This document shows, one piece after another, positions 1 to 64,000 of a stretch of DNA of 64,000 bases. Under the pieces are notes generated by a model. That model saw only the letters and a program-made list of their open reading frames with translations, was not told the DNA's origin and made no database searches. Both the position numbers and the translations under genes were made by a program. The stretch's first letter is position 1; the number at the start of each line of letters is the position of its first letter. The stretch spans positions 54,927 through 118,926 of the forward strand of contig JBDHHQ010000012.1 of the NCBI GenBank assembly GCA_039589315.1, written 5' to 3'. This stretch comes from Gemmatimonadota bacterium (GTDB lineage: Bacteria; Gemmatimonadota; Gemmatimonadetes; Longimicrobiales; Gaopeijiaceae).

Positions 1-827
1 AGGAGCGCGTTGCTGCTTCGGGTCACCTCGAAGGCCGCTTCATACGTGCCCGCGCCCCGGATCGGGAGCAGCACCCGGGCACTGGCTCCGGCCTGGCTGA
101 GGTTTTCCTCTCCGATGAACGCCAGATGGGGAAGAGAGCGGCTCTGGAAGGGCAGCGCGTGGGAGTGCCAGCGGTTCATGGTCCCGAGCTGCTGGAAGAA
201 CTGTCCCAGCTTGAGGGAGAAGCCGCCCGGGAGCGCCACCCACTCCAGATAGGCCTCCTCGAGCTCGAAGCCCGCTTCCTCGCCCCCCTCGCCGTGTCCG
301 TGTCCCTCCTCTCCCTCGAACGGGATCAGCTCACCGCCCGGCGTGTGATACGCGAGGAAGATCTTGGCGCGGGAGTAGGGGTCCAGTGACGATTGGAAGG
401 AGAACTCGAATTCTCTCGGGACGAAGTTGTTCTCGTCGGGGTCGTCCGGGTTGCTGAATGCGAAGAAGTCGGCGTTGACGCTGATCTCCGGGTTGAGCGC
501 CTGCAGCGACCGCTGTCGGCCCACGAACTGCCCCTCCTGAGCCTGCGGGTCTTCGGGAGGGGCGTCCGCCGCGGCCTCCTCGGCGGCCTCGAGGAGCGCT
601 TCCAGCTCGTCACGCTGCTCTTCCTCGGCTCGCGCATCCTCCAGCCTACGCAGGGCGGCGCGGAGACTGTCGATCTCCGCCCGCAGAGAGTCGACCTCTT
701 CACGGATCGAATCTCCTACCTCCTGAGCCCCCACGGCAGACGCCGCTCCCGCCATCGTGGTGGCGATGGCGAGCGCGGTGATCGGCAGCGAAAGCCGCCT
801 CAGAAGTCGGGATGTCGTATACATCAT
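1..827 (-). CDS. Outer-membrane metal-uptake porin/receptor (zinc-regulated TonB-dependent-receptor-like family), 3' part runs off the window
   Basis: Absent from the ORF track (no stop in window). Manual translation from ATG 827: signal peptide, coiled coil, then LNPEISVNAD, EFEFSFQSSLDPYSR, His loop GHGHGE, EEAYLEWVALPGG..KLGQF...G.MNRWHSHALP. Confidence 0.7.
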   Translation of the reverse strand, partial: MMYTTSRLLRRLSLPITALAIATTMAGAASAVGAQEVGDSIREEVDSLRAEIDSLRAALRRLEDARAEEEQRDELEALLEAAEEAAADAPPEDPQAQEGQFVGRQRSLQALNPEISVNADFFAFSNPDDPDENNFVPREFEFSFQSSLDPYSRAKIFLAYHTPGGELIPFEGEEGHGHGEGGEEAGFELEEAYLEWVALPGGFSLKLGQFFQQLGTMNRWHSHALPFQSRSLPHLAFIGEENLSQAGASARVLLPIRGAGTYEAAFEVTRSSNAL

Positions 828-905
828 GAGCCTGATTGCCTGAAACTGACACGCGAGGTGGCTAGCGGCCACACGGCGACTCGCCCCGGAGCGAGGGGCA
901 CCGAT

Positions 906-1235
906 TCAGGCGGCGGGGGGCGCTCTGGGCGGAGGGCGGATGTGCTCGATCTTCGAAAGTGGGACACCGGTGCGGAAGCCATCACGGTCGTCGCGTACTT
1001 CGAGAGATGCCGACTGCGGGCTCTCGGCCCCCAGCACCGCCGTAATGGACTGGATCTGGGAGCAGACGCGGTGGTCGTGGGCGCCCGGGCAGTCGGCAGG
1101 GTCGTGCTGGGGCTCCAGCGTCGTCCGCGCCTGCGCGTCCTGGTCGAGGAGCGTGGGCGCGACCCCCCCGCCCATCGCGAGCAGCAAGGCCAGCGACGTC
1201 AGCATCGTCCTGGACGGGCGGGTTGACGTGTCCAT
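906..1235 (-). CDS. Secreted His/Cys-rich leader peptide with C-terminal RAPP motif (DUF2946/CruR/CutF-like)
   Basis: 109 aa: hydrophobic N-terminus, HDPADCPGAHDHRVC, ends RPPPRAPPAA*; lies 78 nt upstream of the metal receptor on the same strand. Confidence 0.7.
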   Translation of the reverse strand: MDTSTRPSRTMLTSLALLLAMGGGVAPTLLDQDAQARTTLEPQHDPADCPGAHDHRVCSQIQSITAVLGAESPQSASLEVRDDRDGFRTGVPLSKIEHIRPPPRAPPAA

Positions 1236-1386
1236 GGTGTCTCAAAACCGTACGCTGGCGTCCGGCCCGAGTCAACGACCGCCCTCGGACAAGGACGCTC
1301 GCCAGCCAGCACGGGGAACGCTAGCTTGCCGGCCTTCTTGTACAAGCGCGACCCGCTCAGTGGTCCCGATGCGCGAAACAACATGC

Positions 1387-2106
1387 ATGGAAAGGGTGGC
1401 TTTGGGCGCGACTTTCGGCGTCCGCGGACCACGACTCCCCTCGAGGCGCGGGCCCGCTCGCTCGGCCCTCGTGTACCGGGTCGTCCAGCCTCTGCTGATC
1501 ATCATGCTGGGCTGGTCGGCACAGCCCGCCACGGCCCAGGAGGCGCCTATCCTGTTCGACGTTCGCCTGGGTGCCCTCTATGCGAGTCCATTCGCTGAGG
1601 GGCAGACCCTTCATCCGGACGACGTGGGCACGGACGGCCGTGAGTCCGTCGACATCCAACCCGGAATCGGTCCCGCTGCGGATGCCGCGATCCTCCTGGG
1701 CTTCTCGCCCCGGGTGGACGGCGAGCTCCGTCTGGGTCTGTCCTGGAACGGCCTGACGGGGTCCGGAACCTCCGGCACCTGGGACGGGGGTGGCATCACG
1801 ACGGTGTCAGTGTTGGCCGGGCTGGGAGCCAAGCTCTGGCCAGGCGTGGTGCTGAGAGGCGCACTGGGCAAGCTCTTCCACTCGTCGGGTGCCGCCGTCC
1901 TGGACGGCGGCAGCAACACGGGTCTGCTCTTCAGCGGCGGCGTCGGGTACCGACCGGCATTGGATCTGTCCTTCGGCTTGCGGCTGGACGCCGATGTCCA
2001 GTACTACGAGTTCGGATCGTCAGCGCTGCGCGAATCCGGCGCGGCCGACGCCTCGGTGTACCGGGTCTCGCTGATGCTGGCAGCCATCTTCGGAGGAGAC
2101 TCGTGA
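1387..2106 (+). CDS. Outer-membrane beta-barrel protein (start uncertain, 1387 or 1471)
   Basis: Signal peptide ending ATA-QE followed by amphipathic Gly/aromatic strands; GTGA overlap with next gene. Confidence 0.6.
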   Translation: MERVALGATFGVRGPRLPSRRGPARSALVYRVVQPLLIIMLGWSAQPATAQEAPILFDVRLGALYASPFAEGQTLHPDDVGTDGRESVDIQPGIGPAADAAILLGFSPRVDGELRLGLSWNGLTGSGTSGTWDGGGITTVSVLAGLGAKLWPGVVLRGALGKLFHSSGAAVLDGGSNTGLLFSGGVGYRPALDLSFGLRLDADVQYYEFGSSALRESGAADASVYRVSLMLAAIFGGDS

Positions 2107-2837
2107 GCGGGGATGCACGAGGTCGCGGCGTGCGGCGGCCCGGACGGGGAACGGTGGCCCCTATCCTGTCTGCTCTGGTCCTCTTGTCGCTGGGGTTGTC
2201 GGCCGGGTGCGAGACCCCCTCGGTGCCCTTTGACGAGGGTCAGTACGACTTCCGCCTCAACGTGACCACGTCGGCAGGGAGCTTCGTCCGCACGTTCCAC
2301 TGGGGGCCCGGCGCCGAAGTGCCCGTCTTCGTGAACCTGTCATCGACGGAGGGTCGGCCGTCTCTGGCGACCGCGCTGGACCGCGCCAGCGACACGTGGA
2401 CCCGGTCCGCCGTGTTCAGCGAGGTGCGTGTCAGGCGGACCACGGACCTCGGCGAAGCGGTAGCGGTCCTGCAGTGGGCGGATGCGGAGCCCGTGCTCTC
2501 CACCCCGCCGGGCTGTACGGGACCGGTGACCGGGGCCGCCTCCACGGTGGGCTGCTTGAACGAGACGGCCGACTCGCTTCGCACCTGGCGGCGTCGCGAC
2601 GGAGGGTCCTCCAAGGTGCTGTTCAGCGTGTTCGTCAAGGTACGGCCCGATTTCGACGACGAGCTGCTCGACCGCGTCGTCGCGCACGAGGCGGGTCACG
2701 TGCTCGGGATCCTGGCCCACTCCCTGAACGGCGAGGATCTCATGTGGGCCGGTGACCTCGCTTCCGCCAGCCCTTCCGGGGCCGACCGCCAAGCGTTGCG
2801 GAGCCTGTACCAGAGCCCCGTCGACCTCCTCTACTAG
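2103..2837 (+). CDS. Matrixin/M10-like zinc metallopeptidase lipoprotein
   Basis: Lipobox LSAGC; HEAGHVLGILAHS zinc motif and Met-turn (DLM). Confidence 0.8.
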   Translation: MSGDARGRGVRRPGRGTVAPILSALVLLSLGLSAGCETPSVPFDEGQYDFRLNVTTSAGSFVRTFHWGPGAEVPVFVNLSSTEGRPSLATALDRASDTWTRSAVFSEVRVRRTTDLGEAVAVLQWADAEPVLSTPPGCTGPVTGAASTVGCLNETADSLRTWRRRDGGSSKVLFSVFVKVRPDFDDELLDRVVAHEAGHVLGILAHSLNGEDLMWAGDLASASPSGADRQALRSLYQSPVDLLY

Positions 2838-2941
2838 GGGTTGGACGCGGACTCGGTACGCCTCGGTTTCGGTGCTCGCGCGCCCACTCCTGCATCCAGG
2901 CTGCACGTCGTCTGGACGGTGTGGGTGGCGCGCCAGGACGG

Positions 2942-2970
2942 TGGCGCCCGCCGGCGGGCCCGACTATATT
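2942..2970 (+). promoter_or_regulatory. Putative sigma70 promoter for the ncRNA
   Basis: -10 TATATT at 2965-2970, 5 nt before the closing stem of the RNA; weak -35 TGGCGC 17 nt upstream. Confidence 0.45.
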
Positions 2971-2975
2971 GGGTC

Positions 2976-3127
2976 CGCGTGCTGGAGGACTCATTATTGA
3001 GCCAACACGCGCGAAGCCGGGACTGACTCCCGAGGTGGACGTCCTGCCCCCGAGGGGGACTTCGAAAACCGTGGGGAAGTCACCAGAAGTTTAACCCGGG
3101 CTTCAATAAACACCCCTCCAGCGCGTG
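2976..3127 (+). ncRNA. ssrS: Probable 6S RNA
   Basis: Long rod hairpin: CGCGTGCTGGAGG/CCTCCAGCGCGTG closing stem, TTATTGAGCC/GGCTTCAATAA stem, central bubble, TGACTCCC/GGGGAAGTCA inner stem; TTGAGCCAACA..GGGA and GGCTTCAA resemble conserved 6S segments. Confidence 0.68.
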
Positions 3128-3220
3128 TAGAGGCCGGCGTCTCGGGGGCGTCGGCCTCCTTTGTTTGTCCGCGATCCGGGACCGAAACGCCCGAAACCGG
3201 GTAGCCGTTGGCTCCGACTC

Positions 3221-3874
3221 ATGACTGGACGCGGAGCACTGGCGTTGACCGACCTCGAGACCTCCACCCCACCTGCGGACACCCCTTCCCTGGGCGCCGA
3301 CCTGACGCACGCCAGCTTCGAGGAGCTGGTGGCCGAGATGATCCGACGCATCGGCGACGACCCGGATCGGGAGGGACTCCAGAAGACGCCCGAGCGGGTG
3401 GCCAAGGCGTGGGAGCACATGGCTCGCGGATACACGAGCAGCGCCGAGCAAGTGATCGGAGACGCTCTCTTCGAGGAACACCATCACAATATGGTCCTCG
3501 TGAAGGACATCGAGCTGTACTCGATGTGTGAGCATCACCTGCTTCCCTTCTTCGGGAAGGCGCATGTGGCGTATATCCCCAACGGTCAGATCATGGGCCT
3601 GAGCAAGACGGCCCGTCTTGTCGAGGTCTACGCACGGCGCCTGCAAGTCCAGGAGCGGCTCACGGAGCAGATCGCTCAGGCTCTTTGGGAGATCGTCCAG
3701 CCCCAGGGCGTGGGTGTCGTGATCGAAGCGGCGCATCTGTGCATGATGATGCGCGGCGTGGAAAAGCAGAGCTCGAAAACGATCACTTCGGCGATGCGCG
3801 GTCTGTTCCTCAAGGACCACCGGACGAGGGGGGAGTTCCTCCGCCTGGCCACCAGCACGCAGCAGCCCCTCTGA
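3221..3874 (+). CDS. folE: GTP cyclohydrolase I
   Basis: [46 protein letters not shown]. Confidence 0.97.
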
Positions 3875-3887
3875 GTCTTCCGACGCG

Positions 3888-4295
3888 ATGTACACGGTAA
3901 GCGTACAGGCCCACTACGACGCGGCCCACTTCCTGGCCAACTACGACGGGAAGTGCAACCGACTCCACGGTCACCGGTACGTCGTCGAGGCGGCCGTCCA
4001 GACGCCCGATCTGGACGCGTCCGGCATCGCCTTCGATTTTGCCGATCTGAAGGGCCTGCTGCGGGAGCTCGCCGACGAGCTCGACCACCAGAACCTCAAC
4101 GATCTGCCTCAGTTCCGGAACGTGGAGACCAGTGCCGAGAACCAAGCGAAGTACTTCTTCGACGCCCTGCGGGCGCGGCTTCCGGATCACGTGGCCGGCG
4201 GATTGATCTACACGCGGGTCTGGGAGGGGCCCAATCAGTGGGCCCAATTCAGCGAAGGGCCCTGGATGGCGCCCCCTGGGCCGCCGGGTACCTGA
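3888..4295 (+). CDS. queD: 6-carboxytetrahydropterin synthase / PTPS family
   Basis: AAHFL, CNRLHGHRY, DFADLK, LDHQNLND, TSAENQA. Confidence 0.9.
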   Translation: MYTVSVQAHYDAAHFLANYDGKCNRLHGHRYVVEAAVQTPDLDASGIAFDFADLKGLLRELADELDHQNLNDLPQFRNVETSAENQAKYFFDALRARLPDHVAGGLIYTRVWEGPNQWAQFSEGPWMAPPGPPGT

Positions 4296-4431
4296 ACCCT
4301 GTCGTCCGCCGCGAGCCGTCGACCGAATTCTACGTGGGACAAGGAGATGTCGAGCTCCTTGGGCCGTTGCGTGGGCCCCTGGCCCCGCCTACGTTTTGGG
4401 GCGGCAGGCACCCCGACGCTCAACCCCTCCC

Positions 4432-4863
4432 ATGACCTGGCTTCGTAGGCTCTTTGGCGGCAGAGGCCACTCAGAGCGAGTGGACTACTATGAGGAAGGC
4501 CTCGCCCTCCTGTCCGAGGGAAAGTTCCACGAGGCCCTGACTTCGTTTCGCCTTGCGCTCAAGGACGCCCCCGGCGATCCGGTGGTGCTGCAGCAGATCG
4601 CCATCGCCTACACGCGCATCGGCATGACGGACGAGGCCGCCAAGACGTATCGCCATGTGCTCCAGCGCGATCCGGCAGCGGCGGGTGCCCACTACGGCCT
4701 CGCGTTTCTCCTGCTCCGCTCCGGCCACCAGATGGAGGCGGCGCAGCATCTGCGGGCCTTCCTGGACAACGCGCCCCGCACCGTGGAGGCGGAGCAGCAC
4801 GTTTCCCACGCCCGGGCCACGCTCGCCCAGTTGACGGGGGAGCCAGAGCCCGAGCATGGCTGA
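4432..4863 (+). CDS. Tetratricopeptide repeat protein
   Basis: TPR helices (YYEEGLALL, AHYGLAFLL). Confidence 0.8.
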   Translation: MTWLRRLFGGRGHSERVDYYEEGLALLSEGKFHEALTSFRLALKDAPGDPVVLQQIAIAYTRIGMTDEAAKTYRHVLQRDPAAAGAHYGLAFLLLRSGHQMEAAQHLRAFLDNAPRTVEAEQHVSHARATLAQLTGEPEPEHG

Positions 4864-5287
4864 GAAGCGCGTACGGCTCGACTGGACCGGCCAGGGCCTG
4901 GTCTTCCGCGGAGGACCGTCCGCCGACACCGCGGTGACGTTGGACAGCGACGGCGAGCAGGGCCCGTCGCCGACCGACTTCCTTCTGCTGTCGCTGGCGG
5001 GCTGCATGGGTGTGGACGTGCAGGTCATACTCGAGAAGTCCCGGGTTCCGGTTGAGGCCCTGGCGGTGGAGGCATCAGGTCAGCGCGCACCTACCGAGCC
5101 TCGTCGCTTCACCTCGATCCGCCTCGTCTACGAGGTGAAGGGTCCGGAAGAGGAGCACCAGACGCGCCTGGAGAGGGCGGTGGCGCTTTCGAGGGACAAG
5201 TACTGCAGCGTGCTGCACAGCTTGCAGCCCGACATCGATCTCGACATCGAGATCCGACGGACCCGAGCCTCGAACACCGGGGCATAG
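4856..5287 (+). CDS. OsmC/YhfA family protein
   Basis: GPSPTDFLLLSLAGCMG and DKYCSVLHSL. Confidence 0.9.
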   Translation: MAEKRVRLDWTGQGLVFRGGPSADTAVTLDSDGEQGPSPTDFLLLSLAGCMGVDVQVILEKSRVPVEALAVEASGQRAPTEPRRFTSIRLVYEVKGPEEEHQTRLERAVALSRDKYCSVLHSLQPDIDLDIEIRRTRASNTGA

Positions 5288-5338
5288 CTCAGCCCGCCCT
5301 CTCGAGAACGGTTGGGGATCCCCTCACAGGAGACCGCG

Positions 5339-7198
5339 ATGGGGAACGTGGAGTTCACAGCGGACTACGCCGTCCACAAGGCCGACCTACCCCGCGGCAC
5401 GTTGACCCAGCTGTACCTGGACTCCGTCGACCGCTTCCGGACGGCGCCCGCTTTCCGGTGGTTCGAGGGCGAGCGGTTGCTCGAGATGACGCACGACGAG
5501 GCCTTCAGCCGTGTACGGGCTGCGGCAGGGGGGCTCGTCTCGTTGGGACTCGACAAGGGCGGGCGTGCAGCGATCCTCTCGGAGAATCGGCCCGAGTGGG
5601 CCATCGCCGACTACGCGTGCCTTTGCACGGGGATCCAGGACATCCCCATCTACGCGTCTCTGACACCTCACCAGATCGCCTACGTCCTTTCCGACTCGGG
5701 AGCCACGGTCGTCTTCGCCAGCTCCCGCGCGCAGTTGGAAAAGGTGGTCGAGGCCCGGGAGGATTGCGAGCAGGAGATCAAGGTCGTCGTCTTCGACGGG
5801 GTGGACGATCCCCCGCACGACGTGGTCTCGTGGGATGCCCTTCTCGAGCGGGGCAGGGCGTTGGGAAGCGAGGCCAACGAGGAGGCGTTCCGGGCAGGCG
5901 CACGGCAAGCCAAGCCCGACGACGTCGCCACCATCCTCTACACGTCGGGAACGACCGGCGACCCCAAAGGGGTCATGCTGACCCACAACAATCTCTTCTC
6001 CAACGTCACGGCGTCCCTGCGCGTCCTGCGCGTCAGGCCCGACGACGTGACTTTGAGCTTCCTGCCCCTCTCCCACGTGCTCCAGCGCATGGTGGATTAC
6101 CTCATGACGTCGGCAGGGTGCGTGATCGCCTATCCCCGCTCCCTCGAGACCGTCGCGGACGACCTGAGGACCGTACGCCCCACGGTGCAGGTGTCCGTGC
6201 CCCGGGTCTACGAGAAGGTCTACAACAAGGTGATGGAGGCCGAAGGGGTGAAGGGGCGTCTGGTGCAGTGGGCCCGGGAGGTGGGAGAGGCGTGGGTCGC
6301 CGAGACGCTGGCGGGTCGGGAGCCCAGCGGCGCGTTGAAGCTGGTGTACCGCATCGCCGACGGCCTCGTATTCAGGAAGATCCGCGCCGCAGTGGGTGGC
6401 CGCGTGCGCTGGTTCGTCAGCGGCGGCGGCCCTCTTTCGCCTGACATCAACCGGTTCTTCTACTCTGCCGGCCTCACGATCCTCGAGGGCTATGGACTCA
6501 CGGAGACCAGTCCGGTCACCAACGTGAACACCGAGGAGAACTTCAGCATCGGCACGGTGGGGGTGCCCGTCCCGGGCACGGAGATCCAGATCGCTCAGGA
6601 CGGCGAGATCCTCGTTCGGGGACCCCAGGTCATGAAGGGCTATCTGGGCAAGCCCGAGGCCACGGCTGCCGCCATCGATCAGGACGGTTGGTTCCACACC
6701 GGGGACATCGGCGTGTTGGAGGAGGGCTTTCTCCGGATCACCGACCGGAAGAAGGACATCCTGGTCACGGCCGGTGGCAAGAACGTGGCGCCACAACCCA
6801 TCGAGAATCTCCTCAAGAAGAACGTGTTCATCGATCAAGCGGTGATGGTGGGCGACGGACGACGATTCGTGAGTCTGCTCGTGGTGCCGGCTTTTGCCAA
6901 TCTCTCGAGTTGGGCCCAGGCCCGTGGGATCGCGGAGACGGATGCCGAGGCGTTGTGCACCCACCCTGAGGTCCAGCATATGATGAAGGACGTGATCTTC
7001 GGCGAGCTCCACGACCTGGCCCGATACGAACAGCCGAAGAAGGTGGCCTTGATCGCCTCGGAGTTCACGATCGAAGACGGCTCGCTTACGCCGACGCAGA
7101 AGGTGAAGCGCCGAGTGGTGGAAGCGCGGTACGCAGAGCTGATCGAGGCATTCTACGCCGAAGAGAACGAGGATCGCACCATGTTCGGCGTTTCGTGA
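5339..7198 (+). CDS. Long-chain fatty acid-CoA ligase (AMP-binding)
   Basis: YTSGTTGDPKGVMLTH, EGYGLTETSP, WFHTGDIG, ITDRKKD. Confidence 0.93.
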   Translation: MGNVEFTADYAVHKADLPRGTLTQLYLDSVDRFRTAPAFRWFEGERLLEMTHDEAFSRVRAAAGGLVSLGLDKGGRAAILSENRPEWAIADYACLCTGIQDIPIYASLTPHQIAYVLSDSGATVVFASSRAQLEKVVEAREDCEQEIKVVVFDGVDDPPHDVVSWDALLERGRALGSEANEEAFRAGARQAKPDDVATILYTSGTTGDPKGVMLTHNNLFSNVTASLRVLRVRPDDVTLSFLPLSHVLQRMVDYLMTSAGCVIAYPRSLETVADDLRTVRPTVQVSVPRVYEKVYNKVMEAEGVKGRLVQWAREVGEAWVAETLAGREPSGALKLVYRIADGLVFRKIRAAVGGRVRWFVSGGGPLSPDINRFFYSAGLTILEGYGLTETSPVTNVNTEENFSIGTVGVPVPGTEIQIAQDGEILVRGPQVMKGYLGKPEATAAAIDQDGWFHTGDIGVLEEGFLRITDRKKDILVTAGGKNVAPQPIENLLKKNVFIDQAVMVGDGRRFVSLLVVPAFANLSSWAQARGIAETDAEALCTHPEVQHMMKDVIFGELHDLARYEQPKKVALIASEFTIEDGSLTPTQKVKRRVVEARYAELIEAFYAEENEDRTMFGVS

Positions 7199-7527
7199 CA
7201 ACGGGAATCCGGGTCGTGTTGATGACCGCACCCGACGTCGAGACGGGGCAGACGATCGCCCGGACCCTGGTGGACGAGCGGCTGGCTGCGTGCGGGAACG
7301 TGCTGCCCGGCGTGTCGTCCGTGTTCCGGTGGGAGGGGCGGACTCAGTTGGAGGCCGAAGCCCTGGTGATCCTCAAGACGGTGGACAGTGTGGCGGACGC
7401 CATGTTGAAGCGGGCGGCCCACCTCCACCCCTATGACGTTCCCGAGCTCCTGTGCCTGCCCGTGACCGAGGGTTGGGCGCCTTATCTGGACTGGGTTTCG
7501 AGTGAAGTGGGCGGTGAGGCGACATGA
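7195..7527 (+). CDS. cutA: Divalent-cation tolerance protein CutA
   Basis: LVDERLAACGN, SVFRWEG, HPYDVPELL. Confidence 0.93.
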   Translation: MTTGIRVVLMTAPDVETGQTIARTLVDERLAACGNVLPGVSSVFRWEGRTQLEAEALVILKTVDSVADAMLKRAAHLHPYDVPELLCLPVTEGWAPYLDWVSSEVGGEAT

Positions 7528-8393
7528 CGGTGAGACGTACCGGACGAGAGCAGGAGGCGCCCCCGCCGCCGGACGAGCAGGTGGATCTCCTGGACGAGAT
7601 CAGCGAGGCCGAGGACGCGGGCTCGCCGAGCGCTGCCACGACCGTTGAATCGGCGAACGACGTATCGGTGGATGGGGCTGCGGAGCCAGCCGAAGCAGAT
7701 GCCACCGCCGCGCCTGCCGCAGAGGACACGCCCGTCCAAGAGGTGGCCGACCAGGCCGCGCCGGAACCGACGCGGGAGCCCGCCGAGGCTCTCCTGTCGC
7801 AGGCCAAGTCCATGGTCCGTGGCGGTCGCGTCCAGGAGGCACTGCGCATCTACGAGCGGGCCGTCCGGGAGGACCCCAGCAACGTAAAGGCGCGTCACAA
7901 TCTGGGGGTTCTCTACGACGAGTTGGGCTCCCACGAGATGGCCCTCGACCAGTTCGAGGCGGCCCGGGCCGAGGACCCCGACAACCTCGAGCTCCTGACC
8001 AACATCGGCGAGACGCTCATCCACATGGGGCGCTTCGAGGACGCGGAGCGGGAGCTGAACCGGGTGGATCGGGCGGACCCGGAGAACGTCAAGGTCCGCA
8101 CCAACCTGGGCATCCTCTGGTTCCGCCGCGGCAATTACAAGCAGGCCGACATCTTGCTGGGCTGGGTCTGCGAGCGTGACCCGCGCAACGGCCCCGCGCA
8201 TTTCTACCGGGGCGAGGCCCTGAACCGGCTGGGGCGCGTCGACGACGCTCTCGCCGTTCTCCACACCGCCACCGAGCTGGATCCGCAGAACGCCAGGGCC
8301 TTCTACACGCTGGGCATCCTGCACGACAAGCTGCACCAGAACGAGCAGGCCCTGGAGATGTATCGAAAGGCCAGGAAGCTCGGTCGGCGATGA
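7524..8393 (+). CDS. TPR protein with acidic disordered N-terminus
   Basis: About 6 TPR motifs (ARHNLGVLY, VRTNLGIL, AFYTLGIL). Confidence 0.85.
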   Translation: MTVRRTGREQEAPPPPDEQVDLLDEISEAEDAGSPSAATTVESANDVSVDGAAEPAEADATAAPAAEDTPVQEVADQAAPEPTREPAEALLSQAKSMVRGGRVQEALRIYERAVREDPSNVKARHNLGVLYDELGSHEMALDQFEAARAEDPDNLELLTNIGETLIHMGRFEDAERELNRVDRADPENVKVRTNLGILWFRRGNYKQADILLGWVCERDPRNGPAHFYRGEALNRLGRVDDALAVLHTATELDPQNARAFYTLGILHDKLHQNEQALEMYRKARKLGRR

Positions 8394-8911
8394 TCCGGGT
8401 CGTCCTGGCCGATCCGGAGACCCTGCAAACCGAGGCCGTCCTCAGGCCCACGACGTCCGCGCTGGACGGGTCGTCGCTGACGAGCCGCCGGCTCGAATCG
8501 GCCGCTGGGCCCCGCTTGGTCGAACGACTTCAACAGACCGACGACCTTCCCTCCGGGGCCGCCGTCATCACTCCCGCCGGCGACCTCGACTGCTCCTTCC
8601 TCATCCATGCGGTGGTCCAAACGCCGGAAGAGCCGGTGAGCGAGGCGACCGTGCGCCGTGCGCTGATCAACGGATTGCGTCGGGCCGAGGAGTGGGGCCT
8701 GGCGTCGCTGGTGCTCATCCCCTTCGGCATCGGTGCGGGTAATCTGGACGCAGAGGCATCGGCGCGGATCACCGCCGAGGTTCTTCAGGAACACCTGCCG
8801 ACTGTCGATACCCTGGAGGAGATCGTCATCGCCGCGTCCTCAGAGTACGAGAGCCAAGCGTTCCGGACCCGCCTGGCACGGGCTTTCGGGGAAGGTGGCG
8901 TCACCGACTAG
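8390..8911 (+). CDS. Macro domain protein (degenerate)
   Basis: AAG..GAAVITPAGDL..LIHAV, SL.LIPFGIGAG; lacks the canonical GDIT/NAAN/GGG motifs. Confidence 0.8.
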   Translation: MIRVVLADPETLQTEAVLRPTTSALDGSSLTSRRLESAAGPRLVERLQQTDDLPSGAAVITPAGDLDCSFLIHAVVQTPEEPVSEATVRRALINGLRRAEEWGLASLVLIPFGIGAGNLDAEASARITAEVLQEHLPTVDTLEEIVIAASSEYESQAFRTRLARAFGEGGVTD

Positions 8912-8965
8912 ACTCCCGCCTGGGCGTAGGGCTGCGCGACCCGGCAGAGGCTCTCGAGCGACACA

Positions 8966-10531
8966 ATGAACGTATCCAGGCGCCTCCTCGCGGGGGCAGT
9001 CCTGTTATTCTGGCTGGCAACCGTGGGATGGCAGGTGAGACGGGAGTACTTCCGTCCGGACCTGGCGCGCCTCGCGGAGGCCGCTGCCATGTCACTCTCT
9101 CCCGAGGTGCACTTCTACTCCCTGTCCATGGGAGACAGGTCCGTGGGCCTGGCCACGTCCAGACTGGATACCGTACCCGGCGGCTTCGTGCTGGAGGACG
9201 TGCTCTCCCTCGAGCTGCCGGCCCTCGGTCAAACGGGTACCGCGGTCGCTCGGACTCGAGTACGACTCGACGCCTCGCTCGTCTTGCAGGAGTTCGCCTT
9301 CTCGCTCGATTCAGAGGTGGGCCAGTTCACGGCCGACGGCCAGGTCGTGGGGGACTCGCTCCTGCAGGTCCGCGTGGACGCCGGAGGCTCGCCGCAGGAG
9401 CTGTCGTACCGGCTGGCCGAAGCGCCGGTGTTGGCTGCGATTCTCCCAGTCCGGCTCGCAATGTCGGGAAAGCTGTCCGTGGGCGAGCGAGTGCGGCTGC
9501 CGGTCTTCGATCCCTCGACGCTCTCGACCCGGACCGTCGACGTCCGGGTTCTGGAGCACGACACCATCGCCGTGCCGGACAGCGTCCATCTGGATCCGGC
9601 CGGGCGTTGGCACGCCGCCACGTGGGACACCGTTCCGGCATGGCGTGTCGCCGAGGCCTACGGAGGCGTGCGGGTGGAGAGCTGGATCGACGACGACGGT
9701 CGCATCCTCCGTGCGTCCAGCCCGCTGGGGTTCACGATGGAGCGGACCCAGTACGAGCTGGCACGTCAGGCCCGGGACGACTCCAAGGGTCAGGGCTCAG
9801 CGGTGGACGGCGACGTGATCCTGGCCACCGCCATCCAGAGCGAGGTGGACCTGGGAAGCGTGGAATCACACGACTCATTGTCCTTCGTTCTCGGTGGTGT
9901 GGATCTCTCGGGCTTCGATCTGGCAGGGGGGCGCCAGCGTCTCGTGGGAGACACGCTTCACGTGCGCCGCGAATCCTGGGCGGAGCTGGACCCGGGCTAC
10001 AGCCTGCCCTACAAACGGATGGACCTCCGCGAGGCGCTGCAACCGGAACCGCTGATCCAGAGCGACGATCCCCGGATCACGCGACGGGCCCGCCGCATCG
10101 CCGGACGAATGAAGGACCCGGTGGCGGTGGCACGACTCCTGGCCCGCTCGGTGCACGACATGCTGGAGAAGAACGTCACCTTCTCCGTTCCCAGCGCCGT
10201 CCAGGTCCTGGAGTCGGGGCAGGGGGACTGCAACGAGCACACCGTGCTCTACGTGGCATTGGCGAGGGCGCTGGGGCTGCCAGCCCGGACCGCCGTGGGC
10301 CTCGTCCACGTGAACGGCGCCTTCTTCTATCACGCGTGGCCAGAGGTCTGGCTCGGCGATTGGGTCGCCGTGGACCCCACCTTCGGGCAGCACCCCGCCG
10401 ACGCCGCCCACCTGCGCTTCGTGGTGGGGGGCCTCGCCCAGCAGGTCGAGATCGTCCGGCTCATCGGCCGACTACAGATCGACGTGATGGAGCCCGGCGA
10501 ACGACAGCTCCCGGAGGACCCACTGGCATGA
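8966..10531 (+). CDS. Membrane-anchored transglutaminase-like protein
   Basis: N-terminal TM; GDCNEH..LARALGLPAR, HAWPEVW, VDPTFGQ (Cys-His-Asp triad). Confidence 0.88.
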   Translation: MNVSRRLLAGAVLLFWLATVGWQVRREYFRPDLARLAEAAAMSLSPEVHFYSLSMGDRSVGLATSRLDTVPGGFVLEDVLSLELPALGQTGTAVARTRVRLDASLVLQEFAFSLDSEVGQFTADGQVVGDSLLQVRVDAGGSPQELSYRLAEAPVLAAILPVRLAMSGKLSVGERVRLPVFDPSTLSTRTVDVRVLEHDTIAVPDSVHLDPAGRWHAATWDTVPAWRVAEAYGGVRVESWIDDDGRILRASSPLGFTMERTQYELARQARDDSKGQGSAVDGDVILATAIQSEVDLGSVESHDSLSFVLGGVDLSGFDLAGGRQRLVGDTLHVRRESWAELDPGYSLPYKRMDLREALQPEPLIQSDDPRITRRARRIAGRMKDPVAVARLLARSVHDMLEKNVTFSVPSAVQVLESGQGDCNEHTVLYVALARALGLPARTAVGLVHVNGAFFYHAWPEVWLGDWVAVDPTFGQHPADAAHLRFVVGGLAQQVEIVRLIGRLQIDVMEPGERQLPEDPLA

Positions 10532-11388
10532 GCGAAACGACGTCGGCGACGACGCGGCCCGGGCTGGAAAGACCGGCCCCGGCGCAGTCTGGAGAGGCGG
10601 CCCGTGCGGAAGCGCCGGAGATCCTCCGCATCGAGGAGCTGGTCAAGAGATACGGCCGCTTCACGGCCGTGGCGGGGCTCGATCTCACGGTACAACGGGG
10701 ACAGATCTTCGGGTTCCTGGGGCCCAACGGGGCCGGAAAGACCACCACCATTCGCATGGTGGCCGGGATCCTGCAGCCAACGGCCGGCCGGATCGCCATC
10801 GCCGGGTACGACCTGGCGAGCGATCCCTTGGCGGCGAAGGCCCGGATCGGATACATCCCCGACAGACCCTACCTGTACGACAAGCTGTCGGGGGGGGAGT
10901 TCCTGCGGTTCGTGGCGGGGCTCTGGGGCAAGAACGGCAGTGACACCGAAGCGCGGGCCGACCGCCTCCTGGAGCTCTTCCAACTCACGCCGTGGAAGGA
11001 CGAGCTGATCGAGAGCTACTCCCACGGCATGCGCCAGAAGCTGCTGATCTCTTCCGCGCTGGTTCACCAACCGGACCTGATCGTCGTTGACGAGCCCATG
11101 GTCGGCCTCGACCCGCGGTCGGCGCGGCTCCTGAAGGACCTGCTCCGCGAATTCACCGGCCGGGGGGGAGCCGTGCTGCTCTCGACGCACACGCTCGAGG
11201 TCGCCGAGGCGCTGTGCGACGAGATCGCCATCGTACAGACGGGGTGCATCATTGCTCGGGGCACCATGGACGAGCTCCGCAGCCAGGCCGACGCCGGTGA
11301 GGCCCACCTCGAGGAGATCTTCCTCAAGGTCACGGGCGGTGAAGACATGGCCGATGTCGTGGCCGGTCTGAGAGACGCCTTGTCATGA
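10528..11388 (+). CDS. ABC transporter ATP-binding protein
   Basis: Walker A GPNGAGKTT, signature YSHGMRQK, Walker B IVVDEP; ATGA overlap. Confidence 0.95.
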   Translation: MSETTSATTRPGLERPAPAQSGEAARAEAPEILRIEELVKRYGRFTAVAGLDLTVQRGQIFGFLGPNGAGKTTTIRMVAGILQPTAGRIAIAGYDLASDPLAAKARIGYIPDRPYLYDKLSGGEFLRFVAGLWGKNGSDTEARADRLLELFQLTPWKDELIESYSHGMRQKLLISSALVHQPDLIVVDEPMVGLDPRSARLLKDLLREFTGRGGAVLLSTHTLEVAEALCDEIAIVQTGCIIARGTMDELRSQADAGEAHLEEIFLKVTGGEDMADVVAGLRDALS

Positions 11389-13097
11389 GGGCGGCAGCAA
11401 CGGCACCGGGCGTCTTCCGCCTGCTTGTCCCGAAGGTCCGAGTCAAGATCAATCGGGCCCGGAGCGAGGAGGGGCAAGGCGTCAAGGTGGTGGTTCTCGG
11501 GATCGCGGCCGCCGTGTTCTGGACGGTTCTGTTCGCCGTCATCCACCGCATGCTCCTCTATTTCCGCGGGACGCAGGGGATCGGGGACCTCCTGGCCGGC
11601 AAGCTCCTGGGCATGGCACTCCTGACGTTCGTCATGATCCTGCTCCTGTCGAACGTGATCACCGCGCTCTCCACGTTCTTCCTATCCGACGACCTGGAGC
11701 TGCTCGCCGCAGCGCCCCTGGATCCCGTTCGGTTCTACGGAGCGCGCCTGGTCGAGACCGTCATGGACTCGTCGTGGATGGTGGCGCTCCTGGCAGTCCC
11801 GCTGCTGGCCGCGTATGGCATGGTCTACGGCGGGGGGGTGGGATACGCGCTGCTGGCCCTGGTCGTGCTGGTACCCTTCCTGCTCATCCCCGCCGTGCTG
11901 GGCTCGGCCGTTACGTTGTTGCTCGTCAACGTGTTTCCGGCCCGCCGCACCAGGGACCTGCTCGCTCTGGTGGGACTCTTCGCGGCCGCGGGAGTGGTGG
12001 CGCTCCTCCGCATGGTGCGCCCCGAGCGACTGGTTCGGCCCGAGGAGTTCCGCTCCCTCGTCGATTTCATGGCGGTGCTTCGAACCCCGACCTCGCCCTG
12101 GCTGCCGTCGGAATGGGCTGCCGACACCCTGATGACGTGGCTCAGCGGCTCCTTCGACGCCTTCCCCCTGCTGCTGCTGATCAGCACGGCGGGGGCGTGC
12201 GTCGTCATGGGCGCCGCGCTGCACGGGCGCTTCTACCCGGCGGGCTTCACGCGGGCCCAGGAGGGGGCGGAACGTCGCGAAGGCCGTAAGCGCTCGGTGC
12301 TGGTCGAGCGGCTCATGGGGTGGTCCTCGCCCAGGGTCCGCCAGCTGGTCAGCAAGGAGGTGCGGGTCTTCTTCCGGGATACGACCCAGTGGTCCCAGCT
12401 CGTCCTGCTGGCCGTGCTGGTCGTGGTCTACGTCTACAACATCAAGGTCTTGCCCCTCTACACCGGCGAGACGATCTCCTTCTTCCTGATCAACCTCGTC
12501 TCCTTCCTCAACATGGGGCTCGCTGGCTTCGTCGTGGCCGCCATCGCCGCCCGCTTCGTGTTCCCCGCCATGTCGCTGGAAGGCCGCATGACTTGGTTGC
12601 TCCAGTCGTCGCCGCTGCGCGCACGCACGCTCTTCTGGGCCAAGTACGCTGTCGGGACGGTGCCCCTGCTGCTGGTGGCCGTCCCGCTCATCCTGGTGAC
12701 CAACATCATCCTGCAGGTGTCGCCGTTCATCCTCGCGCTGACGACGGTGACCATGATCGGGGCCACGGCGGCCCTTTCCGCCATGGCGCTTTCATTCGGG
12801 GCTCTGTTCCCGAACTTCGACACCGAGAACGTGGCGGAGATACCCACCTCGTTCGGGGGGCTGTTGTTCATGATGTCGGCGGTCGTGTACCTGGGCGCCG
12901 TCGTCGCCCTGGAGGCCTGGCCGGTCTACCGGTTCATGGCCGCGCGCCTCGCCGGGGCGGTGGGTGGCCAGAGTCCCCTGCCAATGGTCACTGGCCTCGG
13001 GAGCGCGGCAGCGATCACCGTAGCCGTCGTCTGGGCATCACTGCGTGTGGGCGTGCGGCGGGTCGGTAGCATGGGGGGCGCCGGGTCCTCCTCTTGA
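11385..13097 (+). CDS. ABC-2-type exporter permease
   Basis: Many TM helices in two halves; coupled to the ATPase. Confidence 0.85.
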   Translation: MRAAATAPGVFRLLVPKVRVKINRARSEEGQGVKVVVLGIAAAVFWTVLFAVIHRMLLYFRGTQGIGDLLAGKLLGMALLTFVMILLLSNVITALSTFFLSDDLELLAAAPLDPVRFYGARLVETVMDSSWMVALLAVPLLAAYGMVYGGGVGYALLALVVLVPFLLIPAVLGSAVTLLLVNVFPARRTRDLLALVGLFAAAGVVALLRMVRPERLVRPEEFRSLVDFMAVLRTPTSPWLPSEWAADTLMTWLSGSFDAFPLLLLISTAGACVVMGAALHGRFYPAGFTRAQEGAERREGRKRSVLVERLMGWSSPRVRQLVSKEVRVFFRDTTQWSQLVLLAVLVVVYVYNIKVLPLYTGETISFFLINLVSFLNMGLAGFVVAAIAARFVFPAMSLEGRMTWLLQSSPLRARTLFWAKYAVGTVPLLLVAVPLILVTNIILQVSPFILALTTVTMIGATAALSAMALSFGALFPNFDTENVAEIPTSFGGLLFMMSAVVYLGAVVALEAWPVYRFMAARLAGAVGGQSPLPMVTGLGSAAAITVAVVWASLRVGVRRVGSMGGAGSSS

Positions 13098-13173
13098 TCC
13101 GGCAGGTGCCCGTGCCTCTCCGAGGCCCGGGCACGCAGCGGTCCTCTCGACGAAGAGACCGAAGTCCGCCAGC

Positions 13174-13203
13174 TTGCCGCTTCCCGCCGGCAAGGCCTAT
13201 TCT
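13174..13203 (+). promoter_or_regulatory. Putative sigma70 promoter
   Basis: TTGCCG-N18-TATTCT upstream of the small ORF/terB pair. Confidence 0.35.
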
Positions 13204-13248
13204 GCGGGCTGATCACCCACCATCCGGATCCCGTGCGGGGACCTGCGC

Positions 13249-13407
13249 ATGCAGCTTCACACCCGTTTCCTCTTCGTCCCGATCGCCGGCGCGATGGCAG
13301 GCGCCATGGCAAGCGTCGTCGCCCCCGTCACAGCATTGGAGAACCCGCTCGGCGCGCGGGAGTCGAAGCTCGCCCCGCTCCTCCTCCCCGACCCCAGCCC
13401 CGCATGA
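13249..13407 (+). CDS. Small hypothetical protein (52 aa) coupled to terB-like gene
   Basis: MQLHTRFLFVPIAGAMAGAMASVVAPVTALENPLGARESKLAPLLLPDPSPA*; stop overlaps the next ATG (ATGA). Confidence 0.4.
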   Translation: MQLHTRFLFVPIAGAMAGAMASVVAPVTALENPLGARESKLAPLLLPDPSPA

Positions 13408-13895
13408 CCGTGCTCGACGCGATCCGCAGGTTCTTCGAGGAGTCCATGGGCGGCGCCCGCCCGGATGATCCCGAGCAGCCGGCCGAGGAGCGGGACCTCA
13501 AGCTCGCCGCCTGCGCGCTGCTTCTGGAGATCGCGCACGCGGACGACGAGTTCACCGACGATGAGCGGGACCACCTGGAACAGGCCATGCGCCGGGGATT
13601 CGGGATCGGCCAGATCGAAGCGGAGCAGCTCATCGCTTTGGCCGAGGAGGAGAGGCGACAGGCCGTGGACCTCTGGCAGTTCACGAACCTGATCTCCCAG
13701 AACTACACGCTGGGCCAGAAGATGGTGCTCGCCGAGATGATGTGGGGCGTGGTCTACGCGGATGGGATGCTGGACTCGCACGAGGCCTACCTGATGCGCA
13801 AGATCACCCACCTCCTGGGCCTCAAGCCCGGATTCCTGGCCGAGGCGAAGAAGCGCGTCGCCGATCCGCCCGAGCCCATCGATCCGGTGGATTGA
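13404..13895 (+). CDS. TerB family (tellurite resistance B-like) protein
   Basis: LAACALLLEIAHADDEF..E, VYADGMLDSHEAYLMRKI. Confidence 0.88.
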   Translation: MTVLDAIRRFFEESMGGARPDDPEQPAEERDLKLAACALLLEIAHADDEFTDDERDHLEQAMRRGFGIGQIEAEQLIALAEEERRQAVDLWQFTNLISQNYTLGQKMVLAEMMWGVVYADGMLDSHEAYLMRKITHLLGLKPGFLAEAKKRVADPPEPIDPVD

Positions 13896-14024
13896 GGGAC
13901 CCATCCCGCTGGTGGTGCGCGCCTCGCGCCACGCCGCTCGACCGACGCGCTGCCGCGCATTGACGGACGCGCCCCCTTCCACCAGTTTAGCGCCGGCCGA
14001 AAGACGACCTCCTGAGGACGACGC

Positions 14025-14171
14025 ATGAATCTGCTTCCCGGCGGGTACAACTTCATCCATCTGGTGTTCTGGACGGTGATCGCGATGGTCGTGGTGGGCA
14101 CGAACGCCGTCCCGATCATCCTGACCATCGGCGCGGTCTTGATGTTGCTGGAGTCACTGGGCAAAGCCTGA
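14025..14171 (+). CDS. Small membrane protein (48 aa)
   Basis: GAGG RBS; MNLLPGGYNFIHLVFWTVIAMVVVGTNAVPIILTIGAVLMLLESLGKA*; GC3-rich codons. Confidence 0.6.
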   Translation: MNLLPGGYNFIHLVFWTVIAMVVVGTNAVPIILTIGAVLMLLESLGKA

Positions 14172-14349
14172 TTCCACCGACGCTGGCGGTTCGAAGGGCG
14201 GTCCACCGGGGAACACGGGGGCCGCCCTCGTTTTATTCCACCATGGAAGCTCGCTGTGCTGCTCCAGCCGACGACCGCCGAGTGCCTCGGCGGGCCGAGA
14301 CGAGTCAGTGGAGGGCGGAGCGAAGCAGCGGCTCGGAGGATACCTACCC

Positions 14350-14631
14350 GTGCTCTTGAAGATACTGGGCGGTCTTCTCGCCCTCGCGGTTGGGCTGTGG
14401 CTGGGCAAGCCCGGCCGTTACGAACGACCTCAGGCCGAGGTGGACCAGGCCCTGGGCCGCAGTGGACCACGTCACTATACGAAGCGCTCTTTCACTCCGC
14501 TGGACTTGCTGCGGAAGAAGACCCGGGCCTCCAACCGAGCCGGGACCTTCCAGCTCGAGGATCCGGACGCGCCTCCCGCGGATCTGGACGAGCCCCGGGT
14601 GTCCCTGTCCCGCGCTCGCCGGCAGCGTTGA
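14350..14631 (+). CDS. Small single-TM hypothetical protein
   Basis: GGAGGA RBS before GTG; N-terminal TM followed by a charged tail. Confidence 0.65.
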   Translation: MLLKILGGLLALAVGLWLGKPGRYERPQAEVDQALGRSGPRHYTKRSFTPLDLLRKKTRASNRAGTFQLEDPDAPPADLDEPRVSLSRARRQR

Positions 14632-14670
14632 GGGGTCGTCCCGGTCGCTACCGGACCCTGCCGGACCGCG

Positions 14671-16245
14671 CTAGCCCCCTGGCCAAAAGGCGTTGACCGT
14701 AACCAGGATCGTCCCGATCACCGCGCCCAGCACGTAGCCGAGCCGGATGATGGTCCGGAGCTCCCGGTCGGTCACTCTTCGGATGATCTCCTCCATGCGC
14801 TGGGTCGGAAACTCCAGGACCTTCTGCTCGACCCGGCGGGCCACGTCGATACGCTCCACCACGTCCGGCACCTGGGTCTGGAGCCAGCCCCAGATGGGGT
14901 CGGCCAAGGCACCCTCCAGCCGCCGGGCGATGCCATCCGGGAACCAATCCGCAGGCGTGCCGATGGGGCGGTCCAGGACTGCGTCTACCAGGCGCGTGGC
15001 AGCTTCGCGGTAGACCAACCTGGCCGGCTCGCTGCGGGCGGCGGACGTGACCCAGCCGGAGAGCTTCTCGGGTGGGACCTTGTCGAACACCTCGCCCCAC
15101 GTGCGCGCCCCGGCCTTGTCCAGGGCCGTCTCCAGCTTCTCTACCAGGAACTGACGCGTGGCGGGGTCACGAGCCACGTTCACCGCCCATCCTGCCAGCG
15201 TCTTCTTGGCCTCCTCGACCGCCTCGTCGTCTGGTGCGCCCAGCACCGAGATCACAGGGCGCCGCAGGAAGTCCACCACTGCGTCGTTGACGCCTGCGGC
15301 CATCGCAGACTGGATGGTGGGGTCCCGGAGCATCTCGGAAAGGCGCTCGGCCCCCTCGGCTTCGATGGTATCGAGGACCTTGTCCACCGTATCCTCGGTC
15401 ATGATGACCTTGGCCACCACCCGCTGGTGGAACTTCAGGTCTCCCAGGAACCGGTGGAGGGTCTCCCGGATGAAGGTTTCGAACCGACTCCGGACCTTCA
15501 TGTCGTCCAGCAAGCCCCCCAGGCGTTCGATCGCCAGGGGCAGATAGCTCGCGACGGCCTTCTCGAAGGACCCGACCAGGCCCAGCGGCAAGACCTCCTC
15601 GAAGGTGCGGTCGGGGACGAGAAGCCTCCGGGCAGCACGGTCCAGGTAGTCCTGCACCGCGTCGCCGAAGTCGTCACTCTGCACGGCGCCGCCCAGCCAA
15701 TCCTCCACGGCCGACCTGAGCGCCACCTCACGGACTGGCGAGAGCAGCCCGGCAATGGGCTCGTCGGCCACGGCCTTCACCAGGTCGTCGGCCCGCCGCG
15801 AGGCGGTGTCCTCGAAGCGCCCGGAGTGAAGGTACTCCTGGAAGCGCTCGAGGCCGTTGCCCACGACGTCGTCCAGGATCTGGTCCAGGTCCTTCAGCAC
15901 GGGCCCGGGGAGCAGTTCCCGGAGCGACCCTCGCTCCACATGGAGTAGCTGATCCAGGAACGTAGCCAGCCGGTCGTCGAACGCGTCGCGGAACTCACCG
16001 TCCGCGAAGATCCGCCGCAGGTCCTCTTCGGTGAGGAGCCGCGTGCCCACGGTCCGGCCGATCGCAGCGGCGAGCCGCGGCTGGTTTTTCGGTATGGCGC
16101 CCTGGAGGAAGCCCATCCTCCAACGCCCCAGGCGGGGTGGGACGTGAGGGTGGAAGAGCATCCAGATGGCCACCGTGTTCGTGAGCCCCCCCGCCAGAGC
16201 CCCGAAGAGCACCGTGACGAGGGCGCGAACGAGTTCTTCGGACAC
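14671..16245 (-). CDS. DUF445 family membrane-anchored protein
   Basis: GGLTNTVAIWMLFHP, QGAIPK, and C-terminal RELRTIIRLGYVLGAVIG. Confidence 0.88.
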   Translation of the reverse strand: MSEELVRALVTVLFGALAGGLTNTVAIWMLFHPHVPPRLGRWRMGFLQGAIPKNQPRLAAAIGRTVGTRLLTEEDLRRIFADGEFRDAFDDRLATFLDQLLHVERGSLRELLPGPVLKDLDQILDDVVGNGLERFQEYLHSGRFEDTASRRADDLVKAVADEPIAGLLSPVREVALRSAVEDWLGGAVQSDDFGDAVQDYLDRAARRLLVPDRTFEEVLPLGLVGSFEKAVASYLPLAIERLGGLLDDMKVRSRFETFIRETLHRFLGDLKFHQRVVAKVIMTEDTVDKVLDTIEAEGAERLSEMLRDPTIQSAMAAGVNDAVVDFLRRPVISVLGAPDDEAVEEAKKTLAGWAVNVARDPATRQFLVEKLETALDKAGARTWGEVFDKVPPEKLSGWVTSAARSEPARLVYREAATRLVDAVLDRPIGTPADWFPDGIARRLEGALADPIWGWLQTQVPDVVERIDVARRVEQKVLEFPTQRMEEIIRRVTDRELRTIIRLGYVLGAVIGTILVTVNAFWPGG

Positions 16246-16287
16246 GAGATTCAGCTCGACCGGCTCGAGACCATGGGCGTCGTCAGG

Positions 16288-17322
16288 CTAGGGTTGGACA
16301 TGGCGGAGAACGCCTTCCACGGGGAAGGGCGCCCCCTCCACCACCAATGTGCCGCTGACTTCGAACAGCGCGTACACCGGAAGGCGCGCTCCGCTTCCAG
16401 GGCCTGCCTCCACCTCGGTGGTCTCGGCGCTCAGGGTGCCCTCGAGTGAACCGTCGGCAGATCGGATTCGCCAAGCCACGGGGACCTCTCGCCGCGATCG
16501 CTCGAACGCCCGGGTCTCCTCCCACGCCATCACTGCGTCGTTCCACCGGAGCTGCCGGAAGTCGACTCTGGCCCAGACCGAGGCCGTGCTGTCCGGCTGC
16601 TCGCTCGCGCGGGAGGCATCGACCACCATCTCCAGGGAGTCACCCGAGACGAGGAACGCCCAGTCGCCGCTGAAGCCTCCCGGAGGCCGGGTCCGGCTCA
16701 TGTCCAGGAGCAAGCCGCCGACGCGCTGACTGGACAGGACCACGTCCGCCTCGTGAACCCGGTAGATGGAGCCCTCTGGACTGTTCCACTCGGACAGCAG
16801 GCTGCCGAAACGGATCTCGAGCTGCCGTGCACCGCGCTGGAAGACGATCTCCTCGAGAGCGTCGCCAATGCCCACCACCAGCCGCAGGCCGCTGCGGGGC
16901 AGTGGCCGCCACGGGCTGCGGGTCGGAGGACCGCGCCAGGTCTCCTGGTAGAAGGCTTCCCAGGTGCCGTTCCGGGCGAGCCAGCCCCGCGCCTCCCGAG
17001 CGACGCCGTCGGGGCCGTCCCGGGCGGTGAAGAACCACGGTACCACCAACGTGCTGTCGGTTTCCCTCGTGAGGAAGACGATGCGCCGCTCGAATACGCG
17101 GGTGACGGCCGAGGCGGCTGGCACGCCATCCTCGACGGGAACGGCCTGTGGGTCGGAGTCCACGGTAGGCTCCTCGCCGCAGGCCAGGCAGGAAGCGACC
17201 AGCGCGGCGGCTGAAAGCCGGCGGAGACACGCGGATGTCCTGCCACGTGTGGCACCAGGGGCCCGGGCGCGCATGGACGCACTCCGTTCACCAGGGGAGA
17301 GGCGACGGCGCACTGACGTCAC
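16288..17322 (-). CDS. Hypothetical lipoprotein, beta-rich
   Basis: Lipobox CLAC; GTGA overlap with the upstream gene; C-terminal PVAWRI segment reminiscent of AttH/lipocalin-like folds. Confidence 0.6.
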   Translation of the reverse strand: MTSVRRRLSPGERSASMRARAPGATRGRTSACLRRLSAAALVASCLACGEEPTVDSDPQAVPVEDGVPAASAVTRVFERRIVFLTRETDSTLVVPWFFTARDGPDGVAREARGWLARNGTWEAFYQETWRGPPTRSPWRPLPRSGLRLVVGIGDALEEIVFQRGARQLEIRFGSLLSEWNSPEGSIYRVHEADVVLSSQRVGGLLLDMSRTRPPGGFSGDWAFLVSGDSLEMVVDASRASEQPDSTASVWARVDFRQLRWNDAVMAWEETRAFERSRREVPVAWRIRSADGSLEGTLSAETTEVEAGPGSGARLPVYALFEVSGTLVVEGAPFPVEGVLRHVQP

Positions 17323-17714
17323 GACAGGATCTGCCCCGGCGACGCTTCGAGGCGACGGTCCAGAAGCTGTAGGAAGCGACCGACACGGCGGGCGTTGACG
17401 CCCAGGTCCCAGCGGCCCTTTGGGGAGACGGCGGTGATGTCGACCCGCGTCTGAGCATCCAGATCGAGGGCTACACGAATGGTCACCTCGTCCACGACCC
17501 TCACCAGGAGCCGGCGCACCTCGACCTGGATCAGGCCGTCCTGGTCGTCAGCTCGGATCACGGTCCACCCACGCCCTTCAGTGGCCAGCGCCAACGCGGT
17601 CGACCACACCCGCTCGAAGGGGATCGCGTAGGTGCGTCCCCGCAGGCGAAGGTCCTCCGCGTCGCGGCTGGTGTCGACCCGGTTGGTCGAGAGTGCCTGA
17701 CGGATCCGGTCCAC
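17319..17714 (-). CDS. DUF1499 domain protein
   Basis: VDEVTIRV, TRVDITAVS..G.WDLGVNARRV..F. Confidence 0.8.
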   Translation of the reverse strand: MDRIRQALSTNRVDTSRDAEDLRLRGRTYAIPFERVWSTALALATEGRGWTVIRADDQDGLIQVEVRRLLVRVVDEVTIRVALDLDAQTRVDITAVSPKGRWDLGVNARRVGRFLQLLDRRLEASPGQILS

Positions 17715-17720
17715 CAGCGG

Positions 17721-18533
17721 TCAGCCTTGCCCGCCCAGACGGTATTTGATCGTCACGTTGGCCGTGACGACTTGCTGGCCCGGCTCGACCGGGGTGCTGA
17801 CGGCGGCCTCCATCATGGCGGCCCGGTACTGGGGCACGGGACCGGGGAGATTCGCTCCGCCTCGTACCTCCATGGGTGGGCCCAGCGGCACACCCAACGC
17901 CTGGGCCATGGCCTGCGCCTCGGCTCGGGCCCGTGCCACGGCCATCTGGAGCGCCTCCTGCCGGGCGGCGTCGGTGTCGGAGGCCTCGAAGGCCAAGGAT
18001 GCCACCCGATTCGCGCCAGCGCCGATGGCGGCGTCGATGACCCCACCCACCGCGTCCGGGTCGGAGATGGTGGCGGACACGTGATTCAGCGCCCGGTATC
18101 CGACGATGGAGGGGGCGCCCCTGGGCTCTCCGGTCGGTCGGGCGTACTCCGGTTGGAGCGTATAGCCATGGGTCTCGACGGCCAGGCCGGCGGCACCGGT
18201 TCCCCGAATGGCCTGCAGCACCTCGGTCATGCGATCAGCGTTGGCCGTGGATGCCTGCCCAGCCGTCTGTCCCTCCGTCTCCACGGCGAAAACCACCCTT
18301 GCCCGGTCGGCGGGAACCGAGACCTGGGCGGTCCCGCTCACCTCCAGAAAGCCCTGCTCCTCTGCCGCCTGGCGGGCAGCCGCCAGGAATGCGGCGTGCT
18401 CTGGGGATACCTCGTAGACGTGGGGCTGTAGATCCATGGGTGGGCGAGCCGAATCGGGAGGAACCTGGGCCGCCGCCGGCGTGAGCGTGACGAGCCACGC
18501 GAGGGCGGCGAGAGACCGGATGGCCGTGTGCAT
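17721..18533 (-). CDS. SIMPL/DUF541 (BP26-like) periplasmic protein
   Basis: VSGTAQVSVPADRA, GYRALNHV, AIGAGANRV, PVEPGQQVVTANV. Confidence 0.9.
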   Translation of the reverse strand: MHTAIRSLAALAWLVTLTPAAAQVPPDSARPPMDLQPHVYEVSPEHAAFLAAARQAAEEQGFLEVSGTAQVSVPADRARVVFAVETEGQTAGQASTANADRMTEVLQAIRGTGAAGLAVETHGYTLQPEYARPTGEPRGAPSIVGYRALNHVSATISDPDAVGGVIDAAIGAGANRVASLAFEASDTDAARQEALQMAVARARAEAQAMAQALGVPLGPPMEVRGGANLPGPVPQYRAAMMEAAVSTPVEPGQQVVTANVTIKYRLGGQG

Positions 18534-18686
18534 GGCCGCTATCTCCTGTCGATCTTGGACCTGAGGCTGGCGCCGATCTTCGGCGCTACCAGGGGAACGG
18601 CTCACGGCGGAACCGTCCATGAAGACTCTATACACCGGAGGCCTTGCGGGGAAGCACGATCCCCGAACGGGGACCGGGAACGGCGT

Positions 18687-18715
18687 TTGACCCCTCCACG
18701 ACCCCCGTCTATAGT
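18687..18715 (+). promoter_or_regulatory. sigma70 promoter of the nucleotidyltransferase gene
   Basis: TTGACC-N17-TATAGT, near consensus. Confidence 0.7.
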
Positions 18716-18765
18716 TGCCGCCCTCGGCGCTCTCGCGGATCCCACACCAGGAACACGGACGACTC

Positions 18766-19779
18766 ATGAAGGCAGTGATCCCCCTCGCCGGCAAGGGCAC
18801 TCGGTTGCGGCCCCACACGCACCACATCCCGAAGCCGCTACTGCGGGTCGCCGGCAAGCCCGTCATGAGCTACATCCTGGACGATCTCCTGGAGATGGGC
18901 ACTCGTGAAGTCGTGTTCATCGTGGGGTATCTGCAGGACACGATCCGCGACTACATCCGCACCGAGTATCCCTCCATCACTCCCCACTACGTGGTGCAGG
19001 AAGTCCAGGACGGGACGGCGGGCGCGGTGAAGCTGGCCGAGCCCTTCGCGGACGAGGAGCTGCTGATTCTCTTCGTCGACACGCTCTTCGATGCCGACCT
19101 GTCGCTGGCGCAACGTCTTCCCGAAGACCGGGCCGGGGTGATCTGGGCCAAGGAAGTAGAGGACTATCAGCGGTTCGGCGTCATCGTGACCGATGCCGAT
19201 GGCATGATGACGCGCATCGTGGAGAAGCCCACCGAGCCGATCTCCAAGCTCGCGAACATCGGCCTCTACTTCATCCGCGACTTCGCCCTGCTCTTCGAGG
19301 GCATCAACCACACCCTGACCGGGCCGCTGGGGCCGTCCGGTGAGTTCTACCTGACGGACGCCTTCCAGTACATGGTGGACCACGGTGCACGCATCGAGAC
19401 GGCGCCGGTACAAGGGTGGTACGACTGCGGCAAGCTGGACGCTCTGTTGGACACCAACCGACATCTGCTCGAGACATCGCGGGGGGGCGTGCACGACAGT
19501 GCCACGCTGCAGGGTGGCACCGTCGAGGGGCCCGTACGCATCGAGACCGGCGTCACCGTGAACCACAGCACCATCGGCCCGAACGTGACGCTGGAGGCCG
19601 GCGCGTGGGTCACCGGGTCGACGCTCCGGAACTGCATCGTCGGGGCGGGTGCCGTGGTGGAGGATTGCGACCTGCAGGACTCGCTGGTGGGCGCACGGGC
19701 CGAGGTTCGGGGCTTCCGCGGACAGGTGAGCCTCACCGACCACTCGCAAGTGCAGGCAGCCGCGGTGGTCGACGGCTAG
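18766..19779 (+). CDS. Sugar-phosphate nucleotidyltransferase with C-terminal hexapeptide repeats
   Basis: MKAVIPLAGKGTRLRPHT..PKPLL, VEKP, WYDCG. Confidence 0.92.
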   Translation: MKAVIPLAGKGTRLRPHTHHIPKPLLRVAGKPVMSYILDDLLEMGTREVVFIVGYLQDTIRDYIRTEYPSITPHYVVQEVQDGTAGAVKLAEPFADEELLILFVDTLFDADLSLAQRLPEDRAGVIWAKEVEDYQRFGVIVTDADGMMTRIVEKPTEPISKLANIGLYFIRDFALLFEGINHTLTGPLGPSGEFYLTDAFQYMVDHGARIETAPVQGWYDCGKLDALLDTNRHLLETSRGGVHDSATLQGGTVEGPVRIETGVTVNHSTIGPNVTLEAGAWVTGSTLRNCIVGAGAVVEDCDLQDSLVGARAEVRGFRGQVSLTDHSQVQAAAVVDG

Positions 19780-19940
19780 TGTGGCTGCAGAAGTCTGGTA
19801 GCTACCGAGAGGGCCGATGCGCCCGAACCGGCAAGGCGCGGAGACGAGTAATAGCAGAGCTATTGGGAGGAACCGCAACGCCGCCGGGCGGGATGCAGTG
19901 GCTCTCGAATAGCATCACGACTCTTGCAGCACCACACTAA
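19776..19940 (+). mobile_element. MITE-like non-autonomous element, copy 1
   Basis: Imperfect ~18-bp TIRs (TGTGGCTGCAGAAGTC / GACTCTTGCAGCACCACA) flanked by CTAG and CTAA; near-identical to the reverse complement of 42185-42351. Confidence 0.8.
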
Positions 19941-20015
19941 GGGCCCGGAGCGGCTGTTCGCCGATCCCAGGGCACCGAGGGGACGGCGCTCGACTGCTGT
20001 CCATAGCCGGAGCGC

Positions 20016-21233
20016 TCAGCCCCCCTGTACCCCCACCACCAACAGGGCCGTCAGTAGGGCGCGGACCACGCCGTCCGGGCCGCCGTCGTTCCGGTACCAC
20101 TCGTCCAGCGTGTGGGCTCCTCCGGCTTCCCCTCCGGCCCCCAGGGTGACCGCGGGCACTCCGACCGACATGGGTACGTTGGCATCGGTGGACGACGCGA
20201 TGAGCTCGGGGTCGACCCCGAGTGTCCGCGTGGCTGCCACCGCGGCCTGGACGAGCTCGGTGTCGGGGGCGGTCCGACCCGGCGGCCGGTCCCCGATCGT
20301 CGTGATCTCCAGAGCCAGAAGGGCACGCCCGGCCGGAGCGGCGCCATTGGTGCGATCGACGGCACCCTGGAGGGCACGGCGAGCCTGGGTCTCCACGTCT
20401 TCCAGCAGCTCCGGCGACTCGCTCCTCATGTCCATCTCGACCCAAGCTTCGGCCGGGATCGCATTGATGCTCGTTCCCCCGCCCCAGCGGGCCACCGTGG
20501 CCGTTACGGGCGGATCGGCAGCCAGGGGCAGCCTGGCGATGGCACCGACCGCTCCGCCCAGCGCGTGTATCGGGTTGGGCGTGCCCCAGTCTGTCCAGGA
20601 ATGCCCCCCGGCGCCCCGCACCGTGGCCCGGAGGCGCCGTGAACCCAGTCCCCGTGTGACGATGCGGGAGAGCCCGGCGCCGTCCAGCGAGATGAAGCCC
20701 CGCGCGGGGGCGCCCGGCCCAGCTTCGCGGAAGAGGTGCCGCACGCCTCGCAGGTTGCCGGCGCCCTCCTCGCACACCGTGGCCGCGAACAGGAGGGGCG
20801 AGGCCGGCTGGATCCCGGCCCGGTGAAGCGAGCGAGCCATGGCCACCAACGCCGCGAGCCCCCGGGCGTCGTCCGAGATGCCCGGACCCTCCAGACGGCC
20901 GTCCCGCCGCGATACGCTCACGTCGATCTCGGCCGGGAACACCGTGTCCAGATGGGCGGAGAGGACGAGAGGCCGCCCGTCGGCAGGGCCCATTCGCGCC
21001 GTGACGTTGCCCACGGTGTCCGTCTCGAGGGCTTCGCAGCCGGCGGCGGACAGCAGCGCGGCAATGCGCTCGCCCCGGGCGCCCTCCTGAAAGGACGGGG
21101 CGGGGATCTCGGCCAACGCGACCTGATCCGCCAGCGTCTCCGAATCACTCTCCGCCACGATCGCACAGGCTCGACCTACCACCGGATCGGCGTGCAGGGC
21201 ATGGGCGCGGCGGAGCCAGATGTCCGTCGTCAT
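20016..21233 (-). CDS. M20/M25/M40 family metallopeptidase
   Basis: SAHLDTVFP, GPGISDDARG, CEEGAGNL, GGHSW, GGGTSINAIP, STDAN, AHTLDEW. Confidence 0.92.
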   Translation of the reverse strand: MTTDIWLRRAHALHADPVVGRACAIVAESDSETLADQVALAEIPAPSFQEGARGERIAALLSAAGCEALETDTVGNVTARMGPADGRPLVLSAHLDTVFPAEIDVSVSRRDGRLEGPGISDDARGLAALVAMARSLHRAGIQPASPLLFAATVCEEGAGNLRGVRHLFREAGPGAPARGFISLDGAGLSRIVTRGLGSRRLRATVRGAGGHSWTDWGTPNPIHALGGAVGAIARLPLAADPPVTATVARWGGGTSINAIPAEAWVEMDMRSESPELLEDVETQARRALQGAVDRTNGAAPAGRALLALEITTIGDRPPGRTAPDTELVQAAVAATRTLGVDPELIASSTDANVPMSVGVPAVTLGAGGEAGGAHTLDEWYRNDGGPDGVVRALLTALLVVGVQGG

Positions 21234-21495
21234 GCCGCCGAAGCTCGTACTGGAGTCAAAGAGAAGTCAAATCCGCTCATCTGGTCGGTCTTCGCACCGC
21301 CCTCCTGATCGGGATGCTCATCGCGACACCCGCCGGCAAAGCCGCGAACGCGGGGCGCCGGCTCCCGGGTCCGCCACGTGCGCCGAGCGGACCCGGTGCC
21401 ACCGACGGTGGGTATGGGGTGCGTGCGAGAGGTGCCCGGGTCCGGCTGTGTCGCCACCCGGCGCACCCGGAACGTCGATCACACGGCGGTTGCCC

Positions 21496-22728
21496 ATGGA
21501 CGAGAGCGAGCTGGTATACGACTGGAACGAGGCCCCTGGCTCCTTCGATTGGAGCGGGGTGTCCCGGGTCGAGCTGGACGACGAGACCCTGAGAGACGGG
21601 CTGCAGAATCCGTCGGTGGTCGATCCGTCCATCGACGACAAGATCCGGTTGCTTCACCTCATGGATCAGCTCGGCATCCACACGGCGGACATCGGGTTGC
21701 CCGGGGCCGGCCCCCGTGCGGTTGCGGACGTGTCCCGGCTGGCTCGCGAGATCGTCGAGGCCGGATTGGCCATTTCGGCGAACTGCGCCGCACGTACCGT
21801 CACGCAGGACATCCGTCCGATAGTCGAGATCTCTCAGAGCGTCGGTCTGCCGATCGAGGCATGCACGTTCATCGGCAGCTCGCCGATCCGGCAGTACGCC
21901 GAGGATTGGACTCTGGATCGGATCCTCCGGTCCACGGAGGAGGCGGTCAGCTTCGGGGTGGCGGAGGGTCTGCCGGTCATGATGGTCACGGAGGACACCA
22001 CCCGAGCACGGCCGGAGACGCTGAAGGCGATCTACGCAGCGGCGATCGCGAGTGGGGCGAGCCGGATCTGCCTGGCCGATACCGTAGGGCACGCCACGCC
22101 TGAAGGCGCCCGGGCGTTGGTTCGTTTCGTGATCGAGGAGATCGTCGAACCATCGGGAGAGAACGTGGGCGTCGACTGGCACGGGCACCGGGACCGCGGC
22201 CTCGGGCTGGCGAACGCACTGGCGGCCATCGAGGCCGGGGCCACCCGCGTCCACGGCACGGCCCTGGGGATCGGCGAGCGTGTGGGTAACACGGAGATGG
22301 ACCTGCTCCTGGTGAATCTGAAGCTCCTGGGCGCCCACGACGGAGACCTGACGGCACTTCCCGAGTATTGCCGGCTCACGGCCGCGGCGTGTCAGGTGCC
22401 ACTGATCCACTGCTACCCGGTGGTGGGGCAGGACGCCTTTCGCACGGCCACCGGTGTGCACGCCGCAGCCATCATCAAGGCCGAGGCAAAGGGGGACGCC
22501 TGGCTGGCGGACCGCGTCTATTCGGGGGTGCCAGCTTCGTTGGTCGGACGGGCGCAGGAAATCGAGATCAGCCCCATGTCGGGGTTGTCCAACGTGAAGT
22601 ACTGGCTTCGGGTCCACGGGCACGACGCCCAGGACGAGGAGCTCTGCCGCCGGGTGTTCGAGGCGGCCAAGTCCTCCGATCACACGTTGTCGGAAGAGGA
22701 AATCGAGGCGTTGGTACGACAGCACTGA
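21496..22728 (+). CDS. leuA: 2-isopropylmalate synthase-like (DRE-TIM), short form
   Basis: DETLRDGLQ, LADTVG, WHGHRDRG, GIGERVGN; no C-terminal regulatory domain. Confidence 0.75.
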   Translation: MDESELVYDWNEAPGSFDWSGVSRVELDDETLRDGLQNPSVVDPSIDDKIRLLHLMDQLGIHTADIGLPGAGPRAVADVSRLAREIVEAGLAISANCAARTVTQDIRPIVEISQSVGLPIEACTFIGSSPIRQYAEDWTLDRILRSTEEAVSFGVAEGLPVMMVTEDTTRARPETLKAIYAAAIASGASRICLADTVGHATPEGARALVRFVIEEIVEPSGENVGVDWHGHRDRGLGLANALAAIEAGATRVHGTALGIGERVGNTEMDLLLVNLKLLGAHDGDLTALPEYCRLTAAACQVPLIHCYPVVGQDAFRTATGVHAAAIIKAEAKGDAWLADRVYSGVPASLVGRAQEIEISPMSGLSNVKYWLRVHGHDAQDEELCRRVFEAAKSSDHTLSEEEIEALVRQH

Positions 22729-22816
22729 GACTGCGGACGAGCTCGGTCCCGGTCGCGCTGGCGCCGTCATCCAAACCAGGACCGAGCCCGTGAACGGCGC
22801 ACTCGCCAGGGGCATC

Positions 22817-23554
22817 ATGGAAGCCGCTCCAACAACTCAGCCATCGCCCCGGATCCTCGTCGTGGAAGACGAGCCCGACATCGCGGCCTTGATCGCGTAT
22901 CACCTCACACGCGAGGGCTTTCGGGTCGAGACTGCCCCCACGGGCACCGACGCGATTGCAGCCGTGGGTCGCGTCGTGCCCGACCTCCTGATCCTCGACC
23001 TGATGCTCCCCGGCATGTCGGGCGACGAGGTGTTGAAAGAGCTCCGCAACGAACCGCCGACCGAGTCCCTGCCAGTCTTGATCCTCACCGCCAAGAAGCA
23101 GCAGGAGGACCGGATTCGCGGTCTCGAGATGGGGGCCGACGACTATCTCACCAAGCCCTTCAGCCCTCGGGAGCTGGTGCTGCGCGTGCAGGCCATTCTC
23201 CGCCGCATGCGCGAGGCGCCTACCTCGACCGGAGGACGCGTCCTGAGGCTCGGTGGCCTGACCCTGGATGCGGCGTCCCATCGGGTCAGCCTCGACGGCG
23301 AGGAGCTGAGCCTGACGCCCACCGAGTATCGGCTGCTGCAGGCGCTGCTGGAGCGGCCGGGCCGCACACAGAGCCGTCGCCAACTGCTGGAGCGGGTATG
23401 GGATGTGGAGTCCAGGCTCTCGGATCGCATCCAGACGCGGACGGTCGACATGCACGTCCGGCGTCTCCGCTCTAAACTTGCCCACGTCGGAGATTGGGTA
23501 GAGACGGTGCGGGGCTTTGGGTACCGGCTCCGCGGACCCGAGGGTCAGGATTGA
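22817..23554 (+). CDS. phoB: OmpR/PhoB-family response regulator
   Basis: ILVVEDE, LDLMLPG, GADDYLTKPFSPREL, RTVDMHVRRLRSKL, TVRGFGY; adjacent to a PhoR-like kinase. Confidence 0.8.
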   Translation: MEAAPTTQPSPRILVVEDEPDIAALIAYHLTREGFRVETAPTGTDAIAAVGRVVPDLLILDLMLPGMSGDEVLKELRNEPPTESLPVLILTAKKQQEDRIRGLEMGADDYLTKPFSPRELVLRVQAILRRMREAPTSTGGRVLRLGGLTLDAASHRVSLDGEELSLTPTEYRLLQALLERPGRTQSRRQLLERVWDVESRLSDRIQTRTVDMHVRRLRSKLAHVGDWVETVRGFGYRLRGPEGQD

Positions 23555-23680
23555 CGGGCAGGGTCAGCCTTGACGGATCGGCCTCCAGGCCCGTGTCGTA
23601 TCGAGCTGGGGTGAGAGCCCGCTCGGGAATCTGACGGTCTCACGCCGACGCTGACGGCCACCCAACAGGACGGCGCCACG

Positions 23681-25268
23681 GTGCGGCTTCGCATCCATCA
23701 TCCACTCTTCGCCGGCTTCCTCGGCGTGATCGGACTGCTCGTCGTTCTGATCGTAGGTCTGGTCGGGACGGGGCTCCGCCGAGAGCTCGTGTCGGTCTAT
23801 CGGGGGGAGCTCGCCCGCCAGCTCAGTCTGGCGGAGGCGGTGTTGGACCAGACGCTCGTGCAGGATCCCGACTCCGTTGCCGGGGTCCTGAACGCAGGCC
23901 TCGGCTATCGGGTCACCCTCATTACCCTGGACGGTCTGGTGCTGGGGGATTCCGACGTCGCGAGGGAGGATCTGGGGTCCCTGGAGAACCACGGGACCCG
24001 GCCCGAGGTACTGGGCGCGATGTCCGGCCAGGTCACGTTCGCCGAGCGGCGCAGCGTCACCGTGGGCCTCCGGCTCCTCTATGGCGCACGGCCCATACAG
24101 CTGAACGGCACGCCGGTCGTCCTCCGCATCGCCGCCTCTCTCGACGACATCGACGCCACGGTGCGAAGGGGTCAGCGGGCCGTCGCCGTGGCAGGACTCC
24201 TGTCGATCCTGCTTGCTCTCGTGGTGTCATACGGGGTCAGCCGCGGATTGGCTGCACCGCTGGTGGCCCCTTCTCGGCGAGCTCGCACGCTCCGCCGTGG
24301 ACCTGCTGGAGCTTCCGGAAGACCCGGCCGCCGCGCCCGTCGACAGCCTGGTGGAGGATCCGGAGCTGTGCCGACTGCTCGCGGCTTCGGTAGACCAGCC
24401 CATGGGCACCCACGAGATCACCATTGGCGGCCGTCATCTGATCGTCTCTGCCGGTCCGTTGGATCAAGGAGGGGCAGTGGCCACCCTGCTGGACGTGACC
24501 GAGATCCGTCGGTTGGAGCAGGTGCGACGGGACTTCGTGGCCAACGCGTCGCACGAGCTCAAGACGCCTCTCACCTCCATGCGGGGATGGGCGGAAACAC
24601 TGGAGGAAGACGACGTGCCTCCGGAGTTGAGACAGCGTTTTCTCGGATCCATCAGGAAGAATGCCCTCAGAATGCAGCGCCTGATCGACGACCTGCTGGA
24701 TCTGTCCCGTCTGGAGTCGGGTGCCTGGACGACGCAGCGTGAGTACGTGGATGTGCCGGAGCTCGTGGAGGAGGTCTGGTCCGAGTTCGCGGACCGGGCC
24801 CAGAAGAAAGGCGTGTGCTTCTCCTGTGAGGGCTCGGGAGCAGCCATGGCTGACAGTCAGGGGGTCGCCCTGGTGCTGAGAAACCTCTTCGACAACTCCC
24901 TCCGTCACGTCGGCGAGGGAGGGAGCATTGGGGTGGAAGTGTTCCCCAGGCGTTCAGAAACCGTGGTTTCCGTGTCGGACACCGGCAGCGGGATCCCGGC
25001 ATCCGTCCTCGGCCGCATCTTCGAGCGCTTCTACCGAGTCGACCCGGCGCGCTCGAGAGAGGAAGGCGGCACGGGCCTGGGCCTGGCGATCGTGCGACAT
25101 CTCGTTTCCGCGATGGGTGGAAGGGTGTGGGCGGAGAGCGAGGTCGGTGTGGGTACCACGATGCGCTTCACGCTTCCTGACTCGGTGACGAGCGATCTTC
25201 GTGATGTGGAGGCGCCGAGTGGGGCCGAGCCCTCCTCGGCGGCTGCCCCCCGGGTGGGTCCTAGGTAA
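23681..25268 (+). pseudogene. phoR: PhoR-like sensor histidine kinase, frameshifted near 24267-24270
   Basis: N-terminal TM/periplasmic part (LENHGTRPEV) lies in one frame; the kinase (RRDFVANASHELKTPLT, FERFYRVD, GGTGLGL) lies in the +1 frame. Confidence 0.75.
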
Positions 25269-25603
25269 CGGACAGGCGGAAGTCTCGGGACCGCTGCGCA
25301 GCCAGCCCGGGGGTTCTTCCTTCCCCGAGTTGTGGATCTGAGGTGAATCACGGATCTTCACGGTATCGTCCGGACCAGGTCCGGCGTGCTTCCTCGCGGT
25401 CGAGCGAGCCCTTCCGGGTGGCGGGCCCGGTGAAGGCCCCCGTCCTTGTCGCGTGCGGTGACCAAAGGGTGAGGGGAGGCAAGGGCGGGGGTCCGGCTCG
25501 AGAAGGCCGTGACCCGCGCTTGGGCGTGAAGCCGGAAGTCGTTGCCAATCCATCGATTGACGGCGTAGCTTTTTGAGGACAGCCCATCGCTTCGTCCTCC
25601 GAC

Positions 25604-26536
25604 ATGACAGCCTCTTCGAAACCTGATCCCTCGAGAGCTCGCTTCCCGGGCGATCCTGCCCCCACGTCCCGGACCGTAGGCCGGGCCGGGGAAGGCGGCG
25701 TGGGCGACGCAGTGGAGAAGCTCCTGGACGAGGTGATTCGTCCGGAGGCGCGCCTCGATCCGCTCCTGGGCTCCGACAGCTTGTGGGGCAAGGTCGCGAT
25801 CGTGACGGGAGCCTCCTCGGGGATCGGTCGCGCCGTGGCGCTGGAGTTGGCCGCCAGCGGTGTGGATATCGCCTTCTGCTACCTGGACCGGCCCGGCTAT
25901 CCCGACCGGGCGGATGCCGAGGCGGTGGCTGACCAACTCCGCCAAATGGAGGTGCGCTGCTACTGTCGGCCGTGCGACGTCCGGGATCCCGTCGAGATCG
26001 AAGACTTCGTGGGTGAGGCCTACGAGGAGCTGGGCGGGATCCACATTCTGGTGAACAACGCCGGGATCCATGAGGACGCGGCGCTGTGGCGCATGAGCGA
26101 CGACCAGTGGACGACCGTGCTGGACACGAACCTGAACGGTGCCTTCTACTTCCTCCGCTGTGTTGCTCCCTTCCTACGGGAACAGGAGTACGGGAAGGTC
26201 GTCAACATCGCTTCTGTGCACGGTCTCCGGAGCGAATTCGGCCTGGCCAACTACTGCACGTCCAAGGCCGGCCTGATCGGGCTGACCCGCAGCGCAGCCG
26301 TGGAATTGGGACCGAAGAACGTCAACGTGAACGCCGTCGCGCCCGGCTACATCCGCACCACTCGCCTGACCGAAGGCGTCACGCCCGAGGTGCTGGACCG
26401 GGCCCGGGAGCAGAGCGTGCTCGGACGCCTGGGGGACCCTCGTGACGTGGCTCACGTCGTCCTGTTCCTGTGCTCCGAGGCCGCGCGCCACATCACGGGA
26501 GCGGTGATCCCCGTGGACGGCGGCCACCTGCTCTAG
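25604..26536 (+). CDS. SDR family oxidoreductase (FabG-like; start uncertain)
   Basis: TGASSGIG, NNAG, YCTSK, VAPGYI. Confidence 0.9.
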   Translation: MTASSKPDPSRARFPGDPAPTSRTVGRAGEGGVGDAVEKLLDEVIRPEARLDPLLGSDSLWGKVAIVTGASSGIGRAVALELAASGVDIAFCYLDRPGYPDRADAEAVADQLRQMEVRCYCRPCDVRDPVEIEDFVGEAYEELGGIHILVNNAGIHEDAALWRMSDDQWTTVLDTNLNGAFYFLRCVAPFLREQEYGKVVNIASVHGLRSEFGLANYCTSKAGLIGLTRSAAVELGPKNVNVNAVAPGYIRTTRLTEGVTPEVLDRAREQSVLGRLGDPRDVAHVVLFLCSEAARHITGAVIPVDGGHLL

Positions 26537-27477
26537 ACGCCCGCCTCCTGGCCCACCGGCGTCAGCCATCCGTGGGTGTCCGGGACACGACCGCGGACCG
26601 CGTCCATGAATTTGCGTTGCAGCATCTTGGTTACGGGTCCGGCGACGCCTTCACCGATGGTGATCCGGTCGACGCTGCGGATGGGCGTGACCTCAGACGC
26701 CGTACCGGTGAAGAACAGCTCGTCCGCCGTGTATACGTCCTCCCTGGGCACGTCCCCCTCGATCACGTCGAGCCCGGACTCGCGAGCCAACACGATCAAG
26801 GTGTCCCGAGTGACGCCCCTGAGCGAGGTACCGTCGAGCTTCGGCGTCACCACCCGATCGCCGCGCACGAGGAACAGGTTCTGCCCGCTGCCCTCGCTGA
26901 CCAGGCCTCCCGGACCGAGCACGATGGCCTCGATGTACCCATTGGCCACCGCGTCCATCTTGATGAGCTGCGCGTTGCAGTAGTGTCCGGCCGCCTTGGC
27001 CTGCACGGGGAAGGTGTTGGGGTAGGGGCGTTGCCACGACGACACGCACACGTCCACGCCCATCTCCAGGGCACCCTCGCCCAGGTAGGCGCCCCACGGC
27101 CACGTCGCGATGTAGGTCTCCAGCGGGCTGCCCACCGGGTTCATTCCCGCTGCCCCGTACCCCCAGAGGACCATGGGGCGAATGTAGCAGTCTTCCAGGC
27201 CGTTCTCGCGGATCGTCAGCTTGCACGCCTCGGTGAGCTCGTCGACGCCGTAGTCGAGGGGCATCCGGTAGATGGTGCACGAGTGGACGAGCCGCCGAAG
27301 GTGGTCGTCGAGCCGAAAGATGGCCGGCCCCGAGGTCGTCTGATAGCAACGGATTCCCTCGAACATGGAGGAGCCGAACTGCACGGCCAAGCTGAGGAGA
27401 TGGACCTGTGCCTCGGCCCAGGGAATCAGCGAGCCGTCCTTCCAGATCCAGCCGGCTTCGGTCAGGTGGGTCGACAT
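26533..27477 (-). CDS. ilvE: Branched-chain amino acid aminotransferase
   Basis: FEGIRCY, YIRP, AKAAGHY, SEGSGQNLF, GVTRDT, FFTGTASEVTP. Confidence 0.93.
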   Translation of the reverse strand: MSTHLTEAGWIWKDGSLIPWAEAQVHLLSLAVQFGSSMFEGIRCYQTTSGPAIFRLDDHLRRLVHSCTIYRMPLDYGVDELTEACKLTIRENGLEDCYIRPMVLWGYGAAGMNPVGSPLETYIATWPWGAYLGEGALEMGVDVCVSSWQRPYPNTFPVQAKAAGHYCNAQLIKMDAVANGYIEAIVLGPGGLVSEGSGQNLFLVRGDRVVTPKLDGTSLRGVTRDTLIVLARESGLDVIEGDVPREDVYTADELFFTGTASEVTPIRSVDRITIGEGVAGPVTKMLQRKFMDAVRGRVPDTHGWLTPVGQEAGV

Positions 27478-27594
27478 GTCGCGGTTCCTCTCCTCGGTGG
27501 TCGTATCGTCATGGCGCCTTTGGCGGCTTCGTTGCTCCGATTGCCGGCCTCGGGGCGGCCGTCTCCCCCCCTCGGGCCGGGATCGTCCGTTCCC

Positions 27595-28386
27595 TCATAG
27601 CAGCGACTTCACTGCGCCGCCGTCCACCTGGATCGACACGCCGGTGACGTAGCTGGCCCGCTCGGAGCACAGGAAAGCCACCACGGCTGCGAACTCCCGA
27701 GGCTCCCCGATCCGCGCCATGGGCGTGGACGCCTCCCAGGTGGCGAAGGCGTCTTCCACCCTGATGCCCTTCGTCTCCGAGATGTGCGCTGCCAACTCGC
27801 CCAGCCGTTCGGTGCGGGTGTAGCCCGGCATCACGTTGTTCACCGTGACGCCGAAGGACGCCACCTCGTTGGCCAGCGTCTTCGCGAATCCCGTCACCGC
27901 CGCTCGGACGCTGTTGGACAGGATCAGCCCGTCCACCGGCTGCTTCACCGCAATGGAGGTGACGTTCACGATCCGGCCCCAGCGCCGCTCCTTCATGCCG
28001 GGGAGCACGGCCCGGGTGAGGTTGAGCACGCTGTCCAGGTTCTGGTTGACCGCGCGGGTCCAGTCTCCGGGGCCGTGGGCTTCGAAGGGGCCCGCCGGGG
28101 GGCCTCCGGTGTTGGTCACCAGGACGTCGACCTGGCCGAAGCGATCCACCGCGGCGCGCACCACCGCGGCCACACTCGCGGGATCGGTCAGGTCGGCCGG
28201 GACGGCGACGACCTCCGCGCCGGTGCGCTCTCGAATGGTGTCCGCGGCGGCTTCGATGGCGTCCACCGATCGGGAGCACATGACGAGTCTGCAGCCCTCA
28301 CCGGCCAGCTCCTCGGCCACGGCGCGGCCGAGCCCCCGGCTGGAGGCCGCCACCAATGCCGTCTTCCCCGTCAGTCCGAAGTCCAT
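27595..28386 (-). CDS. SDR family oxidoreductase
   Basis: AASSRGLG, TNTGGPP, SNSVRAAV, PGYTRTER. Confidence 0.9.
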   Translation of the reverse strand: MDFGLTGKTALVAASSRGLGRAVAEELAGEGCRLVMCSRSVDAIEAAADTIRERTGAEVVAVPADLTDPASVAAVVRAAVDRFGQVDVLVTNTGGPPAGPFEAHGPGDWTRAVNQNLDSVLNLTRAVLPGMKERRWGRIVNVTSIAVKQPVDGLILSNSVRAAVTGFAKTLANEVASFGVTVNNVMPGYTRTERLGELAAHISETKGIRVEDAFATWEASTPMARIGEPREFAAVVAFLCSERASYVTGVSIQVDGGAVKSLL

Positions 28387-28482
28387 GGCTATCCGCTCGT
28401 CATGCCGCGATCCGGCGCGCCTCCATCGGGTCGCGCGGCCCAGCCGGTCGAGCCCTGAGAGGGGCTCGGCTCGTCTGGGCTG

Positions 28483-28848
28483 CTACTTCCGCAAGTAGTC
28501 GTCGGTGCCTGTCAGCCAATCCTCCCGCGGTGGGCTGAAGACGTCGACGTCCAGGGTGTCCTCGAGGGCGAGCGCCTTGTGGGGCACGTTCGAGGGCAGG
28601 TGGAGGACCTCTCCTGGCCCCACGTCGATGGGTACCGCGTCCTCGCTGCCGATCCAGAAGCGCAGCGTACCCTCGAGCACGTACGTGAGCTGCTCGTTCT
28701 CGTGATGGTGCATGGGCACGATGCACCCCTTCTCCAGGTACACGTGAGCCAGCATCATCCGGTCGCCGGTGATCAACCGTCGCTCCAGCAGGTCGGTGAC
28801 CCGCTCCTTCGGCATGTCGTCCCAGCGGAAATGTCGTACATCGCTCAT
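28483..28848 (-). CDS. Cupin domain protein
   Basis: HHHENEQLTYVLEG, LPSNVPH, DVFSPPREDW. Confidence 0.9.
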   Translation of the reverse strand: MSDVRHFRWDDMPKERVTDLLERRLITGDRMMLAHVYLEKGCIVPMHHHENEQLTYVLEGTLRFWIGSEDAVPIDVGPGEVLHLPSNVPHKALALEDTLDVDVFSPPREDWLTGTDDYLRK

Positions 28849-29282
28849 GTCATCAATCCTGTCGTCGGGTGTGGGGTGGGCAATGTAGTGGAGTCCGGCG
28901 GAATCGCGGAAGCGCCCTCGTCTGGGTCGGCCCAACGGGACGAGCGCCAGCCCTGGCCAAGCAGTTGGATGGGGCGGCGGCTGGAACCGGATTCGTCGCC
29001 GGCCCGCCTGGCCCGGGCCACCTCGAAGTGGCGCGCCTTCCGACTTCGGTCGGAAGGCCCGTGGCGGTGCCCTCGACTCGTGCTGGCCCACCCTCACCGC
29101 AGGACGAAGATCTGAGACGTCAGGCGAGGACGGTCGGCCCGGGTAGCTTGCAGCCCGGGTCTGTTCTTCGTAGAACGGGTAGCCAACGCGGAGGGGCGAC
29201 GGGGTGTTCGAGGCCCAGACCCAGAAGCGCGACAGGGCCAGGCGAACGTGCATGAGACCCTCCACGGGCTGAGGCTGAGACG

Positions 29283-29930
29283 ATGTTCAACACCTGCCAC
29301 GGGCACCGGGCGTGCGGGTTCGTCCCCGGTCGCCAACCACCGCCGATTCGAGGTCCCCTGAACCGCCCGATCCGATCCGGTCGTGCGCCCACACGACCTG
29401 GTACGCTCGTCCTCCTCGCCGCCGTGCTCTCATTCGGGCCCGTCTCTGCGCAGGAGGTCCACACTGGGGGTGAAGGCGAGGCCAGGCACGCCTTCGCCAA
29501 CGAGCTCGCCCTGTTCTTGGGAAACACCAACCTCGATGGGGAGGACGGGTTCACCATCGGCCTGGACTACGCGCGGACCCTCTCGGAGAGGGTCGCTCTG
29601 GGCGTATTCCTCGATTGGGCGATCGGCGACAACGGACGCGCGTTCGTGGTCGGCGTGCCGCTGAGCTTCTCTCCCGGGATCGGCGAGCTCGCGCTGACGG
29701 TCGGAGCCGGACTCGAACGGGAGACCCCCAGGTCCGACGCTGTCGAGCCTCTCGACTCAGCTGAAACCGCCCACGAAGCAGAGACTCTGTTCATGGGCCG
29801 ACTCGGCGCCCAGTACCCGGTAGTCTTCGGTCCCGAGGGGAGGTTCTTCCTTGCCCCGCAGGCAAACCTGGACGTGACACACAAGCATACGGCCACCGTC
29901 CTGGGGGCCACTATCGGAGTGGAGTTCTAG
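29283..29930 (+). CDS. Small outer-membrane beta-barrel protein (start uncertain)
   Basis: Signal peptide VSA-QE; terminal GATIGVEF. Confidence 0.65.
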   Translation: MFNTCHGHRACGFVPGRQPPPIRGPLNRPIRSGRAPTRPGTLVLLAAVLSFGPVSAQEVHTGGEGEARHAFANELALFLGNTNLDGEDGFTIGLDYARTLSERVALGVFLDWAIGDNGRAFVVGVPLSFSPGIGELALTVGAGLERETPRSDAVEPLDSAETAHEAETLFMGRLGAQYPVVFGPEGRFFLAPQANLDVTHKHTATVLGATIGVEF

Positions 29931-29992
29931 CGGCGAGTCGATCGGATGCTCGAGCCTACTTCTGTAACCACCTCCCGAATGACGGAGGCCTC

Positions 29993-31638
29993 ATGAGACG
30001 CACCACCTTCCTCGTCCTTTTGGCTTTGAGCTACGGGCGGAGGTCGACCAGCTGACCCTCGAAGTGGAGAGCCAGTGGCTGGACATCCTCGATCTTTTTC
30101 AGCGGTTTCAGGATGCCGAGGGAGAAGAGCGCCTCATCCTCGATGCCCAGATCGATCGGCGTACGGCGACCTGGCGCCCGCTGCTCGCCGACTTGATCCA
30201 GGAGATCCTGGTCCTGGAGCAGGCGGGCGGCCAGGCCGTCGAGGCGCGGACGAAGGCAACCGAGTGGCTTTCGGAAGCTCGGAGGCTGGTTCGGGGGGAA
30301 TACCGCTCAGTCCAGGATCGGCTGACCGAGCTGCGGAGGCAGCGGGGCTCATTGTCGCGGGGAGAGATGTTGCCGCTGGAACGCCAGATCGGAGAGGCGG
30401 GAAACGAGGCGGACGCGATTCTCCTGGCACTCTACCGGGTCGGGTCCTTCCACGCCGCGTTCGGGCTGGATCCGGCGGCCGACTGGGCCTACCTGGATCC
30501 TCTGCTCGTGGCCCGGGCCGATCGGTTGGTGGGGGAGATCGAGTTGAGCCAGAGGGCGACCGATGAGCTTGCCGACCGGCTCGAGCGGGCAGATGGCGAC
30601 GAGGCACGTATCGTCCGCGCCGAGCTCACTACGGTCCAGGAGCGACTTCGATCAGGCACGACGGGCCTCGGGGCGGTCGTGGACCTCATGGACGAGCGTG
30701 AGCTGGAGGCAGCCGAGTACAAGCAGGTCATGATCCGGGCCACGGGTCGTGTGACCACCGACGTGCTCGACGTGAACGTGATGCGAGGCCTGCTCCGTCA
30801 GGGCTGGGAGTCAACGGTGTCCTGGGTCCTGTCCAGGGTACCTCAGCTATTCATCAACCTGGTGTTGTTCCTGCTGATCCTGGGGGTGTTTCGAATCCTG
30901 GCGCGTATGACGGGACGGCTCGTGTCCGTCGGCATCGGCCGTACCAACCCGGACGTCCCGGTGCTGTTGAAGAGCATGGGGGTGTCCATCGTGGCCAACG
31001 CCGTGTTCCTGGTCGGGATCCTCATCGGGCTTTCCCAGCTCGGCATTCACGTAGGTCCTCTCCTGGCCGGGCTCGGGGTGGCGGGGTTCATCATGGGCTT
31101 CGCTCTACAGGACACCCTGTCCAACTTCGCTTCAGGCATGATGATCCTGGTCTATCGCCCTTTCGACGTGGGGGACGTCGTGGAGGCCGGCGGCGTCGGC
31201 GGGAAGGTGTCCGCGATGAGCCTGGTGTCCACTACGATCCTGACCTTCGATAACCAGAAGCTCATCGTTCCCAACCGGGAGATCTGGGGCAACGTGATCC
31301 GGAACAAGACGGCCGAGCCGACCCGGCGCGTAGACCTCACCGTGGCCATCGGGGCCCGCGAGGACGCCGCGCGGGCCGAGGCGGTCCTGGGGGAGATCCT
31401 GTCCGCGCACCCCCTCGTGCTGGAGGATCCAGCACCCACCGTGAAAGTCCACGGGATCGGAGATTCCTCCATCGAGTTCATCGTGCGACCGTGGGTGAAG
31501 ACACCGGACTACTGGACCGTCTACTGGGACGTGACCCGGCAGATGAACGACCGCTTCGAGGAGGCGCTAATCTCCAGGCCGTTCAGTCGAAGCGAGCTCC
31601 GGATCGCGGGCGGGGAGCTTCCTTCAGGGCCGCGATGA
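29993..31638 (+). CDS. mscS: MscS-family mechanosensitive channel with large N-terminal helical domain; 5' end frameshifted
   Basis: GFALQDTLSNFASG, RPFDVGD, VPN..IWG; the RBS+ATG 29993 signal-like start is out of frame with the main ORF 30064-31638. Confidence 0.8.
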
Positions 31639-31851
31639 CAACGGAGGAGTGCCAACCCGTGGGCTTGGCCGGATGCCTGAGCTCGGACTCCGCGTTGCGC
31701 TTGTATCCGCTCGACAGTCACATTGTGCACCGCCTCCGGCCCCGCCTTCGGAAGCGCATCCGACGAAATCGAGGAGTTGAGGAGGAGCGGCATCGGACGC
31801 GCCGCCCCTGCTCCTGACCGACAACCGCGTTGCTTTCGGTGGGGAACAACG

Positions 31852-34350
31852 ATGAACCGACTTGTCCGGAGCGTCTTGGTGGGTCTAACGGTGGTCACGC
31901 TGCTTGCGGTCCTGCAGCCCACCACGGCCCAAGCCCAGGACATGCCCAAAGAGGACTACTACAGCTACGTGCCGCTGAGCTACACGCGGCCCGTACGCCA
32001 AGCGGCGGGCTCGGCGGCGCTGAACGTCTACGGTGACGAGAACGATCCGTCGTACCGGGACGTGGATCCGTTGGACGGCATCGATGACCGCCGGCATGCG
32101 GTCATGAAGCGCTTGGGGGTGAAGTTCGCGCCCTACCTCGTGCTGAACACTACCGCAGTCCCCATGGACTGGAAGAAGTTCATGGACGGCCGCAACTCCT
32201 GGCCGCTGTTCATCGACACGTGGAACCAGGCGGTTGAAGGGGGCGAGCTGATCCGGGAAGAGCAGATCGACTGGCTCGCGCTGGAGGGCGACCCTTGTCC
32301 TGATCCTCCCAATGCCGCTTTGCGGACGGAAAACGACGACTGCCGCCTGATCTCCCTGCTCCGGGAGTTCGATCCGGAGAATCCACAGTCCGAATGGTAT
32401 CAGACCGCGGCCATCGACCCACAGATGGATCCGTTCAAGGTCCTCTACTGGAACTTCCCGGCCCACGGCGAGGTCAGCTGGAGGGCCGAATACGAGGATC
32501 CGGTATCCGGTGAGCTGCCCCAGAAGTACTGGAGCTTCCCCAAGACCTACCTTCATCCGTTCGTCGAGGAGGTCCGGTCGAACACGGGCGGCCTCCTGGG
32601 CTACGAGCTCGTACTGCAGTACTGGTTCTTCTACTCCTGGAACGACGGAGGCAACAACCACGAGGGGGACTGGGAGCACGTCAACCTCATCGTCTCGCCC
32701 AAAGGCGCGGTGGATCGGCCCCAGACTGCTGAAGAGATCCTCTTCATGCTGAATGGGGGCGGTGAGAACCCCTCGTCCGGGGATGACTACGTCGTCATCA
32801 AGCGGGCGGACTACTACCTGCACGAAAAGGTCTGGACCCTCGACTACGCGAGTCCCAACGTCTATCTGCCGCGGGACCAGTGGGAGGCAGAGTTCCAGGC
32901 CCTCCCCCAGGAGCGCATCGACCAGCACAAGGTGTGGCAGGAGATACGCCAGCGTGCCTACGAGGATCGAGCCGAGACGGTCATCAACACCCACATGGTG
33001 GGCTTCATCGGAGCCGACAACAAAGGTACCGACCAGATTCTCGCCGCACCCGGCGGCAAGAACCGGGACTCCCACGGCACCTATCCGTTCCGCGGACTCT
33101 ACAAGAACGTGGGTCCTGGCGGCGCGTCCGAGCAGATCACCGCCACGTTCGACTACCTGGACTATTTTACCGGCTCTCGTCCCGGACTGGAGGACGGACG
33201 GTTGGGGCGCAACAGCGTGCTCCGACTCGACCGAGACGACCGCATCGAGATCGTTCCCGATTGGGAGCGGGTGCACGACATGATGTATACCGACCCTGAG
33301 GTCCGCCGCGAGTGGAGCTGGCTGGTGCTCCCGATCCGCTGGGGATACCCCGCGGCGGAGTCACCCTTTGCCGGGATCATCTCCCACGCCAGCACGGGCA
33401 ACCTGGCTCCCCAGACCGGTAGCCAGAACAAGGGGTGGAACCGGGCGGGGGCCGGCAGTGGCTTCCATGACTACGATCCGCATCGCTATTCGGGGTTCTT
33501 CGCCCTGGGCTGGCAGGACCGCTTCCAGAACACCTGGGGGTGGCTGAACGCGACGATTCCCACCATCAGCCTGCTTCCGCCGCTCGACGTGGTCCTTCTG
33601 CTGGTGGGCACGCCCATCGCCCTGCTTACGGAGCAGTCCTCCACCTACCTCGCAGCCGACCAGGTACCCTTCCGCTTTCTGGGCTTGGAAGGGGGCGCGG
33701 TCGGGATGGTGTTTCCCGAGGCGTTCACGGGGATGCTGCTGAACGACGCTCAGATCGAGGATATCCTGACGGCGTTGGGATACGGCTTCGAGGACGACGT
33801 GGTCGTGGTCGGTTCGGACATCAAGGAATCCACGTCGCCCTACATCAGGGTCGCGGTTCCCCTGGGTCGAAAGTTCGTGAGTGAGAACGCGTACTGGTCG
33901 CACCGAGCCGGCATGACGGTCGAGGTTCTCGATGCCGCAGGCCAACGAGACGAGGTCACCAGCGAGATCAAGCTCTGGGAGTACAGCGGCAGCCTGCGCT
34001 TCAACGTCGCGAGTGGGGGCTTCCAGCCCTACGCCAAGGTCGGTTATGGGTGGTCGTGGTACCGATTGGAGAATACCGCCGTGCGTGGGGTGCCGGTTCC
34101 GGAGCCGACTTCAGGGACGATCGACAACTTCACCTGGCATTACGGCCTGGGTCTGGAGTGGTTCCTCCTTTCCGGTTTCGCCCCGCCGCCGAAGGGAATC
34201 GACGTGGGGCTCCGGGTCGAGCTCGCCCGTTACAACCATTCCTTGGGCCTCGACCAGATCACGGACCCCCGGGTGCTGGCGCTCGGACAGGGCCCCGCGA
34301 CGAGCGCCACCCGGGACGTGGTGCAGATCGCCATCAGCCTGGGCTTCTGA
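31852..34350 (+). CDS. Large outer-membrane protein: Vps62/NPP1-like N-domain plus C-terminal beta-barrel
   Basis: Signal AQA-QD; LQYWFFYSWN..NNHEGDWEHV, SHGTY; barrel strands (FQPYAKVGYGWSWY), terminal SLGF. Confidence 0.65.
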   Translation: MNRLVRSVLVGLTVVTLLAVLQPTTAQAQDMPKEDYYSYVPLSYTRPVRQAAGSAALNVYGDENDPSYRDVDPLDGIDDRRHAVMKRLGVKFAPYLVLNTTAVPMDWKKFMDGRNSWPLFIDTWNQAVEGGELIREEQIDWLALEGDPCPDPPNAALRTENDDCRLISLLREFDPENPQSEWYQTAAIDPQMDPFKVLYWNFPAHGEVSWRAEYEDPVSGELPQKYWSFPKTYLHPFVEEVRSNTGGLLGYELVLQYWFFYSWNDGGNNHEGDWEHVNLIVSPKGAVDRPQTAEEILFMLNGGGENPSSGDDYVVIKRADYYLHEKVWTLDYASPNVYLPRDQWEAEFQALPQERIDQHKVWQEIRQRAYEDRAETVINTHMVGFIGADNKGTDQILAAPGGKNRDSHGTYPFRGLYKNVGPGGASEQITATFDYLDYFTGSRPGLEDGRLGRNSVLRLDRDDRIEIVPDWERVHDMMYTDPEVRREWSWLVLPIRWGYPAAESPFAGIISHASTGNLAPQTGSQNKGWNRAGAGSGFHDYDPHRYSGFFALGWQDRFQNTWGWLNATIPTISLLPPLDVVLLLVGTPIALLTEQSSTYLAADQVPFRFLGLEGGAVGMVFPEAFTGMLLNDAQIEDILTALGYGFEDDVVVVGSDIKESTSPYIRVAVPLGRKFVSENAYWSHRAGMTVEVLDAAGQRDEVTSEIKLWEYSGSLRFNVASGGFQPYAKVGYGWSWYRLENTAVRGVPVPEPTSGTIDNFTWHYGLGLEWFLLSGFAPPPKGIDVGLRVELARYNHSLGLDQITDPRVLALGQGPATSATRDVVQIAISLGF

Positions 34351-34539
34351 GGGGTCAGCCACTCCCCGGACCCTGTCCGGCTCGCCGGACCAGCCCTGGC
34401 CGGCGCGGCCTGCTCTGCCGTCCACTGCCGGCTCGCGCGGAGCTGTTCGCGGGACCCCCGGTGGGGCGACTCGTGTAGGTAGGCCCGACCCCCGCCACTT
34501 CGGTCGCAGCGGCTGGCCTCGTGGGGGGTCCGACACACG

Positions 34540-35709
34540 ATGCCGGATCACACCCGAAGGAGTGACTTCTTGCGGCCAGGTTGGACCAAGGCTCTCGCCG
34601 CGTGCGCTTTCCTGTGCGGCCTGTTGGCGGGCTGCGCCCACCGTCGGGCTCCTGACGGGGTGACGGCCGCGCCCCCCTGCTTCGAAGGAGGGTCTCCAGC
34701 GCCGCAGGACCAGGAGATCCGATGGATTCGCCCCGACAACGCCGATGAGCTGGCCAAGCTCGACGCGTGGTGCTGGGCCGTGGGCCCGGCCTATCAGGCC
34801 CGAGGAGACCAGGTCGCGACGGCCTCGGGAGTCGACTCGATCGCGGTCGTGGCGTGGAACATCCACGTTGGTGGCGGTGACGCCAGGCGGCTCATCGCGG
34901 ACCTGCGAGAGGGACGGCTGACGGGTGGTGAGCCGCCCGAGCACTTCGTGATCCTCCTCCAGGAGGCGCACCGCGCCGGCGCTTCGGTCCCGGGGAACAT
35001 CCCCAGCTGGGCGGCTGCCGCCGGGGCGATCCGCAAGGCTCCCCCGACCGGAGGGCGCGCGGACGTGACCGCCGTCGCGTTCGTCGAGGGCCTGCACCTG
35101 TTCTACGTGCCGTCGATGCGAAACGGCGGGCCGGGGCAGGGAGCGCCGGAAGACCGGGGCAACGCGATCCTCTCGACGCTGCCGCTCACGGCACTGACGG
35201 CAATCGAGCTCCCATACGAACGGCAGCGGCGCGTCGCGGTGTTCGCGAACGTCGAGGGGCGCTCCAGCGCGGGCCAGCCGTGGCAGCTGCGGGTCGTGAG
35301 CGCGCACCTCGACAACCGTGCGGCGTTCTCACGCATTCACCGGAGCTTCGGCGCCGCCCAATCGAACCAGGCGCGAGGGCTGCTCAGGGCCTTGGAGAGT
35401 GAGACGCCGACCGTGCTCGGCGGTGACCTCAACACGTGGTATCGAGAGAGAGGCGCAGGAGCCGTGCGGCTCCTCCAGGCCCGCTTCGCCAGCGTGGAGG
35501 ACCATCCGCGGGGCGGTACCGCGGACCTGCCGCTGTTCCTGCCCGACCTGAAGCTGGACCACCTGTTCTTCGGATTGCCCGACAGTTGGGACGCCCGCTA
35601 CAAGGTCATCGACGACCGATACGGCTCGGACCACAAGCCCCTTGTGGGGTGGGTGACCATGTCCGGGGCGGACGCGCGAACGCGCATCGTGGATCGGGAC
35701 GGACTCTAG
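34540..35709 (+). CDS. Endonuclease/exonuclease/phosphatase family lipoprotein
   Basis: LAGC lipobox; WNIH, LLQE, GNAILS, GGDLN, LDH, GSDHKP. Confidence 0.88.
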   Translation: MPDHTRRSDFLRPGWTKALAACAFLCGLLAGCAHRRAPDGVTAAPPCFEGGSPAPQDQEIRWIRPDNADELAKLDAWCWAVGPAYQARGDQVATASGVDSIAVVAWNIHVGGGDARRLIADLREGRLTGGEPPEHFVILLQEAHRAGASVPGNIPSWAAAAGAIRKAPPTGGRADVTAVAFVEGLHLFYVPSMRNGGPGQGAPEDRGNAILSTLPLTALTAIELPYERQRRVAVFANVEGRSSAGQPWQLRVVSAHLDNRAAFSRIHRSFGAAQSNQARGLLRALESETPTVLGGDLNTWYRERGAGAVRLLQARFASVEDHPRGGTADLPLFLPDLKLDHLFFGLPDSWDARYKVIDDRYGSDHKPLVGWVTMSGADARTRIVDRDGL

Positions 35710-35814
35710 CTCCGGGGAGGGGAGGAGCCCCGAGCACTCCGGTGGTCGCGTCTCGTCGCCTCGGCGACCCTCCACGGAGGACGCCTCCGAACCGGCCCGT
35801 GGACGCGGCGAGCT

Positions 35815-36363
35815 TCAGGAGCTGGCTCGCGGCGGAAACTCCTGGATCAGCCGTCGCACCGCCCGGTCCACCAGCTCGGCCCGCTTCTCCGGCGACTGTG
35901 TTCGGTCCACCTCGGCTTCGGCCACGCCCCGCCACACCAGCAACCCCGTATCCGCGTTGTAGGCGTCCAGCACCAGCGTGCCCTGCTCCAGGGTGCGGAT
36001 TGACCGCTCCGTATAGAAGTCCCACCCGCGGTCGATGCCCCAGCGATCCTCAGGGAGGGTGTTGATCATCTGGATGTCCATGGCCCCGTCGAGACCGACG
36101 TGGTAGGTGAGCACCAGACGGCCGTCGCCCCGTGACACCCTCTCGTACCCGCGGCTGATCAGCTCGCGGTCGACGGCCTCCTTGATGCGGCGGTCCAAGC
36201 CCTCTCGCGTGGCCCGACGGCTGACCTCGGGTTGCTCGCGCTCCATCCACTCGAAGCTGGCCAGCTCGGAGAGATCGACCGCGGGATCCTGGGCCGACTC
36301 CACGTGCATGCCGGCGCATCCTGCGAGCGCCGCAAGAAGACTCATGAGCAGACCTCTATTCAC
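35815..36363 (-). CDS. DUF4136 domain lipoprotein
   Basis: GGAGG RBS; LAGC; EQGTLVLD...LVWRGVA, FPP. Confidence 0.85.
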   Translation of the reverse strand: MNRGLLMSLLAALAGCAGMHVESAQDPAVDLSELASFEWMEREQPEVSRRATREGLDRRIKEAVDRELISRGYERVSRGDGRLVLTYHVGLDGAMDIQMINTLPEDRWGIDRGWDFYTERSIRTLEQGTLVLDAYNADTGLLVWRGVAEAEVDRTQSPEKRAELVDRAVRRLIQEFPPRASS

Positions 36364-36443
36364 CCTTCCTCCGTCGATGTCACATATGCTTCCGGCGGTC
36401 GAGATGAACCGCCAGGCCCTGGCCCGCTCATCGCGCCGATCCC

Positions 36444-36974
36444 TCAATACGATCTGCCAAGCTCGAACGTGAAACCGAACTCGATGGTGAATTGGGTACT
36501 CAGATCCTCCCCCTTTAAGAGCCATTTGGCCTCCAGGAACGGCTGGGTCTTGCCCCAGAAGCCCAGGGTTGATCCGATGATGGCGACGGGTCCGCTGGCG
36601 CTCGTCGACGAGGTCTGGCCCAGATCAGGGAACTTGTAGTTCTGGAAGCTGAAGCCCGCACCCAGATAGGGCTCATACGCCTGTTGGCGGGTCAGGAAGA
36701 AGACACCATTGATCTGAAGGTCCCAGAGGCTACAGTCTCCGAGATTGCCACAGTCGGGGAAATACACGTCTCCAGTCGCCTGGAGCGCGAATGCCGAACT
36801 GGTGTGGTAGTTGACGCGCGCACCAACGGCCCAAGTACCGGCGAAGACGTTACTGTACTGAGCCTGCGGCCCGATCTCCCACTGTGCCGACCCCGCCTGT
36901 GGCGGCACGACCACGAGCGCCGTAGCGACCAAGGAGGCCGAGAAGAAGCGACCAAACGAACGTCGATGGATCAC
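36444..36974 (-). CDS. OmpA-like 8-stranded outer-membrane beta-barrel
   Basis: Signal peptide, EPYLGAG, QPFLEAKW, terminal aromatic strand. Confidence 0.75.
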   Translation of the reverse strand: MIHRRSFGRFFSASLVATALVVVPPQAGSAQWEIGPQAQYSNVFAGTWAVGARVNYHTSSAFALQATGDVYFPDCGNLGDCSLWDLQINGVFFLTRQQAYEPYLGAGFSFQNYKFPDLGQTSSTSASGPVAIIGSTLGFWGKTQPFLEAKWLLKGEDLSTQFTIEFGFTFELGRSY

Positions 36975-37231
36975 GTGAGATGCTCCGCGCCAGAGGGTTC
37001 CAGGTCCGGGGGGGCGGGATCCCCCGAGGTCGGTCGCCAGAACCATCGCCCCAAGGGCGCGCCGGGGCAAGAACGACGAACCGCCTCGCGGGGTGTCGTG
37101 GAGCTCGCTCTGTCCTATCTTTCGATCCCGTCGCTCGCTACTGGTGACGAGCCATCGATGACGGGTCTCCTGTCCCGGATTCAGTGGGTCGCTCCTCGCC
37201 CGACACGTCCGTTTCACTCGCCCGGCTGCTC

Positions 37232-39574
37232 ATGCCCCGTTCCACCCTCATGACCCTCTTATCGGTCTCCGCGGTCGGTGTCTGCGGGGCTCTAGCAGGC
37301 TGCTCCGACGAGCCGGAGCCGGGTACCGTCGCCACCGGCACGTCGTACGTCGGCAGGGCGGCCTGCGCCGAGTGTCATTCTGAAGAGGCGGCGCTGTGGG
37401 CGGGCTCGCACCATGACCTGGCCATGCAGGAGGCGACGGACGCCAGCGTTCTCGCCGACTTCGGCGGTGAGGCGTTCACCCACCGAGGCGTCACCACCCG
37501 ATTCTACCGGGACGGCGAGCGGTTCATGGTCGAGACCGATGGGCCCGACGGAGCGATCGCCAGCTTCCCCGTGACGCACACCTTCGGCGTGGCACCGCTT
37601 CAGCAGTATCTGGTCGAGTTGCCCGGCGGCCGCCTCCAGGCACACACGGTGGCGTGGGACACCCGCCCGGCGGATGCAGGTGGACAGCGCTGGTTCCACA
37701 TCTACCCCGACGAGGAGACGCCACCCGGGGACGTCCTCCACTGGGCCGGCGCCGCCCAGAGCTGGAACTACATGTGCGCCGAGTGCCACTCCACCGACCT
37801 CCAGAAGGGGTATGACCTGGCGTCGGACAGCTACGACACCCGGTGGGCAGAGATCGACGTGTCGTGCGAGGCGTGCCACGGCCCCGGGTCGGAGCACGTG
37901 GCGTGGGCCCAGGAGAACCCCGATGGCGTCCCCGAATCCTCGCCCGCGTCGGGTGCTCGTGACGACGGCGGCCGATTCGGCCTGATGGTGGAGCTGGGTG
38001 ATCCCGCAGGTGGCTCGTGGGTCATGGACCCGACGACGGGAATCGCCGCCCGGTCCGCACCCTCGAGCGGCACTCGCCAGATCGACGCATGCGGCAAGTG
38101 CCATTCCCGGCGGGCGTCACTCCTTCCCGAGACGCCTCCGGGAGGGGCGCTGATGGACACCCATCTGCCTCGGACGCTCGCCGATGGACTCTACTTCGCC
38201 GACGGCCAGATCCTGGACGAGGTGTACGTGTGGGGATCGTTCCTGCAAAGCGCCATGTACCGGGCCGGTGTGCTGTGCAGCGACTGCCACGATCCCCACT
38301 CGGCCAGCCTGAAAGCGCCGGGGAATGGCGTCTGCGCGGCCTGCCATGCGCCCGACCGGTTCGACGTCCCGGAGCACCACTTTCATGAAGCCGAGTCGGA
38401 GGCGGCTCAGTGCGTGTCCTGCCACGCCCCCGCCCGGAGCTACATGGTGGTGGATCCGCGGCGGGACCATTCCTTCCGCGTGCCTCGACCTGACCTGTCG
38501 GAAGCGCTCGAGTCCCCGGATGCGTGTGTGGGCTGCCACGACGAGCGAACGAGCGCCTGGGCAACGGCCACGGTGGTGCGGTGGTACGGCCCGGAGCGCC
38601 GCGCCGAGTCGCACTACGGAGAAGCCCTTCAAGAGGGCAGGGAAGGAGGCGCCGGGGCCGAGGTCGCGCTCATGGCTCTGGTCGTCGACACGGTGGCCCC
38701 CGCCATCGTACGGGCGACGGCGGTGGAGCTCATGACCGCCCGTCCCGGGCCCGCGCTGGGTGCCGTGATCCCCAATGCTCTGCGTGACCCCGACCCCCTG
38801 GTTCGGTGGGCGGGTGTCCGAGCATTGCAGGCGATCCCGCCGAACGACCGCGTGCAGCCGCTCACGCCCCTTCTCACGGATCCGGAGTTCGCGGTCCGAG
38901 CGGAGGCGGCCAGGGTGCTGGCGCCGGTGGCCAGAGCCGCTCTGCCGCCGGGCCTGACCAGGATCCTCGATCGGGCCACGGCGGAGTACGTGGAGAGCTT
39001 ACAGGCTTCGCTGGATCACCCCAGCGCTCACGTCAACCTGGCTCGCCTCCGGGCGGACCAGGGTCGGACGACCGACGCGGAAGCATCCCTGTCTCTGGCT
39101 CTCCGCATCGGTCCGTGGTTCGTCCCAGCGTGGGTCAACCTGGCCGATCTCTACCGGAGCCAGGGCCGGGAAGTGGAAGCGGAAGCCCTGTTGCGCGAGG
39201 GGATTGACGCGGTATCCGAAGCTGCCTCGCTTCATTACGCGCTGGGGCTTCTCCTGGTTCGGACGGGTCGGGCCCTCGAGGCGCTGACCGAGCTCGAGAC
39301 CGCCGCGGCGCTGGAGCCCCTCGATCCCCGGTTCGCGTACACGTTGGGGGTGGCCCTCAACTCAGAGAGACAAAGCGAGCGTGCCCTGGAGGTGCTCGCC
39401 TCCGCTGTGGCGCGCCACCCCAACGATCGTGACATCCTCTTCGCCCTCGCCACCATGCATCGAGACGCCGGCGCCCCTGCAGACGGGTTGCGGTACGCTC
39501 GTCGCCTGGCGGAGTTGGAGCCGGGAGACCGCTCCATCGCCGATCTCGTGGCCCAACTCGAGGCCGCACGGTGA
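37232..39574 (+). CDS. Octaheme c-type cytochrome with HEAT/TPR C-terminus (lipoprotein)
   Basis: 8 CxxCH counted; [23 protein letters not shown]; TPRs. Confidence 0.88.
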
Positions 39575-40482
39575 GGGTCGTCGTAGCGCTCGGGGGCAAC
39601 GCCATCCTCCGGAGAGGCCAACCCTTCACCGTCGATGTCCAGCGAGAGAATGTGCGAGTCGCAGCCGGAGCGCTGGCGCCGCTGGTGGCGGAGCACGAAG
39701 TGGTCATCACCCACGGCAACGGGCCCCAGGTGGGGTTGCTGGCGCTGCAGGCATCTGAGGCCGGAGCGGGGATGGACACGCTGGACCTGCTGGGAGCCCA
39801 GAGCGACGGCATGATCGGCTATATGATCGAGCAGGAGCTGGGCAATCTGCTCCCCTTCGAGCAGCCCTTCGCGACGATCCTGACCATGGTGGAGGTCGAT
39901 CCCGACGACCCCGCGTTCGGCCGGCCTACCAAGCCCATCGGCATCGGCTATCCCGAGGCCGAGGCTCGGCGTCTGGCCGAGGCGAAGGGATGGGCCGTGG
40001 CTCGGGACGGAGACCTGTGGCGCCGGGTGGTCCCGTCGCCGGATCCGCTCCGGGTCTTCGAGGTGCGGCCCATCGAGTGGCTTCTGGAGCGGGGGGTCGT
40101 GGTCATCTGCACCGGGGGCGGCGGCATTCCCACGATGTACGGAGACGACGGCGCCCTGCACGGCGCCAACGTGGTGGTGGACAAGGACAAGGCCAGCGCC
40201 CTTCTGGCCCGACAGCTGGAGGCCGACACCCTGGTGCTTGCAACGGACGTGGCAGGAGTCTACACAGGGTGGGGCACGCCGGAGGCGGAGCTAATGGGGC
40301 GGGTCACGCCAGCGCAGCTGAGACGGGAGGACTTCCCGGCCGGATCCATGGGCCCGAAAGTCGAGGCCGCCTGCTCCTTCGTCGCGGAGACCGGGCAAAG
40401 GGCCGTGATCGGATCCCTGGACGAGGTCGACCGCATGCTCGCCGGCGTCGCCGGAACCCAGGTGGTGCCGGACGCCGGATAA
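39571..40482 (+). CDS. arcC: Carbamate kinase
   Basis: [44 protein letters not shown]. Confidence 0.95.
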
Positions 40483-40791
40483 GCCGTATCCCCCGTCCCG
40501 ACCCGCCGCCCACCGCTCGCAGCCAGGACCTCGATCTTAGGCCGGCTTCGAGTCCCCCGAAGCGGCGGTGCCGAAAGGCGGAACAGTCGAGCCCGGTGCA
40601 GGTATACCGGAGTCGAACATTCGGGAAACCCCGCCGAAGTCCTTCCCTGTTCAGCGCCCAACCGGAGTCGCTCGATCGGACGCGGAAGCGTCGATTGATC
40701 GCCTCGGGCTGGTTGGATATCCTTGTTGGCTCCCGAATCTCGGGACCCGGTGCCGCAGGCGCCGTTTCGACCACACAGAAAGAAGGATCAG

Positions 40792-41433
40792 ATGAAAAGG
40801 GTGGGGGGTTCGATTCTCACAACGGGGCTCGTTGCGGTCCTGTCATCATGCTATCCAGGCGAGATCTCCAACGTCGGGGAAACCGACCTGATCACGACCG
40901 GCGCGCGACCGGAATACCCGTTCGCGAAGAAGACGTACTTCATGCCGGACACGGTCTTCTACATCCAATCCGACTCGATGGCGCCCGACACGTTCGACCA
41001 CGCCTTCGACAGCGACATCCTCGCCTCGGTCCGCACCGGGCTCTCCGGTTATGGATACACGGAGCTACCGGAAAGCGCAGACCCGGAGACGGCCGACCTG
41101 CTGGTCCTCAACGCGGTCGCCATCAACGTGAACGTGTCGATCTGGACCTGGTGGCCCGGATACTATCCACCCTATTGGGGCTGCTGCTATGGCGGTTATC
41201 CCTGGTGGCCGGTTACCGGAGGGACCGTCTGGAGGAGCGGAACGGTCGTCACGCTGATGAAGGATCCCTCGCTCGAGGTCGTGGGTGACGACGGCGGCGA
41301 GGTCTGGGCGGGATTGATGAACGGTCTGGCCGAGGGTAGCGAAGCTTCGACGCGGTCCCGGATCACGAGTGGGATCGCCCAGGCGTTTTCGCAGTCGCCC
41401 TACCTGGCCGGCGGCACGCCCGCACCGAACTGA
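40792..41433 (+). CDS. DUF4136-like lipoprotein
   Basis: LSSC lipobox; W/Y/G-rich segment; GTVV...VWAG..NG, QAFSQSPYL. Confidence 0.8.
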   Translation: MKRVGGSILTTGLVAVLSSCYPGEISNVGETDLITTGARPEYPFAKKTYFMPDTVFYIQSDSMAPDTFDHAFDSDILASVRTGLSGYGYTELPESADPETADLLVLNAVAINVNVSIWTWWPGYYPPYWGCCYGGYPWWPVTGGTVWRSGTVVTLMKDPSLEVVGDDGGEVWAGLMNGLAEGSEASTRSRITSGIAQAFSQSPYLAGGTPAPN

Positions 41434-41465
41434 ACGACGTCAGGAACACACTCAAAGGAGATGGG

Positions 41466-42068
41466 ATGATGAGAGCGATTCTGGTTGCTCTGGCCCTGGT
41501 CCTGGCGTCGTCCGGAGAGGCGAAGGCGCAGGACTGGTGGTGGCAGTTCTCATACAACATGGGCACCCCCGGTGGGAGTACCACCGACTACATCAGTAAC
41601 TTCAGCTTCAGGGGCATCGGCTTCCAGGGCCGGAAGATGATGGACTTCCAGAACACCTGGTCGCTGGGCTTCGACCTGAGCTGGCAAGTGTTCAACGAGG
41701 AGAACTCCGGGACGACCGTCGTCGACGAGGAGCTCCGGTCCGCAATCACGGGAACGGCGTTCAAGTACATCAATGCGTTCCCAATTCTGGCCAACGCCCA
41801 CTACTACATCGGCAATCGCCAACGAGGTAGCACGCTCGGATTCGTTGGAATCAACGCCGGTCTGTATTACATCGAGCGACGGACCGAGGCAGGGCTGTAC
41901 GCCCTGACCAGCGACAACTGGCACTTCGGCGGCGCTCCGGAGGTGGGTATCGCCTTCCCGGCGGGGCGCACGGTACTGACGGGCACGGTGCGCTACAACC
42001 TGACGGCGAAGGCAGGCGATCAGGACTATCAGTTCTGGACGTTCGCCGTGGGGATCGCGTCCAGGTAG
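41466..42068 (+). CDS. Outer-membrane beta-barrel protein
   Basis: Signal AKA-QD; WHFGGAPEVG; amphipathic strands. Confidence 0.8.
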   Translation: MMRAILVALALVLASSGEAKAQDWWWQFSYNMGTPGGSTTDYISNFSFRGIGFQGRKMMDFQNTWSLGFDLSWQVFNEENSGTTVVDEELRSAITGTAFKYINAFPILANAHYYIGNRQRGSTLGFVGINAGLYYIERRTEAGLYALTSDNWHFGGAPEVGIAFPAGRTVLTGTVRYNLTAKAGDQDYQFWTFAVGIASR

Positions 42069-42184
42069 CACCGGTCCAACGGGACGGACTGCCGAACCGG
42101 TGGCACGGAAGCGGCGGGAGGGTGACCTTTCGCCGCTTCCTCGTGTCCTCGGGCCATTCTGACGCCGTGTGGATTGCGGAAATC

Positions 42185-42351
42185 CTAGTGTGGTGCTGCA
42201 AAAGTCGTGATGCTATTCGAGAGCCACTGCATCCCGCCCGGCGGCGTTGCGGTTCCTCCCAATAGGGCTGCTATTCCTCGTCTCCGCGCCTTGCCGGTTC
42301 GGGCGCATCGGCCCTCTCGGTAGCTACCAGACTTCTGCATCACCACACTAG
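42185..42351 (-). mobile_element. MITE-like non-autonomous element, copy 2
   Basis: CTAG-TGTGGTGCTGCAAAAGTC ... GACTTCTGCATCACCACA-CTAG (16/18 TIR match, CTAG on both sides). Confidence 0.82.
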
Positions 42352-44168
42352 AGCCCCACCCTCCGCACCAGCTCGTCGAACCGGGGATCGTCCCTCAGTG
42401 GATCGAAGGCGGGATCCGCCCTCAGGTGTGTGATCCAGGGGTCTCGCCGCTCCAGTCCGGTGTCCAGCCACCGGAACGCTGCGTCAGGCTCGCCGAGCCA
42501 CCCGTACGCCAGCGCCAGTCGGACCGCCAACACGGAGGACTCACGGTCTTCGGCCTCCAGGCGTCGGAGGAGCTCCCGGGCCTCCGTATCCCGCGCCGCC
42601 GCAGCGAGGGCCACGGCCAAGGAGGCTTCGGCAAGCGCGCCCTGACCGCCCGCCACCGCCTTCCGGTGCGCCGCGATGGCCTCGTCGAGGCGGCCCGCTT
42701 CCCGCAGGGCCCACCCGAGCAACTCGTAGGTGACCGGCGAGTCCGGGAAGCGCTCCTGGGCGGTTTCGAACTGCCGGATGGCGTCGTCGAAGCGGCGCGC
42801 CATGTAGTAGCTGACCCCGAGGGCCACGTGCGACGCCACCGAGAGCACATCCTGCCCCAGGGCCTCTTCGGCCTGTTGGATCGCCTCGCCGGACCGGCCC
42901 ATGACCTCGAGGAGTTGGGCGTACCACTGTCGGGCGGCGGCGTATTGGGGTTGTAGCGACAGAGCTCGAAGGAACTCCTCCTCGGCTCCGGCGAAGTCCC
43001 ACTCCCAGTCCGACTTGACGTTGGCCAGGGCCGCGTGGGCCTCAGCGCTCGTGGGGTCCAGGCGCAGCGCGGCCTCGGCCATGTCGCGGGCCTGCCGATA
43101 GGCGACGCTCGGGACTTCGGAAAGCGTGATCGCGCGCGACGTGTGGACGATGGCGAGGGCGGAGTATGCCTCCGCGAACCCCGGATCCATCCCGATGGCG
43201 CGCTCGTAGTGGCCGATCGCCTCCTGGAGCCCGGCGGGAGATCGATCGGCGGTCGCCGCGCGGCCTCGCAGATACTCGGTGTACGCGGCCGGGTCGTCCG
43301 TCGAGACTTCCACGACGCGAGCGCCACCTCCACCCGAGAACCGAAGGGCCAGCCCCTCGATGACGCCGCGTGCGATTCGGTCCTGAATGTCGAACACGTC
43401 GGTGAAGTCGCCGTCGTACTGATCCGACCAGAGCGTCGATTCGTCGGCTGTTGACACCATGGAGACCGTCACTCGAACCCGATCACCGCTTCGCTGCACC
43501 GTCCCCTCGAGGATGTACGCGACGCCCAGGCGCTCGCCGGCCGTTCGCGCGTCTTCGCCCCGGAGCCTGAAGGACGAGCTGCGGGCGGCGATCCGCAGCC
43601 CTTGGGCCTTGGACAGCGCCGTCAGGATCTCTCCGGCGATGCCGTCGCCCAGGAACGTCAGGTCCTCGTCGCTGCTCAGTGCGTCGAAGGGAAGGACTGC
43701 CATGCTCCTCGGTGGCACGGCGCGGGGCTCGGGGGTAAGGGCGGCGGGTGTGCCGTTCGTTGGGGCAGTCGGACCTTCGTCGTTGGGACGGGCCAGCAGA
43801 TACCAGTAGGCGCCACCCCCCACGATGGCCAGGCTCAAGACCACCCCGCCCAGCTTGTAGCCCAGCGGGGTGCGAGGAGCCGAGCCTCCCGCCGGGTCGG
43901 GTTGGACGCCCTCGGTCGTGATATCGAAGGCCCACGCCAGGATCAGGGCGACCGGAAAGCCCAGGAGCACCAGGACCACGAGCAGCTGGAACACCCATTC
44001 CGGCACCCCGAGAGTCGGCAATACCAAGTCGGCACCTTCCAGGATCGCGAAGGTGGCCACCGCATAACCGGCAGCCACCCGGTAGACCTTCCGCCGCTTC
44101 AGCTCCGTGAGGAAGGTGCGGAGCGGGGACTCGGGGGGCACCGGCGCCGGAGGAGGAGGCTCGTTCAT
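42348..44168 (-). CDS. Membrane protein with TolB-N/FlgO-like domain and TPRs (adenylate-cyclase-associated type)
   Basis: ELKRRKVYRV, 3 TMs, SMAVLPF, ARSSSF, ILEGTVQRSGDRVRV, TPRs, DPLRDDPRF. Confidence 0.85.
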   Translation of the reverse strand: MNEPPPPAPVPPESPLRTFLTELKRRKVYRVAAGYAVATFAILEGADLVLPTLGVPEWVFQLLVVLVLLGFPVALILAWAFDITTEGVQPDPAGGSAPRTPLGYKLGGVVLSLAIVGGGAYWYLLARPNDEGPTAPTNGTPAALTPEPRAVPPRSMAVLPFDALSSDEDLTFLGDGIAGEILTALSKAQGLRIAARSSSFRLRGEDARTAGERLGVAYILEGTVQRSGDRVRVTVSMVSTADESTLWSDQYDGDFTDVFDIQDRIARGVIEGLALRFSGGGGARVVEVSTDDPAAYTEYLRGRAATADRSPAGLQEAIGHYERAIGMDPGFAEAYSALAIVHTSRAITLSEVPSVAYRQARDMAEAALRLDPTSAEAHAALANVKSDWEWDFAGAEEEFLRALSLQPQYAAARQWYAQLLEVMGRSGEAIQQAEEALGQDVLSVASHVALGVSYYMARRFDDAIRQFETAQERFPDSPVTYELLGWALREAGRLDEAIAAHRKAVAGGQGALAEASLAVALAAAARDTEARELLRRLEAEDRESSVLAVRLALAYGWLGEPDAAFRWLDTGLERRDPWITHLRADPAFDPLRDDPRFDELVRRVGL

Positions 44169-44271
44169 ACAAAGGAGGTCGAACGGAGCTTCCGGCGACC
44201 GTGCCCTACGTGGGGGCGGCCGCGAGCCGAGTCGACGGGTCCGAGGTAGCGGCTGCCGACCGATGCGTGCG

Positions 44272-46368
44272 TCAAAACAGTCCGCTCGTATAGAAGTGAA
44301 TCCGGATGTCGTCGCCCCCCTGGATCCCCCAGGCGACGTCGGTCCGGAAGACGCCGTCGAGTAACGACAAGCCCAGTCCTACGGACATCAAGCCCTTCTC
44401 CTGGAAGAGCTTCGACGGCTCTCCCGACCATCCGGCATCCAGGAAGCTGACTACCCTCATGGCCGGCAGCGCGGTGCCCACCTCGGCCTTGAGCAGGAAG
44501 TACGCCTTGCCACTGGCCGCGTTGCGCTGGAATCCACGTACGGTCTTCCTGCCGCCCAGGTGATAGAGCCGTTGCGTCGGCACGTCGCCCATGGCGCGGC
44601 CGGCGGCCACCCGTCCCGCCGTGGCGAGCCCAGGCGCCGGCTGGCCCACCAGGTCCAGCTGCAGCTCGATGTCCCGGTACTGGAAGTCCCCCAGAGCCCA
44701 CTCTCCGGCACCCCTGAGCACGGCCAATCCCCTCTGGGGATCGTCGCCCCATTGCAGGCGTGCCTGGGCCCTGAGCCCGTAGACCTCACCCTCATCGGCC
44801 ACCAACTCGGACGACTCCGCCTGGGCCTCGTCCTCGCCGGTCCCGAACAGGGAGAACGTGGTCAGGCTCGGCGTGTCGTCATGACGCTCGCCGAAGACGT
44901 CGGCGCTCCAGGTCAGCGGCCGGTTCTCCCCGCCGATCGACACCGACGCTCCGGTGGCCAGGAAGTAGTTGCCGTCGTCCTGTCCGAAGAGCAAGGCCTC
45001 GAGCGAATTCCAGATTCCCAACGGCGCCTCCCAGCGGTTCGCGTCCTGCAACTGGGAATACGCCTGTGCAGACCACCAGATCGGACGGAGTTGGCGGCGG
45101 AATTCCAGGCTGCCCGTCGGCTGGAAGGAGGTCGTCGCAACGCGAAACTCGCCGGTAAGCGTCTCGCGCGAGCCCATGGGATACGGGTACTCGATCCCCA
45201 GGGACAGGCCCTGCACCTGGTTGAAGCGGATGCCTCCCAGGACCGACATCCCCGCCTGTTTGAGCGTGGGTGGTGGCGGTCTCGACACGACCCGATCGAG
45301 CTCCCTGAGGAACGGATTGAGGGCGCGCCTGGGCACGGTGAAGTCCCATCCGGCGGAAAGGGGCGGTGGGACGTACGTGGCCCTGACGCTGTCCGGCAGC
45401 GGTACCGCTCGGTTCGCCAACGGCGCGATGCGGTCCCGAGATCGCTCGGCGGTCCATTCCATGCGGACGGGCATGGAGAATGCGTTTCCGAGCCACCGGA
45501 GGCTCCCTTCAGTGATCGCGCGGGAGGGATACGCCCGACCGCCAGGGTCCACGCGAAACTCCACCACCAGATAATCCACCGAGCCCCTGGCGTTTCTCGG
45601 CAAGAGGGGAACGTCCGCGAGGGGGCCACTGAGACCCGCCGAGAGATCCCAGGCGCCGTCCGGCCGGCCCACGAAGCGGATCAAACGATGGCTCGAAGCG
45701 TCGAACCAGAGGATGCCCGTGAACCCTCTCATGTCGGACCGGGGGGAGAACGCCACGCCGATCAGTGTGGTGGGCTCCGGGAGCTCCACACGGATCGTGT
45801 CCGTCCCTCGATAGCGGTATGTGAGGGAAGCCTCCGGGGCGATTGGATCGGCGAAAGTCTCGCCCAGGACCCGGATCTGTCCCGCGCCCGTGTAGATCAG
45901 CTCCTGGTTGGCGACTTCTTCCAGGTACAGATCCACCACGCCCAGAAACGCACGTTCCTCCTCCGGGTCCAGGGCCACGATCCCCTCCGACTCGAGGGAC
46001 GCGTCGCCCACCATCGGGCTTCCCCGGGCGCTGGCCACCAGGTCGAGCTCGGTCCGCCCGCCGGGGTGTAGCTGGAAGAGGGCCGCCTGCTCGCGGCGGA
46101 AGAGGCTGCGGTCACGCCAGAGCCACTGATCCGGGACTTCGAGCCCGACACGGATCCGGTGGGCGAGGACGAGCTGCAGACCCGATTGAATCAGGTGTCG
46201 ACGGTCCTCCCAAGCGGGAACGACGAGCTCCCTGGAGAGCGCATCAGCGAAGGTATCGGGAGGAGGAGGGGGAAGCTCCTGCGCAGTCGCGCCAGAGTGT
46301 GGAGGGAAGTGCAGCAGGAGCGTTACGAGGACGACCATCGGGGCGGGCCTCCGACCGGCGTCCATCAC
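44272..46368 (-). CDS. Large outer-membrane beta-barrel protein
   Basis: Signal ATA-QE; RFNQVQGLSLG; LGG..TVRGF (Omp85-like RGF), FLDAGW, terminal F. Confidence 0.7.
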   Translation of the reverse strand: MMDAGRRPAPMVVLVTLLLHFPPHSGATAQELPPPPPDTFADALSRELVVPAWEDRRHLIQSGLQLVLAHRIRVGLEVPDQWLWRDRSLFRREQAALFQLHPGGRTELDLVASARGSPMVGDASLESEGIVALDPEEERAFLGVVDLYLEEVANQELIYTGAGQIRVLGETFADPIAPEASLTYRYRGTDTIRVELPEPTTLIGVAFSPRSDMRGFTGILWFDASSHRLIRFVGRPDGAWDLSAGLSGPLADVPLLPRNARGSVDYLVVEFRVDPGGRAYPSRAITEGSLRWLGNAFSMPVRMEWTAERSRDRIAPLANRAVPLPDSVRATYVPPPLSAGWDFTVPRRALNPFLRELDRVVSRPPPPTLKQAGMSVLGGIRFNQVQGLSLGIEYPYPMGSRETLTGEFRVATTSFQPTGSLEFRRQLRPIWWSAQAYSQLQDANRWEAPLGIWNSLEALLFGQDDGNYFLATGASVSIGGENRPLTWSADVFGERHDDTPSLTTFSLFGTGEDEAQAESSELVADEGEVYGLRAQARLQWGDDPQRGLAVLRGAGEWALGDFQYRDIELQLDLVGQPAPGLATAGRVAAGRAMGDVPTQRLYHLGGRKTVRGFQRNAASGKAYFLLKAEVGTALPAMRVVSFLDAGWSGEPSKLFQEKGLMSVGLGLSLLDGVFRTDVAWGIQGGDDIRIHFYTSGLF

Positions 46369-46393
46369 GATGCGCGCAGGGCCCTCGTTGGGC

Positions 46394-46588
46394 TCAACGC
46401 GGGCCCGCCGCCTCGGCGTCGTGGGTGAGTAGGTCGAACCACACCCACTTGCCCACGTGACGCTCGCCAGTTGGCTGGGGTGTGATGGGGGGAACGGTGT
46501 AGGTCGGGCCGCAGGCGCTCAGCAGAGCCAGGCCGAGGACGGTCGACGCGACGCCGGGCAGAGCCGCAACCCGAAGCGGCTGGCCCAT
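46394..46588 (-). pseudogene. Truncated VOC/glyoxalase-family lipoprotein remnant
   Basis: LLSAC lipobox, then GKWVWFDLLTHDAEAA and a premature TGA. Confidence 0.6.
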
Positions 46589-46740
46589 CCACTTACCGGT
46601 AACCCTCGCCAGTAGATGTCCTGCGCGCCCGCTGCCCCTCGGACCGCCCGGGCGCACCGCTCCCGGATCCGCGCACAGGTGCGGAGGGACCGTTGCTCCG
46701 ACGGTGGTCCGGGCCCGGCGCCCCAGGGGTCGGGCCATGG

Positions 46741-47199
46741 CTAGTGCTCCACCTCCAGCACCTCGGGCCTCAGAACCTCCAGCACGTAGTAGGCCGCGCC
46801 GTCGATCTCCCGTGGTGTGATCCCCGCTACGCCCCACGTGGGCATCCCCGACTCGTGGCCCACGAATACCCGGTGCCGCACTGCGTTCAGGCTGTCCGCC
46901 CAGGGCCAGTCGGGCTCCACGAGGCTGGGTACGTCCAACCCTCGCTCACCGGCATAAGGGGTGCCGCCTTCGCCCAGGGTCCCGTGGCAGTTCCGGCACT
47001 TCGCCGCGTACGTCATATTGCCGGCCGTGGACCGGGCCAAGTCGCTTTCCCAGGCGACGGAGTCGAAGAGGGACTCGGAGTAGCGCTCTTCCGCCGCCGT
47101 GACGCGTTCGGCCCGGTCCGGGGGGTCGAAGGTCTTTTCCTTCTTGCAGGCGCTCACCGCGAGCACCGCCGCCAGCGTCAGGGCATGGTACCGCTTCAT
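46741..47199 (-). CDS. Monoheme class I cytochrome c lipoprotein
   Basis: VSAC lipobox; CRNCHG..GEG; GMPTWG distal Met. Confidence 0.88.
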   Translation of the reverse strand: MKRYHALTLAAVLAVSACKKEKTFDPPDRAERVTAAEERYSESLFDSVAWESDLARSTAGNMTYAAKCRNCHGTLGEGGTPYAGERGLDVPSLVEPDWPWADSLNAVRHRVFVGHESGMPTWGVAGITPREIDGAAYYVLEVLRPEVLEVEH

Positions 47200-47570
47200 G
47201 GCCCGCTTCCGTTCTCGTTGGGGCGCAGCAGCGACGCACCGGGAGCCAGCTTCTGAGCCTGCTGGAACGCGGAATCGGCCGCTTCGGTGTTGCCCCGCAT
47301 CGTCTCCGTCATGTAGACGCCGAACCAGCCCGCCGCGAGATCCGGCGCCAGCTCGGTCACCCGCCGGTAGTGACGGACAGCCCGGTCCATGTCCCGTGCC
47401 CGAAAGGCCACGTTGCCGCTGTCCAACTGGGCTACGGTCTCCGGGTCGAGATCAGCCCGCGCTTCCTCGGCAGCCTGCAGGTCGATGGTATCGGTGCGCT
47501 GGTCCTCCGGTGCGCAACCGACCACGGCAACCGCGAGCGCGAGCACCGGCCATCCTGCCCTCCACTTCAT
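47196..47570 (-). CDS. TPR lipoprotein
   Basis: VVGC lipobox; 2 TPR motifs; ATGA overlaps on both sides. Confidence 0.8.
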   Translation of the reverse strand: MKWRAGWPVLALAVAVVGCAPEDQRTDTIDLQAAEEARADLDPETVAQLDSGNVAFRARDMDRAVRHYRRVTELAPDLAAGWFGVYMTETMRGNTEAADSAFQQAQKLAPGASLLRPNENGSGP

Positions 47571-49102
47571 CGTCCGGGCTCCAGGGGATCAGTGAGATGA
47601 CAGGCGAGACATACCGCAGGGTTCCGTTCCTGGGCCCGCCGGGCGTCGAAGTCCGGCCCGTGGGGGCTCACCTGGAAGGCCCCGGTCTGGGAGTGACACT
47701 GTAGGCACTCCCGTTGTGCGTGACACGTCTGGCACGTCTCCAGGTATTGGCGCGCAGCCTGCCCGTGACGGAGAAGCCAGACGGGCTCGGCATCGTGATA
47801 ACCTACCGCAAGGCGTCCTCCGGCGCTCCCCAGGCCCGACTCGACGTGACACGCCCGGCAGAAGACCTCTGTGGAGTGGCAGTTCGCACACTCCATGTTC
47901 CGGCCATACGAGTCCGTCGCGTGCCGCTGGACGAAGTTGGCCTCGTGGAAGGCCGGTGCGCGAGCTTCGTCGTGGCAGTCGTTGCAGAAGGGCGTGGTGT
48001 GGCAGGTAGCGCAGACGCCCTCGTCGGACGACGCGAAGACCGCGTGGTCCGTGAGGAAGAAGCTGGAGGCATGCGACGCCGGTGCCTCGGACTCGATGCC
48101 CACGCCCGGAGCCTGGACCTGCATGCCGACGACAGTGCCGCTGAAGCCGGACCCACCCGTGTCGAAGTGGCAGCTCGCGCAATCGTCCCGGGTGTGGCAC
48201 GTGGCGCACTCGGCTCCGTTCTCCACTGTCTCGTGGTTCTCCAGGAAGCGCCCAGCTTCGTGGGTGGCGGGCGTGGGATAGCGCGCTTCGACCTCGGGGA
48301 GGATCATGTCCGCGGGCGCCGGCGGCAGATCCTCGATCTCGGCCACGACGCCGGCATTCACGTGACAGCTCGCGCAGCGGTCCTGCGTATGGCAGGTGGC
48401 GCAGCGCCCCAGGTCATCCGTGGACCCAGGCCCGTGGACGTCCATCAGGAACGGATCCGCCGGCTCGTGATCCGAGGGCGTCTCCATGTCGGCGATACGC
48501 TCGGTGTCCCAGCCCGTCTCGGCCAACGGGAGGTGGCACGTGGCGCAGGCCCCAACGACGTAGTGGTCGGGCGTCTCGTGCTCGTGGCAGTCGGTGCACG
48601 TCTCGCGTTGGACCCGGAACACCGCCTCCATGCGCCCCATCCCCGGTTCCGAGTGACAGCCGGCGCACTCCAGGGTGGAGTCCTGCTCGGCCATCCGGGT
48701 CCGATGCACCGGGTGCTCGAACTGGAGCTCCGAGCGAACGGGGGGCGCCGACCACTCGACCGGCTCGAGGTCCCGCTCCTCGGCGTTGTGGCACTGGTTG
48801 CACAGATCGGCCCCGGGGAAGAACCCTCCCGTCTCTCCCTCGGGGACACCCTCGTGACACCCCGTGCACAGGGGGAACAGGCCCGCGTGCTCTTCATGAA
48901 GGAAGGGGCGATCCTCTTGAGCCCCGAGCGAGCTGGACGGGCCCATGACCGCTGAGAGGGCCAGCGCCACAGCCAGGGGCCGCCACCGCGCGTTGCGAGG
49001 CGACCCACGGCGCTCGCGGTGCTCCGACGGCCCAATTGTCGGCGGGCCTTCGGAGACGCAGGGGGGCGTCCGGACCAGGGTGCGAGACCGGTCGACCCTC
49101 AT
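47567..49102 (-). CDS. Periplasmic 16-heme c-type cytochrome
   Basis: 16 CxxCH counted; signal ending LGA-QE; ATGA overlap with the porin gene. Confidence 0.9.
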   Translation of the reverse strand: MRVDRSRTLVRTPPCVSEGPPTIGPSEHRERRGSPRNARWRPLAVALALSAVMGPSSSLGAQEDRPFLHEEHAGLFPLCTGCHEGVPEGETGGFFPGADLCNQCHNAEERDLEPVEWSAPPVRSELQFEHPVHRTRMAEQDSTLECAGCHSEPGMGRMEAVFRVQRETCTDCHEHETPDHYVVGACATCHLPLAETGWDTERIADMETPSDHEPADPFLMDVHGPGSTDDLGRCATCHTQDRCASCHVNAGVVAEIEDLPPAPADMILPEVEARYPTPATHEAGRFLENHETVENGAECATCHTRDDCASCHFDTGGSGFSGTVVGMQVQAPGVGIESEAPASHASSFFLTDHAVFASSDEGVCATCHTTPFCNDCHDEARAPAFHEANFVQRHATDSYGRNMECANCHSTEVFCRACHVESGLGSAGGRLAVGYHDAEPVWLLRHGQAARQYLETCQTCHAQRECLQCHSQTGAFQVSPHGPDFDARRAQERNPAVCLACHLTDPLEPGR

Positions 49103-50601
49103 CGGCGCATCCTCCGGCCTCGGTTGCCCGGCTCCGTACCCAGGTCGATGCGGAGGGCGGTCCATCCGCGCACCTGACTCCAGTCTGGCCGTCCGTCCCG
49201 GTTCTCCAGCAGGTTCTGGTAGATGCTGGCTCCCCCATCCAAACGGAGCCGGCGGGCCAGGAGCACGTCGAACACGAGGCCGCCGCCGATGCCGTTCGCC
49301 TCACCCAGCCGGAACTCCTCGATCTGCTGGAACGCGGTGCCGTGAAGGCCGATGGAGAACCGGTCCTGGGGTGCCCAGCGGGCCCCCGCGTCGAACGAGC
49401 TCAGAGAGGCCCCCGCTCCCCGTTCGAGCCGGTAGGTCCCCTCGACCGCCCAAGGTCCGGGGGTCCAGGACACGCCGGTGGCGGCCCGCACGGTCTCGCT
49501 CTCCAGAGGCGTGAGGAACTCGGACACGTTCGTGTCTTCGTACTTCCGGTATCCGCCGGACACCCAAAGTCCGAGGTCCACGTTGGGAGTCCAGGACAAG
49601 CGGCCGTCGACCTCGTTGTAGGCGACCGGGTCGAAGTAGCCCCAAACGGTCCAGAGCTCGAAGTAGGGCCGGTACCGTCGCGCGCCCACCTGAAACAGCA
49701 GTCCGGGTCCCTGCACCGGGAACTCCAGCGTGAGGTGCGCCTTGCCGATCCGGTTGAAGGCCACGTCGTAGTCGGCCGAGCCGGTGATCCGGAGCGGCCG
49801 CAGCCCCGTGCGGAAATCCACAGCCGCCCGCTCTGAGAGGAGGCCCGAGCGATCGGCCCAGATCTCGCGCTGATACCGGAGCGACACCACGCTCCCGGGA
49901 ATGGGCTCGACCTCGGCATACCCGCCGATCAGATAGGCATTCTGATCGATGACCAAATCCTCGAGGGCCCGCAGGGCCTCGTGGCGGGGCTCGTACAGGC
50001 CTCGGGCCAGGCTGCGCCCGCCGTAGACCTCGCCGCGCAGCCAACGTGTGGGCCGCACCCAGGCGCTGCCCCCGTCGTATCCCGAGAAGCCGAGCCCGCT
50101 GGTCGTTCGGAGCCGACCCAGACGAAACCGGTACGAGTCGCGGTTCAGCTCCAGGTAGCCGAGCATGGCGTCGAAGGCGTCGTTGCTCCGGGGCCACTGG
50201 AAGTCCCCGCCGAGCTCCCCCCGGGCGCGCAGCGAGACCGTGGCGCTCAGTCCCTGTACGCCCAATCCCCACGCCGTAGCCGTGGCGTCCTGCGTGAAGG
50301 TGAACGCGTGCTCGACCGGTAAGGCGTCGTAGAAGTAACAGCTACCGTCGGCCACGCAGAACACGCGGCGGCCCTGGTACTCGAATTGGCCGTTGGGCCG
50401 CTGTGTCGCGTCCTCGAAGGGAATGCTGTCGCGGGCCACGGGCCGCATCTGGATGTAGCGGACCGTGGTCGTCAGGTGGCCGCGGACCCCCTGAGCGACC
50501 GCAAGCCGCGGACTACCGAAGGAGACGGTGAGGGCCAGCAGGCCCAGGATCATGCCGGCGTTGCCGCCGTGAAGAAGCCGACACCACGTGCCGGAGCTCA
50601 C
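49099..50601 (-). CDS. Outer-membrane beta-barrel (putative cytochrome-conduit porin)
   Basis: Signal AVA-QG; about 470 aa of amphipathic strands, no heme motifs; overlaps cytochrome genes on both sides. Confidence 0.75.
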   Translation of the reverse strand: MSSGTWCRLLHGGNAGMILGLLALTVSFGSPRLAVAQGVRGHLTTTVRYIQMRPVARDSIPFEDATQRPNGQFEYQGRRVFCVADGSCYFYDALPVEHAFTFTQDATATAWGLGVQGLSATVSLRARGELGGDFQWPRSNDAFDAMLGYLELNRDSYRFRLGRLRTTSGLGFSGYDGGSAWVRPTRWLRGEVYGGRSLARGLYEPRHEALRALEDLVIDQNAYLIGGYAEVEPIPGSVVSLRYQREIWADRSGLLSERAAVDFRTGLRPLRITGSADYDVAFNRIGKAHLTLEFPVQGPGLLFQVGARRYRPYFELWTVWGYFDPVAYNEVDGRLSWTPNVDLGLWVSGGYRKYEDTNVSEFLTPLESETVRAATGVSWTPGPWAVEGTYRLERGAGASLSSFDAGARWAPQDRFSIGLHGTAFQQIEEFRLGEANGIGGGLVFDVLLARRLRLDGGASIYQNLLENRDGRPDWSQVRGWTALRIDLGTEPGNRGRRMRR

Positions 50602-52256
50602 CCGGCTGCCGATCCCGGTTCGGGAAGGGCATGGCACTCGGCGCACGTGTCCTGGACCTCGTGATCCACCTGGTCCTGGTGACACGAGAGGCAGAGCTCC
50701 CGTTCTCTCGGGACGCCGTCGAAGGGAACGTCCGCGTGGCATCCCGAGCCCCCACACCCCACATGGGTCTCGACCGTGTGGGCGTCCTGGGGGGAGGGGG
50801 TGTGGCACGTCATACAAGACGTGCCGAGCTGGTGGTGCTCCTCGTGGCAGGACGCGCAATCCACCCGTACCGCGGCCAGCGCCGGACCCTGCGTGTGGCA
50901 CTCCGCGCACTCCACTTCTGCGTGGGGTGCATGGTCGAAGGGCAGCGACCGCTCGTAGACCTCATCGACCACGGACAACGTGAAGGTGCCGCTACGCTGG
51001 AAGACCTGACCCTCCACGCCCGAGTCCGCATGACAGGTCGCGCACGTGTCCGACACCGGTGCCGTGTGGTGGCACTGCCGGCAGTCCGTGACCGTGGTCA
51101 CGGTGACGGCGCCGTGGGACGGCTCCATGGCATGACACGAGGCGCAGTCCAGGTCCCGATGCTCGCCGTGGAAGAAGGCCGTGTCCTGGGCCGCCGGTAT
51201 GGTGTGAAGGACCGTCGTCACGCCTACGCCCAAGCCGGTCGTGGGACTCGACGGAGCCGGCGAGAGGGCGGCCCGCCGGTCGTTGAAGATGTCGGTGTGG
51301 CAGGAGAGGCAGTCCTGTCCCTCGGCGTGGAAGTCGTGCGCCGCGTGACACTCCGTGCAGTTCTCGTAGACCTCGGGCTCGATCCCCACGTGGAAGGCGT
51401 TGGAATCGGCGGGCTCATCGTGGCACCCGGCTACGGCGCAACTCTGCACGGCCTCTGCAGGCGTGTCCTGCTCATGGGGGTTGTGGCACGTGCCGCACAC
51501 CTGGTCGTGGGGCTCGTCCTCCGGCATCTCCACGAGCGTGCGCATGGCGTGGCAGCTCAGGCACTCCCCAGCCTGTGGCGAGAGAGCTCCCACCAGCCCT
51601 CCGTCGGGCGTGGGCTCCAGCTGCGCCTCGGCGGATAACGCCTCCAGGGGCGCGCTGAAGGCGTGGCACGCGGCGCAGTGGATCATGAGCTCGCTCATCT
51701 CGCCGAGCTGCACCTTGTTGTCGGTGTGACAGTCGGATTGGGCGCAGGTCTCATCGAGGGAGGCGAACTGATGGACGGAGGTGGCGTGGCACTCCACGCA
51801 CATGAGGCCTTCGAGCACCGGGTCCTCGGACTCGAAGTGGACCCGGTGCCCCCGCGAGCGGGCGATCAGGTTCCACTGGTCCGGATCGCCTTCGACGTGG
51901 CAGTCGATGCACCGCTCGTTGGGCACGGGCGCGTGCGCGGACACCTCGTCGGGGTCGAAGAGGACGGCGGTCACGCCCATGGCCGACCGCTCGATCAGGG
52001 TAGGCTGGTGACAGGCCTTACACCCGAGGCCCCGGTGTGCGCTCTCCGCGAACTGCTCGTACGGCTCCTGCATGAGGTGGCACCCCATGCAGAACTCGTT
52101 GTCGTGCTCGACGTAGTCCCAGGTCCGGTATCCCCAGACGGCGCTGCCGATGAGCGCGACGAATGCTGCGACCACGCCCAGGGCCATCAGCGGGACCGGA
52201 AGCCCGCGGAGTGTCTTCCAGGTCCTGGCCACGAAGTCCCGCAAGCGCCCCAGCAT
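50598..52256 (-). CDS. NapC/NirT-type membrane-anchored multiheme cytochrome, about 20 hemes
   Basis: N-terminal TM, NEFCMGCHLM..Y....SAH...CKACHQP; 17 CxxCH + 3 CX4CH. Confidence 0.88.
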   Translation of the reverse strand: MLGRLRDFVARTWKTLRGLPVPLMALGVVAAFVALIGSAVWGYRTWDYVEHDNEFCMGCHLMQEPYEQFAESAHRGLGCKACHQPTLIERSAMGVTAVLFDPDEVSAHAPVPNERCIDCHVEGDPDQWNLIARSRGHRVHFESEDPVLEGLMCVECHATSVHQFASLDETCAQSDCHTDNKVQLGEMSELMIHCAACHAFSAPLEALSAEAQLEPTPDGGLVGALSPQAGECLSCHAMRTLVEMPEDEPHDQVCGTCHNPHEQDTPAEAVQSCAVAGCHDEPADSNAFHVGIEPEVYENCTECHAAHDFHAEGQDCLSCHTDIFNDRRAALSPAPSSPTTGLGVGVTTVLHTIPAAQDTAFFHGEHRDLDCASCHAMEPSHGAVTVTTVTDCRQCHHTAPVSDTCATCHADSGVEGQVFQRSGTFTLSVVDEVYERSLPFDHAPHAEVECAECHTQGPALAAVRVDCASCHEEHHQLGTSCMTCHTPSPQDAHTVETHVGCGGSGCHADVPFDGVPRERELCLSCHQDQVDHEVQDTCAECHALPEPGSAAG

Positions 52257-52266
52257 GATCGTGTCC

Positions 52267-53700
52267 TCAGCCCTGTCCCAGGATTCGGTGTAGGGTCAGG
52301 GCGTTCGAGGCCGACAGCTCGTACTCCTCCTCGACGTCCTTGATGCTCGCGAGCAGGAGCGCTTCGATCAGGAACGGGTTGTGGGTAGGGGACCCGGGAA
52401 AGTCAGCTCGCAGATCGAGGTTGAACTTCGCGCCCTCGGCGATCGTGAAGCGGCCGTCATTGGGATCGAACTCCTCCTCGGGCACCTGGTCCAGCAGAGC
52501 GGCCAGCTCGATCGCCAACTCACCGGTCCGCGTATCGGCCCTCTGCTTGAGCTGGCGAGCCCCGTCCTCCGAGCCATGGCAGCCCGATGCGGTGCAGGCC
52601 CCGTAGGTACGCTCCTCGTCGTCGCAGTCTCCCGGCACGGGGATGCCTTGCTCGTCGAGGCAGGGCGTCGACTCGAAGGTGTGGCCGGTAGCGTTGAAGA
52701 CAAAACCTCCCGTCTCCGGATCGGTGACGGTGAACGCATTGACGTGGCACCCCGCGCAGATCCTCGGATTCGCCTCGCTGCCGTGGGTGGCGAAGATGGT
52801 GTCGCCGGGAAACTCCAGGCTCGGCGGCCACCAGCCCCCGTAGCCGATCACCACGGCCGCCTCGGGCGCATGGGGCCCCGCCGAGCTGCCCGGGTCGGGC
52901 GTTCCACGGCGGTTGTGGCACTTCATGCACAGGTTGGCTTCCTCGTTGGGCGTATTGATGGGAAACCGAAGCTGCGCGCCCTGATCCGATCCGTGAGGGT
53001 CGTGGCAGATGCCGCAGGTGATGGAGAGGTGGTCCTTGCCCGGCCCCACGCTGTCCTGCTCGAGGAAGGCGGTCCTGAAGCCCCAGGCCGCGAGGGCTCC
53101 CTCACCGCTGTGACACGATGTGCACTCCACGCGGTCCGCGGCAAACCCCACCACCTCGGCGTGCTTCGACTGCTCCCACTCGTTGACGAAGGGGTGATGG
53201 GTGCCCTGGTGGCACTCGCCACAGCCCAACTGCAGGTCCGATCCGGCGGAGAGAGGAGCCTGGGGCCGGTTCACGTCCGGGAGCTGGAGGTGGGCGACGC
53301 CGGGTCCGTGGCAGCTCTCGCATTGCACGTCGTGGTACCGGGCTTGCCTGGTGATGTCGTAGCCCGCCGGCTCGGCCATGACGTTGCCGCGCGAGCTCGT
53401 CGTGTGGCATGTCTCGCAGAACTCCTGAACGCTCCCGCTGGCCTGGAGTCCCTCCCACGCGTCGGCGTGGCCCGTCTCTGCCCACTCGGCTTGCCGGCCC
53501 ACGTGACAGTTGCCGCACACCAGCCGCTGGGCGTCCCGGTCCGCATAACCGACGAATCCCAACGCCGCCGGGTCGGGCTCGCCGAAGATCGGCCGGTTGT
53601 CGTACACGACGCTCTCGTCCACGCAGGCGGCGAGGACCAAGAGGATGACGAAGAAGTGGGGTATGCGGCGGGGTGGGAACGAATTCAGGGAACTTGCCAT
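52267..53700 (-). CDS. Multiheme cytochrome lipoprotein (c554/c552-like, OmcB-like C-terminus), 9 hemes
   Basis: LAAC lipobox; 8 CxxCH + CTASGCH; VQCESCHGPG, EW..SKHA, GHTF, HNPFL..LL.SI. Confidence 0.85.
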   Translation of the reverse strand: MASSLNSFPPRRIPHFFVILLVLAACVDESVVYDNRPIFGEPDPAALGFVGYADRDAQRLVCGNCHVGRQAEWAETGHADAWEGLQASGSVQEFCETCHTTSSRGNVMAEPAGYDITRQARYHDVQCESCHGPGVAHLQLPDVNRPQAPLSAGSDLQLGCGECHQGTHHPFVNEWEQSKHAEVVGFAADRVECTSCHSGEGALAAWGFRTAFLEQDSVGPGKDHLSITCGICHDPHGSDQGAQLRFPINTPNEEANLCMKCHNRRGTPDPGSSAGPHAPEAAVVIGYGGWWPPSLEFPGDTIFATHGSEANPRICAGCHVNAFTVTDPETGGFVFNATGHTFESTPCLDEQGIPVPGDCDDEERTYGACTASGCHGSEDGARQLKQRADTRTGELAIELAALLDQVPEEEFDPNDGRFTIAEGAKFNLDLRADFPGSPTHNPFLIEALLLASIKDVEEEYELSASNALTLHRILGQG

Positions 53701-53918
53701 GCACACTCCCGACATGGGTGCGTTCGAGTCGGGTCAGGCCGAATCGGGATGAAAGATAGGGGCGCGCTCCCATGGAGCACAGACCCGGCACTTTCCCGGG
53801 CGGGATCCGGAGGACCGGAGTCGCGGCGATCGCGGCTCCGCCCAGGCAATGACCTCGCCAACCGCCACTTACGCGTCGCCTTTCCGGCCTCGTCCTCCTC
53901 CGAATGGCGTCGAGACGG

Positions 53919-54983
53919 TCAGCGCCCGGGGCGGAACGCGATTCCCAGCGTGTAGGAACCCGCCTCCGTGCGCCAAAGGACATCCCCGGTCTCCAGGTCG
54001 ACGGCCACGGCTCCTCCGGCGCTCTCCACGGTCCCCTCGAAGGACACGAAGGCGACGCGGCCATCGGGTCGGAGGGCGACCCCGTGCGGATTGGGCGCGT
54101 CAGGGAGCGGAATGCGAGCACGCTCGGTGAGCGTCGGCACGTCGACCAGGGAGAGGGACCCCCCCATCCGGTTCACGACTACCGCGGCCGAGCCGCCCGG
54201 CGTCAAGGCCACCTGCGTGGGCATCTCGCCCACCGGCACTGAGCCCTCCGTCCGGCCCTCCGTGCTGAACGCCCGGACCTCGTGGGCAGAGGCCAGGGTC
54301 ACCAGGAGCGCATCACCATCCCGGATCCAGACCAGGTTCAGCGGCTTGAGCCGGGGCTGGCCGGCGGGTCCGGTCTGGGCGTCGACCGGGAAGCGCGAGA
54401 CGATCTCCAGGGTCACGCCGTCGAGAACGACCACCTCGTCGCTCAAGGAGCAGGTGATCCCCACCAGCCTGCCCGCCGGATGGACCACGGCATCATGGGG
54501 GGCGGGGCAGATGGTGGGTGTCGCCTCTTCGACCAGGTCGTGCAGGCTGACGACCGACACCTGGCTGGGCGCCCCCTGACCGGTTCGCCAGTAGTCCGGG
54601 ATGAATGCCCTGGCGCCGTCGGGCGTGATGCCGATGCGGGCGGCGCCGGGCACGCCCAAACGGAGGCGGCCCACCAGTCGATCACCGTCGCTCTCGAACT
54701 TCCACAGCGTTGGCTCACCGTGCGACAGGGTGGCGTACCAGTGGCGACCGTCCGGGGCCACGGCCAGCCCGTGGGGCTCGTCCGTCTCGCCGCGCCGCGG
54801 ATCCAGCGGAAGGGTGTCGAGCACTTGGCCGTCCCGGGCGTCGAGGACGAAGACGCGATCGGTCATGCCGCTCCCCAGGTAGACGCGTCCTTCGCCGTCG
54901 TCTGCCCCGCCGCACGACGCCAGGGAGGCTGCGAAAAGCGCGGCCACGACCGAGGCGCCAGCCCGACGATCCGGCCGACTCAT
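53919..54983 (-). CDS. YncE/YVTN beta-propeller lipoprotein
   Basis: LASC lipobox; PHGLAVAPDG, IGITPDG, PHGVALRPDG repeats. Confidence 0.85.
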   Translation of the reverse strand: MSRPDRRAGASVVAALFAASLASCGGADDGEGRVYLGSGMTDRVFVLDARDGQVLDTLPLDPRRGETDEPHGLAVAPDGRHWYATLSHGEPTLWKFESDGDRLVGRLRLGVPGAARIGITPDGARAFIPDYWRTGQGAPSQVSVVSLHDLVEEATPTICPAPHDAVVHPAGRLVGITCSLSDEVVVLDGVTLEIVSRFPVDAQTGPAGQPRLKPLNLVWIRDGDALLVTLASAHEVRAFSTEGRTEGSVPVGEMPTQVALTPGGSAAVVVNRMGGSLSLVDVPTLTERARIPLPDAPNPHGVALRPDGRVAFVSFEGTVESAGGAVAVDLETGDVLWRTEAGSYTLGIAFRPGR

Positions 54984-55093
54984 GGGACTCGCGGGCTGAC
55001 GGCATGGGACAGACGGCTCGTGGTTGGCGCAGACGGGCTCATGAGTGGGATCGGCCCGTGGACGGGAGCGTCGGAGGCGCCGGGCAGGAAATC

Positions 55094-56848
55094 TCAGAAT
55101 GTGGGCTCGAGCACCAGGAGGCCCGAGTTCATGTCGCTGACGAAGAGCCGTCCCCCGGAGAGCTGCGGCGCCCAGGAACAGGTGGACTGGATGCCGGGAC
55201 AATCGCCCGCCGAGCCGTCGTAGACGAATCCCGTGAGCTCCCGGCCTTGCCGGTCGAGCTCACCCATGAGCTCTCCGTTCACGTCGAGCGCGCGGATGCC
55301 CCGGGCGTACCACGCCAGATAGAGGATTCCCCGGCTCTCGTCCAACCAGAAGTTGTGAGGCGTCGCACCCTGCACCCTGAAAGTGGCTACCTCCTCGGGC
55401 TGCAGCAGGTTGCGGACGTCGACGACGTGCGTCATGCCGGGCGAGGCGTGGTCCTCCTCGCCTACGAACACGTAGCCCGCCTCCGGCCAGTACCAGGCGT
55501 TGTGCGTCTGTCCCCCTGAGGTCGCGATCCGACTGACCTCCACCGGATTGGTGGGGGATCCCCCCCGGATCCCGTGCCCCACATCAAGGATGATCAGCCC
55601 CGCGTCCCAGTGAGACAGGAAGGCGAGCCCGTTCCGGACGTACACGTCGTGGAGGAAGCTCGACCCGCCGTAAAACGACGCCACTGGTCGGGGACCCGCG
55701 GGATCCGACACGTCCAGCACCCGGAGGCCGGCCGCCGCGTCCTTCCCGTCGACCACGACGTAGGCGTAGTTCCCGTCGAGCCACGCATTGTGGACGCCGG
55801 ACTCGAGCCCGGTGGTCAGGCGCGCCACGACCTGCGGCGCCGCCGGATCGGCGAGGCTCAGCAGCGACACGCCGTTCAGGCCGTCCAGGGACCCCTCGTG
55901 GGTGACGATGCCCAGCGCCCCGTCCGCCCGAACCTTGACGTCGTTCACCGTGCGGGCGTCGAGCAGGAGAGCGTCCTCGCGGACCGGTTGGGAGGGGTCC
56001 GTGATGCGCCAGGTGTGGAGGGTGTTTCCCGACGCCGTGGCGGACTTCACGCCCCAGGTGCCCTGGTAGGCGTAGTTGCCGTGAACCCAAAGGTCGGACG
56101 AGAAGCGGGTGTACTCGCCGCCTCGGCCCACGACGCTCATCCGGCCCGACAGGCCCCGGGTCGAGATCGTCACCGCAGTCGTGTCGGCGAGCGTGCCGGC
56201 TGTGGCCACGATCCGGGCCTCTCCGGGCGTATAGCCCACGAATTGGCCGGTGCCGCTGAAGAAGCCGGCGTTGGCCGGGAGCACGGACCAGCTGACGGCG
56301 ACTCCGGGAACGATCGCGCCGGACGCATCGGACACCTCGGCCGCGAAGGGCACCGCGTCACCCTGCCGCACGGCTCCGCTGCCCGCGGCGATCCTGATCT
56401 CGCCGCCGTCCACGGGGGGTGCGGCCTCCGCCACGTTGAATCGCAGCACCAGCCCGGCTGCCAGGCCTCCGGGGACGCGAGCTTCAACGAATGCGTTGTA
56501 CTCACCTGGTTGGGGCGCCGACGGGAGGCTGACGGAGAGGCTCACCTCGGCCATGGAGCCAGGATTCAGCGTGGAGATCTCCGAGGGATCGGCGGTCAAC
56601 ACCGAACCGGGCACGCCGTGCCCCGCCTCGTTCCGGACGCTGCCCGGGAGGATCAACACCGGACCCAGGGCCATGTCGCTCGGGTTCTCCACGTGGACGC
56701 TCACCTGTCGGCTGGCGCCCAGGTGCAGCTCGTCCGTGGAGAACCTGATGCGGGGCTCGAGACCCGGCGCTGTGGGATCCGAGTTGCAGGAAACCACCGC
56801 GAGGGCGGTCGAGACGGCCACGAGCAGCCTCGTCGAAGCTTTCCGCAC
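55094..56848 (-). CDS. LVIVD-repeat lipoprotein with Ig-like domains
   Basis: VVSC lipobox; VHN/LHD/THN/PHN blades, GLRVLDVSDP, GLIILDV. Confidence 0.85.
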   Translation of the reverse strand: MRKASTRLLVAVSTALAVVSCNSDPTAPGLEPRIRFSTDELHLGASRQVSVHVENPSDMALGPVLILPGSVRNEAGHGVPGSVLTADPSEISTLNPGSMAEVSLSVSLPSAPQPGEYNAFVEARVPGGLAAGLVLRFNVAEAAPPVDGGEIRIAAGSGAVRQGDAVPFAAEVSDASGAIVPGVAVSWSVLPANAGFFSGTGQFVGYTPGEARIVATAGTLADTTAVTISTRGLSGRMSVVGRGGEYTRFSSDLWVHGNYAYQGTWGVKSATASGNTLHTWRITDPSQPVREDALLLDARTVNDVKVRADGALGIVTHEGSLDGLNGVSLLSLADPAAPQVVARLTTGLESGVHNAWLDGNYAYVVVDGKDAAAGLRVLDVSDPAGPRPVASFYGGSSFLHDVYVRNGLAFLSHWDAGLIILDVGHGIRGGSPTNPVEVSRIATSGGQTHNAWYWPEAGYVFVGEEDHASPGMTHVVDVRNLLQPEEVATFRVQGATPHNFWLDESRGILYLAWYARGIRALDVNGELMGELDRQGRELTGFVYDGSAGDCPGIQSTCSWAPQLSGGRLFVSDMNSGLLVLEPTF

Positions 56849-57069
56849 GCTCTTCCTTCCCCCGTCGGTTGTCGCGTTGGCAGCGGGGACCGAGGCCGGT
56901 CCGGGGACCCAGGACACAGCAACGTCCCGACGCACCGGGCCCGAGTCCTTCAACCTACGTCGGCCTCACACGATAATGTCGAAAGCGCTACCTTTTTCAA
57001 TCTTGCACAGAACCACCGTCGGCGGGAGCACCCCGGGTTTTGCACATCATTCGAGGCAGTGAAGCAACA

Positions 57070-57708
57070 ATGCATCCGACGGCCCAGGCGCCGATCCTCC
57101 GGGCCGCTCGCGCCTCGGCCTCCCTGGCCCTCGTCGTTGTCGTCGCCGCGTGCGGCGGAAGTCCGCCGCCACCGGAAGCGGGCGACTCCATGGGGGCCAT
57201 CCCGGACATGATGGGCCGAACGGTGATGTTGCTGCCAGTCCAGGTGGTGGACGGCGTGCCGGAGCCCGTGGACCCTGAGATCGAGTTCGCACTGGGCGAG
57301 CACGGCGAGGGCATCGATTGGGTGCTCCCCGATCAGCTCCGCCGGCACGTGGATCGCACCCCCGGGATGGACCTCAAGGTGGAGGACCTACCCGTCGGTA
57401 CGTTCTTCCGGGCCGAGGTCGAGCGGGTGGGAGATCCTCTCTTCGGCTACATCCGACGCCTGGCGGCCCTGACGGCAGCGGACATGGCCGTGATCCCGCT
57501 TCAGGTGCGCTACCGCATGGCTACGGAGCTCGAGCCGTCGGCCATCGAGATCATGTCGACGGTCCTGGACGCTCGCAGCGGGCGGGTGTTCTGGACCGGC
57601 GTGCTGGCGGGAAGCGAAGGCGACGCCGACGATCCCGCCACGCTCGGGTCGGCCGCGAACGTGTTCGCCAGAAGCATGGCCTGGTCCGCCCAGGGAGGGA
57701 GCCGGTGA
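57070..57708 (+). CDS. Hypothetical lipoprotein
   Basis: VAAC lipobox; LDARSGRVFW (LpoB/CsgG-like strand). Confidence 0.7.
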   Translation: MHPTAQAPILRAARASASLALVVVVAACGGSPPPPEAGDSMGAIPDMMGRTVMLLPVQVVDGVPEPVDPEIEFALGEHGEGIDWVLPDQLRRHVDRTPGMDLKVEDLPVGTFFRAEVERVGDPLFGYIRRLAALTAADMAVIPLQVRYRMATELEPSAIEIMSTVLDARSGRVFWTGVLAGSEGDADDPATLGSAANVFARSMAWSAQGGSR

Positions 57709-58208
57709 GGGGAGGGGGCATCGTTGCCGGTTTCATCCTGGTGCCGCTGCTGGGGTCGTGCGAAGAGCCTGACCTGACCGTTCCGACCGCGGAGCAGGTG
57801 GCGTCCTACTACACGTACGAGGGACAGCTCACCACCGAGATGTCCGGCAACGTCGTAGAGATCACGATTCGCCAACCCGGCAACCAGTTGCGGCGGGGCG
57901 GGACGATCTGGGCCAAGGTCGGGCCGTACATCTTCCTGTTCTCGTCGCCCACGCAGCAGCTGCTCCAGGACTTCGGGGGCCTGGCGGGCGTGCGCGTCAT
58001 CACGACGGCGCCCGGCGGTACCGAAGTGGCGCGGTCGTTCCTGCTTCGAGACGAGCTGAACGACCTCACCTGGCGGCGTGCCCTGAACATTGCCGGGGTG
58101 GCCCGCCGCGACGGCACGGAGCAGCCGTCCAAGCTGGAGGACCTGGTGCGTTGGGGTGAGGATCACACCGAATACGAGTACAATCCGCGGTACGTTCGCC
58201 GGCGCTGA
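57705..58208 (+). CDS. Hypothetical lipoprotein
   Basis: GTGA overlap; LGSC lipobox; GC3-rich codons. Confidence 0.7.
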   Translation: MRGGGIVAGFILVPLLGSCEEPDLTVPTAEQVASYYTYEGQLTTEMSGNVVEITIRQPGNQLRRGGTIWAKVGPYIFLFSSPTQQLLQDFGGLAGVRVITTAPGGTEVARSFLLRDELNDLTWRRALNIAGVARRDGTEQPSKLEDLVRWGEDHTEYEYNPRYVRRR

Positions 58209-58257
58209 CCGCCGAGCCACCGGACCACGCGGCCCGGGCCAACCCAGAAGAACGACA

Positions 58258-59277
58258 ATGACCAAGACCATCACAGTGATTCCTGGCGACGGCATCGGGC
58301 CCGAGGTCACCGACGCCACGTTGGAGATCCTGAAGGCCGCCGGGGCAGATCTGGAGTACGACGTCCGGCAGGCCGGAATTGCCGCGTTGGAGCGGACCCG
58401 GCAGGTTCTTCCCGACGAGACGCTCCAGTCCCTCGACCGGACGGGGGTGGCCCTGAAGGGACCGCTTACGACACCGTCTGGATCGGGCTTCCGCTCGGTG
58501 AACGTGGCCCTCCGGAAGGAGTTCGACCTCTATGCCAACGTGCGGCCCGCGAAGACCCTGGTACCCGGCCGCTACGACGACATCGATCTGGTCCTGATCC
58601 GTGAGAACACGGAGGGGCTCTACGTGGGGGTCGAGCACTACATCGGCATGGAGGGCGACCCCAAGGCGGCCGCCGAATCGGTGATGATCGTGACCCGCTT
58701 CGGCGCCGAGCGCATCGTTCGGTACGCGTTCGACTACGCACTGAAGAACGGTCGGAAGAAGGTGACCTTCGCCCACAAGGCCAACATCCTGAAGTATACC
58801 CAGGGCCTGTTCCTGGACGTGGGCCACGAGGTGGCAAAAGAGTACGAAGACGAGGTGGAGTTCGAGGACCGGATCATCGACGCCACGGCCATGATGCTGG
58901 TCCTGGACCCCTACCGCTTCGACGTTCTGGTCATGGAGAACATGTTCGGCGACATCCTGAGCGACCTCATGGCGGGCCTGATCGGAGGACTGGGCCTGGC
59001 GCCGGCGGGCAACATCGGTGAAAAGCACGCCATGTACGAGGCGGTGCACGGATCCGCGCCGGACATCGCGGGGCAGGGGGTGGCCAATCCCAGCGCGCTG
59101 CTACTCGCGGCGTGCATGCTCCTGGAAGATCCGCGTGTGGGTCAGGCGGACGTAGGGGCTCGCATCCGGGCCGCGCTCAGCGGGACGCTGGCCCTGGAGG
59201 AAGGTCGCACCAGGGACCTGGGCGGATCCGCGACCACGCGGCAGTTCACCGACCGCCTGATCCGGGAGTTGGGCTGA
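58258..59277 (+). CDS. Isocitrate/isopropylmalate dehydrogenase family (NAD-IDH-like)
   Basis: [62 protein letters not shown]. Confidence 0.9.
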
Positions 59278-59397
59278 CCGGGGTTCTCGATGGCCGGGAG
59301 CCTGGACGGCTCTATCGCGGCGGCTCGGCCTGGCCCCGTTGGAGACGAGGAGCCTCGCCCCGGTCCGGCCGGGCCCATACACGCAAGGGAAGGAGAC

Positions 59398-59760
59398 ATG
59401 AGCAGGATCAGGGAGCGGATCGAGCGGCCGGTGACGTGCGTGCGGTGTCTCGAGGTGCGCGACTACATTGACGTGGACCGCCTCATGTGGTGCGAACCGT
59501 GCCGTGAGGCCGCAAAGCGACGCGCGGGTCACTGGGGCTGGGGTGCCGGCGCGGTTCTCGGGGCCGCCCTGGCGCTCTGGATCTGGACGGTGATCGAGCC
59601 GTCCGATCTCGTCATCGGGGGGTGGATCGCCACGGTGGTCGCGGCGCTCTGGATCGGGGGCAGAGTGGCTCGGGAGATCGCCTACGGCGTGATGCGATTC
59701 ACCAACCGGCGGGCTGTGGAGGCCGTGCCACCCGAGGTGCCTGAAGCCGACGGACGATAG
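59398..59760 (+). CDS. Small membrane protein with CxxC..CxxC zinc finger
   Basis: AGGAG RBS; CVRC..WCEPC followed by 2 TMs. Confidence 0.75.
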   Translation: MSRIRERIERPVTCVRCLEVRDYIDVDRLMWCEPCREAAKRRAGHWGWGAGAVLGAALALWIWTVIEPSDLVIGGWIATVVAALWIGGRVAREIAYGVMRFTNRRAVEAVPPEVPEADGR

Positions 59761-59893
59761 ACGGGCTGCTCTCGTCCGAGACGGGCAGCCTCACAGCGGC
59801 CGCTTCCACACGCAGCCGCCGCACGTACTCGCCGATCGTCACCCGGTACACGGCACCGAACGCGCGCGACGACACGCTATCGCCCGATAGCAC
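59760..59893 (-). pseudogene. AraC-family HTH remnant
   Basis: SRAFGAVYRVTIGEYVRRLRVEAAAVRL.SDES matches the AraC HTH1-linker pattern; no rest of gene. Confidence 0.55.
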
Positions 59894-60019
59894 CCACCCG
59901 TAGTGGTAATCCCCCCTTGGGACTACATTTCTGGCCGCCTCGGGGCCGGTCCCCCGGGGCCGATCCTGGCGGTCATCGGACCCGCCGGCACTTCAATCGA
60001 CACGAGGGATCATCGGCGC

Positions 60020-61204
60020 ATGGCTGGCAAGTTTCAGGGAATAGACTTCTATGACGTGGCTTCGCTCCTGAACGAAGAGGAGCGGATGATCCGGGACACG
60101 ATCCGGGAATGGGTCGAGGACCGCGTCATGCCCATCATCGGCGACGCGTACGTGGAGCGCCGCTTTCCCAAAGAGCTGATCCCCGAGATCGGCGAGATGG
60201 GCATGCTCGGCGCCAACCTGCCCGAGGAATACGGCTGCGCGGGGCTCAACAACGTGGCGTATGGCCTCATCAACCAGGAGCTGGAGCGGGGCGACTCGGG
60301 CCTTCGGTCCTTCTCGTCGGTCCAGGGCGCCCTGGTCATGTACCCCATCCACGAGTTCGGCTCCGAGGAGCACCGTCGGGAGTGGCTGCCCAAGCTGGCC
60401 ACGGCCGAGAAGATCGGCTGCTTCGGGCTCACCGAGCCGGACTACGGGTCCAACCCGGTCGGCATGATCACGACGGCCAAGAAGACCGGCGATGGTTGGG
60501 TGCTCAACGGCACCAAGATGTGGATCACCAACGGATCCATGGCCGACGTGGCCGTCGTTTGGGCTCAGACCGGAGAGATCGGCGACGCCCGGGGAATCCG
60601 CGGCTTCGTCGTGCCCACCGATACCCCCGGCTTCACTGCCCGGGACCAGAAGGGAAAGCTGAGCCTTCTGGCGTCCGACACCAGCGAGTTGCACCTGGAC
60701 GACGTCCACGTGGGCGACGACGCCCTCATGCCCGAGACCTCCAGCATCAAGCAGCCCCTCATGTGCCTCACCCAGGCCCGCTACGGCATCGCGTGGGGCG
60801 CCGTCGGAGCCGCCATGGCGTGCTTCGACGAGGCCCGGAGCTACGCCACCGAGCGGGTGATGTTCGACGGGCCCATCGGTGGCAAGCAGATCCAGCAGGT
60901 ACGCCTGGCCGACATGGTGACGCAGATCACCCAGGGCCAGCTCATGTGCCTACGTCTCGGCCGCCTGAAGGACGAGGGCACCATGACGCCGGACCAGGTC
61001 TCGATGGCCAAGCGGGCCAACGTGAACATGGCGTGCGACATCGCCCGGGAAGGCCGTCGGCTGCTGGGCGCGAACGGGATCCTGGTCGAGTACCACTCCA
61101 TGCGGCATATGGCCAACCTCGAGTCGGTTTACACGTACGAAGGCACGCACGACATCCACTCGCTCATCCTGGGTCAGGCGGTGACCGGGATCAGCGCGTT
61201 CTGA
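60020..61204 (+). CDS. gcdH: Acyl-CoA dehydrogenase (glutaryl-CoA dehydrogenase-like)
   Basis: ELERGDSGLRS, GCFGLTEPDYGSNP, KMWITNG, TYEGTHDIH.LILG. Confidence 0.85.
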   Translation: MAGKFQGIDFYDVASLLNEEERMIRDTIREWVEDRVMPIIGDAYVERRFPKELIPEIGEMGMLGANLPEEYGCAGLNNVAYGLINQELERGDSGLRSFSSVQGALVMYPIHEFGSEEHRREWLPKLATAEKIGCFGLTEPDYGSNPVGMITTAKKTGDGWVLNGTKMWITNGSMADVAVVWAQTGEIGDARGIRGFVVPTDTPGFTARDQKGKLSLLASDTSELHLDDVHVGDDALMPETSSIKQPLMCLTQARYGIAWGAVGAAMACFDEARSYATERVMFDGPIGGKQIQQVRLADMVTQITQGQLMCLRLGRLKDEGTMTPDQVSMAKRANVNMACDIAREGRRLLGANGILVEYHSMRHMANLESVYTYEGTHDIHSLILGQAVTGISAF

Positions 61205-61214
61205 GGGACGGGCC

Positions 61215-61317
61215 ATCGCAGAACCGAGAGGCTCCCCCTCGCAGAGCTCGAGAGGCTTCCCATCGCAGAGCTCGGAGGGCTTCCCGGCGCAGAGCTCGAC
61301 GAGGCTCCCCGTCGCAC
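61215..61317. repeat. ~24-bp tandem repeat, about 4 copies
   Basis: Unit TCGCAGAGCTCGAGAGGCTTCCC; CGCAGA at 61217, 61240, 61264, 61288. Confidence 0.85.
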
Positions 61318-61351
61318 AACGCAATCAGAAGGACAGAAGGAGACATCGACG

Positions 61352-62257
61352 ATGCAAGACCATCTGAAGCATCCCGCGTTCGTGGCCGTGATCTTGGCGA
61401 CCGCGCTCATGATTCCCAGCGGGCTCACCGCCCAGGATCAGAACTGGGACGACGTGGAGATCCGGTCGGAGCGGGTGGCCGATGGCGTGCACGTGATCTT
61501 CGGTCGCGGCGGAAACATCGGCGTGTCCGTCGGGGACGACGGCGTCTTCCTCATCGATGACCAGTTCGCGCCGCTGACGGACCGGATCCTGGCCGCGGTG
61601 GCGGAGATCACGGATCAGGAGGTCCGGTTCGTCATCAACACGCACTGGCACGGCGATCACACCGGAGGGAACGAGAACCTGGGCGACGCCGGCGCGATCC
61701 TGGTGGCCCACGAGGCCGTGCGCCATCGCCTGTCTACCGAGTGGCTGCGGGAGCGCTTCGGTCAGGAGCCCCAGACGGTGGAGGCCCAGCCCGACGCGGC
61801 CTTGCCGGTCATCACCTTCACCCGGGACGTGACGTTCCACCTGAACGGCGACGACCTGCACGCGTTCCACGTGCCGGACGCCCACACCGACGGCGACGCC
61901 ATCATCCATTTCAGCGGGGCCAACGTCCTCCACATGGGCGACACCTTCTTCGTGGGCCGTTACCCGTTCATCGACGTCTCATCCGGTGGGTCGATCCAGG
62001 GTCTGATCGCGGCCGCGGACCGGGTCCTCGAAATGGCGAACGGGAACACGCGGATCATTCCAGGCCATGGGCCGGTATCCAGCGCTGACGATCTAGAGGC
62101 GTACCGAGACATGCTGGTACGCATCCGTGACGGCGTGGCCGAGGCCATCGCCGCGGGGATGACGCTCGAACAGACTGTGGCGGCGGGGATCACGGACGAG
62201 TACGAGAACCCGGAGGCGGTGGTTACGGCCGCCTACCTATCGCTGCAGGAGAACTGA
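61352..62257 (+). CDS. Secreted MBL-fold metallo-hydrolase (cyclase-like)
   Basis: GGNIGV, NTHWHGDHTGGN, AHTDGD, HMGD, IIPGHG. Confidence 0.92.
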   Translation: MQDHLKHPAFVAVILATALMIPSGLTAQDQNWDDVEIRSERVADGVHVIFGRGGNIGVSVGDDGVFLIDDQFAPLTDRILAAVAEITDQEVRFVINTHWHGDHTGGNENLGDAGAILVAHEAVRHRLSTEWLRERFGQEPQTVEAQPDAALPVITFTRDVTFHLNGDDLHAFHVPDAHTDGDAIIHFSGANVLHMGDTFFVGRYPFIDVSSGGSIQGLIAAADRVLEMANGNTRIIPGHGPVSSADDLEAYRDMLVRIRDGVAEAIAAGMTLEQTVAAGITDEYENPEAVVTAAYLSLQEN

Positions 62258-62691
62258 TGTCGGCAGTACGAATCCCGCTTCGGGGGGGAGCGGTGTCGCT
62301 CCTTTCCCTCCTGGCCCTCACCGCCTGCAATTCTGGCGGTAACACGTTCACGCAGGCCCGGTGCCCCTGCACCATCGAGGTGGCGGCGGGCGACGAGCAG
62401 ACCGGCGCGCCGGGGGCCATGCTCTCGGCAGAGCTCGTCATCCGGGTCGTTGATCAGGACGGCCTGGGTGTGCTCAGCGCCCCAGTCACCTGGCGCATCG
62501 GATCGGGGGGTGGTCAGATCGAACCCTCAACCGGTGCGATCGGCCTCCCGGGCGAGTCCACCACAGATCCAGGCGGCTTCAGCCGCGCGGATTGGACGTT
62601 GGGCCCGGAGACCGGCACGCAGACCGTGCAGGTCACGTCCATCGTGGCGTCGGGGGTCGCGGTCTTCACGGCCACGGCGGAGACGCCGTAG
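62257..62691 (+). CDS. Ig-like (Big_1) domain lipoprotein
   Basis: LTAC lipobox; GDEQTG, WTLGPETGTQTV, VFTATA. Confidence 0.8.
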   Translation: MSAVRIPLRGGAVSLLSLLALTACNSGGNTFTQARCPCTIEVAAGDEQTGAPGAMLSAELVIRVVDQDGLGVLSAPVTWRIGSGGGQIEPSTGAIGLPGESTTDPGGFSRADWTLGPETGTQTVQVTSIVASGVAVFTATAETP

Positions 62692-62749
62692 GGGGCAAGG
62701 CCAGACCGGGGGCGTGGGCCCTTGTACCGGCGCGACAGCACTTCCGACG

Positions 62750-63085
62750 GCTTCGGCGGATTCCGGTAACGCAGAGCCAGTCGGGTATGCCGAGGAACGG
62801 CCGCAGAATGGCGGCGCCACGCTCATCCGGAGACGCTTCCCCGCCGATCCTCGGAAGCGATCATGGCGATCGCCGCGTTGGGGGAAATATCGTCCCAGTC
62901 CACCCAGCGTAGCCCTCCCGAGCCTCCGAACCCCCGCGGAGCTCGACGAAGGCCGTGGTAGGAGGTGGGATCGACCGAAACAGCAGGATCAGGAGGACGG
63001 TGAGCCCGACGCTGGCGAAGAAGGCACGCCCGATCCAGGGGAGGCGCCCGAGAGTCTCCGGGACTCGGTTTCCGGACTGTCGACG
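62750..63085 (-). pseudogene. mtgA: Remnant of monofunctional peptidoglycan transglycosylase
   Basis: Manual translation: TM-LFRSIPPPTTAF, frameshift, RWVDWDDISPNAAIAMIASEDRR, then GKRLR in another frame; catalytic core missing. Confidence 0.6.
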
Positions 63086-63170
63086 GACGTGGCTCCCCCG
63101 TCCCCGCCGTCAGATTCAGGGCCCTTCGAACGTTTGTGGGGTGAGTCTTCCATCACCGCGGGTCACCTAC

Positions 63171-63557
63171 ATGAGCCGAGCTCCAGGATGCCGGCGACAT
63201 GCCCGGCTGCGCGCGCCGATCCTGATACCACTCCTGCTCGCCGGATGCTCCGATCCGGCCACGGTCGAAAGCGGGAGCGTGCAGGTCGTCGCGGACGAAG
63301 GCGCCTTCACCGTTCGGAATCGTGCGGCATCGGACTCGCTCGTCGTCGTGATCGTCGAGCGCGAGACGGCGGCTCTCATCGACCTGGCTCCCTGTGACGA
63401 GTGGCCCGACCCGATCGCTCCCCGCGGCGAGCGGCGCGTGCCTTACAACGCCGTCCTCGGGTACGAGGCCGGGGCCGAGGTCGCCTTCGTCTTCTGGTGC
63501 ACCCGCCTGAAGGGGAACGTGACCGACGGCGGCACGCTGACTGTGCCGTTCGACTGA
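63171..63557 (+). CDS. Hypothetical lipoprotein
   Basis: LLAGC lipobox; beta-rich body. Confidence 0.65.
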   Translation: MSRAPGCRRHARLRAPILIPLLLAGCSDPATVESGSVQVVADEGAFTVRNRAASDSLVVVIVERETAALIDLAPCDEWPDPIAPRGERRVPYNAVLGYEAGAEVAFVFWCTRLKGNVTDGGTLTVPFD

Positions 63558-63684
63558 GGGCGCCGCGGCGACGCTCCTGACGCCCCGGCACGCGCGGGCC
63601 TACGCCGCGCGCACGCGATCCGGCTCTTGCAGGCTCACAACTCGTCCCACCGGCGGTCCAATCGGGCACCGAAGGTGATCGTCT

Positions 63685-63820
63685 CCCTGCGTCGCGAGCG
63701 TCCCCGACGTGGCGATATCCAATGGCGTCGCGAGGGTCCCCGACGTCGCGGTTAGCCCTGGCGTCGCAATCATCCCCTGACGTCGCGAAGGTCCCAACGG
63801 CGCGATGGTCCCCTGGCGTC
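63685..63820. repeat. Degenerate ~18-bp tandem repeat, about 8 copies
   Basis: CGTCGCGA-type core at 63690, 63708, 63726, 63744, 63762, 63781, 63798, 63817. Confidence 0.75.
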
Positions 63821-64000
63821 GTGCGTGCCACCGCGGGCCGCGATCCCCCCCGACTCGTGTTGGTCCCCTGGCGTCGTCCGTGCCACCGCGGGCCGCGATC
63901 CTCCCCGACTCGTGTTGGTCCCCCGGCGTCGTGCGTGCCACCGCGGGCCGCGATCCCCCCGACTCGTGTTGGTCCCCGGCGTCGTGCGTGCCACCGCGGG
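63807..64000. repeat. 54-55-bp tandem repeat, at least 3.5 copies, runs off the window
   Basis: GGTCCCCTGGCGTCGTGCGTGCCACCGCGGGCCGCGATCCCCCCGACTCGTGTT starting at 63807, 63862, 63917, 63971. Confidence 0.93.

Follow-up and report, generated by a model that had tools for sequence, protein, structure and literature searches.

A candidate branch of CruR/CutF-type arrest leaders with a His-rich site ahead of zinc-type transport genes in Gemmatimonadota

Known arrest leaders and the leader of this locus

The closest described systems respond to copper. According to Roy et al. (2022; PMC9426467), CruR of Bordetella pertussis (Bp2923, DUF2946/PF11162) requires its RAPP motif, its CxxC motif and a spacing of 45 residues, and acts via Rho at a C>G bubble. 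The 45 residues separate C93 from R139, and regulation suffers when five residues are inserted (PMC9426467). CruR arrests at RAPP in vitro, and RAPP alone is insufficient for arrest (Fujiwara et al., 2025; PMC12992588). CutF of Rhodobacter capsulatus carries CxxxC, is stalled by copper and unmasks a Shine-Dalgarno (SD) sequence (Ozturk et al., 2023; PMC9973294; bioRxiv 10.1101/2025.02.05.636593). The metal is read in the cytoplasm by CruR and in the periplasm by CutF (bioRxiv 10.1101/2025.02.05.636593 for CutF). In the literature consulted, CruR and CutF, both copper-responsive, are the only two metal-sensing arrest leaders that have been tested experimentally. CutF-like leaders for other metals have already been anticipated, as the CutF-like survey describes sites of mixed Cys/His type as well as sites with His alone, mentions efflux genes among the neighbours and suggests Ni/Co sensing (Ozturk et al., 2023). 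The word zinc occurs neither in the main text of that survey nor in that of the bioRxiv report; the main text of PMC12992588 mentions neither zinc nor Gemmatimonadota, and the first half of a 2024 metallostasis review makes no reference to CruR, CutF or uORFs. According to Roy et al. (PMC9426467), no riboswitch has been described for Cu or Zn. The literature searched, of which the supplementary lists were covered in part, contained no report of a leader with HDHxxC, of an arrest peptide that responds to zinc or of one from Gemmatimonadota.

The leader presented here is located in a Gemmatimonadota genome (G000), near the left edge of the window, that is, the whole stretch of 64,000 nucleotides that was analysed (G000:C12:54927-118926). 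As judged by sequence comparison, it belongs to an unannotated group of candidate arrest leaders that extends across the phylum and forms a branch of the CruR/CutF type. The group is marked by a His-rich site and by targets of zinc type, and zinc sensing is predicted for it. The ORF runs from 1235 to 906 on the minus strand, encodes 109 aa and contains the following parts:

906..1235, minus strand: leader ORF (uORF, P0001), a DUF2946/CruR-like arrest-peptide candidate according to conservation, family HMM and codon-position substitutions
1146..1205, minus strand: hydrophobic segment near the N-terminus at residues 11-30, a predicted export signal or membrane anchor (hydropathy; AlphaFold helix 9-36)
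1062..1106, minus strand: His/Cys cluster H44-x4-C49-x3-H53-D-H55-x2-C58, predicted metal site (conservation of H53 and C58)
927..1061, minus strand: 45-residue linker ("ruler"), fixed in length and variable in sequence (spacing counts; nonsynonymous rate)
915..926, minus strand: RAPP arrest motif R104-P107, codons AGA GCG CCC CCC, two codons ahead of the stop

Residues 44-58 read HDPADCPGAHDHRVC, and the C-terminus is PPPRAPP, with two Ala between R104-A-P-P107 and the stop codon. The sequence is thus as an earlier sequence-only reading had described it, with an export-signal-like N-terminus, a His/Cys cluster and PPPRAPP two codons before the stop. The AlphaFold model, which is of low confidence (pLDDT 69, pTM 0.32), is mostly unstructured apart from helix 9-36. 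The protein had no match in Pfam or NCBIfam. A search with the single sequence retrieved two proteins only, and its relatives were reached via the porin encoded downstream. A 388-codon frame on the opposite strand (940-2106) was judged to be a shadow and not a true gene, because conservation follows the minus-strand frame.

Comparison with CruR revealed extensive agreement in layout (Roy et al., 2022). Both leaders are the first gene of a metal-uptake operon and carry an export signal, both have their last Cys 45 residues before RAPP and RAPP two to three residues from the C-terminus, and both combine a long spacer and a C>G bubble at the leader's end with a poorly structured product. H55xxC58 occupies the register of CruR's CxxC, so that this leader has HxxC there, and most members of the family have HDHxxC in place of CxxC. 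The leader also differs from CruR in its Gemmatimonadota host, its near-leaderless promoter and its targets; a 16-strand porin with ZnuA/ZnuB replaces the copper TonB receptor, and across the family ZnuA/ZnuB, ZnuD-like and Czc-type genes stand where CruR has a copper-related operon. With CutF it shares a small exported product, a His/Cys site, a C-terminal Pro motif and a position upstream of metal genes (PMC9973294; bioRxiv 10.1101/2025.02.05.636593), whereas no SD-masking stem is evident at our locus and the target is an importer. ApdA, ApdP and the RAPP uORFs listed by Fujiwara et al. (2025) likewise end in RAPP or RGPP within a small secreted protein. Nine proteins of that list were compared, eight of which carry CxxC and none HDHxxC (PMC12992588); the RSPP ending, set against the RAPP/RGPP of that work, was found in 8 of 79 Gemmatimonadota leaders.

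Conservation and extent of the leader family

The porin query matched 148 of the 401 genomes of the class, whereas viral contigs and plasmids yielded no match to it. Examination of 90 loci (the top 30 and 60 picked across families), which contain 91 porin genes, showed an upstream ORF ending in R[AGS]PP at 79 of them (RAPP 62, RGPP 9, RSPP 8). The 12 porin genes without a leader comprise seven from one genus (g76), the genes of L048, L107, L115 and L116, and the second copy in L065. In a second set, which partly overlaps the first, a leader was present at 65 of the 75 loci with sufficient upstream DNA, and 47 of these leaders were new. R104, P106 and P107 are invariant in the 79 leaders, and conservation is 90% or more at H53 and C58, which bears out the prediction that RAPP and the His/Cys residues would be kept in homologs. 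As for the exact pattern that had been proposed in place of CxxC, C-x3-HDH-x2-C, its HDHxxC core holds in 53 of 79 leaders and its first Cys (C49) is present in only 54, being absent in the other 25. The remaining ligand motifs are HxHxxC (3), CxxC (7), HxxxxC (8) and others (8). With the Cys nearest to 45 taken from within 38-52 residues, the Cys-to-Arg spacing is 45 in 54/79 leaders, 43-47 in 72/79 and 48 in 7, giving a range of 43-48 for all; it is also 45 in 37 of the 47 new leaders. A hydrophobic stretch (maximum Kyte-Doolittle 15-mer ≥1.5) occurs at the N-terminus of every leader (79/79 vs 7/79 in the remaining protein) and the N-terminus is net basic in 76/79, so an N-terminal export signal is predicted from hydropathy and charge.

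Judged from its substitution pattern, the leader is under protein-level selection: all six Arg codons are in use at the R[AGS]PP motif, third codon positions have changed most (388/257/186 substitutions at positions 3/1/2 in 15 close pairs), and the linker evolves fast yet keeps its length, with a nonsynonymous rate that peaks there (0.31 per codon, compared with 0.15 for the metal site). Among 2,439 control genes of this genome, a single one has RAPP within its last 13 residues. That the leader is an ordinary small periplasmic metal-binding protein in which RAPP is incidental would agree with its export signal and its His/Cys residues. We regard this as very improbable, given an invariant R-x-PP placed 1-9 residues from the stop, the fixed length and the fast-evolving linker, together with a mostly unstructured model (pTM 0.32) and a leader that is in every case the first gene of its operon, separated from the next gene by 43-214 nt (median 95).

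A family HMM was built from the 79 leaders. In this genome the leader ORF is its sole match among 61,697 frames (E-value 1e-20; next 0.22). Across the class it matches 250 of 401 genomes, with 0/31 in family f4, and it retrieved 1,284 clusters at 50% identity, 329 of them at E-values up to 1e-10. Relatives bear Gemmatimonadota or Longimicrobiales names, and so do 79 of 80 loci that were the best of 509 matches, the remaining one being titled "uncultured bacterium". The suggestion of a variant outside Proteobacteria is borne out, since the phylum is Gemmatimonadota. Membership of PF11162, which had also been proposed for checking, turned out less simply. This protein, like the rest of G000, has no match, and no member exceeds the cut-off of 23.7 bits, with 12 of 79 below threshold (best 21.1 bits), although no Pfam family ranks above DUF2946 for the members. 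Conversely, the family HMM scores the DUF2946 leaders L279 and L278, which are above the Pfam cut-off, at 33 and 28 bits. Matches over the DUF2946 cut-off occur in 8 of the 401 genomes, and Gemmatimonadota CxxC leaders with a spacing of 44-46 are above it. Through these bridging sequences, the leader family is probably homologous to the DUF2946 leaders. Such a large family, invisible to Pfam and placed before importers and exporters, offers naturally occurring variants with which to study how a metal bound outside the exit tunnel would release or strengthen a RAPP stall.

Target genes and the predicted metal

The operon behind the leader starts inside the window and continues past its left edge:

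1..827, minus strand: 5' part of the gene for a 461-aa outer-membrane protein with a signal peptide, a periplasmic coiled coil, a predicted 16-strand porin barrel and a His/Glu-rich loop (AlphaFold, Foldseek); the gene extends beyond the window edge (G000:C12:54371)
L001:13131-14372, after the porin gene: ZnuA-family binding protein (PF01297, 142 bits, above cut-off)
L001:12198-13085, after the ZnuA-family gene: ABC-3 permease, ZnuB (PF00950, 87 bits, above cut-off)

The first of these genes had been taken for an outer-membrane receptor, an assignment that did not survive structure prediction. The AlphaFold model is confident (pLDDT 89, pTM 0.81) and shows 16 barrel strands and a periplasmic coiled coil; its top Foldseek matches are the porins OmpT, OmpM1, OprB, chitoporin and OprP, and no Plug or TonB Pfam domain was detected in the protein. 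A TonB-dependent receptor, with a 22-strand barrel and a plug, is ruled out by these features. The modelled protein appears to be a porin-like channel without a plug, and this uncharacterised porin is a candidate zinc channel. The synteny with znuABC expected past the left edge was found in part. ZnuA and ZnuB are conserved partners, and no ATPase gene is adjacent, as a motif scan found an ABC ATPase motif downstream at 0/56 and 0/57 loci with enough sequence; in G000 the permease gene is followed by a convergent gene. Genes of the folE and PTPS families are located nearby, outside the operon, and give no clue to the metal.

Concerning the binding protein, His is kept at three ligand positions in 98-100% of 85 sequences. 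Sites with three His favour zinc. The best NCBIfam match is AztC, below its cut-off and with manganese-binding proteins close behind, and all metal-specific NCBIfam scores are under the curated cut-offs in the same way. Further leaders were collected from HMM hits not beside a porin match (40 leaders, from 150 matches listed). The R[AGS]PP ending, which the family model favours, is present in all 40. They are followed by ZnuD-like TonB receptors (23), other TonB receptors (6), TolC-type genes of Czc-like RND operons (4), the porin (6) and, at a contig end, a lipoprotein (1). Eight members of the ZnuD-like group were scanned and all eight scored best with NF038289, under its cut-off. A copper receptor model was the best score for none of the receptors scanned behind the further leaders. 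One paralogous leader (L190) precedes a receptor and a ResA-like protein. Since ZnuD-like receptors, the porin and Czc-like RND operons all lie downstream, the same leader stands ahead of uptake as well as export genes for divalent metals.

The ligand predicted as most likely is zinc, because three target types point to it (an AztC/ZnuA-like protein with three His, ZnuD-like receptors and Czc-type pumps) and because the Fur-family proteins are not Zur-like. The two encoded in this genome resemble Fur and PerR, and no Zur-like protein was found in G000. Five leader-less and five leader-bearing genomes both have mostly Fur-like and PerR-like proteins; the leader-bearing G010 and G362 add another, unclassified paralog, and no extra Zur-like paralog was found in the five leader-less genomes. 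In gene content the operon resembles the Zur-regulated znuABC/znuD/aztABC systems (ZnuA-family protein, ABC-3 permease, outer-membrane entry protein). It is unlike them in having no conserved operator, no Zur-like protein found in G000, no adjacent ATPase gene and a porin as its outer-membrane protein.

The same arrest mechanism may instead be tuned to Mn, Co, Ni, Cd or Cu, or to several metals, which we consider unlikely. Binding proteins of cluster A-I are promiscuous, manganese-binding proteins are among the matches of the ZnuA-family protein, and Czc pumps export Co and Cd too. His-only CutF-like proteins, moreover, precede Ni/Co HupE/UreJ genes in the survey of Ozturk et al. (PMC9973294). 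Against these points stand the three separate target types indicating zinc and, as regards copper, a scan of genes behind the 40 further leaders, in which neither a Cu chaperone nor a multicopper oxidase nor an OprC-best receptor turned up. A ligand code in which HDH denotes Zn and CxxC denotes Cu is unsupported, as the Gemmatimonadota CxxC leaders L279 and L294 also precede ZnuD-like receptors. If the leaders are zinc-tuned, the arrest-peptide scaffold would be a general metal-sensing platform, in which the ligand set can change and the ruler is fixed.

A metal need not be involved at all if the leader, in the manner of SecM/ApdP, monitors secretion or envelope redox state, with a stall that is set by Sec pull or by a C49-C58 disulfide. 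Such a role would suit the export signal of all 79 leaders, the fact that all targets are exported proteins, the receptor and ResA-like protein behind L190, and the RAPP leaders that precede sec and thioredoxin genes elsewhere (PMC12992588). We hold it to be distinctly improbable: C49, one partner of the disulfide, is absent in 25/79, in contrast to H53 with its conservation of 90% or more; the classified targets, among which there is no sec gene, are almost without exception metal-type transport genes; and the fixed Cys-to-Arg ruler is the signature of CruR.

A bolder and, to our mind, doubtful extension of the zinc reading is that a phylum-wide, leaderless-transcribed nascent peptide replaces a zinc transcription factor. 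HDHxxC, placed by the 45-residue ruler where the Sec channel opens into the periplasm during the stall, would read zinc directly, and the outcome would be off on zinc for importers (zinc porin, ZnuD-like receptors) and on with zinc for Czc pumps. If true, this would be the first zinc-sensing ribosome-arrest system found in the literature searched.

Promoter, spacer and the proposed mode of control

Three features of the DNA around the leader bear on its expression:

1247..1275, minus strand: putative sigma70 promoter with -35 TTGACT (1275-1270), a 17-nt spacer and -10 TACGGT (1252-1247), 11 nt ahead of the leader ATG
860..1010, minus strand: C>G bubble, candidate Rho utilisation site, covering the leader's 3' end and the start of the spacer (skew +0.23)
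828..905, minus strand: 78-nt spacer with small hairpins GCCCC/GGGGC (899-883) and GTGGC/GCCAC (872-858) and a weak SD; no intrinsic terminator

The position of the promoter implies a 5' UTR of about 4-6 nt, making the predicted transcript near-leaderless. At this locus the promoter scores 8/12, under the threshold of the strict promoter/terminator scan, which found none here. The same pattern with a 5-11 nt gap is present at 42/79 leaders, compared with 0/78 porin starts and 0.3% of random sites, and among the 40 further leaders at only 8. Comparison across the leader family showed no conserved operator between or around the promoter boxes. The leader transcript is probably leaderless or nearly so, because of this promoter placement and because an SD-like word precedes only 4/79 leaders.

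Of 2,439 control gene ends, 1.8% show a C>G skew as high as the one at this leader's end (+0.23). The family mean is +0.26, with positive values in 78/79, and that of control gene ends is -0.07. Synonymous C/G at the leader's end is 1.5-2.5 vs 0.9 in the 5' half, and higher in 8/8 four-fold codon families. Rho is encoded in this genome, and the bubble is a candidate Rho-dependent termination signal. It gives no direction of control, because it is equally strong ahead of efflux pumps (0.28-0.53).

Overall we judge it somewhat better than an even chance that the leader is a cis-acting arrest peptide, predicted by analogy to turn the porin-ZnuA-ZnuB operon off when zinc is plentiful. The scheme would follow that of CruR, except that the site is rich in His and the target is of zinc type. 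From a constitutive-looking promoter a near-leaderless transcript would be made, and the ribosome would stall at RAPP. Without metal, the stalled ribosome would cover the C-rich site at the leader's end, Rho could not load and the uptake genes would be transcribed. With metal, H53, H55 and C58 would bind it, H44 and C49 helping, the chain would fold or be pulled, the stall would be released and Rho would terminate transcription in the spacer. The exit tunnel holds roughly 30-40 residues. C58 is 48 residues from the P-site Pro, and with H53/H55/C58 at 48-53 residues from the peptidyl-transferase centre the site would lie outside the tunnel. Stalling, Rho shielding and metal-driven release are what we infer from CruR by analogy.

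The spacer runs 78 nt to the ATGATG of the porin gene, and the gap without a clear SD that had been noted there was confirmed: predicted SD pairing is weak for both ATGs (-2.8 and -3.4 kcal/mol) vs a median of -7.3 at the remaining loci of the family, where SD score was itself among the grounds for choosing the start. All pairs of the three spacer hairpins claimed by the sequence-only reading exist. They are no more stable than shuffles (z -0.44), are probably not a switch here, and lie in a spacer whose sequence varies widely among homologs. No intrinsic terminator was found in the spacer, and no Rfam element or riboswitch matched at gathering scores over 5 kb.

A metal-sensing leader might also have a CutF-like translational output, in which the stalled ribosome melts a structure hiding the porin ribosome-binding site. 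For this locus we find that rather unlikely. The minimum-energy fold does pair the RAPP codons with the spacer, excluding the GCCCC/GGGGC hairpin, as such a switch would have it. Its z is that same -0.44, however, and the opening energy of the porin start barely shifts without the ribosome-covered tail (8.8 to 7.9 kcal/mol; in the shuffle test, 8.3 vs 7.9 for shuffled sequence). With fold stability at the level of shuffles and access to the start nearly unchanged, the spacer hairpins were rejected as a switch at this locus. Across the family, 15 of 78 loci with doubtful start codons were dropped, leaving 63. In these, opening the start region costs 13.1 kcal/mol on average with the tail and 9.4 kcal/mol once it is removed, although truncation by itself also lowers such energies, and 23/63 loci are at or under the shuffled mean for start occlusion. 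In 18/63 homologs (about 6 expected), the leader tail occludes the porin start beyond all 10 shuffles, and part of the leader family may thus add CutF-style translational control.

Leaders ahead of efflux, ATPase and receptor genes

Apart from the porin operon, leaders ending in RAPP precede several other targets among the loci (L numbers) fetched from Gemmatimonadota genomes. TolC-MFP-CzcA-type efflux operons lie directly behind HDHxxC or CxxC RAPP leaders in L161, L165, L167 and L172, where the leaders would require control of the opposite sign. In five loci (L281, L282, L286, L288, and L296), an ABC-2-type ATPase gene follows canonical, DUF2946-scoring CxxC leaders with 45 residues from Cys to the Arg of RAPP, a target of such leaders of which the literature passages compared make no mention. 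A conserved His/Asp-rich lipoprotein of 155–180 aa is encoded downstream of the ZnuD-like TonB receptor in 15 loci:

L154, L168, L170, L173, L175, L181-L185, L187, L189, L191-L193: His/Asp-rich lipoprotein, downstream of the TonB receptor

The L154 copy has no match in Pfam or NCBIfam, and in L189 the lipoprotein is followed by a ZitB-like CDF transporter.

Concerning leader variants, those with a spacing of 48 residues (L108, L109, L111, L113, L117, L119, and L121) carry H-x3/4-C and lack a second Cys, while H-x4-C-x2-C, whose second Cys falls at spacing 45, is found in their relatives L112 and L114. Judging from these sequences, the spacing-48 leaders look like derivatives of the CxxC form that have lost the second Cys.

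Porin operon copies and porin variants

Motif scanning detected no ABC ATPase adjacent to the porin-ZnuA-permease operon (L001:12198-15754 in the source genome, and homologous loci; 0/56 and 0/57 loci). In L065 (G363:C1:616167-627342) the operon is duplicated in tandem; the leader is intact ahead of the first copy only, and the region upstream of the second holds a short ARGPP-containing remnant. Porin genes without a leader occur in L034-L038 and L064 (genus g76, family f4), as well as in L197, L209, L214, and L237; the leader HMM matched none of the 31 genomes of family f4. Because TATACT stands 6–8 nt upstream of the porin ATG in the loci of this group that were inspected, the sequence suggests that the porin transcript is leaderless there.

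Beyond its last strand the porin (C-terminus at L001:14369-14400) ends in GPHKHE(T)Y, a tail that hardly varies between homologs and replaces the usual terminal Phe; the divergent subgroup of L155, L160, and L162 ends in GAHAAH-x-F. The tail is a possible periplasmic metal hand-over site. For the porins of L058-L060, L062, and L063, the one-piece tblastn match covers only the first ~366 residues and the frames are open as far as the normal C-terminus, implying a putative insertion in a late loop.

Neighboring genes and Rho in the source genome

Two gene pairs were annotated near the leader operon:

window 1387-2837, + strand: divergent genes next to the leader operon, a barrel-like protein, then a lipoprotein
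window 3221-4295, + strand: folE (GTP cyclohydrolase I) and a PTPS/QueD-family gene, outside the porin operon

The first divergent gene, encoding a small outer-membrane beta-barrel-like protein, has no family match; the lipoprotein harbors the HExxH metalloprotease motif, with weak M7/M10 matches. Both the folE product and the PTPS/QueD-family protein are presumably zinc enzymes. Finally, the source genome has two matches to the Rho RNA-binding domain, at G000:C12:35642-35863 and G000:C32:26597-26815.
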